IMG/VR virus record: IMGVR_UViG_3300042549_009011
Coordinates: 64,001 to 128,000 of that record
Strand: one strand, 5' to 3'
DNA from: a virus
DNA: 64,000 nucleotides
The notes under the pieces were generated by a model that had not been told where the DNA came from, did not search any database, and worked only from the letters and a program-made list of their open reading frames with translations. The translations under genes were made by a program, and so were the position numbers. Of this stretch, positions 1 through 64,000 are shown piece after piece. The stretch's first letter is position 1. Each line of letters begins with the position of its first letter.

Positions 1-1025
1 ATTAAGCCAGCAGCTTTTGCCTCTTGAATTGGAAGTTCTTGCCCACCACTGGTAAATGGGTGGCAATAAACATCCATACAATTATATATTTCATTTAATT
101 GATCTTCAGAAACTCCAAGAGCGCTAGTTTTCGTATGAACACAGCCAGTAGAACCACAAGCTGGACAATCCTTTTCTTCTCCTATATATTTGTATAGAAA
201 GTAGTTTCCACATTTATGACAGATATAAGTAGCCAAGAAGTCATCCATGTTCATTTTCTTTTCATCAATAAATCTAAGAATATCCCAGCCATGTATTTTA
301 TCTGACCAATCTGTATGTAAAAGCAATTTTGCTTTTGATTCTGGATTCTTTTCTTTAAAAATTCTGAAACCCTCTAAGATATTAGGTACAGATTTTCTTA
401 ATTGATTTTTAAAAACAAAGCCAACAATAAATTCATCTGTTAATGAGAATTTTTGTCTTATTTCTAATCTATTTTCTAATGGTTTAAAATTAGAATAATC
501 TACAGCCCCATGAAGAGTTTCAACATTCTTATGCCCCATTTTTCTTAACTCCTCTTCGGCAAAAGAAGCCCACACAAGAAATTTATCTGTATTGTCAGAA
601 TAAAATCTAGCTTCTGGAAGAATTGGAATGCTATCAATTGTTGTCCAAATTATTTTTGGAATTTTATTCCACCAAGGTTTTTTTTCAAATTCTCTAAAAG
701 CCCATATATCTTCAATTCCTAGATAAACATCTATTTCGTGATCTTGTATTATTTTGTCTATTGTATAATAACCGTAACCAGCAGCCTGTGATCTAGATGG
801 ATCAGAGTTTATTTGACTAATAACAGATTGATCTACTGGTGCTGTTCCTTCACTAACCCAAGGAGTTCTTTTGTCAGATCCGTAGTAAACGCCATTTGCT
901 GCTTCAATAATCTCTATATCTGGATCGTCAAAAAGCGATAGAAGAATATTTTTCATATTCTTGCCAAAGCCAGTAACCATTCTGCTATAGTTACTGTGTA
1001 CTAATACTTTTATTTTTTTAGACAT
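1..1025 (-). CDS. GT-B (GT4-like) glycosyltransferase with zinc-ribbon insertion; runs off the window start
   Basis: Not in ORF track; ATG at 1025 overlaps the upstream stop (TAATG). Reads MSKKIKVLVHSNYSRMVTGFGK...VGFVFKNQLRKS...CHKC...CPAC...DVYCHPFTSGGQELPIQEAKAAGL, matching the GT4 C-terminal signature region. Confidence 0.85.
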   Translation of the reverse strand, partial: MSKKIKVLVHSNYSRMVTGFGKNMKNILLSLFDDPDIEIIEAANGVYYGSDKRTPWVSEGTAPVDQSVISQINSDPSRSQAAGYGYYTIDKIIQDHEIDVYLGIEDIWAFREFEKKPWWNKIPKIIWTTIDSIPILPEARFYSDNTDKFLVWASFAEEELRKMGHKNVETLHGAVDYSNFKPLENRLEIRQKFSLTDEFIVGFVFKNQLRKSVPNILEGFRIFKEKNPESKAKLLLHTDWSDKIHGWDILRFIDEKKMNMDDFLATYICHKCGNYFLYKYIGEEKDCPACGSTGCVHTKTSALGVSEDQLNEIYNCMDVYCHPFTSGGQELPIQEAKAAGL

Positions 1026-1609
1026 TAAAATGGAACGTCTTCTTCGTCTTCAATTTCTTCTTGTTTAGCCACTGACTCTTTTTCTTTATAAACAGGTCTG
1101 TCAGATTGATACTCTTTTTGTTTTTCTGCTTGGAAAAGTAAATCTCTAGAAATGAACTCTTTAAGTAGAATTGAAAGAACTTCTGTTTCGCCAGCCTCTA
1201 ATGCTAATTTAAAATTAGAAGAAGAGTTTTTTGAGATAGAAATACCAAATGCTGGAGATTTGTATGTCTCTTCTCCATTTTGGGTTTTGATTTTTTTCTC
1301 TTTATCCCAAGGTGTAAATTTAATAATCGTAGTATCTTCATTAAATTTGTGGAAGAATACAGATGGAATTCTTGTATTGAAAGAAGAAATAATTTCTCCA
1401 GCTTCATTAGCATTCATTTTAAAATTACCAGATTTGCTTGGATTCTTGGCATTCCCAGAAAAAGAACCTGTTTTTGTTTTTTCATTCCAGCCACTTTGAA
1501 GTATTGAGCTAATGTAAAGCGTTGGAGCGCCATCTTTGGCAACTCCTATGGAAAAATTCATCGCGCAGCCAGTATTTTTAGAATTTGGTTTGTAAATTTG
1601 ATATTTCAT
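1025..1609 (-). CDS. Single-stranded DNA-binding protein, Whirly/PC4-like fold, with acidic SSB-type tail
   Basis: C-terminus EEIEDEEDVPF resembles the bacterial SSB-Ct (DDDIPF); body pattern YQIYK...FKMNANEAGEII...FFH resembles Whirly domains rather than an OB fold. Confidence 0.65.
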   Translation of the reverse strand: MKYQIYKPNSKNTGCAMNFSIGVAKDGAPTLYISSILQSGWNEKTKTGSFSGNAKNPSKSGNFKMNANEAGEIISSFNTRIPSVFFHKFNEDTTIIKFTPWDKEKKIKTQNGEETYKSPAFGISISKNSSSNFKLALEAGETEVLSILLKEFISRDLLFQAEKQKEYQSDRPVYKEKESVAKQEEIEDEEDVPF

Positions 1610-1649
1610 GTTTTGAAGTGTAATTCTTTTCAGATAACTATTCTATCAC

Positions 1650-2672
1650 ATGTTTCATAAAATTCAACCAGAACAAATACAATTACCCACTTTTTCAAGT
1701 CCAAGTGGTAGTATTAATTTTGAAGTTGGCTCAAATTTCGTATATGCGAATTTATCAAACGCGCTTACTGGTAATTTTTTTATTACTGGACAGCTTTTTA
1801 TAAATAACCAAAAAGTACAATTTTCCGATCCTTCTAATACTGTTGCATCTGGAACATCTAATTTTATACTTGGTGGTAAATTTAACAATATTCAAGGAAC
1901 TGGTAATGTAGTTCTCAATGGAATATATAATACACTTAATGGTAATAGCAACTCTGTTGTTAATGGGGAGTTTTGTGATTTTAGCGTAAATTCAATTAAA
2001 AATACTGTATTAGCTGGAGCTTATTGCTCTTTTCAATCTGGCGTTACTGGATCAGCAATATTAGGAGATACTAGATCTTACTCAAAACCAAGCTATGGAT
2101 CGAATACTCTTTCAATTTATTATGAGTCTGGAGCTTATTTTAATAATACTCCAGTAATATTAGATAACTCAGATATTTATCTTACATCTTCAGCTTCTGG
2201 AGTATTCTCTGGAGATTGTAGTTTCTTTGGGAATTTAAAGAAAGGTGGGCTTACAGTTGCAACTACTGGAGATATTTTTAGCGCAAACACTGGAATAAAA
2301 AATGATTTAGTTAATACTGGTATATATGCTGTTTCCGTAAAAACTGACCTTATAAATACTGGGGTATATGCTGTTTCAGTGAAAAATTCACTAGATATTT
2401 TAAGCGGTAACTCTTTATTAAAAACTGGAAGTCAAGTTGCCAGTGGGCAAAAAACATTTGCTCAAGATACAGTTTTTTCAGAATCAATCTTGATAAAAGG
2501 CAATTCTGGTATTCTTTCTGGAGTGAATGGATCAACAACACAAATCCCAATAGATTCTGGAGATTCAGTTGGGCAAAGAGGGTTAATTTCTTATTCTGGA
2601 GAATATTTATTCTTGAAAATATCAGATAATCCAAATCAATGGATTAGATTTTCTGGACAGTCATTCTGGTAA
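1650..2672 (+). CDS. Putative virion fibre/structural protein
   Basis: G/S/N/T-rich beta-solenoid-like composition, internal 14-aa duplication, C-terminal YLFLK...NQWIR fibre-like motif, GTGTAA motif upstream. Confidence 0.5.
   Translation: MFHKIQPEQIQLPTFSSPSGSINFEVGSNFVYANLSNALTGNFFITGQLFINNQKVQFSDPSNTVASGTSNFILGGKFNNIQGTGNVVLNGIYNTLNGNSNSVVNGEFCDFSVNSIKNTVLAGAYCSFQSGVTGSAILGDTRSYSKPSYGSNTLSIYYESGAYFNNTPVILDNSDIYLTSSASGVFSGDCSFFGNLKKGGLTVATTGDIFSANTGIKNDLVNTGIYAVSVKTDLINTGVYAVSVKNSLDILSGNSLLKTGSQVASGQKTFAQDTVFSESILIKGNSGILSGVNGSTTQIPIDSGDSVGQRGLISYSGEYLFLKISDNPNQWIRFSGQSFW
2298..2381 (+). repeat. Imperfect 42-nt tandem duplication (KNDLVNTGIYAVSV / KTDLINTGVYAVSV)
   Basis: Two adjacent in-frame copies visible in DNA and protein. 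Confidence 0.85.
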
Positions 2673-2675
2673 TAA

Positions 2676-3056
2676 TTAAAAGTCAACTTTTACTTTAGAA
2701 GTTTCAAAACTTTTCTTCTTATCTAGAAGATGTTTTTTGCCAACTTTTTTCTCATAATCAGAAAATACTTTTCTTTTAACTGGATCTTCTGTGCCAGTTT
2801 GCTGTGATCTTTTTTCAGAAAGTTCCGCTGAAAGATCCATTACTTCTCCAACTGTTCCATTTTTATTACCAGTTTTTCTTATGAAATCATTAGCAGAAAA
2901 TGGATCTATTTTTGTATCTATAGATGCTGTTGGAACAGTAAATACTCTTTTCCACTCAATACCTTGTTCGTCAAAGTATTCGTGTTTATCGTTCATTCCC
3001 TGAAGAACCTCTAAAACTTCATCTGTTTCTGGATTTTGATATAAGTATATAGGCAT
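2676..3056 (-). CDS. FmdB-like small protein lacking the zinc-ribbon cysteines
   Basis: N-terminus MPIYLYQ...W.RVF follows the FmdB MPxYxY pattern. Confidence 0.45.
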   Translation of the reverse strand: MPIYLYQNPETDEVLEVLQGMNDKHEYFDEQGIEWKRVFTVPTASIDTKIDPFSANDFIRKTGNKNGTVGEVMDLSAELSEKRSQQTGTEDPVKRKVFSDYEKKVGKKHLLDKKKSFETSKVKVDF

Positions 3057-4141
3057 TATTTTATTTTTTCTAGAATAGAATTTATTGTTTTTTCGTATGT
3101 AAATTCTTCTTGAAGCTTCAAGCCCTGTGTATTTTCTTGTTTTGCCACAAGCACAGCTTTATCCATAGCTTCTGAAATAGATTCTTGGCTAATATTGTAC
3201 ATATATCCTTGATTGAAAGGAAGTCCTTTTGCAAAAAATGCTCCATCGTAACATTCTATCTTTCCAGTAGGCTCAACTAATATACAATTATCTTTATTAG
3301 CCCAATCTTTATGAGCAGAGCAATTGCTTACAATAGACCACTTTCCAAGGGCTGTAGCGTTAAAAGCTGGTAGTCCCCAGCCTTCAGACGAGGAAAGCCC
3401 AGACAGGTCGATATCTATGGCATTAATGACCTCGTTTACTTCTGAGTTAGTTTTTAAATTTGGCAAAATATTTAAATTAGTCCATCTTCTTCCTCCAACT
3501 GTTTGATTTATGATTTTAGAAAAATCTTCTTGTGAAAAGAATGGATTGTTAACCAAGCAAGTTAATTGATATTTTGGATTATTGCCAAATTTATTTAGCC
3601 AAGTTTGAATTATTAATTGTGTATTCTTTCTTTTCTCAAATTTTCCAACTAAGCCAAAGTGGATAACATCTTTTCCAAGATATTCTTTATTTGTTTTATG
3701 GAAATCTTTATCAAAACCAATTGGAATGCTAGAGACATTTTGGCAACCAGCATTTAAAAAAGCGTTTTTAGCTTCTGAAGAAGAAAAGAAAACATGCTCT
3801 TGGCTATTAACAATAGAAATTTCTTCTTCTGTTGGTGAATCACATTCATAGAATGTATATAAAAATTGTTTTGGAGCGACTCTATTTTCCGCTCCGTTTA
3901 TGTGCCACAATTTTAAAGTTGGAATATCCTTATTTAATTTTTTATGTCTATTGTAAGCTGATGATTTAATCCATTCAATAAGTTCTGGATCTGCTTTATC
4001 AAAAGATTCAAAGTTCGCAGAATTTCCTTGAGGGAATAGTGAGATATCCATTCCAATTTTCCAAAATTCTCTTAGAAAATTAAAAGATACATTACCAAAG
4101 CTTAATGAGTTAATTGGGCAATCAAAGTGTAATTGTTTCAT
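3056..4141 (-). CDS. GT-B (GT4-like) glycosyltransferase
   Basis: VGKFEKRKN and SSSEGWGLPAFNATALGK motifs. Confidence 0.85.
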   Translation of the reverse strand: MKQLHFDCPINSLSFGNVSFNFLREFWKIGMDISLFPQGNSANFESFDKADPELIEWIKSSAYNRHKKLNKDIPTLKLWHINGAENRVAPKQFLYTFYECDSPTEEEISIVNSQEHVFFSSSEAKNAFLNAGCQNVSSIPIGFDKDFHKTNKEYLGKDVIHFGLVGKFEKRKNTQLIIQTWLNKFGNNPKYQLTCLVNNPFFSQEDFSKIINQTVGGRRWTNLNILPNLKTNSEVNEVINAIDIDLSGLSSSEGWGLPAFNATALGKWSIVSNCSAHKDWANKDNCILVEPTGKIECYDGAFFAKGLPFNQGYMYNISQESISEAMDKAVLVAKQENTQGLKLQEEFTYEKTINSILEKIK

Positions 4142-4715
4142 TTTTTATTTTCTTTTGAAGTTGTTCTATTGTTTTATTGTGAATATCAATGCAGCCTTGA
4201 ATACTTAAATTTATTTTTTTAGCAATTTCTTTCCAAGGCTTTAATTTTTTTTCATTTGTTGAAAAGTATCTTTCTTTGAAGATTTCAGTGACTCTTTTAT
4301 CTTCGTGTTGTTCTATCAAAAAACAAACCTTTTTCAAAAACTCTCTTTTGGATGATGCTTCACAAGGTATTTCTTGATTTGATTCTTGCTCATATTCTAC
4401 ATCGTCAAAATTTACGAATTTAGAATTCTTCTTATTAATTGTTTTGTTTGTAAGACAATTGTATCTAGTTCTATTTGCTAGATAAGTAGAAAACTTACTT
4501 TTTGATTCATCATGTTCTAATGCAGCAGAATAGATATTAAAATCTTTATCCTTCATTAAATCATCAATTTGAGTTTCGGTTAAATGTTTTTGACCGTATC
4601 TTCGAATCATTTCGATATATATGCCAGAATGCCTAGATATTAATTCTAATAAAGAATTATTATCTTTATTCATTTTAATTTCTTTAATTAAATATTCGTC
4701 AGTTGTTTCACTCAT
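4122..4715 (-). CDS. Phage sigma-70 family RNA polymerase sigma factor
   Basis: Region 2-like SKFSTYLANR and region 4 HTH-like WKEIAKKINLS. Confidence 0.75.
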   Translation of the reverse strand: MSETTDEYLIKEIKMNKDNNSLLELISRHSGIYIEMIRRYGQKHLTETQIDDLMKDKDFNIYSAALEHDESKSKFSTYLANRTRYNCLTNKTINKKNSKFVNFDDVEYEQESNQEIPCEASSKREFLKKVCFLIEQHEDKRVTEIFKERYFSTNEKKLKPWKEIAKKINLSIQGCIDIHNKTIEQLQKKIKNETITL

Positions 4716-5314
4716 GAGAAAAATAATATGTTATTATAATAAAATTCTTCGCAAAGTTTTTTAGTTTTTTCTTTAAGATCAGAATCATCAACAGAATTTT
4801 CCCAAACAATTTGGAAATCAGAGTTCTTTTTAAGAATCGGATCATTTTGCTTTTCGTCACTATTAACTGGTTTAACAAAAACTTTTTTTCCGTTTTCTAC
4901 TTTATATCTTGAAACGTGAATAAGTTTTCCGTTTTGGTCTTTAAGCCAAAAAAGTTCATCTGTAGGTTGTTGAGCAAATCTAAGATCAGAAATAATTACA
5001 ACATCTGGATTTTGAATTTTAATTTTTTCTTGAACTTTATTAACCCAGTATCTTCCTTGAGTTTGCTCTCTTTTAGCTTGACCATAGGCTACAAGAAGTG
5101 GTCTGATCAATTCTTTGTCTTTACCATCTGCATTAAACGGATTGATGTTAAAGTTTTCAATTAAAAAAGAAGACATTTCTGATTTTAAATCTTCTGCGAA
5201 AGAAAGTCTCAAAACATTCAAACTTGGATTCATGTCTTTTATAACTGAAGCCAAACCATCTGAAATTGTGTCCTTACCTGCTCTTGCTACTCCTGATACT
5301 GCGATTATTTTCAT
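4712..5314 (-). CDS. Deoxynucleoside monophosphate kinase
   Basis: P-loop GVARAGKDT, SFAEDLK, IRPLL and VIISDLRF motifs. Confidence 0.8.
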   Translation of the reverse strand: MKIIAVSGVARAGKDTISDGLASVIKDMNPSLNVLRLSFAEDLKSEMSSFLIENFNINPFNADGKDKELIRPLLVAYGQAKREQTQGRYWVNKVQEKIKIQNPDVVIISDLRFAQQPTDELFWLKDQNGKLIHVSRYKVENGKKVFVKPVNSDEKQNDPILKKNSDFQIVWENSVDDSDLKEKTKKLCEEFYYNNILFFS

Positions 5315-5319
5315 AGATA

Positions 5320-5850
5320 TTATTTTCCTGTGCTACCAAATCCACATTCTCCTCTTTTAGTTTCAGAGAATTTGCCAAGAATCAATTTTGGCACATAAGA
5401 AGGGCAGAATACAATCTGAGCAATCTTATCTCCTTTTTTGTAAATTTTATCAAAGTCAATTTTGACTACTAAATTTTCATAAATATACATTGGTTCAGAC
5501 TCTTTAATGTATTTAGCCATATCTAAATCTTTAGGTTGCCAAAGATAATTAAATCTTACTTTTATGCTTCCACGATAACCGTTGTCTATAACACCAACAG
5601 AGTTACAAAGTTGCAAATTGTAATTTGAAAGAGAAGATCTAGGATAAATCAAAGAATGAAATCCCTGTGGAGGTTCGATTTTTAAATCTACATCGTATTC
5701 TACATAATCAATAGATTCGTATAAAAAATCGTCATTGCTTATTTTTTCGCCAACAATTCTTGGCTCTGAAGAAGCGATCAAATCATAACCAACATCTTCG
5801 TCAGAAGGAGGAATTACGCTTTCTAGGTTAGAAACTATAACAGATTTCAT
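5320..5850 (-). CDS. dut: Trimeric dUTPase with internal insertion
   Basis: GYDL, PRSS, GVIDNGYRG, GDKIAQ and RGECGFGSTG motifs. Confidence 0.95.
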   Translation of the reverse strand: MKSVIVSNLESVIPPSDEDVGYDLIASSEPRIVGEKISNDDFLYESIDYVEYDVDLKIEPPQGFHSLIYPRSSLSNYNLQLCNSVGVIDNGYRGSIKVRFNYLWQPKDLDMAKYIKESEPMYIYENLVVKIDFDKIYKKGDKIAQIVFCPSYVPKLILGKFSETKRGECGFGSTGK

Positions 5851-5858
5851 TTAGCTGC

Positions 5859-5886
5859 ATTATAGATAAAAAAGAAATAAAGTCAA
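5859..5886 (-). promoter_or_regulatory. Sigma70-type promoter for dut operon (probably leaderless)
   Basis: TTGACT-16 nt-TATAAT ending 8 nt before the ATG at 5850. Confidence 0.75.
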
Positions 5887-5921
5887 GATTAATTTTGTTT
5901 TAAAATAAAAATATTTTTTGC

Positions 5922-5950
5922 TTGACAATTTTTTTAAAAACCTGTATAAT
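5922..5950 (+). promoter_or_regulatory. Perfect consensus sigma70 promoter
   Basis: TTGACA (5922-5927), 17 nt, TATAAT (5945-5950). Confidence 0.85.
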
Positions 5951-6200
5951 TGAAATACGTTCCTTCTACGAAAGAGGTTACGTCTCACGATAAGAATCGA
6001 GTTTCGAAAATGAATGAAATTAGAGTTCGATTTTCGAGAGTTCAGGTAAACCTTCACTCATTATTAATAATTACATTACGCTTCTATAAATATGGTAAAA
6101 ACAAAAAACGCTTGCGTAGGTAAAAATATAAAAGATTGTTCGGAGTATTTAATAAAGATTTTGGGAAATTTTTGATTCGAAATTTAGTTAAAAAAAGAGC

Positions 6201-6229
6201 TTGCTTTTTCCAAAAAACAAACCTATGAT
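6201..6229 (+). promoter_or_regulatory. Sigma70-type promoter for nrdB
   Basis: TTGCTT-17 nt-TATGAT, followed by GTGTAA at 6231. Confidence 0.5.
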
Positions 6230-6264
6230 GGTGTAACTCTAACTACAAAAAGAGTTTTAAAAAA

Positions 6265-7251
6265 ATGAGTAATATATTTGAAAAGGGAAAGTATTTGGAT
6301 CAAGAATATCAGTTTTTGGATAAATACGTTGGGATAATGTATAGGAGCTTTTGGACTCCAGCTAAATACGAAAAGCTTATAAAAGAACAAGACGTTCCGT
6401 TTTTCTTCAATCAAATGGAAGAAATAGACAAAGAGACAATCAAAAGATGTATCCTTGCTGTGGCTTTGGTTGAAGATAAAGTTAAAGTTTTTTGGCCCAC
6501 CTTACACAATGATTTGCCACAAACGGTAATTGGAGATATTGCAGGAGTTTTCGGCATGAGCGAAACCACTCATAGACGTAGTTATCATTCTCTTCTTGAG
6601 AATTTAAAAATTAGTCCAGATGAAATTAATGATCACGAAGCCACAAGAGGCAGAATTAATTATCTTTCAAAATATCTTGAAACAGATCCAAAAATTATTG
6701 GTAAAAAAAGAATTCTTAAAAAACTTGTTTTGTTTACCTCTCTTGTTGAAAGAATAAGTCTTTTTACTCAATTTTATATTTTAATGTCTTACTCTAGATC
6801 GAATAGAGGTTTGAAAACAGTTTCTTCTTTACAGCAAAGCACTGCTCAAGAGGAATTAATCCATTATTCTTGTGGTCTTGATATTATCAATAAAATCAAA
6901 GAAGAATCTCCACAACTTTGGGATGATTATCTTATTGAGTTAATTGAAAAAAATATCAAAGAAGCTTACAAAGCAGAAAAAAAACTTATTGATTGGTTTT
7001 TTGAAAAAGGTGTTCCAAGTCACCTTACAAAAGGTGAAGTGGTCAACTTCTTAAATTTTAATTTTAATGAAGTTTGCAAAGATTTAAAGCTTGCAATTAA
7101 GTATCCATTTTGCCAAACTACTTATGAAGATAAGAACAAATGGATGATGGAAAAAATTACAACAGCTTGCGAGCCAGATTTTTTCGATACGCCAAGCGGT
7201 AATTATGCAGCAGAAGAAGAAGAGCTAGATTTAGACGAATTTGAATTTTAA
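6265..7251 (+). CDS. nrdB: Ribonucleotide reductase beta subunit (class Id-like)
   Basis: Ferritin-like ligands VEDKVKVFW, SETTHRRSY (radical Tyr kept), VERISLF, QEELIH. Confidence 0.92.
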   Translation: MSNIFEKGKYLDQEYQFLDKYVGIMYRSFWTPAKYEKLIKEQDVPFFFNQMEEIDKETIKRCILAVALVEDKVKVFWPTLHNDLPQTVIGDIAGVFGMSETTHRRSYHSLLENLKISPDEINDHEATRGRINYLSKYLETDPKIIGKKRILKKLVLFTSLVERISLFTQFYILMSYSRSNRGLKTVSSLQQSTAQEELIHYSCGLDIINKIKEESPQLWDDYLIELIEKNIKEAYKAEKKLIDWFFEKGVPSHLTKGEVVNFLNFNFNEVCKDLKLAIKYPFCQTTYEDKNKWMMEKITTACEPDFFDTPSGNYAAEEEELDLDEFEF

Positions 7252-7255
7252 AAAT

Positions 7256-8938
7256 ATGAGTTACGGAGAAAAACAATTAGAGTTTATGAATAAAAAAAGA
7301 TATCTGAATAAGCTGTCTTTAGAAGAAAGAATTAATGAAATCAAATTAAAAGTAAAAGAATACGAAAGCGATTATTCAGAAGGTCTTGCAGATAGAATTG
7401 AAGATTATATCAAAAGACAAGTTTTAAGTCTGTCAACTCCTCAATGGTCTAATTTTGGAGTAACAAAACAAAATGGCACAACTCCATTGCCAGCATCGTG
7501 TTATATTGTTACTCCACAGAATAGCATTCAAGGAATTTATTATTCTATTGGTGAAACAGCCATGATGTCAAAACTTGGTGGAGGAGTTGGTGCAGATTTT
7601 ACAGAAATTTATGACAAAGGAACTCTTTTAGAAGAAGGTTTTTACACCAATTCAAAATTAGACTGGATGGAAGATTTGGTTCGCGCTGGGCAAAAAGTAA
7701 GTCAAGGAAATCAAAGAAGAGGTTATTCAGTTCCATTTATTAGCATCGACGATTCAGAATTTTGGGATCTAATGCAAAGAGTGGATAAAAATAATCCAGA
7801 TAAAAAAGATCCATTGGTATCTAATAATGTTGGAATTATTTTGCCAATTGGTTTTAGAGAAAAATTGAAAACAGATAAAGAAGCTAAGAAAAGATACATG
7901 AAATGTCTTTCTCTTAGAGAGTCAACTGGAAAATTGTATCTTGTTGATGTTGAGAACTGTAATAAAAACCAAAGTCCAGTTTATGAAAAACTTGGTCACC
8001 AAGTTTCCTCAACTAATATTTGCACAGAAGTTTTGACCCCAAAATATAAAGATAAAAGTTTCGTATGTGTTATTTGTGCTTTGAATTTAGTTCATTGGGA
8101 CGAGATTAAAAGTAATCCACAAATCATTAAAGATGCTTTGATATTCTTAGATATTTGTGTTTCTGAGTTCATCAAACTTACAGAAAACGTTCCTTTCATG
8201 GAAAAAGCTAGAAAATCAGCAATTGAAAAACGCGATATTGGGCTTGGCACACTTGGCTTTCATGAATATTTGCAAATGAACAATTGCGCTTTTGGAGATT
8301 TGAATAGTCGTTTCATCAATAAAGAAATTTATTCAACAATTAAAAAGTATTCGGATGAATATGCCTATGAAATAGGAGAAAAGCTTGGATCGCCTAAAAT
8401 GTGCCAAGAAGCAGAAATGACTCGTCGTAACGTATCTCTTATGGCAGTTGCGCCTAACAAATCAACTTCTTTCTTAATGGGAGAAACATCTTTAGGAATT
8501 GAACCATTTTTCAGTAATTATTTTGTAAAATCTTTAGCTGGAATCGAAACAACATTTAAAAATAAAAATCTCAAAAAACTTTTGCAAGAAAAAGATAAAG
8601 ATACAACTGAGGTTTGGGATTCGATTCTTAAAAATTTAGGATCTGTTCAACATTTGGACTTCTTAAATAAAGAAGAAAAAGCTATTTATAAAACAGCTAC
8701 AGAAATCTCCCCAAAAGATATGATTGATTTAGCTGGAGATAGACAAGTATATATTGATATGGCTCAAAGCCTCAATCTCTGGAATCGCCCAAATTATTCA
8801 AAACAAGATATTTATAATATTCATAAATATGCTTTTGAGAAAGGCATCAAAACTCTTTATTACTATTTCCCACAAGGACACGCTTCTATTGAGAAATCTG
8901 GAGAAAAATGGGACGATTGTGAATCATGTGCTGATTAA
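7256..8938 (+). CDS. nrdA: Ribonucleotide reductase alpha subunit, no ATP cone
   Basis: ASCY, STNICTE, VAPNKSTS, SQSLN-like AQSLN, KTLYY and C-terminal CESCAD; ATG at 7256 preferred to TTG 7241. Confidence 0.95.
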   Translation: MSYGEKQLEFMNKKRYLNKLSLEERINEIKLKVKEYESDYSEGLADRIEDYIKRQVLSLSTPQWSNFGVTKQNGTTPLPASCYIVTPQNSIQGIYYSIGETAMMSKLGGGVGADFTEIYDKGTLLEEGFYTNSKLDWMEDLVRAGQKVSQGNQRRGYSVPFISIDDSEFWDLMQRVDKNNPDKKDPLVSNNVGIILPIGFREKLKTDKEAKKRYMKCLSLRESTGKLYLVDVENCNKNQSPVYEKLGHQVSSTNICTEVLTPKYKDKSFVCVICALNLVHWDEIKSNPQIIKDALIFLDICVSEFIKLTENVPFMEKARKSAIEKRDIGLGTLGFHEYLQMNNCAFGDLNSRFINKEIYSTIKKYSDEYAYEIGEKLGSPKMCQEAEMTRRNVSLMAVAPNKSTSFLMGETSLGIEPFFSNYFVKSLAGIETTFKNKNLKKLLQEKDKDTTEVWDSILKNLGSVQHLDFLNKEEKAIYKTATEISPKDMIDLAGDRQVYIDMAQSLNLWNRPNYSKQDIYNIHKYAFEKGIKTLYYYFPQGHASIEKSGEKWDDCESCAD

Positions 8939-8944
8939 TTTTTC

Positions 8945-8972
8945 TTGAAATCTATAAAACCTATGTTATAAT
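8945..8972 (+). promoter_or_regulatory. Extended -10 sigma70 promoter for glycan cluster
   Basis: TTGAAA-16 nt-TATAAT with TG at the extended -10 position, 7 nt before the TTG start. Confidence 0.65.
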
Positions 8973-8979
8973 GTAAGCA

Positions 8980-9681
8980 TTGAAACTTACAGTAATAACA
9001 TCAGTTTTTAATTCGGAATTCTTTTTAGATAGTTTTTTTGAAGATATTTTAAAACAAACCATCTTTCAAGATTGCGAATTCTTTTTCTTGGATGCAAATT
9101 CAAAAGATGATTCCAGAAAGAAGATTCTAAAATTAGTATCAGAATATGATAATATCCAATATTTTAATGTTGGAGATAAAAATATTTATAAAACTTGGAA
9201 CATAGGAGTCGTTCTCAGTAAAACCGAATTTTTAACAAATTGGAATACAGATGATCGCAGATTACCAGACTCATTAGAAAAACAATATAATTTTCTAATT
9301 GAAAATCCAGAAATTGATCTTTGCTATGGAGAAACTCTTTGGGTCGATACACCAAATTTAAAAACAGAAAAATGCAATCAATTAAATAGAACCCCATGCT
9401 TTGATGCAACTATGGAGTCAATGTTTCAATTTAATTCGCCGCATTGTTTACCCATGTGGAGAAAATCTATCCATAACAAATACGGACTATTTGATGAAAA
9501 TCTTTTTTCAGCAGGAGACTATGAAATGTGGCTAAGAGCATTATCTAAAGGATCTAAATTTGGAAGGTTGAATGATGTAGTAGGATCTTACTACAGAAAC
9601 CCAAAAGGCATTTCGTCTAATCCAGAAAACTTAGATCGGGCAGTTGAAGAAGTAATGGCTGTAAGAAAATTTTATTCATAA
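8980..9681 (+). CDS. GT2 glycosyltransferase
   Basis: LTVITSVFN, DANSKD, WNTDD, GDYEMWLR motifs. Confidence 0.9.
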   Translation: MKLTVITSVFNSEFFLDSFFEDILKQTIFQDCEFFFLDANSKDDSRKKILKLVSEYDNIQYFNVGDKNIYKTWNIGVVLSKTEFLTNWNTDDRRLPDSLEKQYNFLIENPEIDLCYGETLWVDTPNLKTEKCNQLNRTPCFDATMESMFQFNSPHCLPMWRKSIHNKYGLFDENLFSAGDYEMWLRALSKGSKFGRLNDVVGSYYRNPKGISSNPENLDRAVEEVMAVRKFYS

Positions 9682-10475
9682 TGAAACCTTTATTAATTTT
9701 ATCCTGCTCTGTTACAAAGAGTCATTTTAAAGAATTTTTATTACTTAGATATTCTGCCGAATTATTCCATGATTGTCAGTGGTATTTATCTTGCGATGAA
9801 TATTGTTATGATATTCTATCAAAAGATTTTGACTGTCATTGTGAAAATACAGAGATGCAAAATGGTAAAGTATTTGGTAATGAAGAAGAAATTTCTAACT
9901 TCTATAAAGTAATCGACGGCAAATTTGCCGCAGCTAAAAGAGCGATTGCTGATCATGGTCGAGTTTTAATGGTAGACTCAGATATAATTTTCTGTGGAGA
10001 ATTTGATGGAATATCACCAGATGTAGATGCAGCAATTTGTCCTCACTATCAATGGAATCCAGAAATGGATAAAGCTTGGGGCATATATAATGTTGGGTTT
10101 GTATATGTTAAAAATATTGCTTTCTTAAATGTTTGGAAACAAGAAACTAAAAGTGGTAGACATGAATTCGAACAAGTCCCTATGGAAGTAGTGGTTCACA
10201 ATACAGATTTTAGATGTCAGACTTTACCCATTAATCACAATATGGGTTGGTGGAGATTTAATAGCGATATTAAAAAACACAGGATTAATTCATTCAGTGT
10301 ATTTGGAGACAATATACTTTTCGATGGACATTTTGTTTCATCTTTCCATTTTCACTCTTTTGTTGAATGTGGGCATAGTAAACCATTGAAGAGTTTTCTT
10401 TTTGGATTCCTTTTGCCACAAACAGAATCTGGTAAAAAAATCATAGAAAAATACGAAGAACTAAAATCATGGTAG
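9681..10475 (+). CDS. GT-A fold glycosyltransferase (GT8/nucleotide-diphospho-sugar transferase-like)
   Basis: MVDSDI DxD motif, YNVGFV, EQ and FHFH motifs. Confidence 0.7.
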   Translation: MKPLLILSCSVTKSHFKEFLLLRYSAELFHDCQWYLSCDEYCYDILSKDFDCHCENTEMQNGKVFGNEEEISNFYKVIDGKFAAAKRAIADHGRVLMVDSDIIFCGEFDGISPDVDAAICPHYQWNPEMDKAWGIYNVGFVYVKNIAFLNVWKQETKSGRHEFEQVPMEVVVHNTDFRCQTLPINHNMGWWRFNSDIKKHRINSFSVFGDNILFDGHFVSSFHFHSFVECGHSKPLKSFLFGFLLPQTESGKKIIEKYEELKSW

Positions 10476-11077
10476 GAGCATTAGCACACATTTACGATAA
10501 ATCCAAACCAAAATGCAATGGCATCATTCATGTCGGTGGTCATTTCGGTCAAGAGATTCCTTTTTACTTAGATAAGATAACAAAAAATATTATAGTGTAT
10601 GAACCTCTACAAGCAAACTTTAAACAATTATTTGACAAGTTTGGCTATGTAGTTGATTGTCGCAAAAAGGCAGTTGGAAATTATAAAGGTAAAGTTAAAC
10701 TTCATGTTGAAACGGCTAATGCTGGTCAGTCTTCTTCGGTTCTTAAACCAAAAGAACATTTATCACAATATCCTACTATTACCTTCGACTCTGAAGAAGA
10801 GTGTGATATCGTCAAATTAGATGAAGATATCAACGGAGTCTTTGATACATTAGTTGTTGATGTTCAGGGTTATGAATTAGAAGTATTCAAAGGAGCGGCG
10901 AATCTTTTAAGAAAAGATATAAAATATGTTATCTGCGAAGTTAATTGCGTTGAAATGTATGAAGGCTGTGCTAAAGTAGAGGATTTAGATAAATTCTTTG
11001 AAGACTTTAACTTTAAAAGAATCATCACTTCTTGGGAAGGAGAAAATTGGGGAAACGCTTTGTATGCAAGATTTTGA
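10469..11077 (+). CDS. FkbM-family SAM methyltransferase
   Basis: HVGGHFGQE, YEP, VDVQGYELEVFKGA. Confidence 0.9.
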   Translation: MVGALAHIYDKSKPKCNGIIHVGGHFGQEIPFYLDKITKNIIVYEPLQANFKQLFDKFGYVVDCRKKAVGNYKGKVKLHVETANAGQSSSVLKPKEHLSQYPTITFDSEEECDIVKLDEDINGVFDTLVVDVQGYELEVFKGAANLLRKDIKYVICEVNCVEMYEGCAKVEDLDKFFEDFNFKRIITSWEGENWGNALYARF

Positions 11078-11921
11078 CGAATATCAAATTCATTTGTTTA
11101 AAAAGTTTGAGCGTTTCAGAAAACCTTATTCTGGAGTTGCGTATCCACCATACCACAAAGGTATGTATTTAGAAGAATATTTCTTTAAGCAATTTTTATT
11201 GAATGGCAAAAGAACTAAACAATATTTAATACCAGTTTTTTGGACAAATTGTTACTTATCGGGAACAACAGAAGGATTACAACAGCTTTTAGATAGTCTT
11301 GATCCCGAACAGGAATATTTTTGTGTTAGCCAACACGATGATGCCATCATTGAAAATCTTCCTCCAAAAACAACTCATTTTAATGCTGGAGGCAATAAAT
11401 CTGGAATTCCAATACCATTAGTTTGTTCGCCAATTAATTATCCTAAAACAGACAAAAAAATATTTTGTTCATTCGTTGGATCTATAACTCATCCGATAAG
11501 AGTCAAAATGAACGATAAACTTCTTAACAAAAAGGGATTTGAAATTTTTAGTAAAAGCTGGACTCCAGAAGTAGATAGTTTTGAAAAAGATTTTTTCTTA
11601 AAGAAAACATCAGAAAGTCTTTTTTCTCTCTGTCCAAGAGGTTATGGGGCTTCTTCATTTCGTTTTTACGAAGCACTACAATTAGGTGCTGTTCCAGTAT
11701 TTATTTACGATAAGCCTTGGTTTCCATATGAAGACATGATTGATTGGGATTCTTTTTCTGTGAGAATTCATGAAAAAGATATAGATAAAATCCAAGAAAT
11801 TCTAATTGAATTTGCACCATTAGCTTTTAAAATGAATGAGAAAGGCAAGGAAATATATCAAAAATACTTTTCTTTAAACTCATTACCAAAACAAATTTAT
11901 AGAATTTTAAATGCACAATAA
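11064..11921 (+). CDS. Exostosin-family (GT47-like) glycosyltransferase
   Basis: SLFSLCPRGYGASSFRFYEALQLGAVPV; ATG at 11064 preferred. Confidence 0.88.
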   Translation: MQDFDEYQIHLFKKFERFRKPYSGVAYPPYHKGMYLEEYFFKQFLLNGKRTKQYLIPVFWTNCYLSGTTEGLQQLLDSLDPEQEYFCVSQHDDAIIENLPPKTTHFNAGGNKSGIPIPLVCSPINYPKTDKKIFCSFVGSITHPIRVKMNDKLLNKKGFEIFSKSWTPEVDSFEKDFFLKKTSESLFSLCPRGYGASSFRFYEALQLGAVPVFIYDKPWFPYEDMIDWDSFSVRIHEKDIDKIQEILIEFAPLAFKMNEKGKEIYQKYFSLNSLPKQIYRILNAQ

Positions 11922-12711
11922 TGTAAAAAATTTATTACTAGGAGATAGTCCTTGCTCTATAGGTAAAATTGGTGTTATAGAATTAATGCATTTTTATGAT
12001 GGTTATTATAATAATGAATTAATTTTAAGAGGAGAGACATTAGCCGTAAATGCAGGTATAAATATTAATTCTTTAGAAGAATATAATAGTTGGATAAAAG
12101 ATTTTGGAGATAGCATAAAAAATCTTGATTGTATATTATCATGGCAAAACAATGATAGTGAAAAACAAATTGTCAAAGAACTTTTTAAAGGAGAATTTAT
12201 CTCTGAAGATTTTCGAGATTTAGAACCATTTTCTCATGGCAAAGATGGTTGGCATTATCATCTTAAAGATAAAAAAGTTTTAGTTATATCTTCATTAAAA
12301 AATTCTATAGAAAAACAAATTCCAAATTTTGGGAAAATATGGGAAGGGGCAGAATTGGGTTCTTGTGAAGTTATCGAATCAAGAAACCCATATCAAATTA
12401 CAGGAGAAGATCCCTTCTTCTATAAAGATGAAATATGGAGAATAGCATCGCTAATTAGCAAAAAGAATTTCGATATTTGTATTATAGGTGCAGGAGGTTA
12501 TTCTTTGCCTCTATGTAATTTTGTCAAAAGTATTGGTAAAAAAGCGATTCATCTTGGCGGCGCTACACAAGTTTTATTTGGAATAAGAGGCAGTAGATTT
12601 GATAGAAACTTTAAATATGAAAATTGGTATGGTGGAGAAAACTTTATATATCCAGTTTCAAAAGATATTCCTAAAAAACATTACATGGTTGAAAATTCTT
12701 GTTATTGGTAA
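11911..12711 (+). CDS. GT-D fold-like glycan-related protein
   Basis: DICIIGAGGYSLPL...AIHLGG motif; cluster context. Confidence 0.55.
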   Translation: MHNNVKNLLLGDSPCSIGKIGVIELMHFYDGYYNNELILRGETLAVNAGININSLEEYNSWIKDFGDSIKNLDCILSWQNNDSEKQIVKELFKGEFISEDFRDLEPFSHGKDGWHYHLKDKKVLVISSLKNSIEKQIPNFGKIWEGAELGSCEVIESRNPYQITGEDPFFYKDEIWRIASLISKKNFDICIIGAGGYSLPLCNFVKSIGKKAIHLGGATQVLFGIRGSRFDRNFKYENWYGGENFIYPVSKDIPKKHYMVENSCYW

Positions 12712-13455
12712 ATGAATAAATATTTATTAGTTATAGCTCGTTATCAAGACGAAAGACAAGAAATTTTTGAGAAATTTATTTCTCCAAAAAATAAAGACTA
12801 TTGTTTTAGACATGGAATAGAATATTTGCTTGTAGATAATTCTGTAGATCTTCCATTGGTTAGAGATAATCCAACTTGGTGGAAATTTACTCTTTTACAA
12901 AAAGCTATAGAAAGTGGCAATATAAAAGAAGGAGACATGTTTGTTCATTTTGATGCAGATATGGTTATATGTAAACCAGAGCATGAATATACAACTTCAA
13001 AAAGTTTTTCTTATGCAATTGATAATGGAAACACTCATTGCATGGGCAATTATTGCATGCGTATTAATCAATGGACATATGATCTTGTAAATAAAATTCT
13101 AGATGAGGATTTTTATCAAGAAAATAAACATAAGAAACATTGGCAAGAATTTAGAGAACAAGCAGCTTGGTATTCATTATGCGGAATAAAAAGCCATAGC
13201 TGGGAATCTTTTTTTGATTTACCTTATTATGGATTTCGTTCTGAAAAATCAACAACATGCGCTTATGATTATAAAGATTTATTAGAAAACGTGGAAGTAA
13301 AAACTCCAGAATGGAACACAACACTTTTATCAGAAGAATGTGACAACCCAATATCACAAATGCTAGAACAATATAATATTAACAAAACGTCGGCAAAAGA
13401 AACTATTATCCGACACTTTGCTGGTGGTCAACCTTGGAGAAAGGAATATTTTTAA
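12712..13455 (+). CDS. GT34/galactosyltransferase-like glycosyltransferase
   Basis: YC..HG..Y, WWK, FDAD, EQAA and IRHFAG motifs. Confidence 0.75.
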   Translation: MNKYLLVIARYQDERQEIFEKFISPKNKDYCFRHGIEYLLVDNSVDLPLVRDNPTWWKFTLLQKAIESGNIKEGDMFVHFDADMVICKPEHEYTTSKSFSYAIDNGNTHCMGNYCMRINQWTYDLVNKILDEDFYQENKHKKHWQEFREQAAWYSLCGIKSHSWESFFDLPYYGFRSEKSTTCAYDYKDLLENVEVKTPEWNTTLLSEECDNPISQMLEQYNINKTSAKETIIRHFAGGQPWRKEYF

Positions 13456-14207
13456 TGAGCAAATTAGCATTTATGATAACTTGTTTTGATGAAGTGAATG
13501 CAATTGATGTTGCTCTTACTTCTCTTAGGCATTTCTATCCAGAAGAAAAAGTTATTATTTTTTGTGAAGGTAATCAGGAAGACTTTTTGTATCTTAAAGA
13601 AAAATATAATACTAAAGTTTTTCAAGGATTAGATACACAAAGCCCTTTATTAAAACTTGATGAAAAAAATTACAAAGAAGAAGATTATGCAAAAGTGGAA
13701 AAAGCAATGCATGTTTTGTTGGACAGAATTTCTTTTACAGCAGAACAATCTAATTCAGAATATATATTGCTTCATTGTCCAGATACTCTTATTCGTGGCA
13801 ATATAGAAATACCAGAAGACTCTGGACTTTTAGGATCTTGTGTCAATAGATACTTTATACAAAGTATAAACAAAGTTTTACTTGAAAACGGAGGTATTGA
13901 AGTTTTTTACTTTGGTGCAGTTCCAGCAATTTTCAGTGTTAAAGATTTCAAAAAAGCAAAAGAGATTCTTTTAAATAATGTTGATCTAATAAGAAAGCTT
14001 GCCGAAGCATCTTGCTATTCTTTTTCTCATGATATTTTTATGTCAATACTTTTTTCCTTAATAGGTAAAAGAGAAGAATTTAATCCACAAATTATAGAGT
14101 GTGGCAGGAATACAAATTGGATAGAATCTGGCTGTCCAATTATCCATCAGTTTAGAACATTTTATCCAAAAAGAACAACAAAATATAAATCTCAAGAAAA
14201 TGATTAA
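13455..14207 (+). CDS. GT-A fold glycosyltransferase-like protein
   Basis: N-terminal GT2-like pattern, CPDTLIRG, IIHQ; ATG at 13455 overlaps upstream stop. Confidence 0.55.
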   Translation: MSKLAFMITCFDEVNAIDVALTSLRHFYPEEKVIIFCEGNQEDFLYLKEKYNTKVFQGLDTQSPLLKLDEKNYKEEDYAKVEKAMHVLLDRISFTAEQSNSEYILLHCPDTLIRGNIEIPEDSGLLGSCVNRYFIQSINKVLLENGGIEVFYFGAVPAIFSVKDFKKAKEILLNNVDLIRKLAEASCYSFSHDIFMSILFSLIGKREEFNPQIIECGRNTNWIESGCPIIHQFRTFYPKRTTKYKSQEND

Positions 14208-14787
14208 AGAAATTTTAAAAACAGCAATCGAAGGAACTAATGATTCCGACCGTCATTTAATGACAATTTTTTCCATAGCTTTAGCTACAGAAGGTAAGAC
14301 TTATATTGAACTCGGAGTAAGAGGAGGAACAACAACTATTCCAATTCTTGAAGCAGCTAAAATTAACGAAGGAACTCTGTATTCTGTCGATATAGATAAA
14401 TCTCCAGAAATTTCTTCAGATAATTGGATTTTCTCACAACGTGATGCAATTAAGTTTTTGCAAGATTGGGAGTTCTCTCAAATGCCAGCACCAGATTTTG
14501 TTTATATTGACGACTGGCATAGCTACGATCATGTTAAAAAAGAATTAGAGATTCTTGATAGAATAGTAACTCCTAACACTGTGATTCTTTTGCATGATTT
14601 AATGTATGGTAATACAGCACCATATTATCATTCTGACATAACACTCAAAGATGGGCAATGGGCTAATGGAGGACCCTATAGGGCTGTAGCAGAGCTTAAT
14701 CCTCAATTCTGGGAGTTCGCAACATTACCTTGGAGTCATGGGCTTACTATCCTAAGAAAAAAATATTCAAATAGAAAAACAGATTGA
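14200..14787 (+). CDS. Class I SAM-dependent methyltransferase (Methyltransf_24-like)
   Basis: IELGVRGGTT, SVDI, YIDDWHSY, LLHD. Confidence 0.88.
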   Translation: MIKEILKTAIEGTNDSDRHLMTIFSIALATEGKTYIELGVRGGTTTIPILEAAKINEGTLYSVDIDKSPEISSDNWIFSQRDAIKFLQDWEFSQMPAPDFVYIDDWHSYDHVKKELEILDRIVTPNTVILLHDLMYGNTAPYYHSDITLKDGQWANGGPYRAVAELNPQFWEFATLPWSHGLTILRKKYSNRKTD

Positions 14788-15611
14788 AGATTCTTGTTTT
14801 AGGTAGCGAAGGTCAAATTGGAAATCCAGTATGCGAATACTTGGAGAGAATGGGCTGTAAAGTGATTAGGTATGACATTAAAAGATCAAGTGCCGAAGAT
14901 TTAAGAGTTTACGATACTGCACTTCAAAATGAGTTATTTAAAAAGTGCGATTTTGTTTATTACTTCGCATCTGATGTTGGTGGAGCGAAATACCTAGAAA
15001 GCAATCAAGATTCTTTTGGATTCATAGAAGATAATATATTGATAATGCATAATACATTTCGTCTTCTAAAAAAATACAAGAAACCATTTATTTTCACCTC
15101 TTCACAAATGGCAGATCAATTTCATTCTACTTATGGAAATTTAAAATTAATTGGTGAAAAATTGACAAACTCATTAGGAGGAATATGCGTTCGTCTTTGG
15201 AATGTCTATGGCAAAGAAGAAGCTGGAGAAAAAAGTCATGTTATAACTGATTTTATTCATCAAGCACAAACACTTAATAAAATTACTTGCAGAACAGATG
15301 GAGAAGAAGAAAGACAATTTCTTCATGTAGATGATTTGTGTGAAGCATTATTTTATCTTACCGAAAATTACGAAAACATAAATAAATCAGAGCGTATTGA
15401 TATATCAAATTTTGAATGGACTAAAATCAAAGATCTTGCAAATATCTGTGCTGAATTATTTAATTGTGAAGTAGAGCTATCTGAAAGAAAAGACGAAACT
15501 CAAAGAAATTATAAAAATGACCCAAAGAAAAAAATACTTGAGTTTTGGCAACCAAAAATCAGTTTAAAGACAGGTGTAAAACAAATAGCAGAAAAATCTC
15601 ATGCAAAATAA
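14784..15611 (+). CDS. NAD-dependent sugar epimerase/dehydratase (extended SDR)
   Basis: GSEGQIG, YGNLK (YxxxK), RLWNVYG, RQFLHVDD. Confidence 0.92.
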   Translation: MKILVLGSEGQIGNPVCEYLERMGCKVIRYDIKRSSAEDLRVYDTALQNELFKKCDFVYYFASDVGGAKYLESNQDSFGFIEDNILIMHNTFRLLKKYKKPFIFTSSQMADQFHSTYGNLKLIGEKLTNSLGGICVRLWNVYGKEEAGEKSHVITDFIHQAQTLNKITCRTDGEEERQFLHVDDLCEALFYLTENYENINKSERIDISNFEWTKIKDLANICAELFNCEVELSERKDETQRNYKNDPKKKILEFWQPKISLKTGVKQIAEKSHAK

Positions 15612-16191
15612 AAAAATATATATTGAAGCTGGTGCAAACAATGGTATAGAACAATCTCGTTCTCTTTTCTTAGCAAAAGACCCTGATTATTTTGGTATTT
15701 TAATAGAACCTGATTTTGGAGCATTTTCCGAATGTCAAAAAAGTAGAGGGAGTAACGCAATTGTTATAAACTGTGCTTTAGTTAACAAAGAATATACAGG
15801 CGAAACTATTAAAATGTTTAAGCATAATTCAAGTCTAATGAATTCTTGTTTGAATCATAAATTAGAAAAGAACAGATATTCATCAGAGATAGAGTGTCAA
15901 GCAAGAACTCTGCAATCTATTTTAGATGAGTATAACATTAAAAAAGTAGATTATTTATTTTTAGACGTAGAAGGATTTGAACATCAAGTTTTAAATGGCA
16001 TAGATTTTTCAAAAACCGAATTTGATCATATAGAAGTAGAATCTCATTTCCCTTTCTTGCAAGTTTCCCCAGAACAAGACCAACAAAAATTTGTTGACTT
16101 CTTTGAGCCGAATGGTTATGTTTTGGTAGATTTAATAAAACAAGATGGATTGCCTAAGCTTATTTTCAAACCATCTAAACAAAATACTTGA
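15601..16191 (+). CDS. FkbM-family SAM methyltransferase
   Basis: IEAGANNG, LIEP, LDVEGFEHQVLNG. Confidence 0.88.
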   Translation: MQNKKIYIEAGANNGIEQSRSLFLAKDPDYFGILIEPDFGAFSECQKSRGSNAIVINCALVNKEYTGETIKMFKHNSSLMNSCLNHKLEKNRYSSEIECQARTLQSILDEYNIKKVDYLFLDVEGFEHQVLNGIDFSKTEFDHIEVESHFPFLQVSPEQDQQKFVDFFEPNGYVLVDLIKQDGLPKLIFKPSKQNT

Positions 16192-16243
16192 GTTTTTCTT
16201 TTTTAATATTAATATAAAAAAGCAATTCTTAAACTTTTAAAAA

Positions 16244-17302
16244 ATGTCGAAAACAGCAATTATTACAGGTGCAAATGGGATGGACGCAAAAACTCTCACT
16301 CATTTTTTGCTCGCCAAAGATTACAAAGTAATTTTAACACACAGAAGAAATACTTTTTTTGATGAAACTTCTTTTGCTAAAATTTTTGAAGAAGATTTAA
16401 AACAAAATCCAAAAGCACAATTATTTTTTGAGGTTTGTGATATTTCGTGTCACGCAAGCGTAAGAGGTTGCATTCTTTCAAGTCTTGAAAAACACGGAGA
16501 GATTAATGAAATTTATTTGCTTGCTGCCAATTCTCATGTTGGCGAGTCTTTTCAAAACAAAGAATCTTCTATTATCACAAACGGACAAAGCGTTTATTAT
16601 TTCTTAGAGACTTTGAAAAACCTTTCCCCAAAAACAAGAACTTACTTTGCTGCTACAAGTGAGCTTGTGGGCGGCATAGATAATGGTAGGTTCGATGAAA
16701 CATGCCTTTGGAATCCACGCTCTCCTTATGCCATTGGTAAAGAATTGGGAGCTAGATGGGTAAACTTTTATAGAGACTCTTTAGACTCAAATATGTTTTC
16801 TTGTTTCGGTGTATTGTTCAACCATTCAAATACTTATAGAACAAAAGACTTTGCCATTAGAAAAATAACAAATACTGCTGCTAAAATTGCGGCAGGAAAA
16901 GAAAAAACTTTATCTCTTGGGCATTTAGATTGGGCTAGAGACGAACATTGGTCTGATTTTGGCTGTGAGGCTATGTGGAAAATGCTTCAACTTGAAACTC
17001 CAGATAATTTTGTCGTAGGAAACGGCGAATGTTTTTGGGGAGAGGAATTTGTTGAGAGCGCATTTTCCTATTTTAATTTAGACTGGAAAAAACATTTAGT
17101 TTTTGACGAATCTTTAAAAAGACCCAATGAAGTTGTCAGACTAATCTCAGATCCATCTAAGGCAGAAGAAAAACTTGGATGGAAGAAAAATAGAATTTCT
17201 TTCAAAAAACATATTGAGCTAATGTGTGAATATGACTATAACCTAGAAACTGGGCAAAAAACAATTCGCCCAGATGTTTTTAAAATTTCAGAAAATTCTT
17301 GA
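16244..17302 (+). CDS. gmd: GDP-mannose 4,6-dehydratase
   Basis: AIITGANGMD, LAANSHVGESF, ATSEL, PRSPYAIGK, GVLFNH, RKIT, RPNEV. Confidence 0.9.
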   Translation: MSKTAIITGANGMDAKTLTHFLLAKDYKVILTHRRNTFFDETSFAKIFEEDLKQNPKAQLFFEVCDISCHASVRGCILSSLEKHGEINEIYLLAANSHVGESFQNKESSIITNGQSVYYFLETLKNLSPKTRTYFAATSELVGGIDNGRFDETCLWNPRSPYAIGKELGARWVNFYRDSLDSNMFSCFGVLFNHSNTYRTKDFAIRKITNTAAKIAAGKEKTLSLGHLDWARDEHWSDFGCEAMWKMLQLETPDNFVVGNGECFWGEEFVESAFSYFNLDWKKHLVFDESLKRPNEVVRLISDPSKAEEKLGWKKNRISFKKHIELMCEYDYNLETGQKTIRPDVFKISENS

Positions 17303-17338
17303 CTTTAAGTTCTTGAGGTGTTATACACATGTAGTATA

Positions 17339-17692
17339 ATGCCAGCAAAAATAAAAAAAGCGACTTTCTTTAAAGAGAAAAGAGATTTTATATCGAGAAT
17401 GCTTAATGGATCTAAACCATTAAACTATTCTTTGGATATGGTTGCTGCGAAAAAAGTCTTCGATCAATTCGATAATGATATCGAATTTTTATCCAAGGTA
17501 AAACCACCATTCAAAATGAATGGTAGTATTAAATATTTTATAACCGCTGAAGGCATGAAATATTTAAAAAAGAAATATAAAGAATTTAATTTTAAAGTTC
17601 CAGAACATGAAATTCCACTTGATTTAGGTGAGAAAGCTGGAGAAGATATAGAGGTGAAAAAACAAATAACAATTAGAGATTTTCTATCATGA
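17339..17692 (+). CDS. Hypothetical protein
   Basis: ORF overlapping recA start (ATGA); ATG at 17339 preferred. Confidence 0.6.
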   Translation: MPAKIKKATFFKEKRDFISRMLNGSKPLNYSLDMVAAKKVFDQFDNDIEFLSKVKPPFKMNGSIKYFITAEGMKYLKKKYKEFNFKVPEHEIPLDLGEKAGEDIEVKKQITIRDFLS

Positions 17693-18852
17693 GTGCTAAA
17701 CAAAAAGTAAAACCAACAAATAACGAAGAAGAGGATACAAAGAAAAAATTGGATTCAAAAGCCTTTGCTACCCAATTCCTAAAATCAAATAAAGATTACC
17801 ATTACAACTTAGAGAAGGAAGTGGAAGAATATTTAATTTCAACAGGCTCTTTAATTCTAGACAGTAAAATCGGTGGAGGTCTTGGCTCTGGAGTTCACAG
17901 ATTCGTAGGCGTTACTGAAGGAGGAAAAACAAGTGCATCTCTTGAAGTAATGAAAAATATGATCAACAAATTTAAAGATGCAAAAGGTCTTTACATTAAA
18001 GCAGAAGGTCGTCTTTCTTCGAATGTTCAAGAAAGATCTGGATTAAAATTCATTAAAAATGCAGAAGATTGGGAAGTTGGAACATGTTTAATTCTTGAAT
18101 CAAATGTGTATGATGCTGTATTCGATTTCATTCGCGGAATCCTTAAAAATAATCCAAACAATGAAAAATATTGTATCATCATTGACTCTATGGACGGTCT
18201 TATTTCAAAAGGAGATTTGGACAAAACAACATCCGAAGCTGGTAAGGTTGCCGCAGGTGCGCTCTTAACTTCTGACTTCTTGAAAAGGGTTTCCTTGGGA
18301 ATGAGTAAATTCGGTCACTTGTGCATTATGACAGCACAACAAAGATCAAAAGTTAGTATTGATCCATATGCTAAAAAAGATACGAACAATACTACTGGCT
18401 CAAGTGGTGGCAATGCAGCGATGCATTATCCAGATTGGATTTTTGAATTCCAAAGGGTGTTTAAAGATGATAAAATTATGGATGATCCAAAAGCACCAAT
18501 TAGCCAAGATAATAAACTCTATGGTCATATGGCTAAAGTTTTGATTTGCAAATCAACAAATGAAACAACTGGAGAACTTGTAAAATATCCAATTAAGTAT
18601 GGAAGAAAAGATGGAACTTCTATTTGGGTAGAACGTGAGGTTGTAGATTTATTGCTGATGTGGGGTCTTTTCGAAAAGAAAGGTAGCTGGTTCAATACAG
18701 ATACAGATCTACTAGATCATATAAAAAGTAAAAATCTAGAAATGCCAGAAAAAATTCAAGGTATGAAAAATATTTACGCTCTTCTTGAAGGAGATAAAGA
18801 ACTTTATTTATGCCTTAAAGATTATGTTATTACGAACTTACTATCTGAATGA
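17689..18852 (+). CDS. recA: RecA/UvsX-like recombinase
   Basis: ISTGSLILD..IGGG, Walker A GVTEGGKTS, Walker B IIIDS, SGGNA, KKGSWF. Confidence 0.88.
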   Translation: MSAKQKVKPTNNEEEDTKKKLDSKAFATQFLKSNKDYHYNLEKEVEEYLISTGSLILDSKIGGGLGSGVHRFVGVTEGGKTSASLEVMKNMINKFKDAKGLYIKAEGRLSSNVQERSGLKFIKNAEDWEVGTCLILESNVYDAVFDFIRGILKNNPNNEKYCIIIDSMDGLISKGDLDKTTSEAGKVAAGALLTSDFLKRVSLGMSKFGHLCIMTAQQRSKVSIDPYAKKDTNNTTGSSGGNAAMHYPDWIFEFQRVFKDDKIMDDPKAPISQDNKLYGHMAKVLICKSTNETTGELVKYPIKYGRKDGTSIWVEREVVDLLLMWGLFEKKGSWFNTDTDLLDHIKSKNLEMPEKIQGMKNIYALLEGDKELYLCLKDYVITNLLSE

Positions 18853-19256
18853 TATTTTTCTCCACATCAGGAAAAGCTATAAAATTAAAAAAATCTTTTA
18901 ACTATTTAATTGATTGGGATGGAAAATGCAGAAGCAAATTTCAAGAAAAAGTAAAAGCTATGCTTTACGAACATTGGTTTGCCGATATCGTTTTCGAAGA
19001 ACTTCCAGTTATTGGCACAAGATTAACAATAGATTTTTATAACGCGAATAGAAAAATAGCATTAGAAGTTGATGGCAATCAACATTATAAATTCAATAAA
19101 CATTTTCACGGCAATAATAGATCAAAATTTTTAAGTCAATTACAGCGAGACGAGAAGAAGGAATATTTCTGCGAAATAAACAATATTAGACTTGTAAGAA
19201 TTTTAGAATCTGATACACTCAATGAACAGTTACTGAAAGAACTAGAACTTATCTAA
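18849..19256 (+). CDS. DUF559/Vsr-like PD-(D/E)XK endonuclease
   Basis: IDFY...ALEVDGNQH...RDEKK...IRLVRI. Confidence 0.8.
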   Translation: MIFFSTSGKAIKLKKSFNYLIDWDGKCRSKFQEKVKAMLYEHWFADIVFEELPVIGTRLTIDFYNANRKIALEVDGNQHYKFNKHFHGNNRSKFLSQLQRDEKKEYFCEINNIRLVRILESDTLNEQLLKELELI

Positions 19257-19480
19257 TGAAAGAAGAATCAATCATATCAATACCAAACTCTATTTTATGC
19301 AAACTTTTTGATCATACAGGATCAGAATCTGGCAGCAATAGAGGTTTCTTTTTATTTTACATCAATTCAGATGGTACTCCAGTAGTAACGTCAAAGACGG
19401 AAAATGCATGTGTATCTCTTGCAATTAGAAAAGTTATGGAAATGTTCCTAGAAGAAAGCAATCTATTAGAAAACCAATGA
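19256..19480 (+). CDS. Hypothetical protein
   Basis: Translationally coupled ORF within replication operon. Confidence 0.6.
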   Translation: MKEESIISIPNSILCKLFDHTGSESGSNRGFFLFYINSDGTPVVTSKTENACVSLAIRKVMEMFLEESNLLENQ

Positions 19481-21021
19481 TTTACTCTTACGAATTAGAA
19501 AAAAAAGTCCTTAGTGGCTTACTACAGCATCAACACAAGTGGGCAGAAGTATCTACCCTTATTAAAGAAAATGATTTTTATAGTGAAGATTCAAAAGTCA
19601 ATATATCCATTTTTAAATTAATTAGAAATGCTCTAGACAATAAAGAAAGTATTGATGAAACAATTTTGGTGCAGAGACTTTTGCAATTAAAAGTTTCATT
19701 TCCAGATAGTATAGATATTACAGAATATGTTTACTCTCTTGCATTTTTTAAAATCTCAGAGGATGTGTTCTTCACTTCTTTAAAAGAACTTAAAAAGTTC
19801 ACAGCAAGAAGAGAGATATACAAATCTTGTAAAGAAGTAGCTTCTTTCGTTAAGAACGCAGATCCGAATTTAAAATACTCTGAAATTGTAGACAAGGCAG
19901 ATAAGCTTTATAACGATGGTATTCAAGGATTTGAATCTCTTGATCGTGGTGCAGTTAATTTGTTTGATTTGGCAGAACCAATGATTGAAGAAAGAGGTAA
20001 CAACCCAGTCACTGAGTTTGGTTTGATGGGTCCTCATAAAAGAATTAATGAGATTTATGGCTCTCTTTTTCGTGGCGGGAATATAGCAATTATTATTGCT
20101 AGGGCTAAAGTTGGTAAGACTTCATTTTGTTTAGACTACGCCACTAAGGTTTCGATGGCTAATAATAACACCCCTATTCTACATTTTGATAATGGAGAAA
20201 TGAGTGAAGAAGAACTTATTATGAGACAAATGTCAGCAATGACTGGACTCCCAATGTATCTTTTTGAAACTGGCAAGTGGAGAACTTCTACTTATAAAGG
20301 AATGTCTTCTAAACAAATTGTTGATTTAACAAGAGCTACATTTAAAAAACTCAAAGGAACACAATTCTTCTATGAAAACGTTGCTGGCATGAATGTTGAG
20401 GAAATGGTTTCTCTCTTGAAAAGACATTATTATTCAAAAGTTGGTCGCGGCAATAAAATGATTTTTAGCTTTGACTATATTAAGAGCGACTTTTCTAATG
20501 CTGGCAAAGGAGAAGGATGGATGTTGGTTGCTAAGATGATGGATAGATTTAAACAGTGTATTCATAGAGAGCTTTGTTTTGATGGAGAAAGACCTGTAGC
20601 TATGCTTAGTTCGGTTCAAGCCAACAGAGCAGGTATCACAACAAGAAGAGCAGTAGAAGATATTGTTGAAGATGAAAGTGTTATTTCTCTTTCTGACTCG
20701 ATTGTCCAATTCTGTTCTCACGCTTTCCTTCTCAGGAAGAAAGTTGCTGAAGAAATTCAAGCAGAAAACGGCAAATTTGGAACACACAAACTAATCAATC
20801 TTGCAGCAAGACATTTAGGTGAAGATGCGATGTCTCACCTTGAACCAGTCACAATGCCAGATGGTTCTAAGAAAGACAATTTCATTAACCTAGATTTCAA
20901 CAACTTTTCGATTATTGAAAAGGGAGATTTAAAAGACATGATTAGAGCGCAATCTGGAGAAGATATAAATTTGGCATCAGACGAATCAAATTCAACCATA
21001 CCAATGGTACTTAGACAATGA
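19477..21021 (+). CDS. dnaB: Replicative DNA helicase
   Basis: N-terminal EKKVL...DFY domain, ARAKVGKT, GEMS, FDYI, VQANR. Confidence 0.92.
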   Translation: MIYSYELEKKVLSGLLQHQHKWAEVSTLIKENDFYSEDSKVNISIFKLIRNALDNKESIDETILVQRLLQLKVSFPDSIDITEYVYSLAFFKISEDVFFTSLKELKKFTARREIYKSCKEVASFVKNADPNLKYSEIVDKADKLYNDGIQGFESLDRGAVNLFDLAEPMIEERGNNPVTEFGLMGPHKRINEIYGSLFRGGNIAIIIARAKVGKTSFCLDYATKVSMANNNTPILHFDNGEMSEEELIMRQMSAMTGLPMYLFETGKWRTSTYKGMSSKQIVDLTRATFKKLKGTQFFYENVAGMNVEEMVSLLKRHYYSKVGRGNKMIFSFDYIKSDFSNAGKGEGWMLVAKMMDRFKQCIHRELCFDGERPVAMLSSVQANRAGITTRRAVEDIVEDESVISLSDSIVQFCSHAFLLRKKVAEEIQAENGKFGTHKLINLAARHLGEDAMSHLEPVTMPDGSKKDNFINLDFNNFSIIEKGDLKDMIRAQSGEDINLASDESNSTIPMVLRQ

Positions 21022-22073
21022 CAGATTACAAAACTATACTTGAGAACCTTGGATATAAGTTGATAGATAGAGGCTCTTTTTGGCAAACAACAGCAGTTTA
21101 TCGCGGAGGAGATAACCCAACCGCAGTTCAAGTGTATAAAAATACAGGGACTTGGAAAGATTATGTAGAAGATACAGAGTTTTTACCTTTCGAGGTTCTG
21201 CTAAAGAAAACATTGAATACCAGAGATGATCTCAAAATAAGAGAATTGCTTAAAGGTATAAAATCCAACATAGAACAAGAAACTAAACAAAAAAAACTTT
21301 TGAGCGAAGAAAAAACATATAATCCAACTTGTCTTAAAAAATTATTGCCTCATTATGACTTTTACTCTAAGCCTCCTCGATCAATAAGTCAGGAAACACT
21401 AAAAGACTACCAATGTGGACTCGCTAATAGCGGTAAACTTTATCAAAGAATAGTGTTTCCTATATTCAACAAAGATGGAAAAATTCATGGATTTTCTGGA
21501 AGAAAAATTTTAGATAAAAATGATTCACCGAAATGGCTTCATTTAGGTAAAAAAACAAACTGGTTCTATCCTTATTATTCTAATCCTAAAACAGAAAATG
21601 CTATAAAAGAAAAACGCTCCGTTTATCTCGTAGAATCAATTGGTGATTCTCTAGCTTTATATGATGCTGGCATCGAGAATAATTTAGTTTGTTTTGGAAC
21701 AGCAATATCTCCAAAATTTATTTCATATCTAAGTTCTTTAAATGTAGATAAAATTTATGTCTCATTAAACAATGACTTTCAAAGTGAAAGAAATCGTGGA
21801 TTCGAAGGCTCACTCAAAGTTATATTTAAACTATCTGAAATAATTGATTTTAAAAAGATTTATTTTGCACCTCCACATAAAAATGATTTTGGAGCGATGA
21901 ATAAAATAGATATAGATTCTTTTAATTCTCAGATAGAAAAGACAGATCATAAACTTTCTATTTCTAATATAATAGAATTTGGAAAACAAATTAATACAGA
22001 GACAAAACAGCCACCAGCATTTTCTAAAAATTTAAAAAATTTGTGCAAACTTTACAATTTCAATTATGGATGA
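21018..22073 (+). CDS. dnaG: DNA primase
   Basis: RIVFPI...GFSGR...KW, TOPRIM LVESIGD, LNND. Confidence 0.88.
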   Translation: MTDYKTILENLGYKLIDRGSFWQTTAVYRGGDNPTAVQVYKNTGTWKDYVEDTEFLPFEVLLKKTLNTRDDLKIRELLKGIKSNIEQETKQKKLLSEEKTYNPTCLKKLLPHYDFYSKPPRSISQETLKDYQCGLANSGKLYQRIVFPIFNKDGKIHGFSGRKILDKNDSPKWLHLGKKTNWFYPYYSNPKTENAIKEKRSVYLVESIGDSLALYDAGIENNLVCFGTAISPKFISYLSSLNVDKIYVSLNNDFQSERNRGFEGSLKVIFKLSEIIDFKKIYFAPPHKNDFGAMNKIDIDSFNSQIEKTDHKLSISNIIEFGKQINTETKQPPAFSKNLKNLCKLYNFNYG

Positions 22074-23127
22074 AATAAAAAATATTCCATTATCTGCGTC
22101 AAGAATAAAAACTCTACAGACATGTAGCTGGTTATACTATTATAATTATGTTCTTAAACTTCCAGATAAATCAAACGAAGGATCTTTAAGAGGAAGTTGT
22201 GTTCACAATATATTTGAATGCTTGGGCAACCCAAGACATAAAAAACATTATAATATAATTGTCAAGAAACAAGATTCATTTGCTTCGTCTGTAGTAGAAA
22301 GATATGTTCGTAAATTTGCAAAAAAATATAAGATAGATGATTTTGAAAATATTGATTCTATGAATGCAATGATTTTGTCTGGATTAAATTATGATTTCTT
22401 CAGCAAAAAGCATGGTAAGCCAACCGAATCAATTAGTGAAAAAGATTTTGATATTTCTATAAGCGATGAAAACAAAAACTATAGAATACTTGGATTCATA
22501 GATAAATTATTTTTGTTTAAGAAAAAAAGCACGGCATTGATTAGAGATTTTAAATCTTCGAAATCAGTTTTTTCTGGCTATGAAATAACAGATAATATTC
22601 AGCATCTAATGTATTGTTTGGCGGTTAAACACCTCTATCCAGAATATGCCAAAAGAGATATGGAATTTCTTTTCTTAAAATTCGATCCAGAGAATGGTGG
22701 ACTTTTAGTAATGGAAGATGTTGAAGAAGACGAGCTTGAAGGCTTTGAATTTTTCTTGAGTGAAATACAAAAAGTTATCAATAAATTTGATAGCAAAACA
22801 GCAACATCTTCAATGGCTTACGATAAGGGTTATCCAAGCAAGGACGAAGGCTTCTGCGGCAGAGCAGTTTGCGGCAGAGCAGAATTTGCTGGTCAACTAA
22901 AAAAAGATGGAACTCCAATGTGGCATTGCAAAGCCAAATTTGCACAAAACTTTTGGCTTCTTAAAAATGAAAAAGGAGAAACGATTAAAAGCGCATTCTC
23001 AGATGATAAAAAATCTCTTGAAGAAATTATGGATAAATATCCAAATTCAAAAATAGAAAAATTCGCTTACGAAGGTTGTCCAAAATTTAATAAAAAAATG
23101 GTTGACAAATACGATGCTTTCTTGTAA
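22066..23127 (+). CDS. RecB/AddB/Cas4-like PD-(D/E)XK exonuclease
   Basis: LSASRIKTLQTC, GSCVH, GFIDK...DFKS, QHLMY, C-terminal Cys cluster. Confidence 0.85.
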   Translation: MDEIKNIPLSASRIKTLQTCSWLYYYNYVLKLPDKSNEGSLRGSCVHNIFECLGNPRHKKHYNIIVKKQDSFASSVVERYVRKFAKKYKIDDFENIDSMNAMILSGLNYDFFSKKHGKPTESISEKDFDISISDENKNYRILGFIDKLFLFKKKSTALIRDFKSSKSVFSGYEITDNIQHLMYCLAVKHLYPEYAKRDMEFLFLKFDPENGGLLVMEDVEEDELEGFEFFLSEIQKVINKFDSKTATSSMAYDKGYPSKDEGFCGRAVCGRAEFAGQLKKDGTPMWHCKAKFAQNFWLLKNEKGETIKSAFSDDKKSLEEIMDKYPNSKIEKFAYEGCPKFNKKMVDKYDAFL

Positions 23128-23130
23128 GCT
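23102..23130 (+). promoter_or_regulatory. Sigma70-type promoter for polymerase operon (probably leaderless)
   Basis: TTGACA-17 nt-TAAGCT, 6 nt before GTG 23137. Confidence 0.7.
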
Positions 23131-23136
23131 CAAATT

Positions 23137-23829
23137 GTGATACCATTATTCAAAACTCACGCCTCAATTGGTAAGAGTATTTTAAAAAATTCAGATATAC
23201 TCTCTTTTCAAAAAGATAGAGAATTAAAGCAAGTCGTTATGGTAGAAGATACCTTTTACGGCTTTAGAGAAATTAATCAAAAATTGATAGAGGCTAATAG
23301 TCAATTAATTTTTGGTATAAGATTATCTGTAGTCGAAAATAAAACTGACGAGCTATCTAGCAAGCTTATTTATTTTGCCAAAAATAACGAAGGAGCAAAG
23401 CAGATTAAAAATCTTTATACAAAAGCAAATTGCTCAGACTCTGGAAACTTAGTTTTAAATGAATTAAAACAAGAAGAGTATTCTGAAATAAAAGTCGGCG
23501 TTCCATTTTATGATTCATTTATATATCAGAATATTTTTAATTTTGGACTTTGCGATGTAAACATAAAAAGATTTGACCACTTCTTTTTTGAAGAAAAAAA
23601 TGATCATCCATTTGACGCAATAATTTCGCAACAGCTTAAAAGCTTTTGCAAAAAAACTGTTTTGTCAAAATCTATCTATTACAAGAACAGACAAGATGTT
23701 GAAGCTTTTCAGTTTTATAAAGCAGTATGTAATAGATCAGGCGGCAGGTCGCCAAATTTTGGTAATCCAAATATTGAACATTTTTGTTCTCCAGAATTTT
23801 GTTGGGAATCTTACTTAGAAAATAAATAA
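23137..23829 (+). CDS. Stand-alone PHP domain of DNA polymerase III alpha (degenerate)
   Basis: PLFKTHASIGKS, VMVED...G, IFGIRL, FAKNNEG..QI correspond to the DnaE N-terminal PHP domain. Confidence 0.75.
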   Translation: MIPLFKTHASIGKSILKNSDILSFQKDRELKQVVMVEDTFYGFREINQKLIEANSQLIFGIRLSVVENKTDELSSKLIYFAKNNEGAKQIKNLYTKANCSDSGNLVLNELKQEEYSEIKVGVPFYDSFIYQNIFNFGLCDVNIKRFDHFFFEEKNDHPFDAIISQQLKSFCKKTVLSKSIYYKNRQDVEAFQFYKAVCNRSGGRSPNFGNPNIEHFCSPEFCWESYLENK

Positions 23830-24452
23830 TGCCTTTACCATATAATCAAAAATATATAACTTTCGATACAGAGACAAACGGATTAAATCTAGTTAATGTC
23901 AAGCCTTGGCAAATTGCTTGGACTCTTTCAGAAGGAAGCAAGATAACAAAAGTCTATGACGAATATATAGATTGGTCTGATTTGCATATCAGTGATGAAA
24001 TTGCAAAATTAACAGGATTCAATAAAAAAGAATATAATAGACGCAAAAAACCAGCAGAAGAGATTTTGGCAAAATTCAAAAAAGATTTATTTGATGAATC
24101 AAGAATTGTTATTGGTCAGAATCTAATAGGCTATGATGTTTATGTTGTGGCTTCTTGGCAAAAACATCTTGGAGAAACGCCAGACTATTCTTATATGTCT
24201 CGCATTTATGATACAAGACCTTTGGGCAAAGCTTATAAAGAAGGCATCAATCCACCTTCTGGCAATAAAGACTTTCTTAGCTGGCAATATAAAATTATGC
24301 ATGACAGAAGTTTAAAAGCTAAATCTTCACAACTTTATCAACTTAAAAATTTAGGTATTGACTTTGATGAATCAAAGCTTCATGATGGAGCTTACGATGT
24401 CGAAATGACATTTAAAATTTTCTTAGAACTTAAAAAAAGAATGAGCCTATAA
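23829..24452 (+). CDS. dnaQ: DEDDh 3'-5' exonuclease (Pol III epsilon-like)
   Basis: FDTETNG, GQN..YD, YDT, HDGAYDV. Confidence 0.88.
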   Translation: MPLPYNQKYITFDTETNGLNLVNVKPWQIAWTLSEGSKITKVYDEYIDWSDLHISDEIAKLTGFNKKEYNRRKKPAEEILAKFKKDLFDESRIVIGQNLIGYDVYVVASWQKHLGETPDYSYMSRIYDTRPLGKAYKEGINPPSGNKDFLSWQYKIMHDRSLKAKSSQLYQLKNLGIDFDESKLHDGAYDVEMTFKIFLELKKRMSL

Positions 24453-27019
24453 TGTTTGAAGATTTCCAAATATATAATTGTCACGAACCTGCTGGAGTAG
24501 AACTTCCTAAGATTTCTTTAACTAAAGAAGAGCTTATTGATATTGATGCCAATTTGACAGAGCAAACATCTAGTATAGATGTTTTAAAAAGTCTTGTAAG
24601 AAAAGGTCTTAGAGACAAGGGAATAACCAAGCTCCCAAACAAAGAAGAATATTATAATCGTGCCAAATCAGAATTAGATATTTTTGAAGAACTTGGGTTT
24701 GTTGATTATGTTCTTTTAAACTGGGACATTATTGGTTTCTGCCACAAGAACGACATTCCAGTTGGCAATGCGAGGGGAAGTGCTGCTGGTAGCTTGGTGC
24801 TTTATTTATTGAGAGTGACTAACGTTGATCCAATAGAACATGGTCTTTTCTTTGAGAGATTCGTTTCTAAAAGTCGTGCTAAAAAAATCAAAGATGAAAA
24901 CGGCAAAGAATTTCTTGTAGGTAGTCTATTGCCAGATGTTGACTCTGATATTTCTTATGATCAGAGACAAAGAGTAATTAATTATATTGAAGAGAAGCAT
25001 GTTGGTAAAACTTCTAAAATTCTAACATTCAATACGTTCAGTGCGAAACTCTGCATTAGAGAATCTGTCAAATACTTCGAAGAAGCAAAAGAGGATGATG
25101 CAAACATAGTTAGCGATCTTATTCCTAAGAGTCACGGAGTTGTTTTCTCTTTGGAGAAGTCTAAACAAGAAAACGAAACATTTAAAAAATGGACAGAGCT
25201 TCATGAAAAGGCTTATGAAAACGCTTTAAAAATAGAAGACTTATATAAGAATACTGGAGTCCATCCTTCTGGTATTGCAATCTGTTCTAGAAACATCGAA
25301 GAGATAATGCCTATTCAAAAAACAAAAGACGGAGCATTAGTTTCTGGCTATGATATGAATGGAGTATCTGATTTGATGGTAAAATTCGATATCCTTGGAT
25401 TAAGAACTTTAACAATTGCACATAACACATGCAAAAAGATTGGTATAGATCTTTCTAACATAGATCACAAAGATCCATTTATTTATCAAGTATTCCAAAG
25501 TTTTGAACATCCAGTTGGATTGTTCCAAATTTCAGCAGAAACAAACTTTAAGGTTTGCCAAGAAGTTAAGCCAAATTGCTTGGGCGAGCTTTCTGACGTT
25601 ATAGCATTAGCTAGACCAGCGACTTTACAGTTTATATCGGAATATGTTCAACAGAAAAGGAATCCTCAAAAAATTGGAATTAACGATCAACTAGATGATC
25701 TATTACAAAATTCAAAGAACGTCATGCTTTATCAAGAAACGATGATGTTCGCTGCAAACAAAGTATTTGGTATGAGCCTAGAAGAAGCAGAAACTTTAAG
25801 AAGAGTTGTCGGTAAAAAGAAAATCGAAGAGATCCCAGCTTGGAAAGATAAAATTTATCAAGCAGCAGAAAATAAAAATTTAAGAAAAGAAGTTGCTGAC
25901 TATTTTTGGGCGTTCGTTGAAGCGGCAGGTAACTATTCATTTAACCTTTCTCACTCAATATCCTACGCTATTCTTGCAGCAAAAACAGTTTATCTAAAAT
26001 TCAAACATCCAAAAGAATTTTTCATATCCGTCTTGGAATCATCTCAATTCGAACCAGATCCTCTAACAACAGTAGCGGAAGTAAACCAAGAATTAAGAGA
26101 CTTCAATATCAAATTGCTACCACCTTCTCTTGAGAAATCTCAAATGAACTTTTCGGTAGAAGGAGACAACATAAGATACGGCTTGAATAGCATTAAAGGT
26201 ATTTCAGAAAAATCTTTAAACTCTTTGATTGATTTTAGAGGTAAAGAATTCAATAACAAATATGAAATTTTTACTGCCGCTAAACAATCTGGATTAAACA
26301 TATCAGTATTGTCTGCGTTGATTCAAGCTGGAGCAATGGAGGAGTCTGGTAAAGATAGAAGTAGAACTGTGTTAGAATGCCAAGCTTTCAATTTATTAAC
26401 AGATAGAGAAAAAAGAAATTTCTGTAAAATAGGAGAAAGATTTGGTTATGATATTCTTGATTCGATTTCTGAAGTTGTAGAGAAGAAGATTTTAGGAGAC
26501 GATAACAAGCTGATGATTTCAGAAAAAAGATTTGAAACATTTAAAAATAATTTCAAAAAATATAGAGAAATATATCAGCACAATAAAAAGTTTGAAAAAT
26601 TTGCAAACTGGTGGTATGAAACAACTTTGCTTGGCTACAGCTATTCTAATTGTTTGAAAGATTGTTTCGTTGACGAGTTTGGAGTAATGTCTAATACTTT
26701 AGAAATAAAAGACGTAGCAGATAGAGAGACTTTCAAAACAGCAGTTCAAGTTACTGACTTTTTTGTAAAAACTTCTGCGGCAGGTAATAAATATATGAAC
26801 ATTACAGGCACAGATGAAAAAGGTCTTGCAAAATTCTTATTTATGGATAATAGAAGAGAGTCGAAATTAACAGACTTCTTGGATAGCGGTAATAAAATAA
26901 ACAAAAACGATGTTTTAATATTAACTGGTAGCAAAAGCGGAGACGCACTGTTTGTCGAATCTATAAAAGTTATTGATACAAAAATTTACATGAAAACCAA
27001 AGATCTTAAAAATGACTAA
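24452..27019 (+). CDS. dnaE: DNA polymerase III alpha catalytic core (lacks PHP)
   Basis: RGSAAGSLV, FERF, PDVDSD, HPSG, KFDILGL, YQE, YSFNLSHS..Y. Confidence 0.95.
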   Translation: MFEDFQIYNCHEPAGVELPKISLTKEELIDIDANLTEQTSSIDVLKSLVRKGLRDKGITKLPNKEEYYNRAKSELDIFEELGFVDYVLLNWDIIGFCHKNDIPVGNARGSAAGSLVLYLLRVTNVDPIEHGLFFERFVSKSRAKKIKDENGKEFLVGSLLPDVDSDISYDQRQRVINYIEEKHVGKTSKILTFNTFSAKLCIRESVKYFEEAKEDDANIVSDLIPKSHGVVFSLEKSKQENETFKKWTELHEKAYENALKIEDLYKNTGVHPSGIAICSRNIEEIMPIQKTKDGALVSGYDMNGVSDLMVKFDILGLRTLTIAHNTCKKIGIDLSNIDHKDPFIYQVFQSFEHPVGLFQISAETNFKVCQEVKPNCLGELSDVIALARPATLQFISEYVQQKRNPQKIGINDQLDDLLQNSKNVMLYQETMMFAANKVFGMSLEEAETLRRVVGKKKIEEIPAWKDKIYQAAENKNLRKEVADYFWAFVEAAGNYSFNLSHSISYAILAAKTVYLKFKHPKEFFISVLESSQFEPDPLTTVAEVNQELRDFNIKLLPPSLEKSQMNFSVEGDNIRYGLNSIKGISEKSLNSLIDFRGKEFNNKYEIFTAAKQSGLNISVLSALIQAGAMEESGKDRSRTVLECQAFNLLTDREKRNFCKIGERFGYDILDSISEVVEKKILGDDNKLMISEKRFETFKNNFKKYREIYQHNKKFEKFANWWYETTLLGYSYSNCLKDCFVDEFGVMSNTLEIKDVADRETFKTAVQVTDFFVKTSAAGNKYMNITGTDEKGLAKFLFMDNRRESKLTDFLDSGNKINKNDVLILTGSKSGDALFVESIKVIDTKIYMKTKDLKND

Positions 27020-29327
27020 TCTTCCAATTACAAATCATCTTAAAAGCAACATCCATAAAGCAAAACAATTAGCTGAAAATTTGGGCAGAAATGGAGTTGA
27101 TCCAGATTTAATTCTCTATAGTATTTTAACATATCCTTCTTTGGGATCAGAAGAAATTTTTTCTAACATTTCGTTAGATATAAAATCATTACAAAATGCT
27201 TTAACAGAAGATATCTCTAAAAAGAAAAAAACTAAAATCATTTCTGATCATTTAACTCATAGAACAAAAGAATTATTTCTAAGAGCAGAAAATATTTGTT
27301 TGGAAAATTTTAAAATTGATTATATATGTTCTGAAGCTTTGCTGCTCTGTTTCTTTACAGAAGACTTCATGCCGAAGTGTTTTAAAAAATTTTTTAATAT
27401 TTCCAATGAAGTAGAGCTTTATTCACTAGAGGAAGTTCAAAAGCTATTTGCTTCTACGGCAATTCATATTAAAGATTACAAAGAAGAAAATGAATATGAA
27501 ATAGATTTAAATTTAGAAGAAGATGAAACTCTTCTATTCTTAGACATGTTCGAAGATAATGGAATCTTATCCGAATTTGCAGAAAATCTTAACTTAAAAG
27601 CGGCTCATGGAGCATTTGAGCAAATCGTTGATTTCGATGGTAAGATAAATGAGCTTACAGCTATTCTATGTAGAAAGAAAAAACCGAACGCTATTCTAGT
27701 TGGTGGCGGCGGTGTTGGTAAAAGCTCGATTGTGGAAAGCCTAGCTTTAATGATTGTTAATGGAGAAGCTCCAGAATTGTTAGCTAATAAAGTTATTTAT
27801 TCTTTAAACTTATCTTCTATGGTTGCTGGAACAATGTATAGAGGGCAATTTGAGGAAAGACTTAAAAACTTTGTAGATGAAATAAAAAAATACAACAATA
27901 TCATTCTGTTTATTGATGAAATTCACACTTTAGTTGGCGCTGGAGGAGGAGCTTCTTCTTCTCTTGAGGCTTCGAATGCACTCAAGCCAGAACTGGCAAG
28001 GGGAACGATATCCTGTATTGGGGCCACAACAATTAATGAATATACAGAAAGCATTAAAAAAGATGCAGCTTTAGATAGACGCTTTGAGAGAGTCTTGGTT
28101 AGAGAACCTTCTAAGTTTATTATGAAGCAGATTTTACCGACCATAGTATCTTACTATGAAGAATTTCATGGCGTTGAATACTCAAAAGATTTTACAGATA
28201 ATGTAGTTGAGTTTTGTGAGAAATTTCTTCCAAATAGATTTTATCCAGATAAAGCAGTTACTGTAATTGACCATTGTGGAGCGCAAGCAAAAGTAAACTT
28301 TTGGGAAAGAGATGATTCCATCAAAGAATCTCATCAAAATATTCTTTTTAAAATAAGTGAAAATGGAGAAATACCAGCAGAATTATTTGAAGATCTTAAT
28401 AAAAAATTAGAAAGCTGGGAAGAAAGGCTATCAAAAGAAACGCCAGTTGTAGAAATGCAGCATTTAAAGGACTATTTTGAGAAAAAGAAAAATCCATTAG
28501 CATCTTTTGAAATCTGTAAAGAAGTCTCTTCTTATATTAAGAAAGAATTTGTTGGTCAGAAAAAAGCAATCAAAGATTTCTTTGAGACGATCAACAAGGT
28601 TTCTATGGGTCTTGGCAAAAAGAACTCAAGCTCTTCTCCAGACAGTTATCTTTTTTATGGAGTGAAATCTTCTGGTAAAACATTATTTTCTAAAACCCTA
28701 AAAGATGGATTAGAGAAAAGTGGAGCATCAGTGATTTATTACAATGGATCTCAATTATCTGATAATTATGCTCAATACAAAATCATTTCTGAATTAAACA
28801 GAAACACCACGCTTTGCGAAAAAGTAGTAATGAATCCAAATTGCGTAATCATAGTAGATGACTTTAACAGCATACATCATGATTGCATTAATCTTTTTTC
28901 TCAAATTCTAAAAGAGGGAAGATTACAAATGAGTAATGGCGATATTGCAGATTTTTCAAACTGTAAATTCGTCTTTACTTGTGGAACGAATAATCAGAAG
29001 TCTATGGGCTTTAATTTAGAACAAAGCGAGTTAAATGCAGAAATCAACAAAGACATACTTGCTTTGATCGAAAAAAGCTTCTTACTGACAACTCCTAATA
29101 AAGTAGATCTTAGAAGAATTACATACAATAGACTCAAAGAAATAAAAACAAACTTGGGTTATCAAGATGTTGCTTTCAATTTTGATTTTAATTTAATTAA
29201 AAATATAGTCGATAAAGTTGACTGCAAAGACTGCTGCATTCAAGAGTTGAACTCTATTATTGAAAAAGATATAGTAAATAAAATATCTGAAAAATTACTA
29301 AAGGGAGAAGCCTTGTCATTCTTCTAA
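27012..29327 (+). CDS. ClpA/ClpC-like AAA+ unfoldase
   Basis: Clp N-domain, GGGGVGKS, LFIDEIHTLVGAG, GATT..EY, DAALDRRF, PDKA; second AAA domain degenerate. Confidence 0.9.
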   Translation: MTNLPITNHLKSNIHKAKQLAENLGRNGVDPDLILYSILTYPSLGSEEIFSNISLDIKSLQNALTEDISKKKKTKIISDHLTHRTKELFLRAENICLENFKIDYICSEALLLCFFTEDFMPKCFKKFFNISNEVELYSLEEVQKLFASTAIHIKDYKEENEYEIDLNLEEDETLLFLDMFEDNGILSEFAENLNLKAAHGAFEQIVDFDGKINELTAILCRKKKPNAILVGGGGVGKSSIVESLALMIVNGEAPELLANKVIYSLNLSSMVAGTMYRGQFEERLKNFVDEIKKYNNIILFIDEIHTLVGAGGGASSSLEASNALKPELARGTISCIGATTINEYTESIKKDAALDRRFERVLVREPSKFIMKQILPTIVSYYEEFHGVEYSKDFTDNVVEFCEKFLPNRFYPDKAVTVIDHCGAQAKVNFWERDDSIKESHQNILFKISENGEIPAELFEDLNKKLESWEERLSKETPVVEMQHLKDYFEKKKNPLASFEICKEVSSYIKKEFVGQKKAIKDFFETINKVSMGLGKKNSSSSPDSYLFYGVKSSGKTLFSKTLKDGLEKSGASVIYYNGSQLSDNYAQYKIISELNRNTTLCEKVVMNPNCVIIVDDFNSIHHDCINLFSQILKEGRLQMSNGDIADFSNCKFVFTCGTNNQKSMGFNLEQSELNAEINKDILALIEKSFLLTTPNKVDLRRITYNRLKEIKTNLGYQDVAFNFDFNLIKNIVDKVDCKDCCIQELNSIIEKDIVNKISEKLLKGEALSFF

Positions 29328-29349
29328 AAATTAAAGAAATAAAGATAAA

Positions 29350-29377
29350 AAAAGAGCGGGGCGAACCCCGCTCTTTT
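29350..29377. terminator. Bidirectional intrinsic terminator
   Basis: AAAAGAGCGGGG-CGAA-CCCCGCTCTTTT between convergent genes. Confidence 0.9.
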
Positions 29378-29402
29378 AGTGTTTAGCTTTAATTAGCTAA
29401 TA

Positions 29403-29612
29403 TTAGCCAACATTAGCTGACTTGATGCTAGTTTTAGCAAGCTTACGCTCAACGCGCTTATTACGGTCATAGACGCGAATAAACGAGTTAGTTTCGCCCA
29501 AGAACTGAGCATTCATAACTTCTCCATTATTCGTATAAAGACCGAAGAAGCGACCTTTGGATTGACGAATAGAGTTAAGAGTTCCGATTTGTTGTTTAGT
29601 CATTTTTTTCAT
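29403..29612 (-). CDS. Small basic hypothetical protein
   Basis: ATG 29612 lies 8 nt after TTGACT-17-TAATAT; ends before terminator. Confidence 0.7.
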   Translation of the reverse strand: MKKMTKQQIGTLNSIRQSKGRFFGLYTNNGEVMNAQFLGETNSFIRVYDRNKRVERKLAKTSIKSANVG

Positions 29613-29708
29613 GAGGCAATATATTAGCAAATAAATACGAAAAAGTCAAGCGGAAAATATATATTTTTTTTCATTGACTTTTTTTTTAATTATGTTAATA
29701 TAAATCCA

Positions 29709-29885
29709 ATGAATAGCAAAAAAGCGAAGCAAATTAAAAAAGCTATTATTTCACCTGAAAATAAAAACAATCCAATTTTCAGAAGAATGTATAGAAGACA
29801 TAAAAAACTATATGCAAGAACTCCAGAACAGCAAAAACCAGTATTGCTTAAAGCAATTCAAGAAAAATTTAATTATGAGCGATAA
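29709..29885 (+). CDS. 58-aa basic hypothetical protein (not in ORF track)
   Basis: MNSKKAKQIKKAIISPENKNNPIFRRMYRRHKKLYARTPEQQKPVLLKAIQEKFNYER; ATG 7 nt after TTGACT-16-TAATAT. Confidence 0.7.
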   Translation: MNSKKAKQIKKAIISPENKNNPIFRRMYRRHKKLYARTPEQQKPVLLKAIQEKFNYER

Positions 29886-30078
29886 TAACAAAAAAGAAAA
29901 TGATTGGTCAAAGCGCGAAATTGGTGCTTTGTGGAAAAAAGAAAATGCTTCTCAAAGCTTCTACACTGGAAAGGTAACAGTTAAAGGTCAAGAACTAGAG
30001 ATTATCTGCTTTGCTAATAAGCATAAAACAGAAAGTAAGCATCCAGATATTAGAATCTATATTTCAGAACCAAAATAA
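29875..30078 (+). CDS. DUF736-like small protein
   Basis: EIGALWKK...YTGK...FANK...KHPDIRIY; ATG 29875 preferred. Confidence 0.65.
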   Translation: MSDNNKKENDWSKREIGALWKKENASQSFYTGKVTVKGQELEIICFANKHKTESKHPDIRIYISEPK

Positions 30079-30263
30079 TGACCCAAGAAAAAGAAGAATT
30101 AATTAAAACAAAGCTTATTCAAAAAATTCTTGAAGATGCAACTTTTGCTGATATCGTGAAAATTCTTCACGAATTAGCTAAAAGAGAAGCAGAAGAGGTT
30201 CTTTCTGAATTAAAAGACGAAGAAAAAGAAGGGCTTTATAAAGAACTCTTTGATAAAGAATAA
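30078..30263 (+). CDS. Hypothetical acidic helical protein
   Basis: Coupled ORF (TAATG overlap). Confidence 0.6.
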   Translation: MTQEKEELIKTKLIQKILEDATFADIVKILHELAKREAEEVLSELKDEEKEGLYKELFDKE

Positions 30264-30289
30264 AATAAGCATTATTACTTAATCAAAAT

Positions 30290-30325
30290 AGCCCTCAACG
30301 TAACAAAAATGCGTTGAGGGCTTTT
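30290..30325 (+). terminator. Intrinsic terminator
   Basis: AGCCCTCAACGT...GCGTTGAGGGCT followed by T tract. Confidence 0.8.
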
Positions 30326-30339
30326 AATTTAAAAATTAT

Positions 30340-31092
30340 ATGAAATTTACTTGGGATACCAATAAAGAATCTGCCGCCGTTAAAATGAAATCTGAAGGTT
30401 TTACTTATTCGAAAATAGCGGAGATACTCGACACAACTGAAGTAAGCGTTAAGCATAAAATCAGGAGAATAAATCAGAGTAAAAATCAGGATAAGTATAA
30501 ACACACGAAAGAAAAATCAGAGCAAATAGATAAATTTGTTTCTGGTAAAAATAAGAAAATACTAGAAACACACGCTGGTTTTGGCAGCCTTACAGAAAAG
30601 TATAGTTTATTTGGCAATGTTTATTCTATAGAAATGGTTCAGGAAAGGGTTGATTTTGTCAATTCAAAGAAATTAAAAAATGTTGAATGCACCAAAGGAG
30701 ATTCTGAAAAAGAGATTCTTTCTTTATTATATAATAATAAAAAATTTGATGTGATTGATGTAGACCCCTATGGATTTCCTTCTAGGTATTTTCCAACTGT
30801 TTTTGGTCTTATAGATGATGGTGTTCTTTTTTTAACCTTTCCAGTGATGGGTGTTGCCCAAATAAACAAGATAACTATAGAACATTACAGAGTATTTTGG
30901 GACATAAATCTTTCTGACAAGGACTGCTATACAGATAAAATAGTTAAAAAGTTAAAAGACTATGCTTTTATGCAAAAAAGATCAATAGAAGTGTTGGAAA
31001 TCAAAAAAATAGATAGGATCTATAGGTTTGCGATAAAAGTAAAACAAGAATCTTTATTAAAAATTGTTGGCTTAGAAGTAAATAAAAAATAG
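30340..31092 (+). CDS. HTH-fused SAM-dependent methyltransferase
   Basis: N-terminal TYSKIAEILDTTEVSVKHK HTH; ILETHAGFG motif I; FDVIDVDPYG motif. Confidence 0.7.
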   Translation: MKFTWDTNKESAAVKMKSEGFTYSKIAEILDTTEVSVKHKIRRINQSKNQDKYKHTKEKSEQIDKFVSGKNKKILETHAGFGSLTEKYSLFGNVYSIEMVQERVDFVNSKKLKNVECTKGDSEKEILSLLYNNKKFDVIDVDPYGFPSRYFPTVFGLIDDGVLFLTFPVMGVAQINKITIEHYRVFWDINLSDKDCYTDKIVKKLKDYAFMQKRSIEVLEIKKIDRIYRFAIKVKQESLLKIVGLEVNKK

Positions 31093-31121
31093 TTTTTTTT
31101 AAAAATGGTGTAATTACCAAT

Positions 31122-31319
31122 ATGGAAACATTAAATTTAATTCTTGAATTTCTTAAAAATGAATCATCTCTTCCTATCATTGCTGGAGTTATTGCGACCT
31201 TTTCAGCAATTGCAGCCGTAACACCTACGCCAAAAGAGGGAACTAAATTAGCCGTTATCTACAAAATTGTAGATTTTCTAGCTTTGAATATTTTTAAAGC
31301 AAAAGATAAAGGTAAATAA
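31122..31319 (+). CDS. Holin-like small membrane protein
   Basis: Hydrophobic segment, TPTPK turn, LALNIFKAK end; own GTGTAA motif and terminator. Confidence 0.5.
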   Translation: METLNLILEFLKNESSLPIIAGVIATFSAIAAVTPTPKEGTKLAVIYKIVDFLALNIFKAKDKGK

Positions 31320-31332
31320 TCAATAAAAAAAT

Positions 31333-31365
31333 AAAAAGCCGCTCCTTAACTGGGGCGGCTTTTTT
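31333..31365 (+). terminator. Intrinsic terminator
   Basis: AAAAAGCCGCTCC-TTAACT-GGGGCGGCTTTTTT. Confidence 0.85.
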
Positions 31366-31388
31366 GTGTTTCGGTGTAAACAAGTTAA

Positions 31389-31736
31389 ATGCCAGCGCAA
31401 ACTTTAAATTTAAATATTGAAAAAGGTGTAGATTTTTCTGCTTCTTTTGTTTTACAGCGATCTGGTGGACAATATGTAGATTTATCAGATACAGGAATTT
31501 GTGTTAAAGCTGAGATAGTTGAATTCTACGGTCTTGCACCAATTACTGGTTTTACAATACAAGAAAATTTGCCAAGTGGAGTTACGTTGTCATTAAACGA
31601 ACAAGGCTCTTCTATTTTACCATTCGATAAAAGTTATTATGATATTGTTTTAAATACAAGCGGTAATACCGAAAGATTTTTTATGGGAGAAATCGCTTTA
31701 TCTCAAAATGCTACAATCAATACATCATGTATGTGA
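31389..31736 (+). CDS. Putative virion structural protein (tail/baseplate-associated)
   Basis: NLNIEKGVDF...YYDIVL...RFFMG pattern seen in phage tail accessory proteins; GTGTAA upstream. Confidence 0.5.
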   Translation: MPAQTLNLNIEKGVDFSASFVLQRSGGQYVDLSDTGICVKAEIVEFYGLAPITGFTIQENLPSGVTLSLNEQGSSILPFDKSYYDIVLNTSGNTERFFMGEIALSQNATINTSCM

Positions 31737-31834
31737 AAGCTGTATTAAAAACTGTTATAGATTTTTTTAACTTTAAAATACAACAACTGGGTAATAGTAT
31801 ATTATAACTAGAGCAGCAAATATTTTTATTTTTC

Positions 31835-32830
31835 ATGATTCCATTTAACTATAGAAAGTTCAATTATAAAGGCATTTCATTCCCAAGTGAAACACCCTTT
31901 TTCCCAACTGTTATTTCAGTTGGTGATGATGATGCAGTGGTCAGCTTCAACCAAGGTTATGTTTTTAATTTTAACGATATTGGTTTAGAAACAGGCGATG
32001 AAATTTTACCTATAAAGGTAATTGGAATGGATGAACTAAAAACTGTTGTTAAAGGTGATAAATTCTATGTAAAATTAACTATTGAAAAAAAAAGCACACC
32101 CAATAGTTCTAATGAAGAAATTAATATAGTTGTAACAGCAGAACTATTTAAAACGAATGCCAATTTAACAAAAGTAGAAAATATTGTATATATAAAAGTT
32201 TGCGAATTTGGGGATCAAGGTGAAATAATAGACATTTATTTAAGAGAAAATATATATTGGAACATTAATAAATCAGAAAGATTAATTCATTGTTGGCGTG
32301 TCACACAGACACCAAATAAAGATGGATTTTTTGATATTTCAGGAGGAGTTGTTTATGGTAAAGGTGGCTTTATTGATGTGCCAAATGACGAACAACGTCA
32401 AGTTGCTGATAATCATTTTATTTATTTGAAAATAAACACAAGTGGTTTAGGTGATATTGCTTCTGTACAAATTCAGAGTGGCGCTACAATACCAGCAAAC
32501 ACTTCTACAGAGATATATAGAGAAATAGCTAAAATATCGCCAAATGGAGAAGAGATACTGCAACTTGCTTTTGAGCCGATAAGATTAAATGATGGAGACA
32601 CTTTTATTGTACAAATTTTACCAAGCGTAATTTCCGCTTACGGAGATTCGTATTATTATTATTCAATGCCAATTGAGATAATAGTAACAAACGGAGAACC
32701 AACAGCCACATTTTACGTGCAAAGAGGTCTTTGGCATACAACTCAACCAGTTGGTTTCCCAGAAGGTGCGCCAATATATCAAGTTACATACAATATGCCA
32801 ACAGTTCCAGTAGAAGAACCACCACCATAA
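31835..32830 (+). CDS. Hypothetical, probably structural protein with internal domain duplication
   Basis: Two similar halves (FYVKL...VYIKVCEF / FIYLKI...IYREIAKI). Confidence 0.5.
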   Translation: MIPFNYRKFNYKGISFPSETPFFPTVISVGDDDAVVSFNQGYVFNFNDIGLETGDEILPIKVIGMDELKTVVKGDKFYVKLTIEKKSTPNSSNEEINIVVTAELFKTNANLTKVENIVYIKVCEFGDQGEIIDIYLRENIYWNINKSERLIHCWRVTQTPNKDGFFDISGGVVYGKGGFIDVPNDEQRQVADNHFIYLKINTSGLGDIASVQIQSGATIPANTSTEIYREIAKISPNGEEILQLAFEPIRLNDGDTFIVQILPSVISAYGDSYYYYSMPIEIIVTNGEPTATFYVQRGLWHTTQPVGFPEGAPIYQVTYNMPTVPVEEPPP

Positions 32831-32831
32831 A

Positions 32832-34079
32832 ATGTTATTTATAACCACGGCTTCTGGAGAAAAACATAGAAAAATGGCAGAAGATTTAAAAAAATCTTTT
32901 GAAAAATATAATTGGTCAAAATTAATTGTAGTTACAGATCTTACCCATCCAGAAAAAGATGATTTGCAAAAAGGCAGAGGATTAAAAACAAGATTTGCTG
33001 ATTTTATACCAGAAGATTATGTTGGTGCAGTTGCGTTTTTAGATTGCGATTGTATAGTCACTGGAGAATATAAAGAAATAAAATTAGAGGAAAATACAAT
33101 ACACGGAGTTATATCTCGCAAGTATATGGGTGCAGATAAAGAAATTCACCATCTTCTATGCTCTTGCTTTATCGCTTTTCCATCTGTAGAAATGGCGAAA
33201 GATGTATGCCAAAAATGGTATGAAAAATTAAAATTGGTAAAAAATATTCAAACAGACGAAATCTGTTTGCTCTTTGCCACAAAAGGCATGAAGGCAAAAA
33301 GAATTGGCACATCAATTAATCCAATTGAAAACTTAACTCATTTCTTCTCAACCAAAAAGGGAGATAGGACTAAAAATATAGAACAAGAAATTACACAACC
33401 AAAGAAAAAATTTGCAGCAACAGCGTTAATTTTAAATTGGAAAAGAAAAGAAAATTTAATAAAAACAATACAATCTATAAAATCCCAAGATGTTCCTATT
33501 GAAATATTTCTTTGGAACAATAATAAAAACGACAATCATAATTATGATGTTGATCTAAAGATAGATTCTTCCGAAAACTTAATGTGCATGCCTAGATGGT
33601 TTCTAAGTCAATTCGCTTCATCAGATTATGTTTTTTCAATAGATGATGACAAACTTTTATCTAAAACATCCACAATTAAAGAATGCATAGATTTTGTGCA
33701 AAAAGAAAATAGCACAATATGTTATGCTGGTGTTTGTTTGCCAGAAAATAAAGATCACTTAGGAAAAAATGATTACTTTAGATTAAAGCACGTAAAAACA
33801 AATCCTAATTTAAATCAAAAAGTAGATATCTTAAAAGGATCTTTTATCTTTTCTACAAAACAAAAAATCATCGACTCAATAACTGGTATAAATATTGATA
33901 TAGAAAATCCTAAAATAGAAGACGATATTTTAATTTCTTCTAAAATTGAAGGCGAAAAAATATGTCCATCATTTTTGCATGGCTGCATTAAAGAACTTCC
34001 AGAGGGAAGAGAATCTTTAACATTGCAACATGGTCATGCTCAACAAAGAGCAGATGCAGTAAACGAATATTTCTATTAG
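32832..34079 (+). CDS. Two-domain GT-A glycosyltransferase fusion
   Basis: FLDCDC in N-half; LILNWKR...SIDDD...EDDILIS in C-half. Confidence 0.75.
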   Translation: MLFITTASGEKHRKMAEDLKKSFEKYNWSKLIVVTDLTHPEKDDLQKGRGLKTRFADFIPEDYVGAVAFLDCDCIVTGEYKEIKLEENTIHGVISRKYMGADKEIHHLLCSCFIAFPSVEMAKDVCQKWYEKLKLVKNIQTDEICLLFATKGMKAKRIGTSINPIENLTHFFSTKKGDRTKNIEQEITQPKKKFAATALILNWKRKENLIKTIQSIKSQDVPIEIFLWNNNKNDNHNYDVDLKIDSSENLMCMPRWFLSQFASSDYVFSIDDDKLLSKTSTIKECIDFVQKENSTICYAGVCLPENKDHLGKNDYFRLKHVKTNPNLNQKVDILKGSFIFSTKQKIIDSITGINIDIENPKIEDDILISSKIEGEKICPSFLHGCIKELPEGRESLTLQHGHAQQRADAVNEYFY

Positions 34080-34324
34080 ACTTTTCTTATTGTAAGAACA
34101 ACAACATACTCATTGCCATTTTTCAAATATTTTGGCGAAACCATAACCCAACCTGCTGGGATGCTTCTTGAAGCCTTATTCATTGCATCTTCATAAGAAA
34201 TCCAACTTCTTCCAGCACAAGTCATTGTCCAAACAGACTCTCTTGTTTGAGCCTGTAAGACAACACAATTAATTGGAGACAAAAAGCCCAAAACGCAAGC
34301 AGCAAGTATAGCTAATTTTTTCAT
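34076..34324 (-). CDS. Small exported/membrane protein
   Basis: Signal-peptide-like MKKLAILAACVLGF; ATG 7 nt after TTGACT-17-TAATCT. Confidence 0.6.
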   Translation of the reverse strand: MKKLAILAACVLGFLSPINCVVLQAQTRESVWTMTCAGRSWISYEDAMNKASRSIPAGWVMVSPKYLKNGNEYVVVLTIRKV

Positions 34325-34514
34325 GAGATTTAGATTAATTTAAATTTTAAAAAAAGTCAAGTCAAAAATAACTCTTTTTATAACGCTTCTTACGTAAATT
34401 TTCAATTAATTTATCTCTTTCTGTTGGAGAGAGTTTTCTACGTTTCTTTTTAAAACGGGACAAGAAAGACTGAAATATTTTTATTATCCATTTCATTTTA
34501 TAAAAAAAATGATA

Positions 34515-35267
34515 CTATTTACGATAATTTACGCATCCAAAGTGCATCCAATCGTAATCTCTTTCTGGTCCTAAGCCAGTCATTCCATGAGAATATACAA
34601 TATCCCAAAATGCTTTGTATTCACTTTTAGCTAATAAAGCTTCAGATTTATTCCATTTAAGTTGGTTATTCTCTGGATCTATGTCAATGACACAACCCCA
34701 AGAGTGATGCGACCATTCAGAACCTCCACGCATTTTTCTAACGTTTAAGCAGCCGCCAAATTTATTCAAACCTAATCTCTCTATTTCTTTTATTCCATAA
34801 TGTTTTAATAAATCTTGGAAAAAAGATTTAAAAGTATCTGCACATTTTTTGTGGCAAGTTATTTTATTGACAGTTTTTTTAGTATCCCAAGCTAACACCA
34901 TTGGATAAGGCAAATCTATACTTACTTGATTTTCTCCTATTTCTCCATAAAAATTTAACATAGAAGAATTACTAGCTTTGGGGAAGCTTTTATTTTTCGA
35001 ATGATCAGAAACTTCCACTGGTTTATTCGCGACAAATACACTATCTAAAATAGCAGCCCAAGTTTTCGAACCATCTACACCATCATCAGAAAGTCCCAAT
35101 ATTTTTTGAATATTTTTTATTGACTGCTTTACAGGCAAACCATCAACATTAATTCCTAAATGATTTGCTATAGCACTCCAAGTTTTCTCTCCAGCGACAC
35201 CATCTGTTTTTAGATTAAAAAATTTTTGCACAGTTTTAATTTTTTGCTCTTTGTCTGGAAAGTTCAT
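34515..35267 (-). CDS. Endolysin: two peptidoglycan-binding repeats plus M15 peptidase
   Basis: VQKFF...DGVAGEKTW and IQKIL...DGVDGSKTW; SHHSWGCVID and DWMHF; start at ATG 35267. Confidence 0.88.
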   Translation of the reverse strand: MNFPDKEQKIKTVQKFFNLKTDGVAGEKTWSAIANHLGINVDGLPVKQSIKNIQKILGLSDDGVDGSKTWAAILDSVFVANKPVEVSDHSKNKSFPKASNSSMLNFYGEIGENQVSIDLPYPMVLAWDTKKTVNKITCHKKCADTFKSFFQDLLKHYGIKEIERLGLNKFGGCLNVRKMRGGSEWSHHSWGCVIDIDPENNQLKWNKSEALLAKSEYKAFWDIVYSHGMTGLGPERDYDWMHFGCVNYRK

Positions 35268-35275
35268 GGCAATCT

Positions 35276-35293
35276 TTACACTTTTATGTGTAA
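35276..35293. promoter_or_regulatory. Back-to-back GTGTAA motifs (candidate phage late promoters)
   Basis: TTACAC-TTTTAT-GTGTAA inverted repeat, 8 nt from endolysin ATG and 9 nt from ATG 35303. Confidence 0.7.
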
Positions 35294-35302
35294 AGAAGGA
35301 AT

Positions 35303-35644
35303 ATGTCTCCAAGAGTATTGCAGCAAAAAATTCATTCAACATTTTCCACAAGTGAAATGGTTTTTGAATCTTTTCGCACACAAATAATCACTTTTTATAA
35401 TGGAGCAATTAGCAAAGCCGATTTTAACGACCATCTTTTACGAGAGTTTAACAAAAAAGTAAGAGATTTGGGGCTTTCTTCAACTTTATACTTTACGCCT
35501 TTTGATGGTGGACTTAGATTTATTGGCTCTGATTTAGGCGTTCAACCTAGCAATGGTTTTATATTTGTTTTCGCTAATTCAGAACAAGTTCTCACAAACG
35601 AGGGGGATTCTATAGAAATTCCTGAACAATATGCAAACGATTAA
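35303..35644 (+). CDS. Hypothetical protein heading LRR operon
   Basis: ORF with GTGTAA motif upstream. Confidence 0.6.
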   Translation: MSPRVLQQKIHSTFSTSEMVFESFRTQIITFYNGAISKADFNDHLLREFNKKVRDLGLSSTLYFTPFDGGLRFIGSDLGVQPSNGFIFVFANSEQVLTNEGDSIEIPEQYAND

Positions 35645-35646
35645 TT

Positions 35647-36231
35647 ATGAGCCTTACTACTTCTGTTCCTGTTTCTAATTTTTTAAAGTCAACTGGTTTA
35701 GCTGATTTAAAAACAAATTTGGGTTCTGCTGCTTCTACTGGCATATCAAATCCAGAATATAATGTTAATCAAAATTTAACTATATTAAGTGTTGGAGGAT
35801 ATTACGATGATGTTTATAATATTACTGAGATTTATTCAAGCCAATTTAGTAGCTCTTCAGCGACAGACTTGTCTATAGGAAATGCGGTAACTACTATCGG
35901 ATCTAGCGCTTTTAGCTACTGTACTGCGATTACTGGGTCTTTAATTATACCTGATTCAGTCACTTCTATTGGTAGTAGTGCGTTTCAAGGATGTACAGGT
36001 TTTAACGGAACATTAAATATTGGCAAGTCAATTAATCTTATTGATACTTTTGCATTCAATAATTGTTCAAATTTAACTGGCGTTAATATTTTTGCATTGA
36101 CAGCTCCGACTATTGGAAGTAGCGCTTTTTATGGAATGACAGCAGTATCTCCAACAGAAATTCATGTTCCAACCGCAGCAACTGGATATGCTACAGGTTA
36201 CGACGGACTAACCGTAGTTTACGACCTATAA
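35647..36231 (+). CDS. BspA-type leucine-rich repeat protein (short)
   Basis: IPDSVTSIGSSAF.GC repeats. Confidence 0.9.
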   Translation: MSLTTSVPVSNFLKSTGLADLKTNLGSAASTGISNPEYNVNQNLTILSVGGYYDDVYNITEIYSSQFSSSSATDLSIGNAVTTIGSSAFSYCTAITGSLIIPDSVTSIGSSAFQGCTGFNGTLNIGKSINLIDTFAFNNCSNLTGVNIFALTAPTIGSSAFYGMTAVSPTEIHVPTAATGYATGYDGLTVVYDL

Positions 36232-36270
36232 AAGCCTTGAATTACTTAAATTTTTTTATATAATCCGAAT

Positions 36271-37065
36271 ATGAAAAAAATACATTTTGTCTCTGGTCTT
36301 CCTCGCGCTTGTTCGACTCTACTTTGCAATCTTCTTGCACAAAATCCTCGCGTCCACGCAACAGCTACTTCTCCACTTCACGAAATTGGATATATCGCTC
36401 GAAAAGTTTTTCAGACAGAAGAAGTCAAATCAATGAATCCTCTTGAAGCAGAAAAGCTTTACTACAATTATGTAAGAGGAGGTTGCGGTCACGCCTTTGA
36501 CGAAATTACAGATCGTCCTGTAGTTATTGACAAATGCCGCTCTTGGATTGGTCATCTAGATCAAACATTTAAAGTTTTCCCAGACGCTAAAATTCTTGTT
36601 CCTGTCAGAGACGTTAGAGGCATTTTAAGTAGCATGGAGAAAAAACGTCAGCAACATCCCGCTCCTTTTAATGGCTTTGAAGAAGCTAACCCAACAAACT
36701 TCACAACAATTGAAAAAAGAGTAAATGGCTGGTTGCAAAACCCCCCAATTGGTATCGCAGTTGAAAGACTTCACGAAGCCACAAAACGCTTTAAAGATAA
36801 ACTTCATTTTGTTCATGCAGAAGATCTTACAGAAAACCCAAAAGATACTATGAAAAAAGTATGGGACTTTCTTGGAGAAGAACAATTCGAACATGATTTT
36901 AACAATATAAAACAATATACTCATGAGCATGAAGTTGGCTTTCCTTATGGTGACCATTCTATTCGTTCTAGTGTAAAACCTCTTGAGAAAGATTGGAATG
37001 AATATCTCGGACGCGATCTTTCCGAAATTATAAAACAAAAATTCGATTGGATTAACAAACTATAA
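36271..37065 (+). CDS. Sulfotransferase family protein
   Basis: PAPS-binding-like SGLPRACSTLL, IDKCRSW, VRDVR.ILSS, EDL..NP; own sigma70 promoter TTGAAT-16-TATAAT. Confidence 0.85.
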   Translation: MKKIHFVSGLPRACSTLLCNLLAQNPRVHATATSPLHEIGYIARKVFQTEEVKSMNPLEAEKLYYNYVRGGCGHAFDEITDRPVVIDKCRSWIGHLDQTFKVFPDAKILVPVRDVRGILSSMEKKRQQHPAPFNGFEEANPTNFTTIEKRVNGWLQNPPIGIAVERLHEATKRFKDKLHFVHAEDLTENPKDTMKKVWDFLGEEQFEHDFNNIKQYTHEHEVGFPYGDHSIRSSVKPLEKDWNEYLGRDLSEIIKQKFDWINKL

Positions 37066-38600
37066 TGGCTTACTTCAGACCCACACAACCAGTAATTGAT
37101 TTTCTTATTTCAAATGATGAAATGGAGATCAAAGAGCTTGTCGATGGGATTTCTTCAGAAGATTTGACAAGCACAACGGCAAGACCGCTTGCATATAAAA
37201 CAATATATGGCGATGATCAATATAAAATGCACATATTAAACATAGTTGGATCTATAGCTCAGTATGCTGTGCCATCTACTGCTAGATCAATAAGCATAGG
37301 AAATGGTGTTACGAGTATTGGCGATTACGCATTTCAGAATTTTTCTAGTCTTGTTGGTTTTTTGGCTATTCCAGATTCAATTACTTCAATTGGCGATCAA
37401 GCATTTTTTAATTGTTATAATCTTACTGGCTCTTTGACTATTCCTAGTTCAATTACTTCAATTGGCAGTTATGCATTTTATGCTTGTTCTGCTCTTACTG
37501 GATCTTTAAATTTTCCTTCTTCAATCACTTCGATTGGGGATCGTACATTTTTTAATTGCTCCAGCTTAAATGGAACTTTAACAATTACCAATTCGATCAC
37601 TACGATTGGTGTTGCTGCATTTAGTGGTTGTTCAAGTTTAACTGGTACTTTGACGATTCCTTCTTCAGTCACTACGATTGGTAGTAGTGCATTTGCTGCT
37701 TGCTCCAACTTAAATGGAACTTTAACGATTCCAAATTCGTTAACTTCGATTGCGAATTACACATTTGCTGCTTGCTCCAACTTAAATGGAACTTTAACGA
37801 TTCCATCTTCGGTAATTTCGATTGGCAATGGCGCATTTCAAGCTTGTTCTGGTTTTACAGGTTCTTTAACAATCCCATCTTCTGTTACTTCGATTGGTAA
37901 TAGTGCATTTCAGAATTGTACTGGATTTACTGGAAGTTTGACTATTCCATCTTCAGTCACTTCGATTAGTAGTAGTACATTTTCTAATTGCTCCAGCTTA
38001 AATGGAACTTTAACCATTCCTTCTTCAGTTACTTCGATTGGTAGTAGTGCATTTAGTGGTTGTTCAAGTTTAACTGGAACTTTAACCATACCTAGTTCTG
38101 TTACTACGATTGGTAGTAGTGCATTTAGTGGTTGTTTTGGCTTTACTGGAACCTTGACTATACCTAGTTCTATTACTACGATTAATGGAGCCGTATTTAA
38201 TACTTGCTCTGGATTCACTGGAACTTTAACCATACCTAATTCTGTTACTACGATTGGTAGTAGTGCATTTCAGAGTTGCACTGGTTTTACAGGAAGTTTA
38301 ACCATCCCTTCTTCAGTCACCACAATTAGCAATAGCGCATTTCAGGGCTGCTCTGGATTTACAGGAACTTTAACGATTCCAAATTCGGTTTCATCCACGG
38401 GTACATCTATGTTCAGAAGCTGTTCGGGCATTACAAATGTTAATTGCTACATCACAAAAACATTATTGGACAAAACTAACAATCTATTATCGACATCAGT
38501 TACAACAATTCACGCTCGTTCATCAGATGCTACATGGACTGCTGGCTCTGGGCAAACTATCGGAGGAAAAACAGGAATAACAGTCATCAAAGATTTATAA
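37065..38600 (+). CDS. BspA-type leucine-rich repeat protein
   Basis: About 16 tandem 24-aa repeats GTLTIPSSVTSIGSSAF.GC. Confidence 0.92.
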   Translation: MAYFRPTQPVIDFLISNDEMEIKELVDGISSEDLTSTTARPLAYKTIYGDDQYKMHILNIVGSIAQYAVPSTARSISIGNGVTSIGDYAFQNFSSLVGFLAIPDSITSIGDQAFFNCYNLTGSLTIPSSITSIGSYAFYACSALTGSLNFPSSITSIGDRTFFNCSSLNGTLTITNSITTIGVAAFSGCSSLTGTLTIPSSVTTIGSSAFAACSNLNGTLTIPNSLTSIANYTFAACSNLNGTLTIPSSVISIGNGAFQACSGFTGSLTIPSSVTSIGNSAFQNCTGFTGSLTIPSSVTSISSSTFSNCSSLNGTLTIPSSVTSIGSSAFSGCSSLTGTLTIPSSVTTIGSSAFSGCFGFTGTLTIPSSITTINGAVFNTCSGFTGTLTIPNSVTTIGSSAFQSCTGFTGSLTIPSSVTTISNSAFQGCSGFTGTLTIPNSVSSTGTSMFRSCSGITNVNCYITKTLLDKTNNLLSTSVTTIHARSSDATWTAGSGQTIGGKTGITVIKDL

Positions 38601-38616
38601 AAAATATTAAAAAAAA

Positions 38617-39060
38617 ATGAAATACGCAATACTAGGACCTAAAAAAGCAGTTCTTCGAATTTCTGAAACAGAACCACAATCTCTTAGTGAAAATGTTTCT
38701 TTTCAAGAAGTGACAAACAAAATCGCAGAATTAGTTATCGCTGGACAAAAGCCAGAAACGAGACAACTATATTTTTTAATTGATGGAGTATTAAAAACCC
38801 AAAAAGAATATATAGAATCAATTCGCCCCAAAATTCCGCGCAAACAAACAAAATTACAGATAATGTTGAGATTGCAAGAAATGAATAAATGGACGACATT
38901 TAAAACAATTTTATCAACTCTCCCAGAAATTGTTCAAGACGCTTGGGAATTGTCTCAATATATTGATGAATCAGATCCTTTATTTTCTTCTAACAAAACC
39001 GCTTTATTAACTGCATTAAATATTACAGAAGAACAATTAAGTTCTCTTTTTGACAAATAA
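38617..39060 (+). CDS. Hypothetical protein, possible fibre assembly chaperone
   Basis: Lies between LRR genes; AWE...DPL...L.IT.EQL..LF C-terminus resembles phage tail-fibre partner proteins. Confidence 0.45.
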   Translation: MKYAILGPKKAVLRISETEPQSLSENVSFQEVTNKIAELVIAGQKPETRQLYFLIDGVLKTQKEYIESIRPKIPRKQTKLQIMLRLQEMNKWTTFKTILSTLPEIVQDAWELSQYIDESDPLFSSNKTALLTALNITEEQLSSLFDK

Positions 39061-39071
39061 TTATACACAAT

Positions 39072-40937
39072 ATGCCACAACTAAACACATCAGCCACAGT
39101 AACAGAATTCCTCAACTCTTCGACAGAAGCGCAAATGAGGGCAGCGGTAGATGTTGTTTCAGAAACGGATTTGAGTTTGCCGAAAAATAATATTCATTCT
39201 CGATTAACTATAGTTGATATCAATAATGAATTCGCCGCTGTTATTGCAGGAAATATTCCAGATGGCGTTTTACAGAATAATACAAATGCAAATAAAATTT
39301 TTTGGGGAAATAACGTAATAAGTATTGGAGGCAATGCTTTTAATGGTTGCAATGGATTAACTGGAGATTTAATTATACCCAATACAGTTACTTCGATTGG
39401 AACTTACGCATTTAATGGTTGCACTGGATTTAGTGGAGATTTAATCATTCCGAATTCGGTGTCTTCAGTTGATAGTGGTACATTTGCTGGCTGCTCTGGG
39501 TTTACTGGAAATTTAACTATTGGTAGTGGGATCACCTCAATTAGTTACGGCATGTTCTATGGTTGCACTGGTTTTACTGGCTCTTTAACTATTGGAAATT
39601 CAGTTACTAATATTGGACAATATGCTTTTGTAGGCTGCTCTGGTCTTAGTGGAAATTTAGTTATTCCAAATTCTGTTACCACGATTGAAACTAATGCTTT
39701 TTATGGTTGCACTGGTTTTGGAGGTTTAACTCTTGGAACTTCGCTTGCTACGATTGGCGATAGTGCATTTCAAACCTGTTCTGGATTTACTGGTGATTTA
39801 ATTATTCCAGATTCGGTTAATGTTATTGCTTTCGATGCATTCAGTGGTTGTACTGGTTTTAATGGAACTTTAACTCTTGGAACTTCACTTACTTCAATTG
39901 GTGGTTATGCGTTTTATCAATGTCTTTTTACAGGCTCTTTAACGATTCCTAATTTGGTTACTGCGATTGACAGTTATGCATTCAATAGCTGTTCTGGATT
40001 TACGAGTTTGACCCTTGGAACTTCGGTTACTACGATTGGTGATCGTGCATTTGAGGGTTGCTCTGGATTTACAAGTTTGGACCTTGGAACTTCAGTTACT
40101 TCAATTGGGACTTACGCATTTAATAACTGTACTAGTTTAACTGGTGATTTAATTATTCCAGATTCTGTAACTACGATTAGTGGAGCCGCATTTAGTAATT
40201 GCGGTGGTTTTACTGGTGATTTGATTATCGGCAACGGAGTTACTTCGATTGCTTTTGACGCATTTAATAATTGTACTGGATTCACTGGAGATTTGGTCAT
40301 TGGAAATGCCCTTACCGATATTAGCAGTATATTCGATCCTATGGTCAACTTTACTGGAACTTTGACAATCGGCACTTCAGTTGGCAGTATTCCATCTTAT
40401 GCTTTTAATACGGTTTTATTTACTGGTTCTTTGATTATCCCCGATTCTGTCACTTCAATTGGCGATCACGCATTCAATAGCTGTACTGGTTTCAATGGAA
40501 CTTTGACTATCGGTACTGGAGTTACTTCGATTGGTAGTCTAGCGTTTTATATTTGCGATGGATTTACGGGTTCTTTGACGATTCCAGATTCAGTGACTTC
40601 AATAGGCAATAGCGCGTTTTCTGGTTGCGATGGTTTTACTGGAGGTTTGACTATTAGTAATTCAGTTACTACGATTGGCGATAGCACATTTGCTGGCTGC
40701 TCTGGATTCACTGGAATTTTGAATATATCCTCCCCCATTACCTCAATTGGCGCTTATGCGTTTAATGGTTGTGTTGGCTTTACAGAAATCAACATTTATG
40801 CCGCAACCGCTCCAACAATCGGCAGCAATGCATTTTATGGAATGACGGGCGTATCTCCAGCAGAAATCCACGTTCCAGTTGGTGCAACTGGATATAGCGC
40901 AAGCTATGACGGCTTGACTGTTGTTTATGACTTGTAA
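39072..40937 (+). CDS. BspA-type leucine-rich repeat protein (long)
   Basis: About 20 tandem 22-24-aa repeats GDLIIPDSVTSIG..AF..C.GF. Confidence 0.92.
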   Translation: MPQLNTSATVTEFLNSSTEAQMRAAVDVVSETDLSLPKNNIHSRLTIVDINNEFAAVIAGNIPDGVLQNNTNANKIFWGNNVISIGGNAFNGCNGLTGDLIIPNTVTSIGTYAFNGCTGFSGDLIIPNSVSSVDSGTFAGCSGFTGNLTIGSGITSISYGMFYGCTGFTGSLTIGNSVTNIGQYAFVGCSGLSGNLVIPNSVTTIETNAFYGCTGFGGLTLGTSLATIGDSAFQTCSGFTGDLIIPDSVNVIAFDAFSGCTGFNGTLTLGTSLTSIGGYAFYQCLFTGSLTIPNLVTAIDSYAFNSCSGFTSLTLGTSVTTIGDRAFEGCSGFTSLDLGTSVTSIGTYAFNNCTSLTGDLIIPDSVTTISGAAFSNCGGFTGDLIIGNGVTSIAFDAFNNCTGFTGDLVIGNALTDISSIFDPMVNFTGTLTIGTSVGSIPSYAFNTVLFTGSLIIPDSVTSIGDHAFNSCTGFNGTLTIGTGVTSIGSLAFYICDGFTGSLTIPDSVTSIGNSAFSGCDGFTGGLTISNSVTTIGDSTFAGCSGFTGILNISSPITSIGAYAFNGCVGFTEINIYAATAPTIGSNAFYGMTGVSPAEIHVPVGATGYSASYDGLTVVYDL

Positions 40938-40946
40938 TTTTTAAAT

Positions 40947-40975
40947 AAAAAAAACTCCACCGAAAGGTGGAGTTT
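40947..40975. terminator. Intrinsic terminator between convergent genes
   Basis: AAACTCCACC-GAAA-GGTGGAGTTT with A tract on the left. Confidence 0.85.
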
Positions 40976-40992
40976 ATTATTTTTAAGTTTAC

Positions 40993-41394
40993 TTAATACT
41001 CAACATAAATAGTCGGCGCTTTGACTTCATAAGATTCCTCAAGACCAAGAGATTTGAGAACCTTCTTCATCATTCCCGCATCAGCGATTGGCGGCAAATG
41101 ACCTTTGCTCATATGCTTATACAAATCTTGTCTTAAATAAGCCAAATCTTCTCTCATCCATTTCATTTGATATTCATGCTCAGAATACATGCTCTTCATA
41201 GTGGAATACATATCTTCAGGAGAAGATTCGTCTTCATCCTCATCTTCTTTTTCCTCGTTCATCACTGGAGAATCGTAAGCAATAGAGATTTCTCCATTAT
41301 TTTCTTCGATGTGAGCTTTAATGCCAAAATTTTCAGCATCTTTAACTGCTGCTTCAGCTAATTCCATACTTTGCAATGAGAATGATTTTTTCAT
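40993..41394 (-). CDS. Hypothetical acidic protein
   Basis: ORF with GTGTAA 12 nt upstream. Confidence 0.65.
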   Translation of the reverse strand: MKKSFSLQSMELAEAAVKDAENFGIKAHIEENNGEISIAYDSPVMNEEKEDEDEDESSPEDMYSTMKSMYSEHEYQMKWMREDLAYLRQDLYKHMSKGHLPPIADAGMMKKVLKSLGLEESYEVKAPTIYVEY

Positions 41395-41422
41395 ATTTTT
41401 TATTTATTACACTAATTTTAAA

Positions 41423-42028
41423 TTATTTTTTACTTTTTTCAATATGGTAATCGAAGGCTTTCATTAATTCCATGTCAATTTTGTTGAAATAAGAAAGCGG
41501 CAAAAGTTTTTTTGGCATTAATTCTATCAAATCTGGAATATATATGGTAGTAGAATTGGGCCATTTTCTTTTTAAAAAGACATACTGATAAAAGCAGAGA
41601 TACAAATTTGTTCTTTTAATATACTCTTCATTATTAAAAAGATTCCATTTTTTAGAATGTTTTAAAGCTCTCTTTTCACAATCTCTTTCTAAGGCTATAA
41701 TACCAAGCACATTTTCCCAGCAGTTAATTTCAGTTTTATTTTTAGCTAAACTGTTCCAGAAAAAAGAAGAATCATATTCCCACAGCTTAGATCCTTCAAT
41801 CTTTTGCTGCATGTGGGAAAATTCATGAACATATATCTCTTCAAAAAGAGGGTTCTTAAAAGCCATAACTATTTTGTCTTCATAGCAAAGACCGCCGCAT
41901 CTTACGCCATCAGAACGAAGAAAATTTGTATTTTTAATAATTATTTTTTTATCATTCTCTTTTAAGTATTCTTTAGACCAATTAAAGAATTCTTTGAAAG
42001 AATCGGAGCATGAATTAATTATTTTCAT
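41423..42028 (-). CDS. Putative zinc metallopeptidase
   Basis: HEFSH (HExxH) plus downstream ERDCE. Confidence 0.55.
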   Translation of the reverse strand: MKIINSCSDSFKEFFNWSKEYLKENDKKIIIKNTNFLRSDGVRCGGLCYEDKIVMAFKNPLFEEIYVHEFSHMQQKIEGSKLWEYDSSFFWNSLAKNKTEINCWENVLGIIALERDCEKRALKHSKKWNLFNNEEYIKRTNLYLCFYQYVFLKRKWPNSTTIYIPDLIELMPKKLLPLSYFNKIDMELMKAFDYHIEKSKK

Positions 42029-42279
42029 TTTTTTATCCTAGATAAAAGCTTTGAAAAAAGAATATCTTCTTCTAATGCTTCCCTTATTTTTACATCCAAA
42101 ATGAAAGAATGGGAGCTATGAACAAAATCTGAGGAGTAAACGAATACAGATCCATCCTCTTCCTTTAAGTAAAAACATGGCTTCCAATTAAAATTTTCAT
42201 ACAAAAAATGCAAAGCAATTTCTTTTTTATTCTTTTCTGAAATTTTGACTTCCTTGGTTTCTGTAACTGTTATTGTCAT
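42025..42279 (-). CDS. Hypothetical protein
   Basis: Coupled ORF. Confidence 0.55.
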   Translation of the reverse strand: MTITVTETKEVKISEKNKKEIALHFLYENFNWKPCFYLKEEDGSVFVYSSDFVHSSHSFILDVKIREALEEDILFSKLLSRIKK

Positions 42280-42395
42280 ATTTTTTAATTGAAAATTTAT
42301 TTAAAATTACTATAATGTATTTTTTCAAAAAAGTAAAGACAAATCATCTCAAAAACTAAAATCTTGTGTAAAATGGATTAAATATTCTCTTCTTC

Positions 42396-42713
42396 ATGAC
42401 CAAAGAATTATTACTCAAAGCATTATCTTTTTTAACTTCAATTGGTTTAGCTGTGTCAAGTTATTTTTTAACAGATACTTACAAAAAAATGGATTCTATG
42501 AGGTCTGATATCACAGAATTGCAGATCAAAGCCAGCAGATACGAAGGCAGTTCTCTTTCTTCTTCTGACTTTATCAAAGCAAGAGAAGTTATTGACTCTC
42601 AAATTGTTGCTACAGACAAAAGAGTCATTGCTTTGGAAGAGAATAACAAAATGATAAGAGAATACTTGTCTGAAATAAAACAAGATATAAAAGAAATAAA
42701 ATCTAAAAATTAA
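42396..42713 (+). CDS. Membrane-anchored coiled-coil protein
   Basis: N-terminal hydrophobic helix and heptad-like remainder. Confidence 0.55.
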   Translation: MTKELLLKALSFLTSIGLAVSSYFLTDTYKKMDSMRSDITELQIKASRYEGSSLSSSDFIKAREVIDSQIVATDKRVIALEENNKMIREYLSEIKQDIKEIKSKN

Positions 42714-42774
42714 TAAAACTTGACCTTAAAGGCAATTTGTTTATAATTGGGTTAATTGTGTGTATATAAGCAAG

Positions 42775-43695
42775 ATGAAACTAAATTTTACAGAAAATTC
42801 TCTATCTGCCAAAAGATCTGGTCCAAAAAGTGGCGCACAAACTCCAGCAGCGCCAAGTGAAAGAAGAAAAGGTTCTGATAAAAACAAAAAAGGAAGCTCA
42901 AGCAAAGATGGCGGCAAAATTACATTTTCCGAACAAGTGACTAATGCTTTAAAAAACAAAGTAGCAGAGCATAATAAAAAATACTCTAAGAAAGTTTCTT
43001 TGTCTCAATTAAAAAAAGTATATAGAAGAGGTGCTGGAGCATTTAGTTCTTCTCATAGAGCCAACATGACTAGGGGGCAATGGGCAATGGCTAGAGTAAA
43101 TACATTTCTCAAAATGATGAGAGGTGGCAAAGTCAAAGATTCATACAGAGCGGCAGATCAAGATTTAGCCAAAGGTTCTGTTGATGAAAACAATACAGTA
43201 GATTTTTTTGAATTTGATGAATTGGAGCTTGCTTTAGCAAAAGTTGATATAGTTAAATATGGAATCTCAAACAACGAAGCAGATTTCGATATAGAAGACT
43301 TAGAATACTCTGAGGCAGAAAAGAAAACTCTTAACAAGCCATTTAGATTACCAACAGGCTCAAATAAAAAATTTGGTGTTTATGTGAAAAACCCAAAGAC
43401 AGGCAATACCTTTATGGTTAAATTTGGCGATCCAAATATGGAAATAAAAAGAGACGATCCAAATCGCCGTAAGAATTTTAGAGCGCGTCATAATTGCGAC
43501 ACTGCAAAAGATAAAACCACTCCACGTTATTGGAGTTGTAAATTTTGGAGTTCTAAGCCTGTTTCTTCTTTAGCTTCTACAGAAGAAGTCGAAGGTTATT
43601 GGGATGATTCCTCGTTTGAAGAACAAGAAACAATTTTAGCCCAAAATAAAGAGCTTGATTTTATAAGTATTTTTGTGGAGCAAGAAGATATTTAA
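42775..43695 (+). CDS. Conserved phage protein with two basic domains (probable virion component)
   Basis: LKKVYRRGAGAF...QWAMARVN and KFGDPNMEIKRDDPNRRKNFRARHNC motifs familiar from large aquatic phages; ATG 42775. Confidence 0.6.
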   Translation: MKLNFTENSLSAKRSGPKSGAQTPAAPSERRKGSDKNKKGSSSKDGGKITFSEQVTNALKNKVAEHNKKYSKKVSLSQLKKVYRRGAGAFSSSHRANMTRGQWAMARVNTFLKMMRGGKVKDSYRAADQDLAKGSVDENNTVDFFEFDELELALAKVDIVKYGISNNEADFDIEDLEYSEAEKKTLNKPFRLPTGSNKKFGVYVKNPKTGNTFMVKFGDPNMEIKRDDPNRRKNFRARHNCDTAKDKTTPRYWSCKFWSSKPVSSLASTEEVEGYWDDSSFEEQETILAQNKELDFISIFVEQEDI

Positions 43696-43700
43696 AACTA

Positions 43701-43889
43701 TTAATAAATAGTCTCAGAATCTTTTCCTTCGTCAGTAATAACTGAAGCTTTGCTTTTTTTATCGTCCCATTTACCATAACAGACTGCTGCTCTTTGTTTT
43801 TGATCAGGAAACTCTGTTGAAAGGTCAGACATGCAAGAAGAGATAAAATCATTCTTAGATTGTTTTTTCTTAGGACTTGGAATAGGCAT
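43701..43889 (-). CDS. Small conserved phage protein
   Basis: MPIPSP...FISSCM...EFPDQKQRAAVCY; GTGTAA 8 nt upstream. Confidence 0.6.
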   Translation of the reverse strand: MPIPSPKKKQSKNDFISSCMSDLSTEFPDQKQRAAVCYGKWDDKKSKASVITDEGKDSETIY

Positions 43890-43926
43890 GTATATTATTA
43901 CACTTTAAATATTTTTTTGGAAAAAG

Positions 43927-44000
43927 TGCCTAGAGGGAGACTTGAACTCCCAAAACCCAGTTTCTAAGACTGGTATGTATGCCAATTCCATCATCTAGGC
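43927..44000 (-). tRNA. tRNA-Leu(TAG), short variable loop
   Basis: Cloverleaf; anticodon arm CCAGT-CTTAGAA-ACTGG; CCA not fully encoded. Confidence 0.85.
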
Positions 44001-44006
44001 TAAAAA

Positions 44007-44082
44007 TGGAGGGCGGTGAGGGAATTTAACCCCCTTAAAGATGGGTTGCAATCATCTGCCTAAACAGTCGAGCCAACCGCCC
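44007..44082 (-). tRNA. tRNA-Cys(GCA)
   Basis: Loop TTGCAAC, U73, CCA encoded. Confidence 0.85.
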
Positions 44083-44090
44083 TTTGAAAA

Positions 44091-44165
44091 TGGTAGTCCT
44101 AGAGAATTTTGAAATCTCAACCTATCAGTTATCAACCGATTGCTCTTCCTTTGAGCTATAGGACT
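44091..44165 (-). tRNA. tRNA-Ile(GAT)
   Basis: ATCGG-TTGATAA-CTGAT, CCA encoded. Confidence 0.85.
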
Positions 44166-44172
44166 ATTAAAG

Positions 44173-44248
44173 TGGAGCCTCCTGTCCGATTCGAACGAAC
44201 GACATGCTCATTACAAATGAGCTGCTCTACCAACTGAGCTAAGGAGGC
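44173..44248 (-). tRNA. tRNA-Thr(TGT)
   Basis: GCTCA-TTTGTAA-TGAGC, canonical D and T loops, CCA. Confidence 0.95.
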
Positions 44249-44255
44249 ATAAAAT

Positions 44256-44342
44256 TGGCGAGTGGCAGAGGGATTGAACCCCACACCTTGCGGTGCATTT
44301 TCTTTAGCAGAGAAACCTAATCACCAGATTAGATTACCACTC
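44256..44342 (-). tRNA. tRNA-Ser(GCT)
   Basis: TTTCT-CTGCTAA-AGAAA, long variable arm, G73, CCA. Confidence 0.9.
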
Positions 44343-44351
44343 ATGAAAAAT

Positions 44352-44426
44352 TGGTGGGTTATAAAGGAATCAAACCTCTGTTTTGTCGTTCGTAGCGACA
44401 TGTCCTATTCATTAGACGAATAACCC
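44352..44426 (-). tRNA. tRNA-Arg(ACG)
   Basis: TGTCG-CTACGAA-CGACA, CCA. Confidence 0.9.
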
Positions 44427-44433
44427 TATAAAA

Positions 44434-44508
44434 TGGTCGCTTGTCACGGAATCGAACCGTATTATCTGAGGCTTCTCAGCGCAATGTTTCCAGACCTGCC
44501 CACAAGCG
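44434..44508 (-). ncRNA. tRNA-like RNA without a canonical anticodon loop
   Basis: Perfect acceptor stem CGCTTGT/ACAAGCG+ACCA and GGTTCGATTCC T arm, but anticodon arm is CTGAG-AAGC-CTCAG. Confidence 0.75.
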
Positions 44509-44517
44509 TAAAATTAA

Positions 44518-44572
44518 TTTCCAAGGGTTAGAATGTTTAACTCATGCCACCACAGCATGATGCCCTTGGAAA
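44518..44572 (-). ncRNA. Unassigned small structured RNA
   Basis: TTCCAAGGG/CCCTTGGAA closing stem with inner TCATGC-TGTGGTG-GCATGA hairpin, flanked by the same AT spacers as the tRNAs. Confidence 0.5.
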
Positions 44573-44575
44573 AAT

Positions 44576-44699
44576 TGGAGCGGCGGCAGAGCGTCACTTC
44601 TGTCTTGCAGGGGACTCCGAAATACCCCATGATCTCCTTCTTACTAGGACAGTCCAAGATTTACTGTCTTTTAATTCGGGTTTTTGTTGACTATACCGC
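44576..44699 (-). ncRNA. Unassigned ~124-nt RNA with tRNA-like CCA end
   Basis: 5' GCGGT pairs with 3' GCCGC-TCCA; internal hairpins GACAGT/ACTGTC and GGGG/CCCC. Confidence 0.55.
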
Positions 44700-44709
44700 A
44701 TTATAAAAG

Positions 44710-44782
44710 TCCTCCATGTTGGTTTCGATCCAACTACCCGACCCTTATAAAGAATCTGCTCTCCCGATTGAGCTAATGGAGG
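44710..44782 (-). tRNA. tRNA-Ile(TAT)
   Basis: GATTC-TTTATAA-GGGTC, A73; CCA not fully encoded. Confidence 0.85.
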
Positions 44783-44787
44783 TAAAA

Positions 44788-44861
44788 TGGAGGGACGCAA
44801 CGGTTATGATCCGTTCCCGCGACATTCACAGAGTCGGATGCTACCACTACACTATCGTCCC
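44788..44861 (-). tRNA. tRNA-His(GTG), atypical acceptor end
   Basis: CGACT-CTGTGAA-TGTCG; U73 and no encoded G-1. Confidence 0.75.
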
Positions 44862-44867
44862 TTAAAT

Positions 44868-44941
44868 TGGTGCATTGTGCGAGAATTGAACTCGCGCCTG
44901 ATATTTGGAAGAAACCCGTGCTACCGTAACACTTACAATGC
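44868..44941 (-). tRNA. tRNA-Gly(TCC)
   Basis: Loop CTTCCAA, CCA encoded, A73. Confidence 0.8.
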
Positions 44942-44948
44942 ATAAAAA

Positions 44949-45023
44949 TGGCTCACCGTTTAGGATTCGAACCTAACTGGATCTCCTTAACAGGGAGGTG
45001 TCGCGCCTAGCGACCTACGGTGA
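44949..45023 (-). tRNA. tRNA-Asn(GTT)
   Basis: CTCC-CTGTTAA-GGAG, U1-A72, G73, CCA. Confidence 0.9.
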
Positions 45024-45032
45024 TTTGGAAAT

Positions 45033-45107
45033 TGGTAGGGGCGTAGGGTAATGCTCCCTATTCGTCGAGTTAAAAGCCCGATGCATCACTATTAATGCTT
45101 CACCCCC
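45033..45107 (-). tRNA. tRNA-Lys(TTT)
   Basis: TCGGG-CTTTTAA-CTCGA, CCA; divergent T loop. Confidence 0.85.
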
Positions 45108-45116
45108 ATTTAAAAT

Positions 45117-45194
45117 TGGCGCACAGGGTCAAAATCGAATTGACCTCACAAAGATTTGGAGTCCTCGTCGCCTAGCCTTGGAACATGCCCGTGC
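45117..45194 (-). tRNA. tRNA-Trp(CCA)
   Basis: GAGGA-CTCCAAA-TCTTT, G73, CCA; irregular D arm. Confidence 0.8.
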
Positions 45195-45203
45195 GTTAAA
45201 AAT

Positions 45204-45296
45204 TGGCGGGTGCGGTAGGATTTGAACCCACGGAACGCTCATCACGCCCAACAGTTTTCAAGACTGCCGCCATAAACCAGACTCGACCACACACCC
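45204..45296 (-). tRNA. tRNA-Ser(TGA)
   Basis: GCAGT-CTTGAAA-ACTGT, long variable arm, G73, CCA. Confidence 0.93.
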
Positions 45297-45304
45297 GTAA
45301 AAAA

Positions 45305-45394
45305 TGGTGCGCCCCACTAGAATCGAACTAGATGCCCATTAGGGAGCGGATTTACAGTCCACCGTAAGCCCAGCTTACCTTATTTATGAGACGC
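45305..45394 (-). tRNA. tRNA-Tyr(GTA), remodelled D arm
   Basis: GTGGA-CTGTAAA-TCCGC, variable arm, CCA. Confidence 0.8.
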
Positions 45395-45399
45395 GAAAT

Positions 45400-45473
45400 T
45401 GGTGGCTCCTCCGTGAGTTGCACACGAACCTACAGATTCAAAGTCTGTCGCGCTTCGATTACGCTAAGGAGCT
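45400..45473 (-). tRNA. tRNA-Gln(TTG)
   Basis: ACAGA-CTTTGAA-TCTGT, unpaired 1:72, CCA. Confidence 0.85.
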
Positions 45474-45482
45474 ATTATAAAT

Positions 45483-45558
45483 TGGTAGGACAGGTGGGAT
45501 TTGCACCCACACCTTGAGAGCGTATGAGACTCTTGCACACTTATATGCTTGCTGTCCA
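45483..45558 (-). tRNA. tRNA with CAT anticodon (Met or Ile2)
   Basis: AGAGT-CTCATAC-GCTCT, CCA; identity ambiguous. Confidence 0.75.
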
Positions 45559-45568
45559 GTTGAAAAAA

Positions 45569-45640
45569 TTGCGGAGGCAGGAGTCGAACCTGCTTACGAT
45601 GCTTATGAGACACCTTTCTGAACCCTTCGAATTCCCCGCG
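45569..45640 (-). tRNA. Initiator-like tRNA-fMet(CAT)
   Basis: CGCGGGG...CTCCGCA-A acceptor with C1xA72 mismatch; GGTGT-CTCATAA-GCATC. Confidence 0.8.
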
Positions 45641-45651
45641 ATTATAAAATT

Positions 45652-45734
45652 GATCCCCAACCAAAAGTAGTCTTTGTCGCCCTACGTATGAGCTTACAGA
45701 TCGGGGCATGAAGCCCCTTGTCCTTTTGGTGGGA
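45652..45734 (-). ncRNA. Unassigned structured RNA
   Basis: TCCCACCAAAAG/CTTTTGGTTGGGGA closing helix, GGGGC-TTCAT-GCCCC hairpin, occupies one slot in the array. Confidence 0.55.
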
Positions 45735-45738
45735 AAAT

Positions 45739-45836
45739 TGGTCTAGGTAGAGGGATTCGAACCCCCGAAGGACGGACACTTACCGCCCTCAACTGATTCC
45801 AAGTCAGCCACATTACCAAGCTATGTCAATACCTAG
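45739..45836 (-). tRNA. tRNA-Pro(TGG) with long variable arm
   Basis: GCTGA-CTTGGAA-TCAGT, C1-G72, A73, CCA; extra arm AGGGCGG-TAAGTGT-CCGTCCT. Confidence 0.85.
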
Positions 45837-45842
45837 TGAAAT

Positions 45843-45917
45843 TGGTCATGCATACGGGGAACGATCCCGTAGTCTCTTGAGTGAAAGTCAAGCGTGTTAC
45901 CATTACACTAATGCATG
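45843..45917 (-). tRNA. tRNA-Glu(TTC)
   Basis: CTTGA-CTTTCAC-TCAAG, CCA. Confidence 0.88.
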
Positions 45918-46107
45918 TTAAAAAATTTACCAGTTGCCTCGATTTCCAAGGCTAACACGGGACTGGAAGCTCCGCACAAAAAATACTTTAAAATCATTCT
46001 AGTCAGACTTTTAACTGCTATCTCGTTATCAACGAACGTTAAGGATTTTTCAGCCTTCCCTTTGGCTTTCATGGCTAGATCAAGTTTTCGTCTAGCGATT
46101 TAAAGTG

Positions 46108-46135
46108 AACTTATCTTAATTTGTAATTTTGTCAA
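46108..46135 (-). promoter_or_regulatory. Possible sigma70 promoter for tRNA array
   Basis: TTGACA-16 nt-TAAGTT immediately after the terminator U tract. Confidence 0.5.
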
Positions 46136-46136
46136 T

Positions 46137-46190
46137 AAAAAAACCCAACTTTTTTAAGGTTGGGCTAAAAAAACTAAAAATTTAACCCAA
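46137..46190 (-). terminator. Attenuator: intrinsic terminator with competing antiterminator
   Basis: Terminator AGCCCAAC-loop-GTTGGGTT+T tract; upstream TTGGGTTAAA (46190-46181) can instead pair with TTTAGCCCAA (46169-46160). Confidence 0.75.
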
Positions 46191-46195
46191 AAACT

Positions 46196-46261
46196 TTACA
46201 CGACCCACCCGCAGCGATTAATCACTGGCTGGCTTTTGAGATATGTAAACGAATAATGCAT
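46196..46261 (-). CDS. Putative attenuator leader peptide MHYSFTYLKSQPVINRCGWVV (not in ORF track)
   Basis: ATG 5 nt after upstream stop; 21 codons, 17 amino acids; stop 5 nt before antiterminator strand. Confidence 0.7.
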   Translation of the reverse strand: MHYSFTYLKSQPVINRCGWVV

Positions 46262-46266
46262 TAAAA

Positions 46267-46437
46267 TTATTTGGTTGGTTTTTCTTCCACAACAACTGGC
46301 TTTCTGGCTTCGTCGTATGTGTTGACTGCTTTAGCAAAAGCATTAAACTTTTGAAGGTTTTCTGCAAATTTAGCTTGATCGGCACAAGAGTTCAAAAGAA
46401 CTAAAGAGGCGATTAATGTAAAAATTTTTGCTTTCAT
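46267..46437 (-). CDS. Small lipoprotein
   Basis: MKAKIFTLIASLVLLNSC lipobox-like signal; ATG 46437 is 8 nt after GTGTAA. Confidence 0.7.
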   Translation of the reverse strand: MKAKIFTLIASLVLLNSCADQAKFAENLQKFNAFAKAVNTYDEARKPVVVEEKPTK

Positions 46438-46464
46438 ATTTTTTATTACACTCAATATTAATAT

Positions 46465-47040
46465 TTAATATAAATTTTTCAAGTAATAATTCCATTCAGG
46501 TCTAATTTTTTCTGCATTCAACATCAAAGCAGGTATTTGAGGAGGCTTTGGTATTTCTCCATTCTTATCAAAGAACGGAATAAAACTTCCTTTAGCTCTA
46601 TTGCAATTTAAACAAGAAATAACTCTATTATCATGAACATCTTCTCCACCTTTACTTCGTGGTTGAACATGATCTATGCTTAATTGCTTTAATGGAAACT
46701 TTTCAAAACAATATTGGCAAGTATAATTACATATTTTAGCCAATTCAAAAAGAGTCAACTTTCTTTTCTTTGGTCTTCTAAAGAATTTGCTTGTAACAAC
46801 AATAACAGTTGGTATAGCCCAAACATTGTGAGAGCTAGGCAGAAACGGCTGATCTTCATGATACTCTGCACTTGAATTCCAAGAATCTAAAGAATGAAAA
46901 ATAGATGCATTTTTATCCAATGCAGAAATTCTTTTCTTATGCAAATGAGAAAATGCCGCTCTTGCAGTTACAACCGTAATTGGTTGCCAAGCATTATTCA
47001 AAAGTAAAGTTGTTTTGCTATTTGCTGTTATAAGATTCAT
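46465..47040 (-). CDS. HNH endonuclease (McrA-like)
   Basis: CQYC...SIDHVQPRSKGG...N...CLNCNRAKG. Confidence 0.92.
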   Translation of the reverse strand: MNLITANSKTTLLLNNAWQPITVVTARAAFSHLHKKRISALDKNASIFHSLDSWNSSAEYHEDQPFLPSSHNVWAIPTVIVVTSKFFRRPKKRKLTLFELAKICNYTCQYCFEKFPLKQLSIDHVQPRSKGGEDVHDNRVISCLNCNRAKGSFIPFFDKNGEIPKPPQIPALMLNAEKIRPEWNYYLKNLY

Positions 47041-47042
47041 TG

Positions 47043-47732
47043 TTATCTACTATCTATAAAATATTCTTTTGCACCGTCAATTATCATCGCAGTAATATAT
47101 CCATAAGGTAAGAAGCTGCCAGTGTCAATGCAAATCCTGAATCCATCATTAGTGACTCCATCTCTTTGGACGGTGTGACCACAAACAACGGTTTTACCTG
47201 ATTTGTGAGGATATATATCATTGTATCGTCCCCAAATGCATTGCCATTCTTCTTGATCTTCCACATCTTGTTCGTGAGCCAAATGACCGTGAACAAAAAT
47301 ATGATTGTCTGTTTCATAGGTGAGTTTTAAATCATTAAAAAAGTCTCCATGAATTTCAAACATTTGTTGAATGGTTTCACCAAAGTTATCTTCTTTTAGA
47401 CCATATTTGTTGTAAGAGCGTAAACAAGAGACTCCTCCGTTGTTCATCCAAGAATGGAACATCTGAGATAGACCCAATCTTCCCTCTGTGAATTTCAGAC
47501 CGTCCATTGCAAACATTTCGTGATTGCCTTTCAAAGTCACCAAATTACATTTATCTTTAAGAGATAAAATAAAATCAATTACGCCTTTAGAATCTTCACC
47601 ACGATCAATATAATCGCCAAGAAAAATAATCGTGTCGTTTTTAGTGAATGATAGTTTTTCAAAAAGGTTTTTGAGTTTATGGATTTCTCCATGAACGTCA
47701 CCAATCGCTATAATTTTACCGCTATTTTTCAT
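47043..47732 (-). CDS. PPP-family metallophosphoesterase (Ser/Thr phosphatase-like)
   Basis: GDVHG, GDYIDRG, GNHE, FVHG, GHT, IDTG. Confidence 0.92.
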   Translation of the reverse strand: MKNSGKIIAIGDVHGEIHKLKNLFEKLSFTKNDTIIFLGDYIDRGEDSKGVIDFILSLKDKCNLVTLKGNHEMFAMDGLKFTEGRLGLSQMFHSWMNNGGVSCLRSYNKYGLKEDNFGETIQQMFEIHGDFFNDLKLTYETDNHIFVHGHLAHEQDVEDQEEWQCIWGRYNDIYPHKSGKTVVCGHTVQRDGVTNDGFRICIDTGSFLPYGYITAMIIDGAKEYFIDSR

Positions 47733-47970
47733 ATAGTTCTTTTATATCAGCTTCCAACTCCGTTGATCTATATCCAAGATTCAACAACATAATCTCTAAT
47801 CCTTCTAATCCAGCATTCCTGCAATAGAGTTGGCTTCTTCCGCCGCGAACTGTTACTGAACAAGTGCTAGGCGTATGTTCAATAATCATGTGCGGATCTG
47901 CTATACCAACCTGTTGCCCACCTTTTGAGCGAGTTATTGGAGTTATTTTAATTTGTGATGGGTGAATCAT
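47722..47970 (-). CDS. Stand-alone release-factor GGQ domain protein
   Basis: SKGGQQVG...IEHTPS..SV...RSQ...R..GL aligns with class I RF domain 3. Confidence 0.75.
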   Translation of the reverse strand: MIHPSQIKITPITRSKGGQQVGIADPHMIIEHTPSTCSVTVRGGRSQLYCRNAGLEGLEIMLLNLGYRSTELEADIKELYEK

Positions 47971-47999
47971 TTTTTTTTAATTATTAAATATGTAAATTT

Positions 48000-48539
48000 T
48001 TACCTTAAATTTTCTTTAAATAATCTCCAACGATCACTATCAATAGACTTAACACCAGAATTTATATTTGTCAACATGTTTTTTATTTCTTCGAAATTAT
48101 TATAAATGAATTTAGGAGGCATCATACCCATAATCCAAAGTGGGGTAAATTGTTTTCCTCCTTCAACAACAACAAAGGTCGGACGCTTGATTTTTATCGC
48201 AGTCGATAGTTCCTCCATCGTGCCAAAGGTTGGAGTTTTTGGGTTGATATAGCAGATAATAAAGTCTGCGCGATCAACCATAGACAAATCGAATGCCCTT
48301 ACTTGTTTAAAATGATCATGAACTTCATCAAATTCTCCATTAGCCATCAATGCTGCCATTCTAGCATGAGTGTTTTCATCTTCTTCTGGAGCGTTGATAA
48401 ATGGTTTTTCGTATGGGTTGAAGACGGTGACGTTAATTTCTTGCAAAAATTCTGTCATATCATCTCTCCAACTTCTGCCATCAGTTTCATACTGCATCGC
48501 TCCTGCTAGGTAAGTTTTAGTTTTCTTTAGTATATTCAT
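48000..48539 (-). CDS. Nucleoside 2-deoxyribosyltransferase/nucleotide hydrolase-like protein
   Basis: YLAGAM, WR, VFNP, DL..VDRAD, GTMEEL. Confidence 0.8.
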   Translation of the reverse strand: MNILKKTKTYLAGAMQYETDGRSWRDDMTEFLQEINVTVFNPYEKPFINAPEEDENTHARMAALMANGEFDEVHDHFKQVRAFDLSMVDRADFIICYINPKTPTFGTMEELSTAIKIKRPTFVVVEGGKQFTPLWIMGMMPPKFIYNNFEEIKNMLTNINSGVKSIDSDRWRLFKENLR

Positions 48540-48596
48540 AACTTTATGAGATTTGTATTCGTGATTCAGCGTGTTGTATTTTTACTGATCATCTTT

Positions 48597-48800
48597 TTAT
48601 CTTTCTTTTAAATCATTCGCGCGGCGCAATTCTTCAACCATTTCTCTTTGGTATTTTGCCTTAGTTGGTTCTGGCATGAATAATTCCTCTGCTGTATAAT
48701 TTCCGTTGCCACCCCTAATCCAGATGAAAACATAAAAGAATAGAGAAATTGCAATAACTATTGCGATTAAAGCTTCAATAATTGTTAGTCCTTTTTTCAT
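48597..48800 (-). CDS. Small protein with type IV prepilin-like N-terminus
   Basis: MKKG|LTIIEALIAIVI class III signal motif with Glu at +5. Confidence 0.7.
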   Translation of the reverse strand: MKKGLTIIEALIAIVIAISLFFYVFIWIRGGNGNYTAEELFMPEPTKAKYQREMVEELRRANDLKER

Positions 48801-48803
48801 AAT

Positions 48804-49061
48804 TTAATATCCTTTATAAAAGCTAATATCGCCGTTTTCTTCCGCTTTCACAGCTTCATATTTAGAAATTCGTCGCCTGTATAGTTCTAGCTTGGCGCAC
48901 TCAAGAGCGCCGATTATATCATTGTATGTTTGATAATTTTCTCCCTTATAGCTTAAATATTTTTCCATAAGCACATGAATATTATAATTAAATTCTCCTG
49001 CGTTTTTTGGTTTAGAACCAGTATCAATAATATATCTATCGTTTTCGTTAATATAAGGCAT
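48804..49061 (-). CDS. Conserved small phage protein
   Basis: MPYI...GEFNY...IGALECAKLELYRR...YE..K..ENGD motif common in phage nucleotide-metabolism regions. Confidence 0.7.
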   Translation of the reverse strand: MPYINENDRYIIDTGSKPKNAGEFNYNIHVLMEKYLSYKGENYQTYNDIIGALECAKLELYRRRISKYEAVKAEENGDISFYKGY

Positions 49062-49074
49062 AATTTTATTTATT

Positions 49075-49605
49075 TTAAATTAAATCCATTGCTGGAAACC
49101 ATTCTCTATTTGGCAAATACCAATGCTCGCAACTTTTAATAACATCAGTTAAAGAAACAACTGTCATTAAATCGCTTCTATCTTTTCTGCTATAAGACTT
49201 ATAAAGAGCGTCACCAATTTTAAGAACTGATTCGGTTAAATCGCATTTTTTATCAATTAGTTTTATAAGATCTGAATTTTTAACATGCAAAAAGAAAGCG
49301 CCGAAATCAAAAGCAATCCATTCAGGACCAGATTTACTGCACCAACCATCTTTGCCTTGAACATTTTTTATTTCAAGAAGAATCTTTCCTTGTTTATGCG
49401 TATCTTTAAGACCCTTAACATCTACAGTTTTTCCTGCAACAATAAAATCAATATGCTGCATATCTTGTTTATTAGTCGCTTTTTTAACTTCTAAATTAGC
49501 GGCTTTGCAGCTTTGATAGTATTTTTGTTGTCCACTTTCTCCAACATTAAAACTTTTTTTAATATGGGAATACGAAGACATTTGTTTTGCTTTATTTGAA
49601 ATCAT
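49075..49605 (-). CDS. PD-(D/E)XK nuclease-like protein
   Basis: HIDF...VDVKG...LEIKNV.G..GW. Confidence 0.6.
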   Translation of the reverse strand: MISNKAKQMSSYSHIKKSFNVGESGQQKYYQSCKAANLEVKKATNKQDMQHIDFIVAGKTVDVKGLKDTHKQGKILLEIKNVQGKDGWCSKSGPEWIAFDFGAFFLHVKNSDLIKLIDKKCDLTESVLKIGDALYKSYSRKDRSDLMTVVSLTDVIKSCEHWYLPNREWFPAMDLI

Positions 49606-49700
49606 TATGTATTTTAATTTTTTGTTTTACTTTTTCGTAAATCATTTGAAAACCGCACGAACAATAAACAAGAAAAACTATTATATTATATTTTATTTTT

Positions 49701-49988
49701 TTAATCATTTAAATTTATTTCTTTTGGGGATATGTCTTCGATTTCTTCACAGATTTTCTTTATTTCCCAAAAATCCATTTCTTTCGCTCTTTTTCTTAAA
49801 TTGGAAACAAAAGAACAATAAATTTCATATTCTTTTGTTTGCTCAATCATTATTTGTTTTTCGTGATCGTAAATGCCACAATCAAAAACTTCATAACGCA
49901 CTGGATCTAGAATTTTCTCAATAGCATCGTAGTTGCTTTTTCTAGTTACATATTCAAGAATATCTTCTTTTTTAATATTGATCTTCAT
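49701..49988 (-). CDS. Hypothetical protein
   Basis: ORF in minus-strand run. Confidence 0.55.
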   Translation of the reverse strand: MKINIKKEDILEYVTRKSNYDAIEKILDPVRYEVFDCGIYDHEKQIMIEQTKEYEIYCSFVSNLRKRAKEMDFWEIKKICEEIEDISPKEINLND

Positions 49989-49992
49989 AAAT

Positions 49993-50208
49993 TTATTTTA
50001 TGTTATTTTTTTTATATTCTAAAAATTCAGAATAAGAGATTTTTGTTTTATTGGTTCTTCCTGCGTGAATGCATATAGATAGATTTTCAATTTCAGCCCA
50101 TTCTTCAAAAGTTCTCTTAGCGAAAATATCATCAAAGTTTTCGCGACCTTCTTTAGAAAGTGCAGAAGTTTTAATTTCCGCTCCAGTAATATCATTTTTT
50201 GCTGCCAT
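49993..50208 (-). CDS. Hypothetical protein
   Basis: Start at ATG 50208 (MAAKNDITG). Confidence 0.55.
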   Translation of the reverse strand: MAAKNDITGAEIKTSALSKEGRENFDDIFAKRTFEEWAEIENLSICIHAGRTNKTKISYSEFLEYKKNNIK

Positions 50209-50365
50209 ATTTTTTATTATTTTATTTTTTATGCAAATAAAAGCACGTAAAACACAGCAATTATACAAGGTATTGCTAAAATTATTTCTAATGTATCTAA
50301 TCCCATCATTGTTTTGTTGTTCAATTATAAGCTGAATTACGTATCAAAGTCAAATCATTTTTTTA

Positions 50366-50731
50366 TTATTTTCGAGCCTCTCTCCATCTTTTTAGTGCTT
50401 TTGATATATCTTCATTAAACATCCAAGACACGGGAGCATAGCAAGAAGAAAGTTCTACAGCGAGAGCGTCTGCGATTTCTCGTTCTTCTTTAAGCTGTTT
50501 TTCAAGTTTCTCGCCGTAAGCTGTTTCCTCTACGAGCATTTTCACTTGTTCTTTAATCATGTCAGGAAGATTTTCAACAGTATGATTTGGAATATAACCG
50601 ACTGGCATTTCGTATAGACATTTTTTCAAAATATCTTCCAGCTTATCTCGCTGCTCTGTTACTTGCAAAAGTTTTGATTCGAGTATGTTTAGATCAAAGC
50701 CCGAAATTATTACGTCATGAGTTCGTCCCAT
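50366..50731 (-). CDS. Hypothetical coiled-coil protein
   Basis: Shares VTEQRDKL motif with neighbours. Confidence 0.55.
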   Translation of the reverse strand: MGRTHDVIISGFDLNILESKLLQVTEQRDKLEDILKKCLYEMPVGYIPNHTVENLPDMIKEQVKMLVEETAYGEKLEKQLKEEREIADALAVELSSCYAPVSWMFNEDISKALKRWREARK

Positions 50732-51059
50732 CGCTCCCTCCTTCCCACTTGCCGATAGTTACTAAATATGCCTTAGCAAGTTGCTTTGCTGTTGCTCTCA
50801 CTCTGTCCATTTTTGATACGAGTCGCCCAGTATCTTCGTAGATAACCTGATCTAAATGAGCCGTAAATTCATCGTTATCAGGTAATGTAAGTAGAGCCTC
50901 ATGCATCGCGTTGCGGTCTTTGAGGTAGTCGGGTAGATCTGAATCATAAAAAACATAATCCAATCCATTATCCCATACTTTTATACTGCCTTTAATTCTA
51001 CTATGCCATTTCCATCCACAAGCTTTTGCGATGGCGATTCGTTGTGATTTAGGACTCAT
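50715..51059 (-). CDS. Hypothetical, paralogue family A
   Basis: QRIAIA..CGW...LPDYL.D.NAMHEA...ATA.Q.A.AYL.TIGKW. Confidence 0.7.
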   Translation of the reverse strand: MSPKSQRIAIAKACGWKWHSRIKGSIKVWDNGLDYVFYDSDLPDYLKDRNAMHEALLTLPDNDEFTAHLDQVIYEDTGRLVSKMDRVRATAKQLAKAYLVTIGKWEGGSDGTNS

Positions 51060-51372
51060 CCGCCCCTCCTTCCCACTTACCGATGGTTCGGAGATATGCT
51101 TCTGCGCGTTGGGCTGCGGTTGCTTCCGTTGGGTAATCTGGTGATAAATTATGAAGGTGAGCTTCGTAGGTTCTTAGTTGCTCTGCTCCTGTCAGTTCTT
51201 TTCTTACTGCCAACCAGATTGCATTTAGGTCGTTGAGGTAGTCGGGGAGTTCATCGAATCGAGCGAATTTAGTTTTCTCGTTAGTCACGTAAAACGCCCA
51301 TACTCCTGATGCTACCGTTTTTACCCATCCGCAAGCCTCCGCGATGGCGGTTCTTTGTTGTTCTTCGTTCAT
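51049..51372 (-). CDS. Hypothetical, paralogue family A
   Basis: Same three conserved blocks. Confidence 0.7.
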   Translation of the reverse strand: MNEEQQRTAIAEACGWVKTVASGVWAFYVTNEKTKFARFDELPDYLNDLNAIWLAVRKELTGAEQLRTYEAHLHNLSPDYPTEATAAQRAEAYLRTIGKWEGGADES

Positions 51373-51692
51373 AGTTCGTTTTGGTTAGTTGTCCACTTGC
51401 CGATGGTGCGGAGATAGGCTTCCGCTCGCTGAGCGGCGGTAGCTCTTGTGGGCGAAAGGTCTGCGGGGTGTTGGCTTGGTTGAGCATCACGCCAACGTAT
51501 CTCAATCAGGCATGATAAGTATGTATCCCATGAATTGCGGATATTATTTTCCGCCTCATGCATCGCGTTAAGATCGTTAAGGTAGTCTGGCAGATCGCTG
51601 ACAAATGTGTAACTCGATGGTGCGTGATCGCCGTCATGTAGACGGATGCCAACGCTTTCCGCAATGGCGATTCGTTGTGCTTTAGGACTCAT
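51369..51692 (-). CDS. Hypothetical, paralogue family A
   Basis: Same three conserved blocks. Confidence 0.7.
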   Translation of the reverse strand: MSPKAQRIAIAESVGIRLHDGDHAPSSYTFVSDLPDYLNDLNAMHEAENNIRNSWDTYLSCLIEIRWRDAQPSQHPADLSPTRATAAQRAEAYLRTIGKWTTNQNEL

Positions 51693-52134
51693 CGATCCCT
51701 CCTTTCACGGCTGCGAGTGCTTCGGCTGCGATACTTTGCGGATCGTCTTCGGCGAATCTACCTTGGTAATCTGCGATTCGTTCAAGCGCCTCCGCCAGCC
51801 TGTCCCGCTGCTCTTCTGCTTTTTCAGCGCGTTCTTGCGCCTTAGTATAAATTGATTCGGATCTTCTAAGTTCGGTTAATCCTTTTGTAATTTCATCGTG
51901 CCAGCCGTCTTGCGCTTCCTTTAGCTGCTCGGTGACGGCGGTTAGCTCGCGTTCTAGTTGTTTAATTTTGGATGAATGTTTTAAGGCGTATTCAAAGCCG
52001 TCAGAAAAGGCAACCTCACCAACTATTCTTGTGCTTTGGCTTTTCTTGAACAGTCTTTGATTTCCATACTCCAAGGAAACTTTAGTCGCTTCAAATAAAT
52101 CCGTCTCAGTCCTCGGTGTCGGTGTGTTGTTCAT
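51682..52134 (-). CDS. Hypothetical, paralogue family B
   Basis: MNNTPTPRT N-terminus, LERELTAVTEQ, EQRDRLAEAL. Confidence 0.65.
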   Translation of the reverse strand: MNNTPTPRTETDLFEATKVSLEYGNQRLFKKSQSTRIVGEVAFSDGFEYALKHSSKIKQLERELTAVTEQLKEAQDGWHDEITKGLTELRRSESIYTKAQERAEKAEEQRDRLAEALERIADYQGRFAEDDPQSIAAEALAAVKGGIDES

Positions 52135-52274
52135 GGTGTTGGTTGGTTTGATTTAGGTTTGACTCGTTCTTTGCCGCATTTGCACCATTGCAAACGCCAT
52201 TGGATTTTCTTGGCGGTGTCGATAAATAAAGCACCGTCATGCCATCGGTGGCGTAGGTGTGGCTTGTCGTTCAT
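52131..52274 (-). CDS. 47-aa hypothetical protein (not in ORF track)
   Basis: MNDKPHLRHRWH...QWCKCGKERVK..., stop overlaps next ATG. Confidence 0.5.
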   Translation of the reverse strand: MNDKPHLRHRWHDGALFIDTAKKIQWRLQWCKCGKERVKPKSNQPTP

Positions 52275-52525
52275 AGTATTAATTGGTTGGTTAAAATTAG
52301 TCATGCCTTGTTTTTCTTGGGTATTTTACGTTTAGTGATCTTACCCCGTGTTTGAGAGGTAGTCTGACTGGTGCGCATTTCCAGCACATTGAAAAATGCC
52401 CGTATCCGTTGGGGGTGTATTCATGAGGACATCCACAACCCGAACAAGTCGAGGTAGAACAACCGCCATCCGTTCGTTCTCTGTAGAAATCTTCATCGTT
52501 TCTCGGATCGTGTATTGGCGGTTCG

Positions 52526-52735
52526 TCACTCATGGTGTTGGTTGGTTTGGATTGCGAATGATATTGCCGACAAAGGTGTAGCTAAAAACACGGTCATAAA
52601 AACCCAAAATGCAACGTCACTGTTACGTGCATTAAAGTCGTAACCAGATAGCCAGCCTATGAAAGCGGAGAACAGGCAGAAGGTTATGAATATCAAAGCG
52701 GATAGTTTTATTTGTTGTTTAATTGTAAGTTTCAT
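52526..52735 (-). CDS. Small two-TM membrane protein
   Basis: Two hydrophobic helices. Confidence 0.6.
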   Translation of the reverse strand: MKLTIKQQIKLSALIFITFCLFSAFIGWLSGYDFNARNSDVAFWVFMTVFLATPLSAISFAIQTNQHHE

Positions 52736-52786
52736 GGTTGTTGGTTGATTTTTTAGACCGAACCGTTCGGTCGGTCAGCTTGGCTG

Positions 52787-52987
52787 TTATGCGAACTTAA
52801 TCGATTCGTCTTTTTCAGTATCGCTTAGTCGATTCCATGCTACTTGTTTCGAGTGCTCAAGCTCAGATTCCAGCTCTCTGATACGATCCTCAAGCGACTC
52901 GATTAGCTCGGCTTGCTCTCGCTCAAGTGGGGTGCATGGTTTGCCGTTAATTTGCGCATCAGTCCTCGGTGTCGGTGTGTTGTTCAT
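52787..52987 (-). CDS. Hypothetical, paralogue family B
   Basis: MNNTPTPRT N-terminus, coiled coil. Confidence 0.6.
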   Translation of the reverse strand: MNNTPTPRTDAQINGKPCTPLEREQAELIESLEDRIRELESELEHSKQVAWNRLSDTEKDESIKFA

Positions 52988-53367
52988 GGTGTTGTTAGTT
53001 TTGGTAATGACATCCAGTGGGTTGGTTCAATTGCCCAACCATCCCACATTTCCCTAGCCCCTAGCCAACGAGTTATAAGATATCCGTGTTCAGGATGGGC
53101 ACTTAAGATAAAAGATCTATCCTTAGGTGCAGTCTCGATAGGTTGCCATTGTTCTAAAGCCTCCGCCAGCTTGTCCCGCTGCTCGGTGGAATCTTTAAGT
53201 TGCTTGCGAAGAATTGCCACGCAACTGCAATGCACCTCATCTGGATATTCAGCTTTGACTTGCTCGGCTGCGTTGTGCCAATCAGCTAGTTCCTCCCGTG
53301 CTGCGGTTAGCTCTTTATTAAGTTCAACCACTTTGTTGGTTGCTGCTAGTAAATGTTCCATGTTCAT
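52984..53367 (-). CDS. Coiled-coil plus DUF551-like domain protein
   Basis: WQPIETAPKD...PTHWMSLP. Confidence 0.7.
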   Translation of the reverse strand: MNMEHLLAATNKVVELNKELTAAREELADWHNAAEQVKAEYPDEVHCSCVAILRKQLKDSTEQRDKLAEALEQWQPIETAPKDRSFILSAHPEHGYLITRWLGAREMWDGWAIEPTHWMSLPKLTTP

Positions 53368-53396
53368 GGTTTTGTTGGTTATTATTTTATTTTTTT

Positions 53397-54293
53397 TTAC
53401 TTAGATAATCCATCCATCTGATTAAGCAGAGTATTAATGCGCTCAAGATCGTATGCTCTACATGAACTAATTGTAGTGGGATGAAAAACTCTACCACTAT
53501 CGCTTTCCTCTTGGATTTTTAGTATCTGCAAAAAACTTTGTACGCACTCTTGGAGTTTTTCGTATTGCAGCTTAATTTCATCAAGTTGGCGCTGAACTTC
53601 TTTCTTTTGTTGAATTTGTTCGTCTGCGAACTCTTCAAGAACTTTGATGGTTTCTATTGTTTTATTCATTTTTATTATTTTTAATTCCAACTAAAGTTTT
53701 TCACTCAAAAGTTTTTAAAAATTCCATTACGCTTTGCACTTCCACAGCTTCTTTTAAATTATGAGCAATCTTTTCTTCATTCCATCTTTTAGACATACGA
53801 GACGGATCGAACTCTGTAGTATGGATTCTGTATTCGTACGGTTGCTCTTTTGCAAGTTGTAGGATTTCCAATGAATGGAAAGAGGCGGCTCCTTTGTGCC
53901 AATTTTCGCCGTCATCAGTGTATTCGTAGTAGTGTATTTTCATTTATCTGGATTCTCCCAAACATAATATGTCCATTGATCACCATGTTCCGCTTTCGCC
54001 GCTTTGATAGCTTCCTCTTTGCTCTTTGCTTTGTATTTTCCAGCAATGGCAGTTCCTCCGCTACAAGTGATGGCTATTGTGTATGCTTCCTTTTTCTTTT
54101 TATTGTTTTTTAAATCATTTTTTAATGCAATCAAATCATCTTTGTCCATTAACTTATAAAAGCTGTTGTATGGACATTTAAGAAAGTCTTTGCTTTGACT
54201 GAGCAATTCTTCCTCATCCATACCCCTATAAGAATCATTTCCTCCCATGCGGTCTGAAGCGGTTCGTATCAAGTACCAAGTTTTCTTTTTCAT
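53397..54293 (-). other. Three small hypothetical CDS (53397-53669, 53701-53943, 53940-54293)
   Basis: Co-oriented, tightly packed ORFs without recognisable motifs. Confidence 0.55.
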
Positions 54294-54607
54294 TTCTTCT
54301 TTTTCTTTTGAGTTAATTTCACCAATGCCATTGCTTTAATCTTAACATCTGCTGTAAGAATGTCAAGATCAGAAACAACAGGAGTGCCAACTTTATTCAA
54401 AGGACAAAACGGCGCTACCAAATCACGTAGTATTCCTACCCACTTTACCCTCAATTCAAGATTGTTTCTATCGTGAAGACCAAGTTGTTTCTCAGCTTCA
54501 TATATTGCATTAAAGTCATTGCAGTAGTAGCGACAATTTCTGATGTGATGCTTTTTTGATTCTCCACAAGCTTCAGCGATAGCAATATTAATTTCTTGAT
54601 CAGTCAT
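54290..54607 (-). CDS. Hypothetical, divergent paralogue family A member
   Basis: MTDQEINIAIAEACG...YCNDFNAIYEAE; start ATG 54607. Confidence 0.6.
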   Translation of the reverse strand: MTDQEINIAIAEACGESKKHHIRNCRYYCNDFNAIYEAEKQLGLHDRNNLELRVKWVGILRDLVAPFCPLNKVGTPVVSDLDILTADVKIKAMALVKLTQKKKKK

Positions 54608-54611
54608 ATTT

Positions 54612-56501
54612 TTACCAAACTTCTTTACCCATAGGACGGCAACTGTCTTTACCAATAATTTGGTCTTTCCACCATTGTGGTGGTGTATTAAACGCCGATG
54701 ATGTCGATTGACGGTCAATTTCCATCTCATTCAAATCCTCTTTACATTCATCATAAAACAATTCATCAATTGTATTTCTATGAAATCCTTTATGCGTTAA
54801 GACTGTCACGAAAACATTTTTCCATTCTTCAATATTCGCGTCCCAAGGAATTTCGATTTCGATACTGAAATGTTCGTCAGTTACTTTTAGTTTTGTGTTT
54901 TGTGTTTTCATCATAGTCTCCAAGTTGTTGTGCTTACACTGTCGCCGCAAGTGTCACATGATCCATCTTCGATTTCATAATTATCATACTGAAAACATTG
55001 AATCAAATCGTCAATACTAACGGTATTATTCTTTAGCTGTTCCTTGAACTTTTCGCACAGATAATCCACAAGCTCCATAATTTCAGCAGGAGTCATAGGA
55101 TTGTATTCTCCATACATATCTTTACCGTTGACGGTTGTGCCAAAGGAGAGGCATCCTTCACTTTTAACTATTTCGTATTTTGTTTTCATGTTTTTATTAT
55201 AATGTCTTATAAATCAGTCTTTAAAGCGACTTTATGTATTATTTATACTACATCATTTAGATCTTGTATTGTTAAAAAACAAGGAGTGCCATCTCCAACC
55301 CAAGCTCCGACTTGATTGAATGACCAGAACTCAAGAGCTTCTTCATATGACATACCTTCTTGCTGTAATTTTGTCAAGACTTTATCTTTATCATAGCAAG
55401 CAATTGATGGGCGACCAAACTGTTCTACTATTCCAACAAAACAATCGTCATAACCACACATTGTAGTCAATCCTTCTTCTTCTTCTTCTTCTTCAAGAAT
55501 TTTATATTTTATTTCATTATTCATTATTTTCGTATCCGTAAATTTTATTTATTACATACTCTTTATATTCCGAATCTTCACTACAGTTGTAGCAGTAATC
55601 CCAAAGCCAACCTTCTTGTTCTTCGCTGATTTCGCCAATAGCTTCTAACAAACCAGCATAAAGTTCATCTTGTTTTTTAGACAAACTTGTTATAGTATTT
55701 TTAACTCCTTCGATTAGATGTTCTTTGTCTTTCATATTTTTATCCTATAAAAATTGCTTCACAGTCAAAAGGATCGACACCTTGTGCAATATCATGTTTT
55801 CCATAATACCATTCGTTAAATGCATTGAGTTTTATATTTACTTTGCTGGCGAAGGAAACTTCGTCTACGCCGTCTTCATAACCACTGATTACCACCATAG
55901 TTTCATGGTCGTGTTTTTGAAGTTCCTCGATTAGTTGTTTTACTTTCATAATTTATTTAAATTTTTATCTAACAGTCCAAGCACCCAATCCAATCTGAAC
56001 TGACAGTTAAAGCGATCACTGATATAGAATAAATTACCGCTAATTTCTTCTTCACTCTTATAGCCATAGGTATCCAATGGGCTTCTGTCGTCACCACCAA
56101 AATAATCAGTAGTGGCAAGCCATTTAGATTGTGCAGCAATCACTCCAACATAAGGACTAATAATCTCCTTTGCAGCTTCCAAAGATACACCTTGACTATA
56201 GAACTTACTAAATACATGCTTGGTCAAAAGCTTGTAACGCGCCGTTGCTTTGTTTTCAAGTCGATTTTCAGTGCTTCTTTTCATTTTTCCATTTTTTCTT
56301 GGCAGCTTTAAGACACTTTATGATATTTTTTAAAGTTTCCAAGCTTTTAATTTCGCCGTGTTCTGGCAAACCATTTATCAGCACGAAAACTCTGCCATCT
56401 TCTTTTGCTAGGGTTGTCTCAAAGTGAATGAGATTATTGTCGTGGTAGTTTTTAAATACCACTTCTTCACTTACTTGTGAATTTTTTCTATTGTTTTTCA
56501 T
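54612..56501 (-). other. Run of seven small hypothetical CDS (54612-54914, 54911-55189, 55243-55524, 55517-55735, 55740-55949, 55946-56284, 56268-56501)
   Basis: Co-oriented, overlapping stop/start junctions, no confident function. Confidence 0.55.
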
Positions 56502-56504
56502 ATT

Positions 56505-57116
56505 TTATTTTTCCCAAAGATTGACTTCCATTCCTTTTCCTCTTGTGGAATATTCTGTATTATCGAGTTCTTCGCCATTGTAATATGCGCTATCAAAATA
56601 TTCAACACCGTTTGGAGCTTCTTTAACAAGAATTTTTAATAATTTAAAATCAAAATCTTCAGCTTCAAAAGTCTCTCCAAAAAGAACTCCTTTTTCGTAT
56701 GAATTGCACTCCATAACATGATCTGGAATATCTTCATATTCAACTTCTGGATCTAAATACTCAATTGCATCTTCATTATCTTCTCTAAATTTAGAAAACT
56801 GCTCAAGAAAAATTTGTTTAGAAGAACCATCTTCTTGGATCTCCTCAACTTGAATATAACAAGAATCCAAATCTGGTGAAGAAAAGTGACAAAAGATATC
56901 ATCATTTTCATACCATTCGAAAGACTCTCCATTCTTAATCAAAAAATTAAATTCTTCGGGGATGTTTTCAAAATCCTCTGGAGTGCATAGATAATCAGCA
57001 ACAAACGATTCTTCTTCTTTTTGTTTTTCACTCCAAAATGCAAAACTGTCTTCGTTCAAACGAATAAAAACACTTTCTGCTCCATGACCGTTTAAACTCA
57101 ATAGGTATTTCTTCAT
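56505..57116 (-). CDS. Highly acidic hypothetical protein
   Basis: ATG 57116 lies 8 nt after TTGACA-17-TATATT; strongly D/E-rich. Confidence 0.65.
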   Translation of the reverse strand: MKKYLLSLNGHGAESVFIRLNEDSFAFWSEKQKEEESFVADYLCTPEDFENIPEEFNFLIKNGESFEWYENDDIFCHFSSPDLDSCYIQVEEIQEDGSSKQIFLEQFSKFREDNEDAIEYLDPEVEYEDIPDHVMECNSYEKGVLFGETFEAEDFDFKLLKILVKEAPNGVEYFDSAYYNGEELDNTEYSTRGKGMEVNLWEK

Positions 57117-57251
57117 AGGCGGGAAATATATAATCAATAATACGATTTGTCAATAAAAATCTAAAAAATTATAAACAAGATTTTATAAAGATATTACCGC
57201 CAATAAAAATTTAATTGTAATAGTTTTAAAAAAGTGTAATATATAGAATAT

Positions 57252-58577
57252 ATGGCAGATAGATATACATTTCAAAGCTTGCGTGATTTATCGCATACTG
57301 CTGGTCAAATGCCATTCATTTATGATAAAATAAATGATTATTATCGACCTTTAGAACAAGCAGATTTAAGCTTTTCGAATCCAGAAGGTTCAACATCTTT
57401 TGACGCATTTGGGCGCATGAGAGTGTCTGAACCGCTCACTTTGTTTGATTCTTCACACAGATACTCAGACAATAATCTTTGGAATATTTCTAGTGGAGTA
57501 AGCGGCTATTCTTCTTTTAATGCAGATCAAGGATTGATCGAAATGAATGTAAATAATATTTCTGGCTCTTATGTAGCTAGAGAAACAAAAAAAGTTTTTG
57601 CTTATCAGGCTGGAAAGTCATTGCTTAATTTAAATACATTTGTAATGTCTCCAGCCAAAACTGGTCTTACCCAAAAAGTAGGTTATTTTGGCTCTGACAA
57701 TGGATTGTATTTAGAGCTTGAAGATTCTACATTAAGCTTTGTCGAACGCTCATTGGTTGATGGTTCTCCACCGACAGAAACAAAAGTTTCTCAAGCTAAT
57801 TGGAATGTAGACAAACTAGATGGAACTGGAGCTTCTGGAATTACTTTAGATATTACCAAGGCTCAGATTTTGTGGATGGATATAGAATGGCTAGGATTAG
57901 GTTCTGTAAGAATGGGTTTTGTTATTAACGGCAAATTTATTTTATGCCATACTTTCCATCATGCTAATGTTATTGATTCGACTTATATTACTACAGCGTG
58001 TTTGCCATTAACATATGAAATAAGAAATACCGCCAACACTTCTGGCGCGAGCAAATTAAAACAAATATGCTCTTCTGTAATGTCTGAAGGTGGTTATGAG
58101 CTAAGAGGTTCTCAGCAATCAATTGGAACTTCTATTACTGGGGCGAAAACTTTGACTACCGCTGGCACTCTTTATCCTTTGGCTTCATTAAGATTAAAAT
58201 CAGATAAATTAGATGCAATCGTAATTCCATCCGCAGCTTCAGCAATTACTATAGACACATCAATATGCGAATGGAGACTAATTGAAGGCGGTACGACGAT
58301 AGGCGGAAGTTGGGGAAGCATCAATGATGATTCCTCTGTACAATATAATATTGCTGGCACGGGAATTTCTGGTGGCGTAACTGTAGCAAAAGGATTTATA
58401 AGTTCAAGCAATCAATCTTCATCGCAAATACACCTACCCAAAGGAGAAATGTTTAAATTCCAATTGGAAAGAAATTCTTTCACAAATACTCCAAGTGAAT
58501 TTATTCTTGCAATTTCCGCTAGTACAGATAACGAAACTGCTTATGGTTCTTTGGACTGGGAAGAGATCAGCAGATAA
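57252..58577 (+). CDS. Putative virion structural protein
   Basis: DAFGRMRVSEP motif, beta-rich S/T/G composition, GTGTAA 12 nt upstream, lone plus-strand gene. Confidence 0.55.
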   Translation: MADRYTFQSLRDLSHTAGQMPFIYDKINDYYRPLEQADLSFSNPEGSTSFDAFGRMRVSEPLTLFDSSHRYSDNNLWNISSGVSGYSSFNADQGLIEMNVNNISGSYVARETKKVFAYQAGKSLLNLNTFVMSPAKTGLTQKVGYFGSDNGLYLELEDSTLSFVERSLVDGSPPTETKVSQANWNVDKLDGTGASGITLDITKAQILWMDIEWLGLGSVRMGFVINGKFILCHTFHHANVIDSTYITTACLPLTYEIRNTANTSGASKLKQICSSVMSEGGYELRGSQQSIGTSITGAKTLTTAGTLYPLASLRLKSDKLDAIVIPSAASAITIDTSICEWRLIEGGTTIGGSWGSINDDSSVQYNIAGTGISGGVTVAKGFISSSNQSSSQIHLPKGEMFKFQLERNSFTNTPSEFILAISASTDNETAYGSLDWEEISR

Positions 58578-58583
58578 TTTCTA

Positions 58584-59069
58584 TTATTCTTTTTTAGAAT
58601 GTTCTTTGCACAATGTTTTGTACCATCCGCCTCCTCTGCAAGTTCCATCTTTACCGCAAACCTCACAGACTTTTAATGATTTTTCTTCCCATTTGTGGCA
58701 GATGTCGTAATATTCTCTCGCATAAATATCCCAAGCACCATCGCTCTGTTCAATGTCTCCTTGTGGGCGAAATTGACCAAATTTTTCTTTCATGATGCAA
58801 CCTTTGTATTGGAAGGTGTGACCCTCTGCGGCAGCTTTATCAGAGAGAGCTTGCACTTCTTCGCAGAATCCGATAACAATATCTTTCCAGCCGATACCAT
58901 GCTCAAAACCGTAGCGTAAATTCACAAGGTCTTCTTTTGGTATTCCTTCTTTTTTGTAGAATTTTTCGTAGCAGTCTGAAACATATTCAGAAGGCTCAAG
59001 GAAAATCTTCGGAAATTGCTCTACAACTGGCAACCATTCTTTTTCAAGGCTTTGTTTAATGAATTCCAT
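58584..59069 (-). CDS. Conserved phage protein with C-terminal zinc finger
   Basis: G.GW...KEKFG..R...CEVCG...W.KTLC..H. Confidence 0.65.
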   Translation of the reverse strand: MEFIKQSLEKEWLPVVEQFPKIFLEPSEYVSDCYEKFYKKEGIPKEDLVNLRYGFEHGIGWKDIVIGFCEEVQALSDKAAAEGHTFQYKGCIMKEKFGQFRPQGDIEQSDGAWDIYAREYYDICHKWEEKSLKVCEVCGKDGTCRGGGWYKTLCKEHSKKE

Positions 59070-59090
59070 ATTTTTTTTATTTTTATTATT

Positions 59091-59480
59091 TTATTTTAAA
59101 AGTTCGTTGTTTTCAAAAATATTTCCAATTACTTCATAACTATGATCTTTGTGAAGTTCATAATAATCACCATACTTATCATCTAATAGATGTCTACGAC
59201 TTGTGTCAAGGATAAATGCTGCTAATGTTGGTGAAAATACAATCTCTGCTTTATAGTCTTTGCCGTTGATGCTTGTGTAAGTTACTATGTCTCCTTCGTA
59301 AATGTCTGTTCCATTTTTGTCAAGAAGACCTGTGAATTGTTGAATTTTTGCGGTTGCAGACCATAAACTTCCATCGTCGTGATCCCACACCCACAAGCTA
59401 CCATTACAAGATTTGATGTATACTTCGGATTTTGTTACGAATTGGAATCCATTCCATATTCTGAATTTTAGTTGTCTCAT
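59091..59480 (-). CDS. YopX family protein
   Basis: KFRIW...QFTGLLDKNG.DIYEGDIV...EVIGNIFEN. Confidence 0.9.
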   Translation of the reverse strand: MRQLKFRIWNGFQFVTKSEVYIKSCNGSLWVWDHDDGSLWSATAKIQQFTGLLDKNGTDIYEGDIVTYTSINGKDYKAEIVFSPTLAAFILDTSRRHLLDDKYGDYYELHKDHSYEVIGNIFENNELLK

Positions 59481-59869
59481 GCTTTTAATAGTTCACTGTT
59501 TTCAAAAATGTTGCCAATGACTTCAATGTCACTGTCATCCCCTAAATACATAAACATATCATTAAATCCTTTCATGTCAAATCCAAATGCACCATTTTGA
59601 AATTTAATATAAGAGATTATTTCTCTACTTTCTCTCTCTACATCAAATCCTCTACGATATTTTACAATATCTCCTTCGTAAATATCAACTCCATTCTTAT
59701 CTTTTAAGCCAGTGTATTGTTGGACAACATATTCCTTGCCACCAGATCCATTTTGAAGATTGTGAAATTCACCTTTCAATGAAAGAACATAATGCCCTTG
59801 GTATCCTTTGTCTGGATAGGTGAATTGTTTTGCTAGTTTATCCCAAGCTCTAAATTTTAGTTCTCTCAT
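59477..59869 (-). CDS. YopX family protein
   Basis: KFRAW...QYTGLKDKNG.DIYEGDIV...EVIGNIFEN. Confidence 0.9.
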   Translation of the reverse strand: MRELKFRAWDKLAKQFTYPDKGYQGHYVLSLKGEFHNLQNGSGGKEYVVQQYTGLKDKNGVDIYEGDIVKYRRGFDVERESREIISYIKFQNGAFGFDMKGFNDMFMYLGDDSDIEVIGNIFENSELLKA

Positions 59870-59882
59870 GCTTTTAATTTTT

Positions 59883-60107
59883 TTAAGGTTTTTTATTCAT
59901 CGACTTCGAACCTTCGCTAAAGCCATTTCTATATGCTACGTTTAATGCTTTTGCGATTTCGCAGCAAGATTTTCGACTCAAATCATCTCCAAGAGTCATA
60001 GCAAGTATATCTCTAAATCTAATTCCTTCTGAACAGACTTTAAAAGGTTCTTCGAATGTAATTGCTCCTACGATAATATCTTTACTTTTTTGCATATTAT
60101 TGTTCAA
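59883..60107 (-). CDS. Hypothetical protein
   Basis: Co-oriented ORF. Confidence 0.45.
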   Translation of the reverse strand: MNNNMQKSKDIIVGAITFEEPFKVCSEGIRFRDILAMTLGDDLSRKSCCEIAKALNVAYRNGFSEGSKSMNKKP

Positions 60108-60260
60108 TGTATTTTCCTTTCAACTCATTCTCAGCTTTCAGCAAAGAGTGGATGTGTTCTGCAATGTCGCGAATTGCAAAAGAGCCATCACAAACATACT
60201 CATACTCATAAGCGCATTGGCTATCGTCAATAGTAATTTTGTAGGTGTATTGTTCTTTAG

Positions 60261-60653
60261 TCATTTCAATAGTGCCTCTATAATTTTTTCTGCATTCTCT
60301 TGCATTGATGGAAATTGAAGAGATGTAAATTCATCACCATGTTTGGCAATAAACGCTTGCCAATCAGCGAGTGCCTCTGGACTAATAGGAATTTTGGCTG
60401 GCTTTGCCTCGCTCGCTTCACGAATGATTTGCAACAGCTCATCCTCCTTGTCTTTAGCAGCAGCAGAGATTTCAGCTTTTGATGGATACACTTGCTGACG
60501 AATCGAAGTGCATCCCGAAGATACCTTTACTAGCCACCAACCTTCACGTAAACCATCGAGTGCATAAGGATCAGTCTCTGGAACGTATTTACGTCCTACT
60601 TTTCTATAGAGTTGTTTGTTCATCTTATCGTAGATTCTCATTGCTGCGTTCAT
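60261..60653 (-). CDS. Hypothetical protein
   Basis: LYRKVGRKYVP N-terminal motif. Confidence 0.6.
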   Translation of the reverse strand: MNAAMRIYDKMNKQLYRKVGRKYVPETDPYALDGLREGWWLVKVSSGCTSIRQQVYPSKAEISAAAKDKEDELLQIIREASEAKPAKIPISPEALADWQAFIAKHGDEFTSLQFPSMQENAEKIIEALLK

Positions 60654-60658
60654 ATTTT

Positions 60659-61039
60659 TTAATCTTTAATTCTGAGTTGGGTTACGTTGATACCAAGCTT
60701 ATCAGCAATTTGTTGAAGTGTCATTTCAACAATCTTTGGTCGATTATCTTTGATATCACCTCTGGAATTTTCATAATAGATTACTTTACCATTAACGTCA
60801 TATTCATGTTTGCTCCAATAACCATAGGAATCTTCCCAATAGATTTCTTTGCCATTGGCATCATATTCTTTTTTGCTCCAATAACCAGTTGAGTCTTCAA
60901 AATAGATTTCTTTGCCATTGGAGTCACGTTCATTTTTGCTCCAATAGCCAATGGAATTTTCGCAATAGATCAGATTACCATTTTTATCTTTGATGATAAA
61001 CGGAAAGTCTTTTACTTTAAGTTGTTGTGCGATAGTCAT
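60659..61039 (-). CDS. Protein with four 21-aa repeats
   Basis: D.NGKEIY.EDS.GYWSK.EY repeats (63-nt unit). Confidence 0.8.
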   Translation of the reverse strand: MTIAQQLKVKDFPFIIKDKNGNLIYCENSIGYWSKNERDSNGKEIYFEDSTGYWSKKEYDANGKEIYWEDSYGYWSKHEYDVNGKVIYYENSRGDIKDNRPKIVEMTLQQIADKLGINVTQLRIKD

Positions 61040-61142
61040 AATTTTAGTCTTTGATATGTTTATGTATTTAAATTTGGACGGTTTGTGGGTGTTTTTGAAT
61101 TCGCCAGCACCTTAGCATTAAATTAGTGCTTGTCAAGATGAA

Positions 61143-61595
61143 TTATTTTTTTCTGATTAAATATTTGATAATCTTGACAGTATCTGGTGAAATATCAGAA
61201 ACATTTTTTATAATATTTTCCAGATGATCTTTATCGCAATCTTTCAGTAATACCCATTTTAGTGGCTGATCGCCATTAACTCCTCTCGTTCCCCAAATAT
61301 AATTTTCGGCACAAAGAGCAGTGGTAATTTTAGGAGCTTTTTTCAAAAGCCTTACTTCAGAAGCTTCCCAAACACCAACTTTTTCACCAATATTGTATTT
61401 ATTCCAAAGAACATCAAAACTTTCGGGAACTTCAAACCAATTTAATCTACCATTTGTTGAGAATCGGTTATAGCCAGAATATCTATTAGTGTGAGGTTGT
61501 CCACCATCCATCATCATATCGTTGAAAGTAACGCAATGATAATGGGAGAGAGATGCGATTATTTTTTTGCCGTCTGTAACTCCAAGTAATTTCAT
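61143..61595 (-). CDS. Hypothetical phage protein
   Basis: MDGG...WGTRG.NGDQPL...DHLENI. Confidence 0.6.
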   Translation of the reverse strand: MKLLGVTDGKKIIASLSHYHCVTFNDMMMDGGQPHTNRYSGYNRFSTNGRLNWFEVPESFDVLWNKYNIGEKVGVWEASEVRLLKKAPKITTALCAENYIWGTRGVNGDQPLKWVLLKDCDKDHLENIIKNVSDISPDTVKIIKYLIRKK

Positions 61596-61644
61596 GATTG
61601 ATGGTTTTTATTCTTAATAAGCCAATCTTATCACGATTAAACTC

Positions 61645-62334
61645 TTAGTCAAGAAAATAATCTAAACTTATAGGATAATCTACGCTATGGTAAATGCCTT
61701 TTTGTTTTCCGACAGTTACATCAGTCCAAGAAACAAACGGAAGATTTATTTCTCCAATTTTAAATCCACATATCGAAGCCAAAGTTGGAAATCTTAGTTC
61801 ACTCAATATATTTTCAGAACAAACATCGTTCCAACATGGCAAACAAAAATTATTTAAAACTTGTTTTTTCATAAACATTGCACCAAAAGATATTAAACCA
61901 ACAGCTTTTTTTTCTTGTTTTAAATTTAATTTAGGAACTTCTGTCCACCACATCCAATTATCTTGAGTCCATCTTGGATCTTTCATTCTCATTGGCTTCC
62001 ATTTGCCACGAATTTTTATATTTTCTTCAAATTTCATAGCACCAACCAAATCGTAATCTTCTGAAATTTGGGGCAGTTCACAACAAATAAGCGTATCCCA
62101 CTCAATAACAGCAATATTATCGTTTTTTACAGATGATGCATTTTCCTTCCACCATCTCCTTAAAACTTGATCGCTGTTTCTCCAATTATAATTTTTGCCA
62201 TAGATAGAATCTTCGCCAACAATAATTCTATAATCAATTTCTGGATTGCTTTTAAGAAGCCAATCTAAATGCGGCAATAAAACTTTATTTGTTTTTTTAT
62301 CAATATGGGTTAAAATCAATACTGTATAATCCAT
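61645..62334 (-). CDS. GT-A fold-like protein
   Basis: IEWD degenerate DxD, SELRFPT, IYHSV. Confidence 0.45.
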   Translation of the reverse strand: MDYTVLILTHIDKKTNKVLLPHLDWLLKSNPEIDYRIIVGEDSIYGKNYNWRNSDQVLRRWWKENASSVKNDNIAVIEWDTLICCELPQISEDYDLVGAMKFEENIKIRGKWKPMRMKDPRWTQDNWMWWTEVPKLNLKQEKKAVGLISFGAMFMKKQVLNNFCLPCWNDVCSENILSELRFPTLASICGFKIGEINLPFVSWTDVTVGKQKGIYHSVDYPISLDYFLD

Positions 62335-62368
62335 ATTGCTTTCAGAGATTTTTATTTATTTTTAATTG

Positions 62369-62782
62369 CTAAGAAGAGCCAAGTTCTAACGTGACTTTTC
62401 TAAATAAGTGAACTGCATTAGAATATATCCAAGTGAATTGGAAAGAATCATCTTTCAGAACATATTCAAAAATAAAATCAATTTCTTTTCTTTTTAAAGA
62501 ATGTTGATTGAAAAATTCTATTAAAAAATCGTGAACTAAAGAAGCGTTGTAAGTCCCACCAAAGTCAGGAATGCCAACAATTTTACCAAATAACTTAAAT
62601 TTTGGTGTGCATCCATCCCATTCGTAATCTTTATAAATGCACAAGACTCCCTTTTTAAAATAACCAACTTTTATTTTTTTGTCTTCTATCGTATCATAAA
62701 AAACACAGTCTTTTGCTAAAATAGAGTATTTTTTTAAATCTATTTTAAAATCTTTTTCCAATTTAAATTTCCAAATTTTCAC
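62369..62782 (-). CDS. DUF1353-like phage protein
   Basis: YEWDGCTP...ASLVHDFL...RKEID.IF; GTG start 8 nt after GTGTAA. Confidence 0.65.
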   Translation of the reverse strand: MKIWKFKLEKDFKIDLKKYSILAKDCVFYDTIEDKKIKVGYFKKGVLCIYKDYEWDGCTPKFKLFGKIVGIPDFGGTYNASLVHDFLIEFFNQHSLKRKEIDFIFEYVLKDDSFQFTWIYSNAVHLFRKVTLELGSS

Positions 62783-62816
62783 TAGGTTATTTACACAAAC
62801 CTAGCAATTTGTTTAT

Positions 62817-63008
62817 CTATTTAACTTTGGGGAAAGAAATAATATTTGTTGGCTCAATTTTAATTGAGATTGATAGCTTTTCAATATCAGATGTTAAAAA
62901 AGCATTAAAGCATCCTTCTTGATCTAAGAAATTTTTTAATTGACCAATTTTGATCAAATTAATAAGACTATTTACCCATTCTGCTTGTCCTTCTTTTTCA
63001 TCTGACAT
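62817..63008 (-). CDS. Hypothetical protein
   Basis: Co-oriented ORF. Confidence 0.5.
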   Translation of the reverse strand: MSDEKEGQAEWVNSLINLIKIGQLKNFLDQEGCFNAFLTSDIEKLSISIKIEPTNIISFPKVK

Positions 63009-63017
63009 AATAAATAA

Positions 63018-63185
63018 TTATCCTTCTTGCTTTTTATAAATTTTGCGGCTTTTTCTTTTGCTGTTTTTATTATCCCATGCTGTATCGCAGGAAGTTCCAG
63101 CAAAGATTTTATTGCCACCTCTGTTCATGTCGTCCATCGAACAGAAACCATTTGCTCTTGCGTATTTTGTATTTTTGTTTGCCAT
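63018..63185 (-). CDS. 55-aa basic protein (not in ORF track)
   Basis: MANKNTKYARANGFCSMDDMNRGGNKIFAGTSCDTAWDNKNSKRKSRKIYKKQEG. Confidence 0.55.
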   Translation of the reverse strand: MANKNTKYARANGFCSMDDMNRGGNKIFAGTSCDTAWDNKNSKRKSRKIYKKQEG

Positions 63186-63299
63186 ATTATTTGTTTTTAA
63201 ATTTATCGTAAGTTGCGTATATTATGATAGCAGTAATTAGTGAAAGTATGAATATGATTATATCAATCATTTGTCAATTTTTTTTGATATGTTAATAAA

Positions 63300-63779
63300 T
63301 TAAATAGCGTATCTTTGAAATTCAATGTGATCAGAAAAATATCTTTCTACTTCTTGTATAATAGCTTCAACAATAGCTGGCTTTCCTCCAGCAAGACCAC
63401 AACCAATCATTGGAACTGCAAATATAGTCTTTCTATCTATAACAGAAGCAAGTGGATTGTCAACAATATCTTCGCAAGCACAATAAAGAGAATCAAAAAG
63501 AAAATCGTATTGGCAATTTCTATTTAGTGGTTTACCATCATTGCCGATACCAACTTGTGCATACAAATTGTAAATTCTTTTATCGCCGCAATCAGCAAAA
63601 CTGAAATTACCTAATTTCGCATTGTCGCTTTTCTTAGTGTTAAGATCAGCAGCAAAAGCTTCTGGATACAATTTCTTAATAGGAACTACAATGCCAGCAC
63701 CCCAAACGTGATGCAAGTTTACACAATGACCAAGAACGTCCCACTTTCCTTCAAATATGTCTCCGTAAATTTTCTGCAT
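63300..63779 (-). CDS. Macrodomain (ADP-ribose processing) protein
   Basis: GDIF, HCVN...WGAGI...YPE, IYNLYAQ, PMIGCGLAGG. Confidence 0.88.
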   Translation of the reverse strand: MQKIYGDIFEGKWDVLGHCVNLHHVWGAGIVVPIKKLYPEAFAADLNTKKSDNAKLGNFSFADCGDKRIYNLYAQVGIGNDGKPLNRNCQYDFLFDSLYCACEDIVDNPLASVIDRKTIFAVPMIGCGLAGGKPAIVEAIIQEVERYFSDHIEFQRYAI

Positions 63780-64000
63780 GGCTTATTTATAATTTAAATT
63801 ATCGAGCAAGTCAAGGTTTATTTTAAATAAAAATGAATCAATAAAAAAATCAATGGAATAATCGACAAAATAGAAAACGCTTTTACTGGCTCTTTCTTAA
63901 CGTCTGTGAAATAAATACATAAAAAACCATTAATAATTGCTCCGATTAAATAAATTAATAATGACATATTAAACTTCCTTATCTTGTTTGAAATAACTTT

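Follow-up and report, generated by a model that had tools for sequence, protein, structure and literature searches.

A short leader frame of high residue diversity and a putative attenuator ahead of a phage tRNA array

Ahead of its tRNA array the phage studied here carries an element that is very probably a real and conserved cis-regulatory attenuator coupled to translation. It consists of a short leader open reading frame (ORF) in which nearly every codon calls for a different amino acid, and of an antiterminator and a terminator helix that exclude each other. We consider it likely that the element acts as a broad decoding sensor, i.e., an attenuator that measures the decoding of most codon types; judged from its sequence, this phage and its relatives would probably make more tRNA whenever their ribosomes decode slowly. 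The window, as we call the whole stretch of 64,000 nucleotides that was analysed, covers positions 64,001 to 128,000 of the virus record IMGVR_UViG_3300042549_009011, and its features are collected in Table 1.

The virus record measures 147.7 kb at 34.7% G+C, and its genes include those for a DnaE-type polymerase, a ribonucleotide reductase, and a Clp ATPase. Database comparison found no close cultured relative; the sole match in GTDB is a 139-kb contig filed as Saccharibacteria that probably is a mis-binned phage. In the genome (C1) the early region occurs in duplicate (around 17500-23800 and at 141700-147700) with identical promoters and genes, representing either a terminal repeat or an assembly overlap. 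Further along the window (47722-47970, minus strand) an 82-aa protein with a GGQ motif is encoded, with a weak match to the RF-1 domain that stays below the cut-off (E 0.0015); relatives hold genes for PTH2 and an RNA ligase in the same block, so that this region is rich in translation-rescue genes.

Table 1. Features of the leader, switch, promoters and tRNA array (window coordinates, except for the far-group leaders)
Feature	Position	Strand	Remarks
GTGTAA motif	46446..46451	-	putative late-type promoter element; would feed the leader transcript
Lipoprotein-like ORF	46267..46437	-	56 aa; inserted between GTGTAA motif and leader; no Pfam match
Leader ORF	46196..46261	-	21 codons for 17 different amino acids; the 20 internal codons fall into 18 anticodon classes
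Candidate RNA polymerase pause hairpin	46212..46227	-	inside leader ORF; MFE structure
Antiterminator 5' strand	46181..46190	-	starts 5 nt after stop; GGG core 8-10 nt after stop
Shared strand	46159..46169	-	antiterminator 3' strand and terminator 5' arm; helix overlap
Terminator 3' arm and T tract	46137..46149	-	in homologues, two stem positions with double changes from A-U to G-C
TTGACA-N16-TAAGTT	46108..46135	-	sigma70-type promoter; downstream of terminator, bypasses switch
Structured-looking stretch	45919-45977	-	directly before tRNA-Glu; shared by L225 and L226 with a changed inner stem; no Rfam match
tRNA array	43926..45917	-	19 tRNAs serving 16 amino acids, and tRNA-like RNAs; regulated unit
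tRNA-Pro	45739-45836	-	unusually long, 98 nt (ARAGORN)
Structured non-tRNA RNA within array	45640-45735	-	z -3.4; long terminal helix, internal hairpins; no Rfam match
tRNA-shaped RNA with CCA end	44437-44508	-	4-nt loop on the anticodon arm; scores 22.9 against the Rfam tRNA model, under the cut-off
Far-group leaders with TATAAATA motif	L043 4662-4793; L086 5392-5520; L048 4694-4786		20, 20 and 19 distinct residues; switch sequences differ

The leader in the window and its occurrence in relatives

The leader of the window runs from an ATG at 46261 to a TAA at 46198-46196 and uses 19 distinct codons; only Ala, Asp, and Glu are missing from its residues. At least 17 distinct residues are reached by 0.3% of phage proteome windows of the same length, by 0.5% of nucleotide shuffles, and by 0.7% of uniform random peptides (p about 0.003-0.007 over the three nulls), and the leader ranks first in residue diversity among 678 small ORFs of the whole genome. 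The top rank of a single leader could by itself be a selection artefact; chance is excluded because the diversity is conserved in relatives. Shine-Dalgarno sites precede only 10 of 148 genes genome-wide, at a background of 6%, so the missing site before the leader is no objection to its translation. The lipoprotein-like ORF ends 5 nt before the leader start, and re-initiation from its stop onto the leader is possible. Small ORFs occupy the same place in six close relatives (L217-L219, L221, L223, and L227), where they end 5-10 nt before the leader start; in this sub-clade they fall into two sequence types of 47-56 aa, and L001, L003, and L005 have no such insertion. The hairpin inside the leader ORF is predicted at the same place in most homologues and is weak (mean z -1.3 to -1.7); matches to the pause consensus are very frequent in the G-rich leader stretch and hence little informative.

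Nearly all relative loci were gathered via the neighbouring HNH gene, and leaders were called by position, not by content, as the ORF that ends about 20-45 nt before the terminator ahead of the first tRNA. Besides the window, 24 relatives carry such a leader, all from the clade with the GTGTA(A/T) motif, and their terminator lies 27-37 nt from the stop. The order of the parts does not vary: the motif comes first, then a short A/T-rich spacer, the leader, the G-rich strand, the terminator and the TTGACA promoter, and last an array of which the first tRNA usually is tRNA-Glu. Leaders start with ATG or GTG, end in any of the three stop types, and count 20-22 codons (27 in one case), with the frame kept throughout. 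In the HNH tree all 14 members of a well-supported clade that includes the window have the leader; across the tree its presence is patchy, and several other relatives lack it and retain the promoters alone. Two tips labelled there as leaderless, L241 and L056, do carry a leader, and no gain/loss count is taken from this tree. About ten further leaders belong to a far group. A scan with the leader pattern returned three known members plus four matches without the leader-terminator layout, and nothing further. The terminator pattern gave 104 matches in viral contigs, mostly unrelated terminators with known clade members among them; at L119 (1248-1317, minus strand) and in L212 the terminator is followed by a tRNA array, with ORFs of 20/50 and 19/45 distinct residues.

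The antiterminator and terminator helices

The antiterminator of the window (46190-46181 with 46169-46160) has an energy of -10.6 kcal/mol (z -3.4), the terminator stem (46166-46159 with 46149-46142, T tract to 46137) one of -9.5 kcal/mol. Both use the same 5' arm and are thereby mutually exclusive. The array begins with tRNA-Glu at 45917, 220 nt beyond the terminator. Sequence and folding thus agree exactly with the first-pass annotation on the ORF, on both helices and the overlap between them, and on the distance to tRNA-Glu. Among the eight terminators of this genome, the antiterminator is the strongest competing helix.

The covariation that had been proposed as a test for both stems is found in the relatives. 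Every homologue can form a helix of -7 to -16.5 kcal/mol between the 5' arm of its terminator and a strand that begins 1-8 nt past the stop, and the first GG stands 2-10 nt after the stop in 24 of 24 leaders. The GGG/CCC core of the antiterminator is paired in 21 of 21, with variable pairs next to it (T-A, C-G, T-G, A-T, G-C). With the alignment anchored on this core, 89 of 105 inner antiterminator cells are paired compared to 75 when partners are shuffled, and 80 are Watson-Crick compared to 59; in the terminator, compensatory double changes occur (Table 1). Both stems have changed in L241, the terminator stem wholly, with pairing kept in both. RNAalifold on a MAFFT alignment recovered the terminator and no other structure, and Rfam gave no match over the element at the gathering threshold or with a convincing E. 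A T-box riboswitch was considered and rejected: Rfam had none at E up to 10, and the region from ORF to terminator spans just some 30 nt.

The element thus combines a short conserved leader ORF, a terminator before the genes, and a covarying exclusive antiterminator, as ribosome-mediated attenuators do. Masking by a ribosome at the stop, the effect anticipated by the first-pass annotation, is seen in our folding model. In co-transcriptional folding, before the 3' arm of the terminator is made, the antiterminator has a probability of about 0.9 in the absence of a ribosome and of 0.92 with a ribosome on inner codons, falling to 0.10-0.17 once the stop occupies the A site and the footprint edge is set at P+15/+16. 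For the window itself the values are 0.9 when open and 0.1-0.6 with a ribosome at the stop; its GGG lies at the limit of the ribosome footprint, making it a borderline case in which the switch does not close with an edge at P+13. Stalls at the final one or two sense codons are partly missed in the folding model. At full-length equilibrium the terminator wins in several homologues regardless of the ribosome, and the folding of the window is less clean; the model would therefore depend on the order of folding. No conserved anti-antiterminator is seen in the element, so an untranslated leader should read through.

Residue diversity and the readings it allows

The excess diversity foreseen for the relatives is present. 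Over 24 leaders (window included, L241 left out) the mean is 16.6 distinct residues, against 12.5 in proteome windows and 12.9 in nucleotide shuffles, although the homologues are kin, so that nominal p-values are too small and independence is overstated. The most diverse are L005, with 19 residues in 20 codons, and L232, with 19 in 22. Far-group leaders have dissimilar sequences and in most cases 18-20 distinct residues, and they partly constitute independent support for selection on diversity. Chimeras made by permuting residues within the columns of 18 close leaders drop from a mean of 17.17 to 14.73 distinct residues (sd 0.24), which means that the set of residues is conserved and not their positions; neutral drift from the window peptide with the same number of changes would leave about 13.

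The first-pass annotation had further proposed that the leader is fitted to the phage's own tRNA set, and this we reject. Its coverage of 15 of the 16 amino acids served by the array is correct (the array has no tRNAs for Ala, Asp, Phe, or Val), yet the leader also includes Phe and Val, for which the array of the window offers no remedying tRNA. The shared absence of Ala and Asp has P of about 0.1 here and does not recur among relatives whose arrays are complete. The alleged codon-box match for Leu fails since standard wobble does not let tRNA-Leu(UAG) read CTC. A match between leaders and arrays appears with truncated arrays (p 0.019), but the eight complete-looking arrays share 8 gaps with their leaders compared to 8.3 after permutation (p 0.67, or 0.88 without the window). 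In L220 and L225, leaders of 17-18 residues precede arrays of about nine tRNAs. The leader is tuned to the genetic code and not to the phage's own list of tRNAs.

The best surviving alternative, which we regard as rather unlikely, is an attenuator of generic translation stress (antibiotics, ribosome shortage, host shut-off), in which the ribosome would need no more than a timely arrival at the stop and diversity would serve to catch context-specific stalling and not tRNA shortage, as in toiL, which senses five drug classes via stalls at different positions (PMC12121999). Since read-through is the default without a ribosome, failed initiation would open the switch as well. Moreover, some homologues keep the switch with chance-level diversity: L004 (12 distinct residues in 21 codons), L025 (13/21), L096 (14/20), L059 (15/27), and also L062 and L077. 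What this alternative leaves unexplained is that a near-complete residue set is kept while positions change, and that, of 88 pairs of codons for a repeated residue, 67 call for different anticodon classes where three codon nulls predict 45-52. This latter bias points to the tRNA species as the unit that is sampled. The two readings overlap, as a decoding sensor would respond to drugs too.

Very improbable is a functional small peptide followed by an ordinary terminator that insulates the array from upstream genes. A terminator ahead of a new promoter is indeed a common arrangement, the leaders show a pN/pS of about 0.5 in two sub-groups, and a few positions are conserved (Tyr3, and an Asn near the end); however, mean identity is 42% among the 18 close leaders and falls to 14%, with 20 of 22 columns variable. 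Nor would a peptide account for an extra helix that covaries at a fixed distance from the stop and competes more strongly than any such helix at the other terminators of the genome, or for the same layout around unrelated leader and stem sequences in far relatives. Equally little credence goes to a structured non-coding RNA or a fixed-ratio leaky terminator with diversity as a by-product of balanced hairpin base composition: the leader does exceed the genome in G+C and folds into a hairpin, and the two helices are similar in energy, but the same DNA, read in its other frames or on the reverse strand, yields only 12.9-13.8 distinct residues, often with stops, start and stop codons are retained while identity changes, and Rfam recognizes nothing.

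Promoters, proposed action and relation to known systems

In the relatives the GTGTA(A/T) motif is found 12-29 nt upstream of the leader start, or before the inserted small gene. It precedes 21 of 148 ORF starts compared to 1.2 expected, with a peak at -14 to -18; several of its sites are in a morphogenesis-like block, and far relatives have the T4-type late motif TATAAATA in its place. From these features we infer that it is a late promoter. Behind the terminator most homologues have a -35/-10 pair with 16-nt spacing, which leaderless relatives keep, and dozens of TTGACA-type sites are concentrated towards the ends of the genome, in regions that are likely early; by this distribution, the pair of the window most likely serves early transcription and bypasses the switch. 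Given this conserved promoter, the switch probably controls not the whole output of the array but just those transcripts that start at upstream, likely late, promoters.

We assume that transcription and translation are coupled in the host. A transcript from upstream, probably from the GTGTAA late-type promoter, would then carry the leader, and a ribosome moving through the 21 codons in step with RNA polymerase would reach the stop and cover the GGG strand. With this strand masked, the terminator would form and transcription would end ahead of the tRNA genes. If the ribosome were delayed before the last one or two codons, or never loaded, the antiterminator would form first and polymerase would read into the array. 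With some 17 amino acids and some 19 tRNA classes each represented once in the leader, the switch would open when almost any charged tRNA ran short. Anticodon nucleases are one candidate trigger, next to starvation or slow decoding of any other kind. The separate promoter behind the terminator would provide unregulated early expression of the tRNAs, and the attenuator most likely would set how much of the upstream, late transcription enters the array. Translation of the leader, its coupling to the polymerase, the timing of the promoters, and the physiological trigger all belong to this inferred part of the model. As to the other RNAs of the array, the first hairpin of the structured RNA at 45640-45735 recurs near the array head in L006, L007, and L008, and the stretch directly before tRNA-Glu is possibly a processing element or a ribozyme-like RNA.

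Classical attenuators (trpL, hisL, leuL, thrL, pheM) regulate genes for biosynthesis or for synthetases through leaders in which one to three cognate residues are repeated in runs. The element shares with them the short leader ORF, the exclusive antiterminator and terminator, and the masking of the antiterminator strand by a ribosome at the stop; in contrast, it has no cognate run, avoids repeats, and matches no Rfam leader family. Closer to it is the whiB7/wblC attenuator of actinobacteria, in which translation of the uORF to its end likewise leads to an intrinsic terminator and a stall to an antiterminator (10.1101/2023.06.02.543512). Starvation sets off the whiB7 uORF only when the missing residue is one encoded in it, and in M. 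smegmatis the uORF has all residues but Cys (10.1101/2023.06.02.543512); whiB7 also rises when the toxin VapC5 cleaves a tRNA (PMC10287673). Broad amino-acid coverage and read-through in the stalled state are common to both. The whiB7 uORFs, however, are longer, vary in coverage, are enriched in Ala, and have a chromosomal transcription factor as output, whereas the element has about 21 codons with nearly one of each residue under measurable selection (and no Ala in the window) and is situated in a phage before tRNA genes. By this analogy it would work like the whiB7 attenuator without being a member, and sequence homology is not expected. The toiL uORF of E. coli topAI-yjhQ is similarly a single short uORF that stalls at many positions, but it acts by occlusion of the ribosome-binding site and Rho termination, senses antibiotics, and controls a toxin-antitoxin pair (PMC12121999). 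The trn operon of Anabaena resembles the target of the element, being a long tRNA array induced by translational stress, and differs in its control by promoter repeats and the repressor TrcR (PMC8421152, PMC10272220); the paper on this control nowhere mentions attenuation or a leader. A literature search, mostly of freely accessible papers, found no leader attenuator ahead of tRNA genes, nor any in a phage. As far as sequence can tell, the element would share its mechanism with the uORF attenuators.

The earlier proposal of a diverse leader coupled to an antiterminator/terminator switch before the array is supported by the conserved ORF, its diversity, the stems, and the footprint folding. More tentative is the idea of a counter-defence loop, in which a leader working at the level of isoacceptors would audit the tRNA pool and turn on late replacement tRNAs upon loss of tRNAs to host anticodon nucleases or decay, a design recurring in distant phage lineages; that destruction of tRNA by host defence is what the element evolved to detect is likewise a conjecture that may or may not hold. 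Why phages carry tRNAs has been an open question for more than 50 years; according to one present-day view, these tRNAs take the place of host tRNAs that are destroyed in the course of infection (PMC10264068). Tying tRNA transcription to decoding failure is predicted by this replacement view and not by simple codon compensation, and the switch makes the question testable with a 125-nt reporter. The leader would represent a regulatory sequence selected for the completeness of its amino-acid and tRNA set and not for a particular sequence, and the element would offer a ready-made means of sensing defence systems that cleave tRNAs.
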